Shown: positions 1-64,000 of the stretch, piece after piece
How the letters are laid out: every line of letters starts with the position of its first letter
Numbering within the stretch: the stretch's first letter is position 1
Origin: a virus
IMG/VR virus record: IMGVR_UViG_3300037493_005727
Span: 5,091 to 69,090 of that record
Length of the DNA: 64,000 bases
Reading direction: 5' to 3' (one strand)
Program-made: the position numbers and the translations under genes
Notes under the pieces: generated by a model
Seen by the model: the letters and a program-made list of their open reading frames with translations, nothing else
The model's database searches: none
Told to the model about the DNA's origin: nothing

Positions 1-8866: not shown

Positions 8867-9073
8867 TCACTTGGTACCTCCAGACAAGAGGACCGAAACC
8901 GCCCCTACGATCTTCGGGGCATAGCGTAGATCGTTCAGCGCGTTGTGCAGCATGTTCTCCGCTCGTTGTTGGATCTCTTCGAGGGTGTTGTCCTCTTCCC
9001 AGAACCGCCCGAGATTGAGGTCCAGTGTCACGCGAACGCGGACACCCGTGTCCTTCTTCTCCTTCTTTGCCAT
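8867..9073 (-). CDS. hypothetical protein
   Basis: Track ORF extends into the tRNA. Chosen start MAKKEKKD at 9071-9073, just downstream (on minus) of tRNA-Gly. Confidence 0.4.
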   Translation of the reverse strand: MAKKEKKDTGVRVRVTLDLNLGRFWEEDNTLEEIQQRAENMLHNALNDLRYAPKIVGAVSVLLSGGTK

Positions 9074-9087
9074 GTGCTTCCTCCTTG

Positions 9088-9159
9088 AGCGGGCAGTGGG
9101 ATTCGAACCCACGACCAACAGCTTGGAAGGCTGTGACTCTACCCCTGAGTTATGCCCGC
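9088..9159 (-). tRNA. tRNA-Gly (anticodon UCC)
   Basis: Minus-strand cloverleaf GCGGGCATAACTCAGGGGTAGAGTCACAGCCTTCCAAGCTGTTGGTCGTGGGTTCGAATCCCACTGCCCGCT. Anticodon loop CUUCCAA. Perfect 7-bp acceptor, T-loop TTCGAAT. Confidence 0.85.
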
Positions 9160-9167
9160 TTACGACA

Positions 9168-9239
9168 TAGACGCGGAGGGCTTCGAACCCCCGACCCGCT
9201 GCGTGTAAAGCAGCCGCTCTACCCCTGAGCTACGCGTCT
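9168..9239 (-). tRNA. tRNA-Val (anticodon UAC)
   Basis: AGACGCGTAGCTCAGGGGTAGAGCGGCTGCTTTACACGCAGCGGGTCGGGGGTTCGAAGCCCTCCGCGTCT plus discriminator A. Anticodon loop UUUACAC. U8, A9 and D-stem GCTC/GAGC present. Confidence 0.85.
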
Positions 9240-9240
9240 G

Positions 9241-9314
9241 TGGGACCGGAGGGACTTGAACCCTCAACCCTCGGATTAAAAATCCGATGCTCTAGCCAGT
9301 TGAGCTACGATCCC
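9241..9314 (-). tRNA. tRNA-Lys (anticodon UUU)
   Basis: GGGATCGTAGCTCAACTGGCTAGAGCATCGGATTTTTAATCCGAGGGTTGAGGGTTCAAGTCCCTCCGGTCCCA. Anticodon loop UUUUUAA; discriminator A. Confidence 0.85.
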
Positions 9315-9322
9315 TACCTCAG

Positions 9323-9700
9323 TTACCCGAGGTCTTCAGCCTTCAGCGTTTTTCGACCAGCGGCCACAGCCTTGGTGATCGCCTCCTCCACCATCGACTG
9401 AACTTCGCCACTGAGCTTCTCGATGAGCTCCTCGCCCGTGCGGATGTCTTTCGCCTTGGCGATTGCCTTCACCTTGCTGGTCACTACGAGAATGTCGGAC
9501 ATGCTTTCCTCTGAGTGTGGTCCCGGACAGTCACAGTCTGCGTAGTGTACCTGACAGTCAGGACACCACGGCTCGCCGCAGCCATCCGGGCATGGGATGC
9601 AATCTGCGGCGAGCTTCATCTTCCTCTTTCGTCTTCCTGTCGGTGTCCTCGTGATGCCGTTTCCTGGCCACCGCGAAGCTGGAACAACGATGACCTTCAT
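9323..9700 (-). CDS. Cys-rich zinc-binding domain plus C-terminal histone-fold domain (archaeal HMf/H4-like signature)
   Basis: 125 aa. ATG overlaps the stop of the upstream vWA gene (TGATGA). C-terminal DILVVTSKVKAIAKAKDIRTGEELIEKLSGEVQSMVEEAITKAVAAGRKTLKAEDLG aligns residue-by-residue to archaeal histone HMfB (alpha1, L1, alpha2), including the hallmark AGRKT-I/L-KAEDI motif. alpha3 is truncated. Preceded by CIPCPDGCGEPWCPDCQVHYADCDC. Confidence 0.55.
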   Translation of the reverse strand: MKVIVVPASRWPGNGITRTPTGRRKRKMKLAADCIPCPDGCGEPWCPDCQVHYADCDCPGPHSEESMSDILVVTSKVKAIAKAKDIRTGEELIEKLSGEVQSMVEEAITKAVAAGRKTLKAEDLG

Positions 9701-10761
9701 CAGTAGTCCGAAACCTCATACAGGAACTTCGTACCGCCGAGAAGCTTCCGGTTGTTCGAGGTGCTCTGGATGAAGCAGCGGTAGCCGCCGAGGTCACCCG
9801 GCTTCACCGTCGCGTCTTCGCCGATGGGCATCCCGGCGATCTCTCGAGCCTTGTCACCCGAGTAGAAGTCGCCCGTCGACTTCTCCTGGAGGATGACCTC
9901 CTTGTAGTGCTGGACCTTGACGGACTTCGTGAACTCGTAGAACCCTCGGCCGACCTTGAACTCGACTCCCTGGTCACGCACGAACTCTGAGATGGGCGTG
10001 TCGTCTTCCACCTTCATCATCTGGAACCGCCCCGGCGGGACGGCGTCCATGTTGGCCTTCGACGCCGCTTCGTCCTTGCGCCCGAGCATCCGGTTGAAGC
10101 TCCGGCGCATCGAACGGTTCAAGCGTCCGTCCGCCTTCAGCTCCTCTTCGAACTCCTTGAGCTTCTCATCGCCCTGCTGCTTGTAGGCGACCGCGAAGAT
10201 CATGTCGGTGATGCTGGAGAACTGGTCGAGTTCCAGGTGGAACCCTCCGGTCTCTTCAGCGATGTCCTCGTAGAACTTCGTCGCGTGCTTGCGGTTCAGC
10301 GCCTGAACGCCGTAGACCTGGATGCCCGCCTCGAGCAGCAGCTTGAGCTCGTTGCGCCAGTCCAGCTTCTTGGTGTTCAGCGCCTCGTTCTTCCCGTGCG
10401 GCACGTCATCGCCGATGAGCACGAGAACCTTCTTCTTGCCAGCGGACCAACTGAACGTCTTGGACTCGTGCAGCACGAGCTCGTAGCACTCAGCGGCGTC
10501 GCCACCTCCCGTCGGCTTCACGTTGGTGATGAAGTCGGCGATCTTCTTCTGGTCTGTGCTGAAGTCGAGATGCTTGGTGACGTACGTCGACCCTGCGTCG
10601 CAGTAGTCGCCGTGCGCGATGACACCGATGCGAATGTCCGGCACGTCCTTGAACAGCCGCTTCACCGTCTCCTTTACCTCGCGGCGAACCTGCGTCAGGC
10701 AGGGGTACATCGACCCGGTGGTGTCGAAACTGAAAATCACTTCGATTGCGTCTTTGCTCAT
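9700..10761 (-). CDS. von Willebrand factor A (vWA) domain protein
   Basis: IEVIFSFDTTGSM (MIDAS-like D-x-T-x-S) ... IRIGVIAHGDYCD ... VLVLIGDDVPHG. Start chosen at MSKDAIEV (ATG 10759-10761, AAGGAA RBS), just downstream of the previous gene's stop. Confidence 0.65.
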   Translation of the reverse strand: MSKDAIEVIFSFDTTGSMYPCLTQVRREVKETVKRLFKDVPDIRIGVIAHGDYCDAGSTYVTKHLDFSTDQKKIADFITNVKPTGGGDAAECYELVLHESKTFSWSAGKKKVLVLIGDDVPHGKNEALNTKKLDWRNELKLLLEAGIQVYGVQALNRKHATKFYEDIAEETGGFHLELDQFSSITDMIFAVAYKQQGDEKLKEFEEELKADGRLNRSMRRSFNRMLGRKDEAASKANMDAVPPGRFQMMKVEDDTPISEFVRDQGVEFKVGRGFYEFTKSVKVQHYKEVILQEKSTGDFYSGDKAREIAGMPIGEDATVKPGDLGGYRCFIQSTSNNRKLLGGTKFLYEVSDY

Positions 10762-10780
10762 TTCGGTTCCTTGGTGGTGG

Positions 10781-11389
10781 TTAGCCCGCGTCCTCTTCGG
10801 CGTCTTCGTCATCAGCGGAGTCAACGGATCCACTGCTGACCTTCTCCATGATCTCTACGAAGCGCTGCTCTGCTTTCTTGTGGGCGACTTCCCAGATCTT
10901 GTCGTTCAGGAGGTGCGCCAGTCTTTCCTTGTACGACCTCTCGTAGGCCGCCTTGATCCCCTTCACCTTCGGGTCACCGACGACCAACCCTTCGATGAAC
11001 CCCGGGATCGCCAGTTTGATTTGCGTAAGGGTGTGTTCCCCCAACGCGCGGGCGAGGGCGCTTTGTTCGTGGTGAGAGTCAATCTCCCATTTGCCATCGT
11101 GCCAGTGGTCTTTCTTAACGCCCAGGGCCGTGCAGATTATTTTCCACGCGGCTTCGTTGAGGTGCGAGTCGATCTTACGGGGGAGGTTCTCAATCTCCTC
11201 GATGAGGCTCTCTTTCATTCGCGCGTCGAGCTCAACCTTCAACTCCTCGACGCTCATCTTCTGGAGCCGCTTCTCGTCCTTCGCGTCCTCTTCCTGCTCT
11301 TCCCTTGATCGATAGCCCATTTTCCCTCGGGTTGTTGAGTCGTTTTTCTTCTTGCCGCAAAACTTCTTCAAGGTTCGCAAAGGCACCAT
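10781..11389 (-). CDS. hypothetical protein with strongly acidic C-terminal tail (SADDEDAEEDAG)
   Basis: 202-aa ORF with good GC3. Its 5' 158 nt overlap ORF 11232..11666 in another frame, so the true start is probably internal (MSVEELK or MKESLIEE). Confidence 0.45.
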   Translation of the reverse strand: MVPLRTLKKFCGKKKNDSTTRGKMGYRSREEQEEDAKDEKRLQKMSVEELKVELDARMKESLIEEIENLPRKIDSHLNEAAWKIICTALGVKKDHWHDGKWEIDSHHEQSALARALGEHTLTQIKLAIPGFIEGLVVGDPKVKGIKAAYERSYKERLAHLLNDKIWEVAHKKAEQRFVEIMEKVSSGSVDSADDEDAEEDAG

Positions 11390-11666
11390 CCACAGTACGA
11401 CTCGCCGGAGTCCAGTGCAGGATCGCTACGTCGGCTGCGACGTACACAAGGGTACGCATCAGCATGCCAGGTCCCGCACCTTGGGGGTCTAGAACACCAG
11501 GGGCGTGAACGTGAAACTGCAGCAGCCCCTCGCGCCCCGGGGCGAAGGAGCTCAAGAGCCCCTGCGTCTGCGGGTCCATGAAGAACTGGAACACCTTGTC
11601 TACGCACTCCGAGCAAGGCTCGGCCATCTCAGCCTTGAGCTGAACGAGAGCTTCCTCTTTCGTCAT
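11232..11666 (-). CDS. hypothetical protein
   Basis: 144 aa. N-terminal 110 aa has a coding-like composition. C-terminal 35 aa are low-complexity and overlap the next gene (possible frameshift or genuine overlap). Confidence 0.4.
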   Translation of the reverse strand: MTKEEALVQLKAEMAEPCSECVDKVFQFFMDPQTQGLLSSFAPGREGLLQFHVHAPGVLDPQGAGPGMLMRTLVYVAADVAILHWTPASRTVDGAFANLEEVLRQEEKRLNNPRENGLSIKGRAGRGREGREAAPEDERRGVEG

Positions 11667-11669
11667 GGC

Positions 11670-12002
11670 TCAGTAGTAGTGGTTGCCGACGGCGATACCA
11701 AGCCGCTGGAGATCCTTCTGGTCAAGCCGGTACGTGTCCTTCTGGACGACGTGGTCGATCATGAAGGTGTACCACCCGGCCTGGTCCTTGTGCTCCCGCG
11801 CCTTCTTGGAGAGCTGCTCCACTGGAGTACCCCCGGAGACCTTGCCGACCTCCATGTCCTCTTCGATGGCGGCGATCTGAGCCCCGAGCTCCTTGGCCTT
11901 CTTCTCGTAGGTCTCAGCCTTGCTCTTGTGGTGCTCGAGCCGCTCCGTGAGGATCTTGATGAGCTCGTCCGACTTCACGTCAATTTTCAAACCTTCGATC
12001 AT
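11670..12002 (-). CDS. hypothetical coiled-coil protein
   Basis: 110-aa ORF. Confidence 0.45.
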   Translation of the reverse strand: MIEGLKIDVKSDELIKILTERLEHHKSKAETYEKKAKELGAQIAAIEEDMEVGKVSGGTPVEQLSKKAREHKDQAGWYTFMIDHVVQKDTYRLDQKDLQRLGIAVGNHYY

Positions 12003-12280
12003 TTAGTCTTCCCTTGTAGTTTCTTGATACAGCGTTGAACAGCTTCTTTCAGCTCCGGCGAGGTGATGTGCTGATACTCCATGTCATGCTCTTTGAGCTC
12101 GAGTGCCACCAGCTGAAGCGTGGCTAAAACATCAGCGCGCAGCTCGGTGACCGCGTCGTACGCGGCCCCTTCGAGCTCCATACCGATCTCGGCGATGATG
12201 CCCTTGGCCTCTTTCGAAATCTTGAGGCCCGTCATCACCCGAAGAAATGCCTTCTTGCTACGAGGTTTACGTAGACCCAT
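11999..12280 (-). CDS. candidate second histone-fold protein (H2A-like L2/alpha3 signature)
   Basis: Start MGLRKPRSKK at 12278-12280 with GAGAGGA RBS 7 nt upstream. Central GAAYDAVTELRADVLATLQLVALELKEHDMEYQHITSPELKEAVQR parallels H2A [43 protein letters not shown]. Helix lengths fit alpha1-L1-alpha2-L2-alpha3. Confidence 0.4.
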   Translation of the reverse strand: MGLRKPRSKKAFLRVMTGLKISKEAKGIIAEIGMELEGAAYDAVTELRADVLATLQLVALELKEHDMEYQHITSPELKEAVQRCIKKLQGKTK

Positions 12281-12327
12281 AGTTTTTCCTCTCCCCTTGT
12301 ACCACCAGGGGCACCTATACTTCGACC

Positions 12328-13266
12328 ATGCTGAATGAGCTCGCATACGCCCAAGGCGTCGATGACGGAATGGCGAAATTCGCCATCAGTAAGTACCGGC
12401 AGTACGCCCGAGACACAACGCAGCAGGCGTGGAACAGCCAGCAACCCGCGGACATCGCCAAAGCTCGTGCCGCCGTTCAGGGGGCCTACAAGCCCCGCGT
12501 TCTCGGGTCCGGGGCAGAAGGAACAGCCACACTGCGCATGATGCCGCAGGCTGCGGCCGGGGGAGCGCTTACCCCGACTGTCCGAAAAGAGTTCAACCCT
12601 AACGCTGCGTTGGCCTCGCCAGAAATGATCAATCGACGCATCGCGATGGGGCCCGACCTGAACGAAAGCGGAAACTTCGCCAAGTACTACGGACACGGAC
12701 AGACCGCTGCGGGTAAAAAGTACATCGACTCCGAACTCATCCCAGGGAAGATCGCCCCAGGCGCGGACGTCTCGAAGGCTCAGGCGAACATTGACAGGAG
12801 CGTTCGTTCCGTCGGTATGAAGTCCGGGATGGGCCACATGGCCGCCAAAGACATTCGGGCGGAGAACCTCGGGGTCAACCCCAAGACCGGGAAGACTGTT
12901 GCTCTCGACTACATGCCCATGAAGCGGCAGGAGACCTACGACCCGCGATACGCTCGAATGAACGGGTCTCCTGATCCGACGAGGCCGTACCCCACAGGCC
13001 AAGGGGCAGCGCTATTCCCACATCGGGCTAGCGAATTCGCAGATCCTGGCGGGATTGAACAAAAGATGATGCAAGGGGAGATGAAGAAGAGAATGCAGTC
13101 GAACCCTCAGTCGGTTCTCCCTCCCAACGCCAAAACTCCTGCGCCCGCCGCAGCTCCCGCCCCTGTGGGGCCTGGAACGGTAGCGGCAAGACCCGCGCTG
13201 ATGCCGCAAAAAGACCAACCGGCGGCCCCTCCTGTCGCGGGGCCCTCCGTGTTCGGATCCCTTTGA
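12328..13266 (+). CDS. hypothetical protein (Pro/Ala-rich C-terminus)
   Basis: 312-aa ORF with good GC3 on the plus strand between minus-strand blocks. Antisense ORF 12235..13002 rejected. Confidence 0.5.
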   Translation: MLNELAYAQGVDDGMAKFAISKYRQYARDTTQQAWNSQQPADIAKARAAVQGAYKPRVLGSGAEGTATLRMMPQAAAGGALTPTVRKEFNPNAALASPEMINRRIAMGPDLNESGNFAKYYGHGQTAAGKKYIDSELIPGKIAPGADVSKAQANIDRSVRSVGMKSGMGHMAAKDIRAENLGVNPKTGKTVALDYMPMKRQETYDPRYARMNGSPDPTRPYPTGQGAALFPHRASEFADPGGIEQKMMQGEMKKRMQSNPQSVLPPNAKTPAPAAAPAPVGPGTVAARPALMPQKDQPAAPPVAGPSVFGSL

Positions 13267-13298
13267 AGTAAGGGAGACCCTGCGATAGAAGCCGTCAT

Positions 13299-13526
13299 AT
13301 GAGCAAGCGCGAAGCCTGCGCCTGGTGTGGCGCGACAGATCAGCTGATGGTGCGTCTGAAACAAGGAACGCCGGTCAACGCCTGCGTCGACTGGCAGGCG
13401 TGTGGTGAACGGGAAGCGAAGAAGAACGCGCCGAAGGAACTACACCTCGAGGCGACCTTCGGGCGTCAGAGGAAGAACGAAGCCAGCTTGTTCGGCAGGC
13501 CGACAACCTTGCCTGTCCCAGGCTGA
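13299..13526 (+). CDS. small Cys-rich (zinc-ribbon-like) protein
   Basis: 75 aa; CAWCG...C..W..C. Confidence 0.4.
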   Translation: MSKREACAWCGATDQLMVRLKQGTPVNACVDWQACGEREAKKNAPKELHLEATFGRQRKNEASLFGRPTTLPVPG

Positions 13527-13846
13527 AGGACTGCGCCAGGCATCTTGCCCGCTGTCCCATACCCTCCCTGGAAGCCTGAGCGATCCAGCTCCAACTTGGG
13601 GCCGCCTGGGAGGATCGGAGGCGTGGCCGGGTTGGTCATCTGCTGCTGCGACGCAGGCCCAGGTGCCATCGAAGGCATGGCTGCGGGACCTGCTGCTCCT
13701 TGAACGGCGGCCATTCCTTTGGGGCGCGCTCGGTAGGCTGCCAGCATCTTCGCCTTCTCCTCGGGGGAGAGCGCTTCCTTGGCCATGCCGAATGAGGTCA
13801 GCGCCTCGTCAACGCCGCCGACGTAGTGTTGTTCAAGAGGATGCAT
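13466..13846 (-). CDS. hypothetical Pro/Gly-rich protein
   Basis: Start chosen at MHPLEQHY (13844-13846). Convergent 60-nt overlap with 13299..13526. Confidence 0.45.
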   Translation of the reverse strand: MHPLEQHYVGGVDEALTSFGMAKEALSPEEKAKMLAAYRARPKGMAAVQGAAGPAAMPSMAPGPASQQQMTNPATPPILPGGPKLELDRSGFQGGYGTAGKMPGAVLQPGTGKVVGLPNKLASFFL

Positions 13847-13873
13847 GGCGACAATATAGGCTAAACTGGTCTC

Positions 13874-14209
13874 GTGAAAACAGCTTACGAGCACGACACG
13901 TCACAGCCCCAAGGGGCCTCGTACATGCCCAAGAACGTGATTCGAGAGGAACACACGAGCTCAGGCATGGGCGCGTCGGGGCAGCCCAGCGGCGCCTTCG
14001 AGGAACAGCGGGTGAAGGCATACCGCTCAGGCGTTGACGCGGCCCGCCATCACTTCGGGGTCAAGCGATCTTCATTGACGCAGCCAGGGACCCCAGAGAC
14101 CAATGAGCTCGTCGAAATCTTGAAGAAGCCGAACCCAGAACGGACCCCAGACGCGGGCACCGGCTACGCCACATCTGGCGCGCAGTACGGTGCCGACATC
14201 CGGAAGTAG
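13874..14209 (+). CDS. hypothetical protein
   Basis: 111-aa ORF (alternative start MPKNV at 13925). Divergent from 13466..13846. Confidence 0.4.
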   Translation: MKTAYEHDTSQPQGASYMPKNVIREEHTSSGMGASGQPSGAFEEQRVKAYRSGVDAARHHFGVKRSSLTQPGTPETNELVEILKKPNPERTPDAGTGYATSGAQYGADIRK

Positions 14210-14458
14210 TCACCCGGGCTGGAAGGCGAAGTAGTACCGCGGCAGGTGCTGAAACGTCAGCGCTCCTTTGACCCCATCAGCCTTGCGCGTAACGCTGACG
14301 AACGGGGCCAGGAAGCCGTGGATCTGGAACACCTCCTGAACCTGATTGGTGTCCCAGACCTCGCCCCACTTCTTCTCGAGAGCTTCACGCTCAAGAGCGG
14401 ATTCGTTGATGGCGTCCGCCAAGACCTTACGTCCTGCCTCCTCATCAGTCAGGTGCAT
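14210..14458 (-). CDS. hypothetical protein
   Basis: Start chosen at MHLTDEEAGRK. Confidence 0.45.
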   Translation of the reverse strand: MHLTDEEAGRKVLADAINESALEREALEKKWGEVWDTNQVQEVFQIHGFLAPFVSVTRKADGVKGALTFQHLPRYYFAFQPG

Positions 14459-15068
14459 CTTCCAGCTCCTTCTTTCGTAGGTTGGTGAGAGCTTCGAAGT
14501 CAACGACGACGCTGTTGTCGACCATGTACGACTTCATGTTCTGCTTCTTGAGCCATGCGTCGAAGAAGTTCTGCATCTCTCTGAGATCGTCCACTGAGAT
14601 GTTATCGAACGCATCTTCGTAGAACTCCTGGTACTCGAGCTGGTCCGAGATGATGCGCTCCGCGTCCAGCTTGAACGGCTGTTCCTCCGTTCCCCATGCC
14701 CACGTCGGCGGCTCTTCATCGTCGTCGTGTGCGTCGAGCAGTGAATCAACGTCTGGGTAGTACTCGTCGCAGTGATCGCAGCACAACCAGTCCCCCGCGT
14801 ACTCCGAGAGCATCACCTTCTTCGCCTTGTCGTACTGCGCTTGAGCTCTGGCGAACTGCTGCTTCTTCGAGCAGTCCTCGCAGTAACTGTGTCGCTTGAT
14901 CTCCTTACCGCACTTCTCACAGACGTCTGGGGCGCAACACTCGAGGGCGTTCTGCTTCGTGCTTGTCGCGGTCTTACAGCTCCCACAGGCCCAGACGACG
15001 GTCTTCTCGACATCTCCGTTTTTCTGAACGCACTCGATGGGCGTCGCTGCTTTGGTCGTGTCTTTCAT
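14445..15068 (-). CDS. hypothetical Cys-rich acidic protein
   Basis: 207 aa; multiple CxxC pairs (CGSC, CEKCG, CEDC, CDHC). Confidence 0.5.
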   Translation of the reverse strand: MKDTTKAATPIECVQKNGDVEKTVVWACGSCKTATSTKQNALECCAPDVCEKCGKEIKRHSYCEDCSKKQQFARAQAQYDKAKKVMLSEYAGDWLCCDHCDEYYPDVDSLLDAHDDDEEPPTWAWGTEEQPFKLDAERIISDQLEYQEFYEDAFDNISVDDLREMQNFFDAWLKKQNMKSYMVDNSVVVDFEALTNLRKKELEDAPD

Positions 15069-15347
15069 TCAATCCTCGTCGTAGACCCAGACCCAGGCTT
15101 GTACGTACACGCCCTTGTCCATGCCGACGCTCAGTAACGCGTTATCGTCGATCTCCACGGACCCCTCTTCTTCGTACTGCTCCTTGGCGCGGCGGATGTA
15201 GCTCTCGCGCTCTTTCTTGGTGAGCCCGTCCGAGTCAACCTTCGACTCACGCTTGACGATGGGCGCGCACTTGGCACAGTGCTCGTTCTTGGTTCGTGTC
15301 TTCTTGCAGCGGGGACACAGCTTGTGGCTATCCCAGGCTTTCTTCAT
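15069..15347 (-). CDS. small zinc-ribbon protein
   Basis: Start MKKAWDSHKLCPRCKK at 15345-15347, overlapping the upstream stop (ATGA). Confidence 0.45.
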   Translation of the reverse strand: MKKAWDSHKLCPRCKKTRTKNEHCAKCAPIVKRESKVDSDGLTKKERESYIRRAKEQYEEEGSVEIDDNALLSVGMDKGVYVQAWVWVYDED

Positions 15348-15991
15348 GGTGGCGTCTCCGTCAAACGGTTCTTGAACCTCGTTGCCTCGAACGGGCACTT
15401 CTCCTCGTCCATGTGGGCGTTTTGATGCTGCCCACAATTGACACAGCGGAACTTGAGACAGTCCTCGCAGATGCGGACCTCGTCCTTAGATGTGATCTCC
15501 ATCTCGTTATCGCAGTAACCACAGCAGACCTGGTAGCTGCCGCGCTCTTCGATCTGAGCCTCGACGAAGTCCTTCTCTTCGTTACACGCGTTGTCGTCCT
15601 CGACGGTGTAAACCCCAGCGAAATCACTACCGCCCTCGGCGTACCAGAGGCGAAAAGAAAGATCGGGGAACTGCGGGCCGACCTGCGCCAGCCATTCCAG
15701 TGGCGGCGACCAAGCTGAGTCGAAGCCGTACTCAACCAGCTCTTTGTCTTCTTGAACGATCCGGGAGTCTACGTCCCACTTGGTACCCCAGTTGGCGAGG
15801 CGCCAGTTGTACCAGTCGGAGCCTTCATCCTTGAACTTCTTCGGCTGCGGAACGAGCGCGTGAAGCGACAGAGGTTGCGTCTTGTCCCCCTTCGTCGGAT
15901 TGGGTCCCTTACCCTTTGCCTTCTTCTTGAAGCGGGCGATCTCTTTAGCCGGGCCTGTGACTTTGAGCAGGCACTCGCACCAGTTAGGCAT
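15344..15991 (-). CDS. hypothetical protein with W-rich SDWYNWRLANWGTKWD motif and C-terminal CxNCG-H-C-FEAT-FK zinc motif (paralog family member 3)
   Basis: 215 aa; C-terminal CVNCGQHQNAHMDEEKCPFEATRFK. Confidence 0.5.
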   Translation of the reverse strand: MPNWCECLLKVTGPAKEIARFKKKAKGKGPNPTKGDKTQPLSLHALVPQPKKFKDEGSDWYNWRLANWGTKWDVDSRIVQEDKELVEYGFDSAWSPPLEWLAQVGPQFPDLSFRLWYAEGGSDFAGVYTVEDDNACNEEKDFVEAQIEERGSYQVCCGYCDNEMEITSKDEVRICEDCLKFRCVNCGQHQNAHMDEEKCPFEATRFKNRLTETPP

Positions 15992-16244
15992 CGCGCGTGT
16001 ACTCCATCTTGGTGTTCTCTTCAGCGACCAGCTTCTCGAACTGCTCGATCAGTTTCTGCTTGTTCCCCTTGAGGCCGTACTCCTGCTTCACGCGGGTGAA
16101 GCACGAGGGCCCTCGAGTCAGCCGCATCCCGGTCTTGAGCTCCGTCTTCATGCCGTGAAGCAGCGTGTTCATGCGAAAAAAATTGACGGCCTTCGGTCCG
16201 TCGAACAGCGTCGGCGTACCGTCCTTCGTAACGTGAATCGTCAA
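15984..16244 (-). CDS. hypothetical protein (TTG start)
   Basis: AAGGAGG RBS followed 5 nt later by TTG (16242-16244). 86-aa product LTIHVTKDGTPTLFDGPKAVNFF... Confidence 0.45.
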   Translation of the reverse strand: MTIHVTKDGTPTLFDGPKAVNFFRMNTLLHGMKTELKTGMRLTRGPSCFTRVKQEYGLKGNKQKLIEQFEKLVAEENTKMEYTRDA

Positions 16245-16285
16245 TGCAGCCTCCTTTGTGTGCAGGGGCTTATACCCAAAACGAC

Positions 16286-16301
16286 CCCCTTTTACGGGGG
16301 A
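16286..16301. promoter_or_regulatory. GC hairpin (CCCCC-TTTTAC-GGGGG) in the 60-nt divergent intergenic region between the minus block and the plus-strand receiver gene
   Basis: Perfect 5-bp GC stem. On the minus strand it is followed by UCGUUUUGGG and a TATAAG element upstream of the AAGGAGG RBS. Function (terminator, attenuator or operator) undetermined. Confidence 0.3.
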
Positions 16302-16319
16302 CGGGCCTACACTTGTGGG

Positions 16320-64000: not shown

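Follow-up and report, generated by a model that had tools for sequence, protein, structure and literature searches.

The window analysed here, a viral DNA stretch of 64,000 nucleotides, carries on its minus strand an open reading frame (ORF; 9323..9700) of 125 aa plus stop, with ATG as start and TAA as stop codon. A sequence-only reading had described it as a phage-encoded histone-fold protein with a basic tail and a Cys-rich zinc module. Its translation ends with AGRKTLKAEDLG and also contains the Cys-rich stretch CIPCPDGCGEPWCPDCQVHYADCDC and the RRKRK tail. The locus has the following features:

9323..9700, minus strand: full ORF with basic tail, acidic Cys-rich module and alpha3-truncated histone fold (ORF listing)
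9620..9700, minus strand: N-terminal extension, residues 1-27, MKVIVVPASRWPGNGITRTPTGRRKRK (DNA alignment, pLDDT <50)
9515..9619, minus strand: Cys-rich mini-domain, residues 28-62 (alignments A1 and A4, pLDDT 76-91)
9503..9514, minus strand: acidic linker S63-E-E-S66, codons TCAGAGGAAAGC (sequence)
9326..9502, minus strand: alpha3-truncated histone fold, residues 67-125 (profile against PDB, AF2, Foldseek)
9700..10833, minus strand: vWA-domain gene upstream of the histone gene (Pfam VWA E=3.6e-9; phrog_26613 on the C-terminal half)
9087..9314, minus strand: cluster of tRNA-Lys(UUU), tRNA-Val(UAC) and tRNA-Gly(UCC) (ARAGORN)

The 125-aa ORF is a real gene, far beyond chance. An exhaustive search revealed 871 relatives. 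Homologues in which module and histone are fused (n=12) showed 56-97% identity, and no frame disruption was found even in the most distant one (P0016, 56%). The dN/dS values were 0.04-0.16 for tail, Cys module and histone parts alike; all three parts are under purifying selection. The opposite (plus) strand of the interval contains ORFs of 40-63 aa only.

The gene is encoded by a phage, as had been claimed. The window contains rIIA/rIIB, DNA ligase, tRNAs and tmRNA, and IMG/VR viral genomes 168-189 kb in size have the same syntenic locus. A near-identical gene was found in the IMG/VR genome UViG_3300009169_000014. The source is a large bacteriophage, probably of ~190 kb. A pattern scan of 185,579 representative cellular genomes revealed no fused module-histone copy. 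Searches of 50,697 deposited phage genomes with tblastn and megablast found neither the histone nor any DNA match; the sole match was the Cys module, in a methyltransferase of Curvibacter phage PCA1.

The TGA stop of the vWA gene overlaps the ATG of the histone gene by one base (CTGATGAAG), which bears out the overlap read from the sequence. The vWA gene probably starts at Met25 (window 10761), which would make its product 353 aa long, as in relatives. A vWA gene of 353-355 aa lies immediately upstream in six related loci (L001, L003, L005, L008, L010, L014) and is absent next to the histone in L007, L012 and L018, so this neighbour is not universal. Comparison of the vWA protein with PDB sequences yielded nothing relevant. 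On the other side, the tRNA cluster begins 9 nt after the stop codon of the histone gene, on the same strand. A promoter/terminator scan of 8800..12400 detected neither sigma-70-like sites nor terminators on the minus strand, including the stretch between the histone gene and the tRNA cluster. A further ORF at 11999..12346 had been proposed as a second histone and dimer partner. This proposal had to be dropped: hhalign against the family profile gave a probability of 0.15%, there was no PDB match, and Pfam returned only weak coiled-coil/ScpB noise.

Fold and family of the histone half

AF2 predicted alpha1 (residues 68-83), L1, an alpha2 of 24 residues (90-113), L2 with R116-K117-T118 and alpha3 (121-124); the protein ends at G125, directly after the 4-residue alpha3. 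Confidence was pLDDT 70-83 in the histone and moderate for the whole protein (mean pLDDT 69.8, pTM 0.35). A Foldseek search with this model returned HLp, HBb and HTkC as the top 8 matches (TM 0.76-0.81, rmsd 1.7-2.2 Å) and only histones among the top 50, in agreement with the histone fold read from the sequence.

The family profile matched the same proteins in the PDB, with E=3e-11 for HBb 8cmp, 1.2e-10 for 8fvx, 2.5e-8 for HTkC 9f2c and 9e-8 for HLp 9qt0. The match to HBb spanned the whole histone fold, and the alignment with the HBb, HTkC and HLp chains of 59-66 aa ran from end to end. The single sequence found these alpha3-truncated histones at E~1e-5. Tako8 matches in the PDB sequence search were repeat-protein artefacts, in which no single stretch passes alone. 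In Pfam, CBFD_NFYB_HMF stayed below its gathering cutoff (15.4 bits vs 21.4, E=0.023, residues 99-124 only), as did NCBIfam archaea_histone below its threshold (14.8 vs 50). These scores say little about the fold, because the bona fide HBb-like proteins P0056 and P0092 also fall below the Pfam/NCBIfam histone thresholds.

Residues 67-125 have an alpha3-truncated histone fold. An alpha3 cut short by the stop had been pointed out before; it is short indeed, but this is a defining trait of the family and no peculiarity of the present gene. The RD clamp is R116-D123, equivalent to R51-D58 in HBb and R55/D62 in HLp, and the residues of the RxTxxxxD motif (R116, T118, D123) are invariant in alignment A1.

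By sequence comparison, the nearest kin are the bacterial (HBb-type) histones and archaeal HMfB is far more distant. The archaeal likeness noted earlier holds for the L2/alpha3 motif, AGRKT[IL]KAED[IL], which is identical in HMfA/HMfB, including Glu where bacterial histones have Arg. Overall similarity to HMfA/HMfB is, however, weak (E 0.14-0.6 with the single sequence, 0.015-0.035 with the profile), and the significant matches are to alpha3-truncated histones. The phage alpha3 has 4 residues compared to about 10 in HMfA/HMfB, so the four-helix-bundle interface for tetramers and hypernucleosomes is absent.

The Cys-rich module, the basic tail and a possible short form

The Cys-rich module has eight conserved ligand positions (C34, C37, C41, C46, C49, H52, C56, C58; 7 Cys and 1 His), which are near-invariant in alignments A1 and A4. 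Relatives swap Cys to His at C49 and C58, and H62 is not conserved. The conservation of these positions and the Cys-to-His swaps at two of them support a role as metal ligands, and the pattern would fit two zinc sites. The fusion to a Cys-rich module described earlier is borne out. AF2 models of the module reached about 90 pLDDT over the core. Together with the linker residues 63-66 it has a net charge of -7. The module belongs to no Pfam, PHROG or NCBIfam family and has no fold match in the PDB. The identity with a ZZ finger was rejected: hhalign of A4 against the ZZ-finger alignment A5 gave a probability of 0.14%, spacing and length differ, and Pfam ZZ had no match in the 125-aa protein.

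About 40 viral contigs carry the module, alone or in C5-methyltransferase-like proteins; it also occurs on Endonuclease VII, and many phages without any endonuclease keep a stand-alone module protein. The median charge was -8 over 115 modules and -10 net for stand-alone module proteins (n=82).

The arrangement of the two halves varies among relatives: they are fused, split, parted by an endonuclease insertion, or the histone occurs alone. In L003, a Cys-EndoVII ORF sits between the vWA gene and a histone with its own start. L008 and L010 encode the Cys module as an ORF of its own, and L018 has no module. These four loci carry truly stand-alone histones. The histone persists without zinc module and without vWA gene in L018, and without vWA gene in L007 and L012.

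The N-terminal extension has a net charge of +8 and is predicted to be disordered (pLDDT below 50). Compared to L001 and L005, it contains a 69-nt in-frame insertion right after the conserved TGATG, which is common to L012 and L014 and limited to one sub-lineage. Codon changes in the insertion are 9 synonymous vs 3 non-synonymous (dN/dS 0.06-0.10), with a clean 1-codon indel. The basic tail with its RRKRK motif, present as stated before, appears to be translated in this sub-lineage. Met28 as true start, with the tail as an artefact, is ruled out for the present sub-lineage by dN/dS and indel phase.

A Shine-Dalgarno-like GAGGA (9507-9511) lies within the linker, 4-5 nt upstream of the ATG of Met67 (9500-9502). 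A Shine-Dalgarno-like AGGA, AGGAG or AAGGAG followed by ATG or GTG was found at the histone boundary in 11/11 loci examined, whether the two halves are fused or split and also where the linker differs in amino acids. This conservation of ribosome-binding site and start suggests that the locus also makes a bare 59-aa histone; a short isoform from an internal start is possible. Gene callers often choose the 59-aa form, and the same DNA is called 59 aa or 102 aa by different pipelines. The 59-aa calls in L001 and L004 are no evidence against the fusion, since both loci carry the intact fused ORF, merely called short.

Relation to known histones and DNA contacts

The closest known system is HBb (Bd0055) of Bdellovibrio bacteriovorus (PDB 8cmp, 8fvx, 9ezz, 9f0e), a bacterial dimer alpha3 histone. 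In both, alpha2 is shorter by one turn and alpha3 has 4 residues, with ~40% identity over 57-60 residues. They share the N-terminus M-x-[DE]-x-LVVTSKVK, the RD clamp and the K-T loop motif, and both are without the Asn of FtF tetramers. In contrast to the HBb subfamily, which is bacterial and consists of the histone fold only, the present protein is phage-encoded with a 66-residue N-terminal tail plus acidic Cys module, and its histone domain is neutral, not basic (net 0, pI 6.2; HBb +3, pI 9.25). The median histone charge is +1 in the phage clade vs +3 in bacterial singlets.

The DNA-contact residues of HBb are T8, S9, K10, K12, K16, N22, T23, S24, K52, T53 and R57 (PMC11317129). The side chains are identical at 8/11 positions (T74, S75, K76, K78, K82, T88, K117, T118). 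The changed contacts are N22 to R87, S24 to G89 and R57 to E122. The equivalent of R57, the second-best DNA contact of HBb, is Glu or Asp in 26/26 phage-clade members; HMfB too has Glu at this position. FtF tetramers involve R49/N53 in HLp and R48/N52 in HMM (PMC12701072). In the family, the equivalent of HLp N53 is Ala in 24/26 members (A114 here). The equivalent of R49 is Lys or Arg in 23/26, so that of the FtF criteria only the Asn is clearly absent.

ZZ histones (Schwab et al. 2024, PMC11390915) combine an N-terminal zinc finger with an alpha3 histone; one example is D0LYE7, and others are found among the present relatives (P0119, P0128, P0141, P0149 and more). Similarly, the phage protein has an N-terminal Cys/His module, here with two putative zinc sites, followed by a bacterial-dimer-like alpha3 histone. 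The two modules are not homologous: the ZZ finger has ~46 residues with the pattern C-x2-C...C-x4-C...C-x3-C-x3-H-x5-H, whereas the phage module has 25 residues with C-x2-C-x3-C-x4-C-x2-C-x2-H-x3-C-x-C. True ZZ histones were matched by the family profile via the histone region only (profile positions 43-101). ZZ histones are bacterial and mostly have histone doublets, in contrast to the present phage singlet.

Alpha3-truncated histones of tailed phages have been described as 'phage histones' (A0A2E7QIQ9; Schwab et al., PMC11390915) or VTTH (Liu et al. 2024, bioRxiv 10.1101/2024.12.06.627149). Their histone is N-terminal, with a long C-terminal tetramerisation helix and without the RxTxxxxD motif, whereas the present histone is C-terminal, ends after alpha3 and keeps R116-x-T118-x4-D123. 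A set of 84 bacterial-like Caudoviricetes histones (bioRxiv 10.1101/2024.12.06.627149) includes the Bd0055-like viral histones (BBVH), which are likewise phage-encoded and HBb-like, and predicted to be dimeric. UViG_3300009169_000014, with its near-identical gene, belongs to the database mined for BBVH. Unlike the present gene, BBVHs are described with an extra C-terminal helix (bioRxiv 10.1101/2024.12.06.627149). A zinc, cysteine or finger domain is nowhere mentioned in the paper (Liu et al. 2024, bioRxiv 10.1101/2024.12.06.627149).

The suggested novelty of the gene is weaker in the light of the ZZ histones and phage alpha3 histones (PMC11390915) and the bacterial-like Caudoviricetes histones (bioRxiv 10.1101/2024.12.06.627149). 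Phage histones of the alpha3-truncated class have already been reported; judged against these descriptions, the fusion with an acidic zinc module has not.

Proposed mode of action and alternatives

We consider the protein, with a probability of about 0.6, to be a phage alpha3-truncated histone closest to dimeric HBb that acts as follows. Two chains would form a head-to-tail histone-fold dimer, which would bind DNA non-specifically, with the N-termini of alpha1 and the L1/L2 loops as contacts, and bend it locally, as HBb does, with no nucleosome wrapping. The N-terminal acidic mini-domain of each chain may hold two zinc ions. It seems far too acidic for DNA binding of its own; most likely it would be a portable module for protein interaction or regulation, by which DNA-acting proteins are recruited or tuned, with the +8 disordered tail ahead of it in the present sub-lineage. 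A bare 59-aa histone might also be made from the internal start, and long and short forms could mix in dimers. The histone gene would be co-transcribed with and translationally coupled to the vWA gene. The location of the gene in the rII/tRNA region suggests that the protein works within the infected cell, where it would organise or mark DNA. DNA compaction or nucleoid remodelling by the 125-aa protein is an activity that we infer, as did the sequence-only reading; the neutral histone domain and the strongly acidic zinc module argue against simple DNA coating, and the adjacent -7 module could repel DNA.

More speculatively, and with rather low confidence, the Cys module may be a hitherto unrecognised, phage-wide acidic two-zinc adaptor that directs DNA-acting proteins with no other relationship (histone, C5-methyltransferase and Endonuclease VII) to one partner or DNA state. 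Internal initiation would then give long and short histones, whose mixed dimers might serve during infection as a regulated chromatin layer specific to the phage.

The neutral charge of the histone domain next to the -7 module, and the always acidic equivalent of HBb R57, would also suit a histone fold that is mainly a dimerisation scaffold (cf. TAFs, NF-Y, DUF1931). Such a scaffold would offer its two acidic zinc modules to a partner protein, perhaps the vWA protein, and bind DNA weakly or not at all. The coupling to vWA, a protein-interaction fold, is kept in many relatives, and according to Schwab et al. (PMC11390915) DNA organisation may not be the task of some prokaryotic proteins with a histone fold. 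We regard this as unlikely. Strict conservation under purifying selection is seen for the K-T loop motif and for the eight contact side chains shared with HBb, whereas DUF1931-type proteins are without such contact residues (PMC12701072). HMfB binds DNA despite its Glu at the R57-equivalent position, and the histone persists in loci without the supposed partner (L007, L012) or without both partner and module (L018).

It is quite improbable that the 59-aa histone is the sole functional product and the Cys module a functionless in-frame piece left by a mobile Cys-EndoVII homing endonuclease, or its landing pad. In fused genes the module is itself constrained (dN/dS 0.05-0.08), and the frame stays intact down to the 56% identity of P0016. 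The start overlapping the vWA stop is conserved and in frame with the module, and the stand-alone module is conserved in many phages without any endonuclease. What speaks for a remnant is the position of the Cys-EndoVII ORF in L003, exactly between vWA and histone, the separate or missing module in L008/L010 and L018, and the conserved internal start with the frequent 59-aa calls.

A role in host takeover or counter-defence appears more doubtful still. Here the acidic zinc module would act on a host DNA-binding protein (such as a nucleoid protein or restriction system) as decoy or DNA mimic, and the histone fold would provide dimerisation and DNA localisation. Known phage DNA mimics are extremely acidic, as are the stand-alone module proteins; the module also occurs on methyltransferases, which are classic anti-restriction enzymes, and the gene lies in an rII/early-type region. 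The module has, however, no similarity to characterised anti-defence proteins and no family match (Pfam, PHROGs, NCBIfam), and its conserved Cys/His ligands suggest a compact metal knot, not an extended mimic surface.

A chance ORF or mis-annotation, with a coincidental motif or the true feature on the other strand or in an RNA, could appeal to the sub-threshold Pfam value (E=0.023) but is refuted by the profile match to solved histones at E=3e-11, a fold search returning histones only, 871 relatives, the predominance of synonymous changes in this frame, and plus-strand ORFs that reach no more than 63 aa.

The locus offers a compact phage histone of 59-125 aa with conserved DNA-contact residues. 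To our knowledge, HBb and HLp are the only experimentally characterised bacterial histones. Phage alpha3 histones are represented in the literature, as far as we know, only by sequence surveys and structure predictions. The natural fused, split and bare variants, together with the likely internal start, provide a ready comparison set on how phages use a histone. The Cys module represents a widespread unannotated mini-domain, putatively zinc-binding, that recurs in phage methyltransferases, in an endonuclease and in numerous very small acidic proteins. For annotation, one and the same DNA is split between 59-aa and 102/125-aa calls, and the Pfam/NCBIfam thresholds miss the HBb-like histone class entirely.

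The histone domain and its gene

From sequence and structural model we read the protein studied here, at a probability of about 0.6, as one in which an HBb-like histone dimer would bind DNA non-specifically and bend it, an acidic two-zinc module would serve as an adaptor or regulatory add-on to the histone, and a basic tail would have been added in the window's lineage, histone and vWA protein being expressed together. HBb is Bd0055 of Bdellovibrio bacteriovorus, a dimeric bacterial histone.

The histone gene and its neighbour
9323..9700, minus strand: histone-fold gene, 125-aa ORF of the ORF listing
9700..10833, minus strand: vWA gene, longest ORF 377 aa from a GTG

The translation of the 125-aa ORF is identical to the protein quoted in the sequence-only reading, and the coupling described there was found as well: the ATG of the histone gene shares one base with the TGA stop (CTGATGAAG) of the upstream gene, whose product has a vWA domain (Pfam VWA, E=3.6e-9). 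The GTG start of this vWA gene is probably wrong: its relatives all measure 353-355 aa, matching a start at Met25 (window 10761). For the C-terminal half of the vWA protein the sole match is phrog_26613, a family of unknown function. Three tRNA genes on the same strand begin 9 nt past the histone stop codon. The window also contains rIIA, rIIB, DNA ligase, SNF2 and other helicases, a tail/endolysin-like protein, seven tRNAs in all and a tmRNA, and we class its DNA as phage.

Comparison of the single sequence with PDB sequences aligned residues 67-124 end to end with HBb (8cmp/8fvx), the archaeal face-to-face histone HTkC (9f2c) and the bacterial histone HLp (9qt0), each at E ~1e-5, which we regard as decisive for the histone identity of the C-terminal half. 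A family profile built from 12 members matched 8cmp at 3e-11, 8fvx at 1.2e-10, 9f2c at 2.5e-8 and 9qt0 at 9e-8, whereas the archaeal nucleosomal histones HMfA/B reached merely 0.015-0.035. Pfam CBFD_NFYB_HMF and NCBIfam archaea_histone matched below threshold, over the last 25-35 residues only; genuine HBb-like bacterial histones likewise stay under these cut-offs. An AlphaFold2 model from 68 sequences (pLDDT 70-83) placed alpha1 at 68-83, alpha2 at 90-113 and alpha3 at 121-124. Histones made up all 50 matches listed by Foldseek against the PDB, the best eight being HLp, HBb and HTkC (TM-target 0.76-0.81, rmsd 1.7-2.2 A, identity 28-44%). Profile and model bear out the histone fold proposed earlier, and by both the C-terminal half belongs with the alpha3-truncated histones. 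The short four-residue alpha3, which the sequence-only reading took for a helix cut off at the stop codon, is the character that defines the alpha3 histone family (Schwab et al. 2024, PMC11390915) and nothing peculiar to the gene in the window.

Residues were mapped by alignment with HBb, using contacts from HBb-DNA crystals and simulations (PMC11317129). T74, S75, K76 (HBb T8, S9, K10), K78 (K12), K82 (K16), T88 (T23), K117 and T118 (K52, T53) are identical; R87 (N22), G89 (S24) and E122 (R57) are changed. The RD clamp R116-D123 (HBb R51-D58, HLp R55-D62) is invariant across the family. Asn N53 of HLp builds the face-to-face tetramer (PMC12701072); its equivalent is Ala in 24 of the 26 phage clade members, so the phage histone should be dimeric like HBb. 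At the R57 position the phage clade always has Glu or Asp, like the Glu in KAEDI of HMfB, which accounts for the archaeal likeness noted in the sequence-only reading. Bacterial singlets differ from the phage clade in this invariably acidic position and in median charge (+3 versus +1). The histone domain of the window protein is near neutral (net 0, pI 6.2, versus pI 9.25 for HBb). This neutrality and the Glu at R57 are among the main doubts about a DNA-binding histone; a fold acting mainly as a protein scaffold, to be weighed beside the 8 of 11 contact residues identical to HBb, is a minority possibility.

For the ORF at 11999..12346, earlier proposed as a heterodimer partner, hhalign detected no relationship with the histone profile (probability 0.15%) and there was no PDB match, so a heterodimer is not supported. 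Many of the relatives P0121-P0255 are tandem alpha3-histone doublets of 118-150 aa, many ZZ histones (alpha3 histones with an N-terminal ZZ-type zinc finger) have two histone folds past the finger, and several singlets carry long Lys-rich N-tails (P0054, P0056, P0072, P0209).

Locus arrangements and a proposed internal start

The block of vWA, histone, tRNA gap, small ORFs and rIIA/rIIB recurs on a 187-kb contig, a viral genome by its IMG/VR listing, and the histone is found in two further viral genomes (168 and 189 kb). When 1.84 billion representatives were searched exhaustively with HMMER, 871 relatives came out, with both domains spanned in only two or three 50%-identity clusters; scanning 185,579 cellular genomes by pattern revealed no fused copy.

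Arrangements in the window and in loci of relatives (L numbers)
Window, L001/L005/L016, L014: fused, coupled to vWA
L007, L012: fused, without vWA
L004, L017: histone fused to Cys module
L008/L009: Cys module a separate ORF between vWA and histone, in another frame
L010: Cys module a separate ORF between vWA and histone, with stop codons
L003: Cys module joined to an Endonuclease VII domain, whose insertion point is precisely the junction; histone restarts at GTG
L003 5387..5998: this Endonuclease VII domain, immediately behind the Cys module and in its frame, parting the module from the histone
L018: histone alone
Window 9507-9511, minus strand: GAGGA, then ATG at 9500-9502, the putative internal start

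Some '59-aa histones' in databases (L001, L004) are intact fused ORFs called from an internal Met. DNA identity of L003 to fused relatives fades within the Cys module, which suggests recombination through the module: a mobile Cys-EndoVII cassette. Whether fused or split, all 11 loci examined have AGGA, AGGAG or AAGGAG 4-6 nt ahead of the ATG or GTG with which the histone domain begins, and the motif is kept although the overlapping linker encodes other amino acids from locus to locus (SEES, KGVV, EGED, EGVV). From this sequence pattern we infer separate translation of the histone domain as well, so that long and short forms may coexist.

Genes for a response-regulator receiver (PF00072), dCMP deaminase and Tad3 (PF25185)/DUF7694 lie near the locus in relatives, upstream in L001/L005/L007 and downstream in L008/L010; presumably, Tad3 may indicate anti-defence content of the region. 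An SNF2-family helicase is encoded ~7 kb from the histone gene (16930..18372, plus strand) and near the histone in L007 (1..454). Viral histones are statistically associated with SNF2 proteins in Megaviricetes (Liu et al. 2024, bioRxiv 10.1101/2024.12.06.627149).

The Cys module and basic tail

Residues 28-62 form a compact module in which C34, C37, C41, C46, C49, H52, C56 and C58 are invariant or almost so; H62 is not conserved. Some relatives have His in place of C49 and C58, swaps that look like a typical metal-ligand signature. Eight putative ligands within 25 residues imply two zinc sites. ZZ histones have an analogous architecture, but their zinc module is unrelated: against the fingers of true ZZ histones, which had come up as distant matches, profile-profile probability was 0.14%, so the phage protein is no ZZ histone.

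The module is widespread among phages; about 40 IMG/VR contigs have it, either as a protein of 45-128 aa or within C5-methyltransferase-like proteins (inside or at the C-terminus in phage loci L047, L051 and L057). It lies within a 'DNA methyltransferase' of Curvibacter phage PCA1 (L015, OP588919.1 44254..45309), whose annotation names the methyltransferase alone, and N-terminal to Endonuclease VII in proteins P0014 and P0026. L019 2228..2494, P0031 and P0160 combine it with unrelated C-terminal regions of another kind (137-160 aa). Their matches to the family profile extend past the module (profile positions 4-86), a hint of more fusion partners.

Strongly acidic, the module has a charge of -7 in the window protein (median -8 over 115 copies; -10 for stand-alone proteins), and DNA binding by the module itself is unlikely. 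Residues 1-27 are a +8 tail of low model confidence, which arose by a 69-nt in-frame insertion found only in the window's sub-lineage and is nevertheless under purifying selection. Against two relatives with all three parts, dN/dS was 0.06-0.10 for residues 1-27, 0.05-0.08 for 28-62 and 0.14-0.16 for 67-125. A fusion that has no function and remains from a mobile Cys-EndoVII element, the 59-aa form alone being active, would fit the L003 arrangement and has to be set beside these ratios; we consider it improbable. Slightly less probable still is a decoy or anti-defence role, to which the acidity of the module would be suited. A chance frame is refuted by 12 full-length metagenomic homologues of 56-97% identity.

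Known histones and other features of the window

The definition of alpha3 histones, ZZ histones and 'phage histones' among them, dates from 2024 (PMC11390915). A preprint of the same year (bioRxiv 10.1101/2024.12.06.627149) described bacterial-like histones of Caudoviricetes, some of them Bd0055-like, and nowhere mentions zinc, cysteine or finger domains; the phage histone itself is therefore an addition to a known family. In the literature consulted we found no description of this histone joined to this unannotated zinc mini-domain, of the fusion/fission/endonuclease-insertion series or of the conserved putative internal start at the histone boundary.

Further features of the window
21706..26154: 1482-aa ORF
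30513..33272, minus strand: 919-aa ORF with Major Vault Protein domains (MVP_shoulder 5e-23, Vault_3 5e-9, Vault repeat 2e-7)
33319..34964, minus strand: second tRNA cluster (Ala, Ser, Met, one 'tRNA-???') and tmRNA
44442..62234, plus strand: series of very large ORFs (1208, 830, 690, 797, 914 aa)

Neither PHROG nor Pfam matched the five large ORFs or the 1482-aa ORF at E<=1e-5; we take their products as probable structural or virion proteins of a large, unclassified phage. A vault-like shell protein is unusual in a phage genome. The 'tRNA-???' (33548-33620) has an anticodon call of two bases, and the tag of the phage-borne tmRNA is ANDNVDFPQYALRAA.

Follow-up and report, generated by a model that had tools for sequence, protein, structure and literature searches.

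A predicted composite histone of bacterial type in a probably mosaic leftward gene block of a large tailed phage

The window, a stretch of 64,000 nt from the IMG/VR virus record IMGVR_UViG_3300037493_005727 (positions 5,091 to 69,090 of that record), contains six consecutive minus-strand ORFs between positions 9323 and 12346 (Table 1), as listed in an earlier note made from the sequence alone. The overlaps of 1-4 nt described there apply to two of the five junctions, g115/g110 (4 nt, ATGA) and vWA/g125 (1 nt, TGATG), and not to the other three: g110 and g144 are separated by 3 nt, g144 and g202 overlap by 89 nt, and a gap of 19 nt containing AAGGA lies between g202 and the vWA gene. Co-orientation and tight spacing are present, but are not peculiar to this block. 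The AT skew and the arrangement of the ORFs indicate that the run of minus-strand genes extends from about 12280 through the tRNA genes to about 2350; g115 opens this leftward block. Promoter and terminator consensus scans of the region gave results at chance level.

Table 1. Genes and features of the block, with positions in the window.
Feature	Position	Strand	Remarks
tRNA-Gly, tRNA-Val, tRNA-Lys	9087..9314	(-)	ARAGORN; directly 3' of g125
g125	9323..9700	(-)	125 aa; putative composite phage histone
g125, histone fold	9326-9502	(-)	predicted HBb-like, alpha3-truncated; stop codon directly after
g125, zinc module	9503-9619	(-)	39 aa; 8 putative ligands
g125, basic N-terminal tail	9620-9700	(-)	27 aa, net charge +8
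Possible internal product, bare 59-aa histone	9326..9502	(-)	ATG at 9502, preceded by AGAGGAAAGC
vWA/MIDAS protein	9700..10761	(-)	353 aa; start is the Met used by all homologues
g202	10781..11320	(-)	179 aa; exact database record P0039
g144	11232..11666	(-)	small protein; conserved part 11325-11666
g110	11670..12002	(-)	110 aa
g115	11999..12280	(-)	93 aa; exact database record P0001

The product of g125 had been proposed to be a histone-fold zinc protein, which was borne out by matches to PDB structures, by an HMM and by its zinc ligands. Its closest known counterpart is HBb (Bd0055), the 'bacterial dimer' alpha3 histone of Bdellovibrio bacteriovorus (PDB 8CMP, 8FVX; PMC10627809, PMC11317129). 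Using phmmer, residues 67-124 were aligned with residues 3-61 of the HBb chain at an E-value of 9.8e-6, and a profile of the g125 family matched across the whole fold at 1.3e-10. An alpha3-histone HMM had g125 as its sole match in the window (E = 1.4e-30); archaeal histone models matched weakly but consistently. The two folds align end to end over 59 residues. The g125 protein ends in KAEDLG, two residues past the clamp Asp, and helix 3 would thus be reduced to 3-4 residues, a truncation shared with HBb. The RxTxxxxD motif, which comprises the RD clamp and the KT pair in loop 2, is present. In the numbering of the 98-aa form, R89-K-T91-x4-D96 is invariant in all nine full-length sequences of the family, and K90 and T91 in 22 of 22 family sequences. 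Both clamp residues (R51 and D58 of HBb) are kept, as are TSKVK at the beginning of helix 1 and, by identity, seven of the ten DNA-contact residues of HBb (PMC11317129). Unlike HBb, g125 is phage-encoded, carries the basic tail and the zinc module in front of its fold and has a neutral instead of a basic fold (net charge 0 vs +3), with S24 changed to G and R57 to E. From its sequence, g125 appears to be a genuine bacterial-type (HBb/Bd0055-type) alpha3-truncated histone of a large phage, which would be expected to dimerise and to bind or bend DNA.

The two substitutions and the missing net charge suggest that the DNA affinity of g125 may be lower or dependent on the tail. They would also suit a non-global role, in which the fold serves for dimerisation and the zinc module or tail has a specific task, for instance in regulating transcription of the phage or the host or in targeting a host nucleoid protein. 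Such a role would agree with the poor expression of ZZ histones in Bdellovibrio, with the proposal that certain groups of histone-fold proteins may act in ways other than architectural (both PMC11390915) and with the occurrence of the zinc module next to other effector domains, such as endonuclease VII. However, g125 retains the RD clamp, the KT pair and, at the beginning of helix 1, T-S-K-x-K. The residues concerned make backbone contacts in HBb (PMC11317129) and show no or almost no variation in the g125 family; a non-architectural function is considered quite unlikely.

The zinc module contains eight Cys/His positions conserved across 38 proteins (C7, C10, C14, C19, C/H22, H25, C29 and C/H31 in module numbering). 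They follow the pattern C-x2-C-x2/3-C-x4-C-x2-[CH]-x2-H-x3-C-x-[CH], with about 25 residues from the first to the last ligand. The module is also found alone and, in P0064, fused to endonuclease VII, and the whole architecture of g125 occurs in only two clusters at 50% identity. In bacteria, the ZZ histones likewise combine an N-terminal two-zinc module with a C-terminal bacterial-dimer-like alpha3 histone, their ZZ domain of about 60 aa having a C4 and a C2H2 site (Schwab et al. 2024, PMC11390915). The module of g125 differs in being phage-borne, in its short distance between the outer ligands, in ligand spacing and in standing alone elsewhere. Pfam ZZ did not match g125 at E-values up to 1, nor any of the 38 module homologues at E ≤ 0.1. 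By these comparisons the module would not be classed as ZZ-type, and a distant structural relationship is possible.

Two groups of histones from tailed phages were compared as well. The Bd0055-like viral histones of Caudoviricetes (BBVH), found in IMG/VR contigs, are predicted to work as a DNA-bending dimer (Liu et al., bioRxiv 10.1101/2024.12.06.627149). As a putative Bd0055-type histone of a tailed phage, g125 resembles this group, but it has a zinc module, and zinc has no occurrence in that preprint. The JGI/IMG calls of the g125 family correspond to the 59-aa form, so the fusion would be invisible to the BBVH survey. The 'phage histones' of Schwab et al. (2024, PMC11390915), which correspond to the VTTH of Liu et al. 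(2024), share with g125 an alpha3 histone fold and an origin in tailed phages. Their fold is N-terminal and followed by a C-terminal tetramerisation helix, and they have no RxTxxxxD motif; in contrast, g125 carries its fold at the very C-terminus and has the motif.

The start of g125 required separate consideration. Initiation at Met28, giving a protein of 98 aa, was favoured at first, since the closely related locus L002 is without the extension and the GC pattern appeared non-coding-like. It was rejected after comparison with locus L047, relative to which the N-terminal extension has nine synonymous and three non-synonymous codon changes, indicating that the tail is translated. A second, shorter product may exist: a bare 59-residue histone may be made from an internal ribosome-binding site and an ATG at the domain boundary (Table 1). 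For many gene callers the output is limited to this 59-aa form (P0027-P0031, P0034-P0038), which JGI labels 'histone H3/H4'. Among close relatives, the zinc-histone fusion is found in three states, namely fused, split into overlapping genes, or absent; in L040 the histone fold is encoded alone, and in L043 the histone is a separate ORF overlapping the stop codon of the zinc ORF.

For the gene upstream of g125, a vWA protein with a MIDAS-like motif had been suggested, and the match to Pfam VWA (E = 3.6e-9; 37.5 bits against a gathering cutoff of 23.8) and the invariance of the metal-site residues D13-x-T15-x-S17, T84 and D118 in 19 homologues agree with this. The C-terminal domain is conserved and its region is matched by PHROG 26613 (E = 9e-18); sequence and profile searches of the PDB yielded nothing significant. 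A function in defence or anti-defence was considered and dropped, as PADLOC gave no match. The gene is present in 35 other large-phage contigs, which are without any other gene of the block and in which the histone HMM had no match, and no conserved neighbour was found across about 37-38 viral loci. Bacterial genomes gave 302 matches. In 42 of 50 cyanobacterial loci a homologue lies 30-350 nt upstream of ligA despite differing upstream genes; this linkage is confined to one phylum, with none among 30 non-cyanobacterial loci. The cyanobacterial proteins, for which no published family name was found, are 56-62% identical to the phage protein over the full length and have the same MIDAS residues and C-terminal domain, but they are chromosomal and lie next to ligA, a neighbourhood missing from the phage loci. 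A literature search for the vWA-ligA pair or for vWA proteins in jumbo phages retrieved nothing relevant.

The ligA linkage raises the idea that the vWA protein and the zinc-histone are a pair for DNA ends or repair, the former acting with DNA ligase and the latter holding the DNA. The 1-nt overlap of the two genes, which is retained in L002, and the overlap of the zinc ORF with the 3' end of the vWA gene in L043 would fit such a pairing. Yet four histone contexts (L040, L042, L047 and L049) have no vWA gene, the 35 phage contigs mentioned above have vWA and no histone, no DNA ligase is adjacent to vWA in phage loci and the ligA linkage is limited to cyanobacteria; we regard this reading as highly improbable. 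The vWA gene is an independently distributed, widely travelled gene.

The acidic tail ascribed to the g202 product was found. Of the 23 homologues (at least 54% identity), 21 likewise end in an acidic tail, the residue sequence of which varies. The protein is helical. Neither g202 nor its 23-member family matched a family in Pfam, PHROG, NCBIfam, PADLOC or the PDB, and the AlphaFold model (pLDDT 56) was too poor for a fold search. An assignment as MazG-type pyrophosphatase, the JGI name for two of the homologues, was discarded because none of the 23 members had Pfam support for it. The suggested likeness to histone chaperones was not upheld either, as known chaperone families were not matched and an acidic tail is not diagnostic. 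Phage proteins commonly have such tails.

Upstream of it, g144 has homologues in L040, L042, L043, L045 and L049. A frameshift joining g144 and g202 at 11232-11389 had been considered possible. This was rejected, since the two are separate genes in L040 (with a 17-nt overlap), L042, L043 and L049, since homology of g144 stops at about 11325, and since its last 30 codons, which are unconserved and extend over the start of g202, have a non-coding composition (GC1/2/3 = 0.80/0.60/0.23).

In six of the eight distinct contexts of this phage lineage (the window, L040, L042, L043, L045 and L049), g144 and g202 are the usual upstream neighbours of the histone gene; in L040, L042 and L049 the three genes occur without vWA. 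This arrangement, the tight junctions, the persistent acidity of the g202 tail and the opposite charges of g202 (-12) and the g125 tail (+8) would be consistent with a chromatin module consisting of the block or at least of g144, g202 and g125, co-expressed through translational coupling, with g202 using its acidic tail as chaperone or antagonist of the phage histone. Several observations speak against it. The closest relative, L002, has a 96% identical vWA protein and a 97% identical histone but neither g144 nor g202, and in L047 the histone is present and all other genes of the block are absent. The contexts sharing the three genes all belong to one collinear phage lineage, in which the flanking genes are syntenic too; they are thus not independent co-occurrences, and the linkage may simply be inherited gene order. 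Finally, g202 is unlike known chaperone families. We consider such a module rather unlikely, and g144 and g202 are lineage-specific partners in this phage lineage. Given that g144, g202 and the histone gene adjoin in six of eight contexts and that L002 retains the overlap of vWA and g125, some functional coupling is conceivable.

The two promoter-proximal genes encode small helical accessory proteins. The coiled coil proposed for g110 is plausible: a/d heptads are visible in its N-terminal half (I15-L18-L22-H25-A29-Y32-A36-L39-I43-I46-M50), with weak, sub-threshold matches to tropomyosin and prefoldin. PDB sequence and profile searches with g110 gave nothing significant, and its homologues are limited to the closest relatives, L002, L043 and L045. 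The protein encoded by g115 is basic, evolves fast and has helices at residues 9-15, 23-68 and 75-89. It had been put forward as an H2A-like candidate, but no similarity to any histone was detected by sequence or fold, and the block is not framed by two histone-fold genes.

Of the DNA-organisation module which the earlier note had envisaged, a real histone-fold candidate (g125) remains, but not a unit of five or six genes. A single module is unsupported because g115 is not a histone, L002 and L047 have neither g144 nor g202, the vWA gene is distributed independently, the shared contexts come from one lineage and g202 is unlinked to known chaperones. A broader 'chromatin toolkit', in which a composite histone of eukaryote-like layout (basic tail, 'reader-like' zinc module, histone fold) would be made from one gene in long and short forms whose mixed dimers tune compaction, g202 would be its chaperone or release factor and the vWA protein, with its ligase linkage in cyanobacteria, would act on the same DNA, is very unlikely in our view. 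The preferred reading, to which we assign a probability of about 0.68, is that these genes form the promoter-proximal end of a long leftward block in a large tailed phage of about 190 kb, that the block is a mosaic whose genes were inherited independently and that g125 is its only chromatin-type component. Building on the observed homologies, domain layout, motif conservation and synteny patterns, the following mechanism is proposed. Two copies of the g125 histone fold would pair in the usual handshake, and the dimer would contact the DNA backbone non-specifically via both loops and the beginning of helix 1, thereby bending or coating DNA during infection. The basic tail probably adds DNA affinity because the fold itself has no net charge, and the two-zinc module may contribute a further DNA contact or a contact to a partner; a bare histone made alongside the long form would provide a second isoform. 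In this sub-lineage, insertion of the vWA gene would have separated g202 from the histone gene.

It was not until 2023 that histones became established in bacteria, and those of the Bd0055-like kind in tailed phages were first reported in a preprint of 2024 (bioRxiv 10.1101/2024.12.06.627149). Phage histones of this type are not known to have a particular role. The idea of a functional cluster is of smaller consequence, since the findings favour a mosaic phage operon of an ordinary kind. To the Bd0055-like phage histones, the g125 family adds a hitherto undescribed arrangement, in which a basic tail and a two-zinc module precede what is predicted to be an alpha3 histone fold; standard gene callers mostly shorten the protein to the bare 59-residue fold. 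Since the fusion occurs in fused, split and absent states, the family would be a convenient system for the effect of accessory domains on a minimal histone. It would also allow a test of whether phage histones serve the organisation of the phage's own DNA or the disturbance of the host nucleoid.

By homology, the 125-aa product of g125 is a histone of the BBVH/HBb type. Its last 59 residues were aligned end to end with HBb (Bd0055, the alpha3 histone of Bdellovibrio bacteriovorus; PDB 8CMP, 8FVX) at an E-value of about 1e-5, and the fold was also alignable to two further solved alpha3-type proteins (9F2C and the DUF1931 protein 9QT0). Using a profile from nine full-length homologues, the HBb match rose to E 1.3e-10 and HMfA/B were reached weakly; matches to Pfam CBFD_NFYB_HMF and NCBIfam archaea_histone were weak but consistent. 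The signature R-K-T-x4-D is invariant in the g125 family. Among the ten DNA-contacting HBb residues listed by Hu et al. (PMC11317129), T8, S9, K10, K12, K16, K52 and T53 are identical in g125, and N22, S24 and R57 are replaced by R, G and E, respectively. The RD clamp (R51, D58) is preserved and the protein ends two residues past the clamp Asp, which makes it alpha3-truncated as defined by Schwab et al. (PMC11390915). The fold has a net charge of 0, compared to +3 in HBb, with +8 in the N-terminal 27 residues and -7 in the zinc module. The histone-fold Zn protein proposed in the earlier note is borne out by the HBb homology and by eight conserved C/H positions. Its H2A-like candidate, g115, was not supported. 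An alpha3-histone HMM run over the whole window matched the g125 ORF (E 1.4e-30) and no other.

The alpha3 histones, with bacterial dimers, ZZ histones and 'phage histones' among them, were defined by Schwab et al. 2024 (PMC11390915), and Bd0055-like viral histones (BBVH) were described in Caudoviricetes by Liu et al. 2024 (bioRxiv), who mined IMG/VR and whose text makes no mention of zinc. The layout of g125 resembles that of ZZ histones, but the ZZ test was negative at the sequence level, and g125 is unlike the 'phage histones'/VTTH in domain order and motif. Given the BBVH/HBb homology, the ZZ-like layout and the differences from VTTH, we regard g125 as a variant of a known histone type.

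For the gene models, the minus strand was read directly and then checked against database records and homologues. ORF extensions 5' of g115 and g202 have a non-coding GC content by codon position, and a longer vWA ORF was ruled out because every homologue starts at the internal Met. The 27-codon extension of g125 is non-coding-like in composition and deleted in the closest relative, L002; a model without it was dropped after codon comparison with the related locus L047. There, codon changes are synonymous in 9 cases and non-synonymous in 3 (2, 3 and 8 differences at codon positions 1, 2 and 3), which shows that the extension is translated and that g125 does overlap the vWA stop at TGATG. Of the 1-4 nt overlaps described earlier, those of g115/g110 (4 nt) and vWA/g125 (1 nt) stand, whereas g110/g144 and g202/vWA are separated by 3 and 19 nt and g144/g202 overlap by 89 nt. 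AT skew and ORF layout place the end of the minus-strand run beyond the tRNAs, at ~2350; thus, the lower boundary of the block is arbitrary. Consensus scans for promoters and terminators gave matches at chance level.

Features in the window
Feature	Position	Strand	Remarks
g115	11999-12280	-	93 aa; exact record P0001
g110	11670-12002	-	minus-strand reading
g144	11232-11666	-	minus-strand reading
g202	10781-11320	-	179 aa; exact record P0039
vWA	9700-10761	-	353 aa; starts at internal Met
g125	9323-9700	-	125 aa; includes the translated extension
AGAGGAAAGC and ATG	9502-9515	-	Shine-Dalgarno-like; zinc/histone boundary
Three tRNA genes	9087-9314
312-aa gene	12328-13266	+	divergent from g115
SNF2-family helicase	16930-18372	+	~4.6 kb from histone gene
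Vault ORF	30513-33272	-	919 aa
Second tRNA cluster, tmRNA	33319-34964	-	Ala, unassigned type, Ser, Met; tmRNA tag ANDNVDFPQYALRAA

The zinc module comprises g125 residues 28-66. Across 38 homologous modules, eight positions are occupied by C or H in ≥ 85% of cases, following the pattern C-x2-C-x2/3-C-x4-C-x2-[CH]-x2-H-x3-C-x-[CH] and an invariant G-P; as predicted ligands, they would suffice for two zinc ions. No Pfam family, ZZ included, matched the module. A HMMER search of 1.84 billion cluster representatives with the whole-protein profile found 695 proteins, the majority of which match one half, either histone (singlets, doublets) or zinc; of the clusters at 50% identity, only two cover its whole length. 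Among the proteins matching the zinc half are many stand-alone ones of 47-110 aa and one endonuclease VII fusion (P0064). In P0064, P0072, P0086 and others, a widespread 35-aa two-zinc module without Pfam family was seen (consensus K-[FL]-A-x-[DE]-C-x2-C-x2-C-G-E-P-W-C-x2-C-x2-H-Y-A-[DE]-C-x-[CH]-x-G-P).

Zinc module and histone fold are fused or split, and one locus has the bare fold (see the table of histone contexts). In the split locus, L043 (ORFs 4577-5005 and 4974-5177), the zinc module follows the vWA stop directly, in the +1 frame; its ORF has no obvious ATG, GTG or TTG nearby and ends in a stop that overlaps the start of the histone ORF (ATGGCTGA). In g125, a Shine-Dalgarno-like motif followed by ATG is located exactly at the domain boundary and many public gene calls consist of the 59-aa histone product alone, which makes an internally initiated bare histone, and hence two products from one gene, plausible but unproven.

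The vWA assignment with its MIDAS-like motif was confirmed by a Pfam VWA match above threshold and invariant MIDAS-type residues; for the C-terminal 130 residues, the only match is PHROG 26613, a family of no assigned function. The vWA family occurs in 37 IMG/VR contigs of up to 470 kb, many of which exceed 100 kb. When all ORFs of these viral loci were clustered, no gene family accompanied vWA, the multi-locus clusters being antisense shadows of the vWA gene only. Besides the close relative, no locus of this set carries a histone. The same vWA family (56-62% identity) was found at 302 places in bacterial genomes, mainly of filamentous cyanobacteria, myxobacteria and Planctomycetota. Among the bacterial loci compared (L050-L129), 42 of the 50 cyanobacterial ones have ligA, the gene for NAD-dependent DNA ligase, 30-350 nt downstream of vWA and in the same orientation; they span several orders and differ in their upstream genes. 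This arrangement was seen in 0 of 30 non-cyanobacterial loci. We found no paper on this pair. The position upstream of ligA hints at a DNA-related role of the vWA protein; a link to the histone does not follow from it.

The frameshift suspected at 11232..11389 was not upheld; in this phage, the end of g144 just extends 89 nt into g202. Their homologues are separate genes in L040 (17-nt overlap), L042, L043, L045 and L049, g144 homology stops at ~11325, just short of the g202 start (11320), and the last 30 codons of g144 (GC1/2/3 of 0.80/0.60/0.23) are a shadow of the g202 frame. The helical core of g202 is conserved in 23 family members (≥ 54% identity to the query), 21 of which end in a tail that is rich in D/E and varies in length, in agreement with the acidic-tail protein noted before. 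The family had no match in the libraries searched, the predicted model was unusable (pLDDT 56), and the JGI label 'MazG' of two members has no backing from Pfam. A g202 paralogue (~30% identity, 159 aa) lies directly upstream of g202 in L042 (5026-5505) and L049 (4027-4506). The leftward block starts with g115, a fast-evolving gene that shares only 45% identity with its L002 counterpart, compared to 92-97% for neighbouring genes. The divergent 312-aa gene starts ~48 nt from the g115 start and is syntenic in L040 (58% identity). The region between both genes is likely a divergent promoter; no consensus promoter was found in it.

The source of the window is a large tailed phage, since the sole annotated relative among GenBank phages is 'Virus Rctr197k' (197 kb, Caudoviricetes), a nearly identical IMG/VR contig has 187 kb, and protein records identical to window products lie on a 190-kb contig. 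The window (64 kb, G+C ~60%) contains seven tRNA genes, one without anticodon call, a tmRNA gene, an ATP-dependent DNA ligase and a lysozyme or tape-measure-like protein. Adjoining the tRNA/tmRNA cluster, a homologue of the eukaryotic major vault protein is encoded (E 5e-23 for Pfam MVP_shoulder, together with Vault repeats; E 1e-21 for PDB MVP by phmmer, residues 543-875 aligning to MVP 467-807). The SNF2-type helicase is syntenic in the histone-carrying relatives L042, L047 and L049; Liu et al. 2024 (bioRxiv) describe an association of histones with SNF2, restricted to giant viruses.

Histone contexts compared (eight distinct)
Locus	Gene order	Zinc/histone form
Window	g115-g110-g144-g202-vWA-histone	fused
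L043/44	g115-g110-g144-g202-(extra 245-aa gene)-vWA-histone	split, stop and start overlapping (L043)
L045/46	g110-g144-(extra 182-aa ORF)-g202-vWA-(45-aa ORF)-histone; no g115 match	fused (L045)
L002	g115-g110-(short unrelated segment)-vWA-histone	fused
L040/41	g144-g202-histone	bare fold (L040)
L042	g144-(g202 paralogue)-g202-histone	fused
L049	g144-(g202 paralogue)-g202-histone	fused
L047	histone alone	fused

Only the histone is present in all eight contexts; every other gene is missing from at least one. This pattern does not support the proposal that the block acts as one DNA-organisation module. Because the genes flanking the histone contexts are likewise collinear among these phages, the repeated g144-g202-histone order may reflect inheritance instead of selection for linkage.
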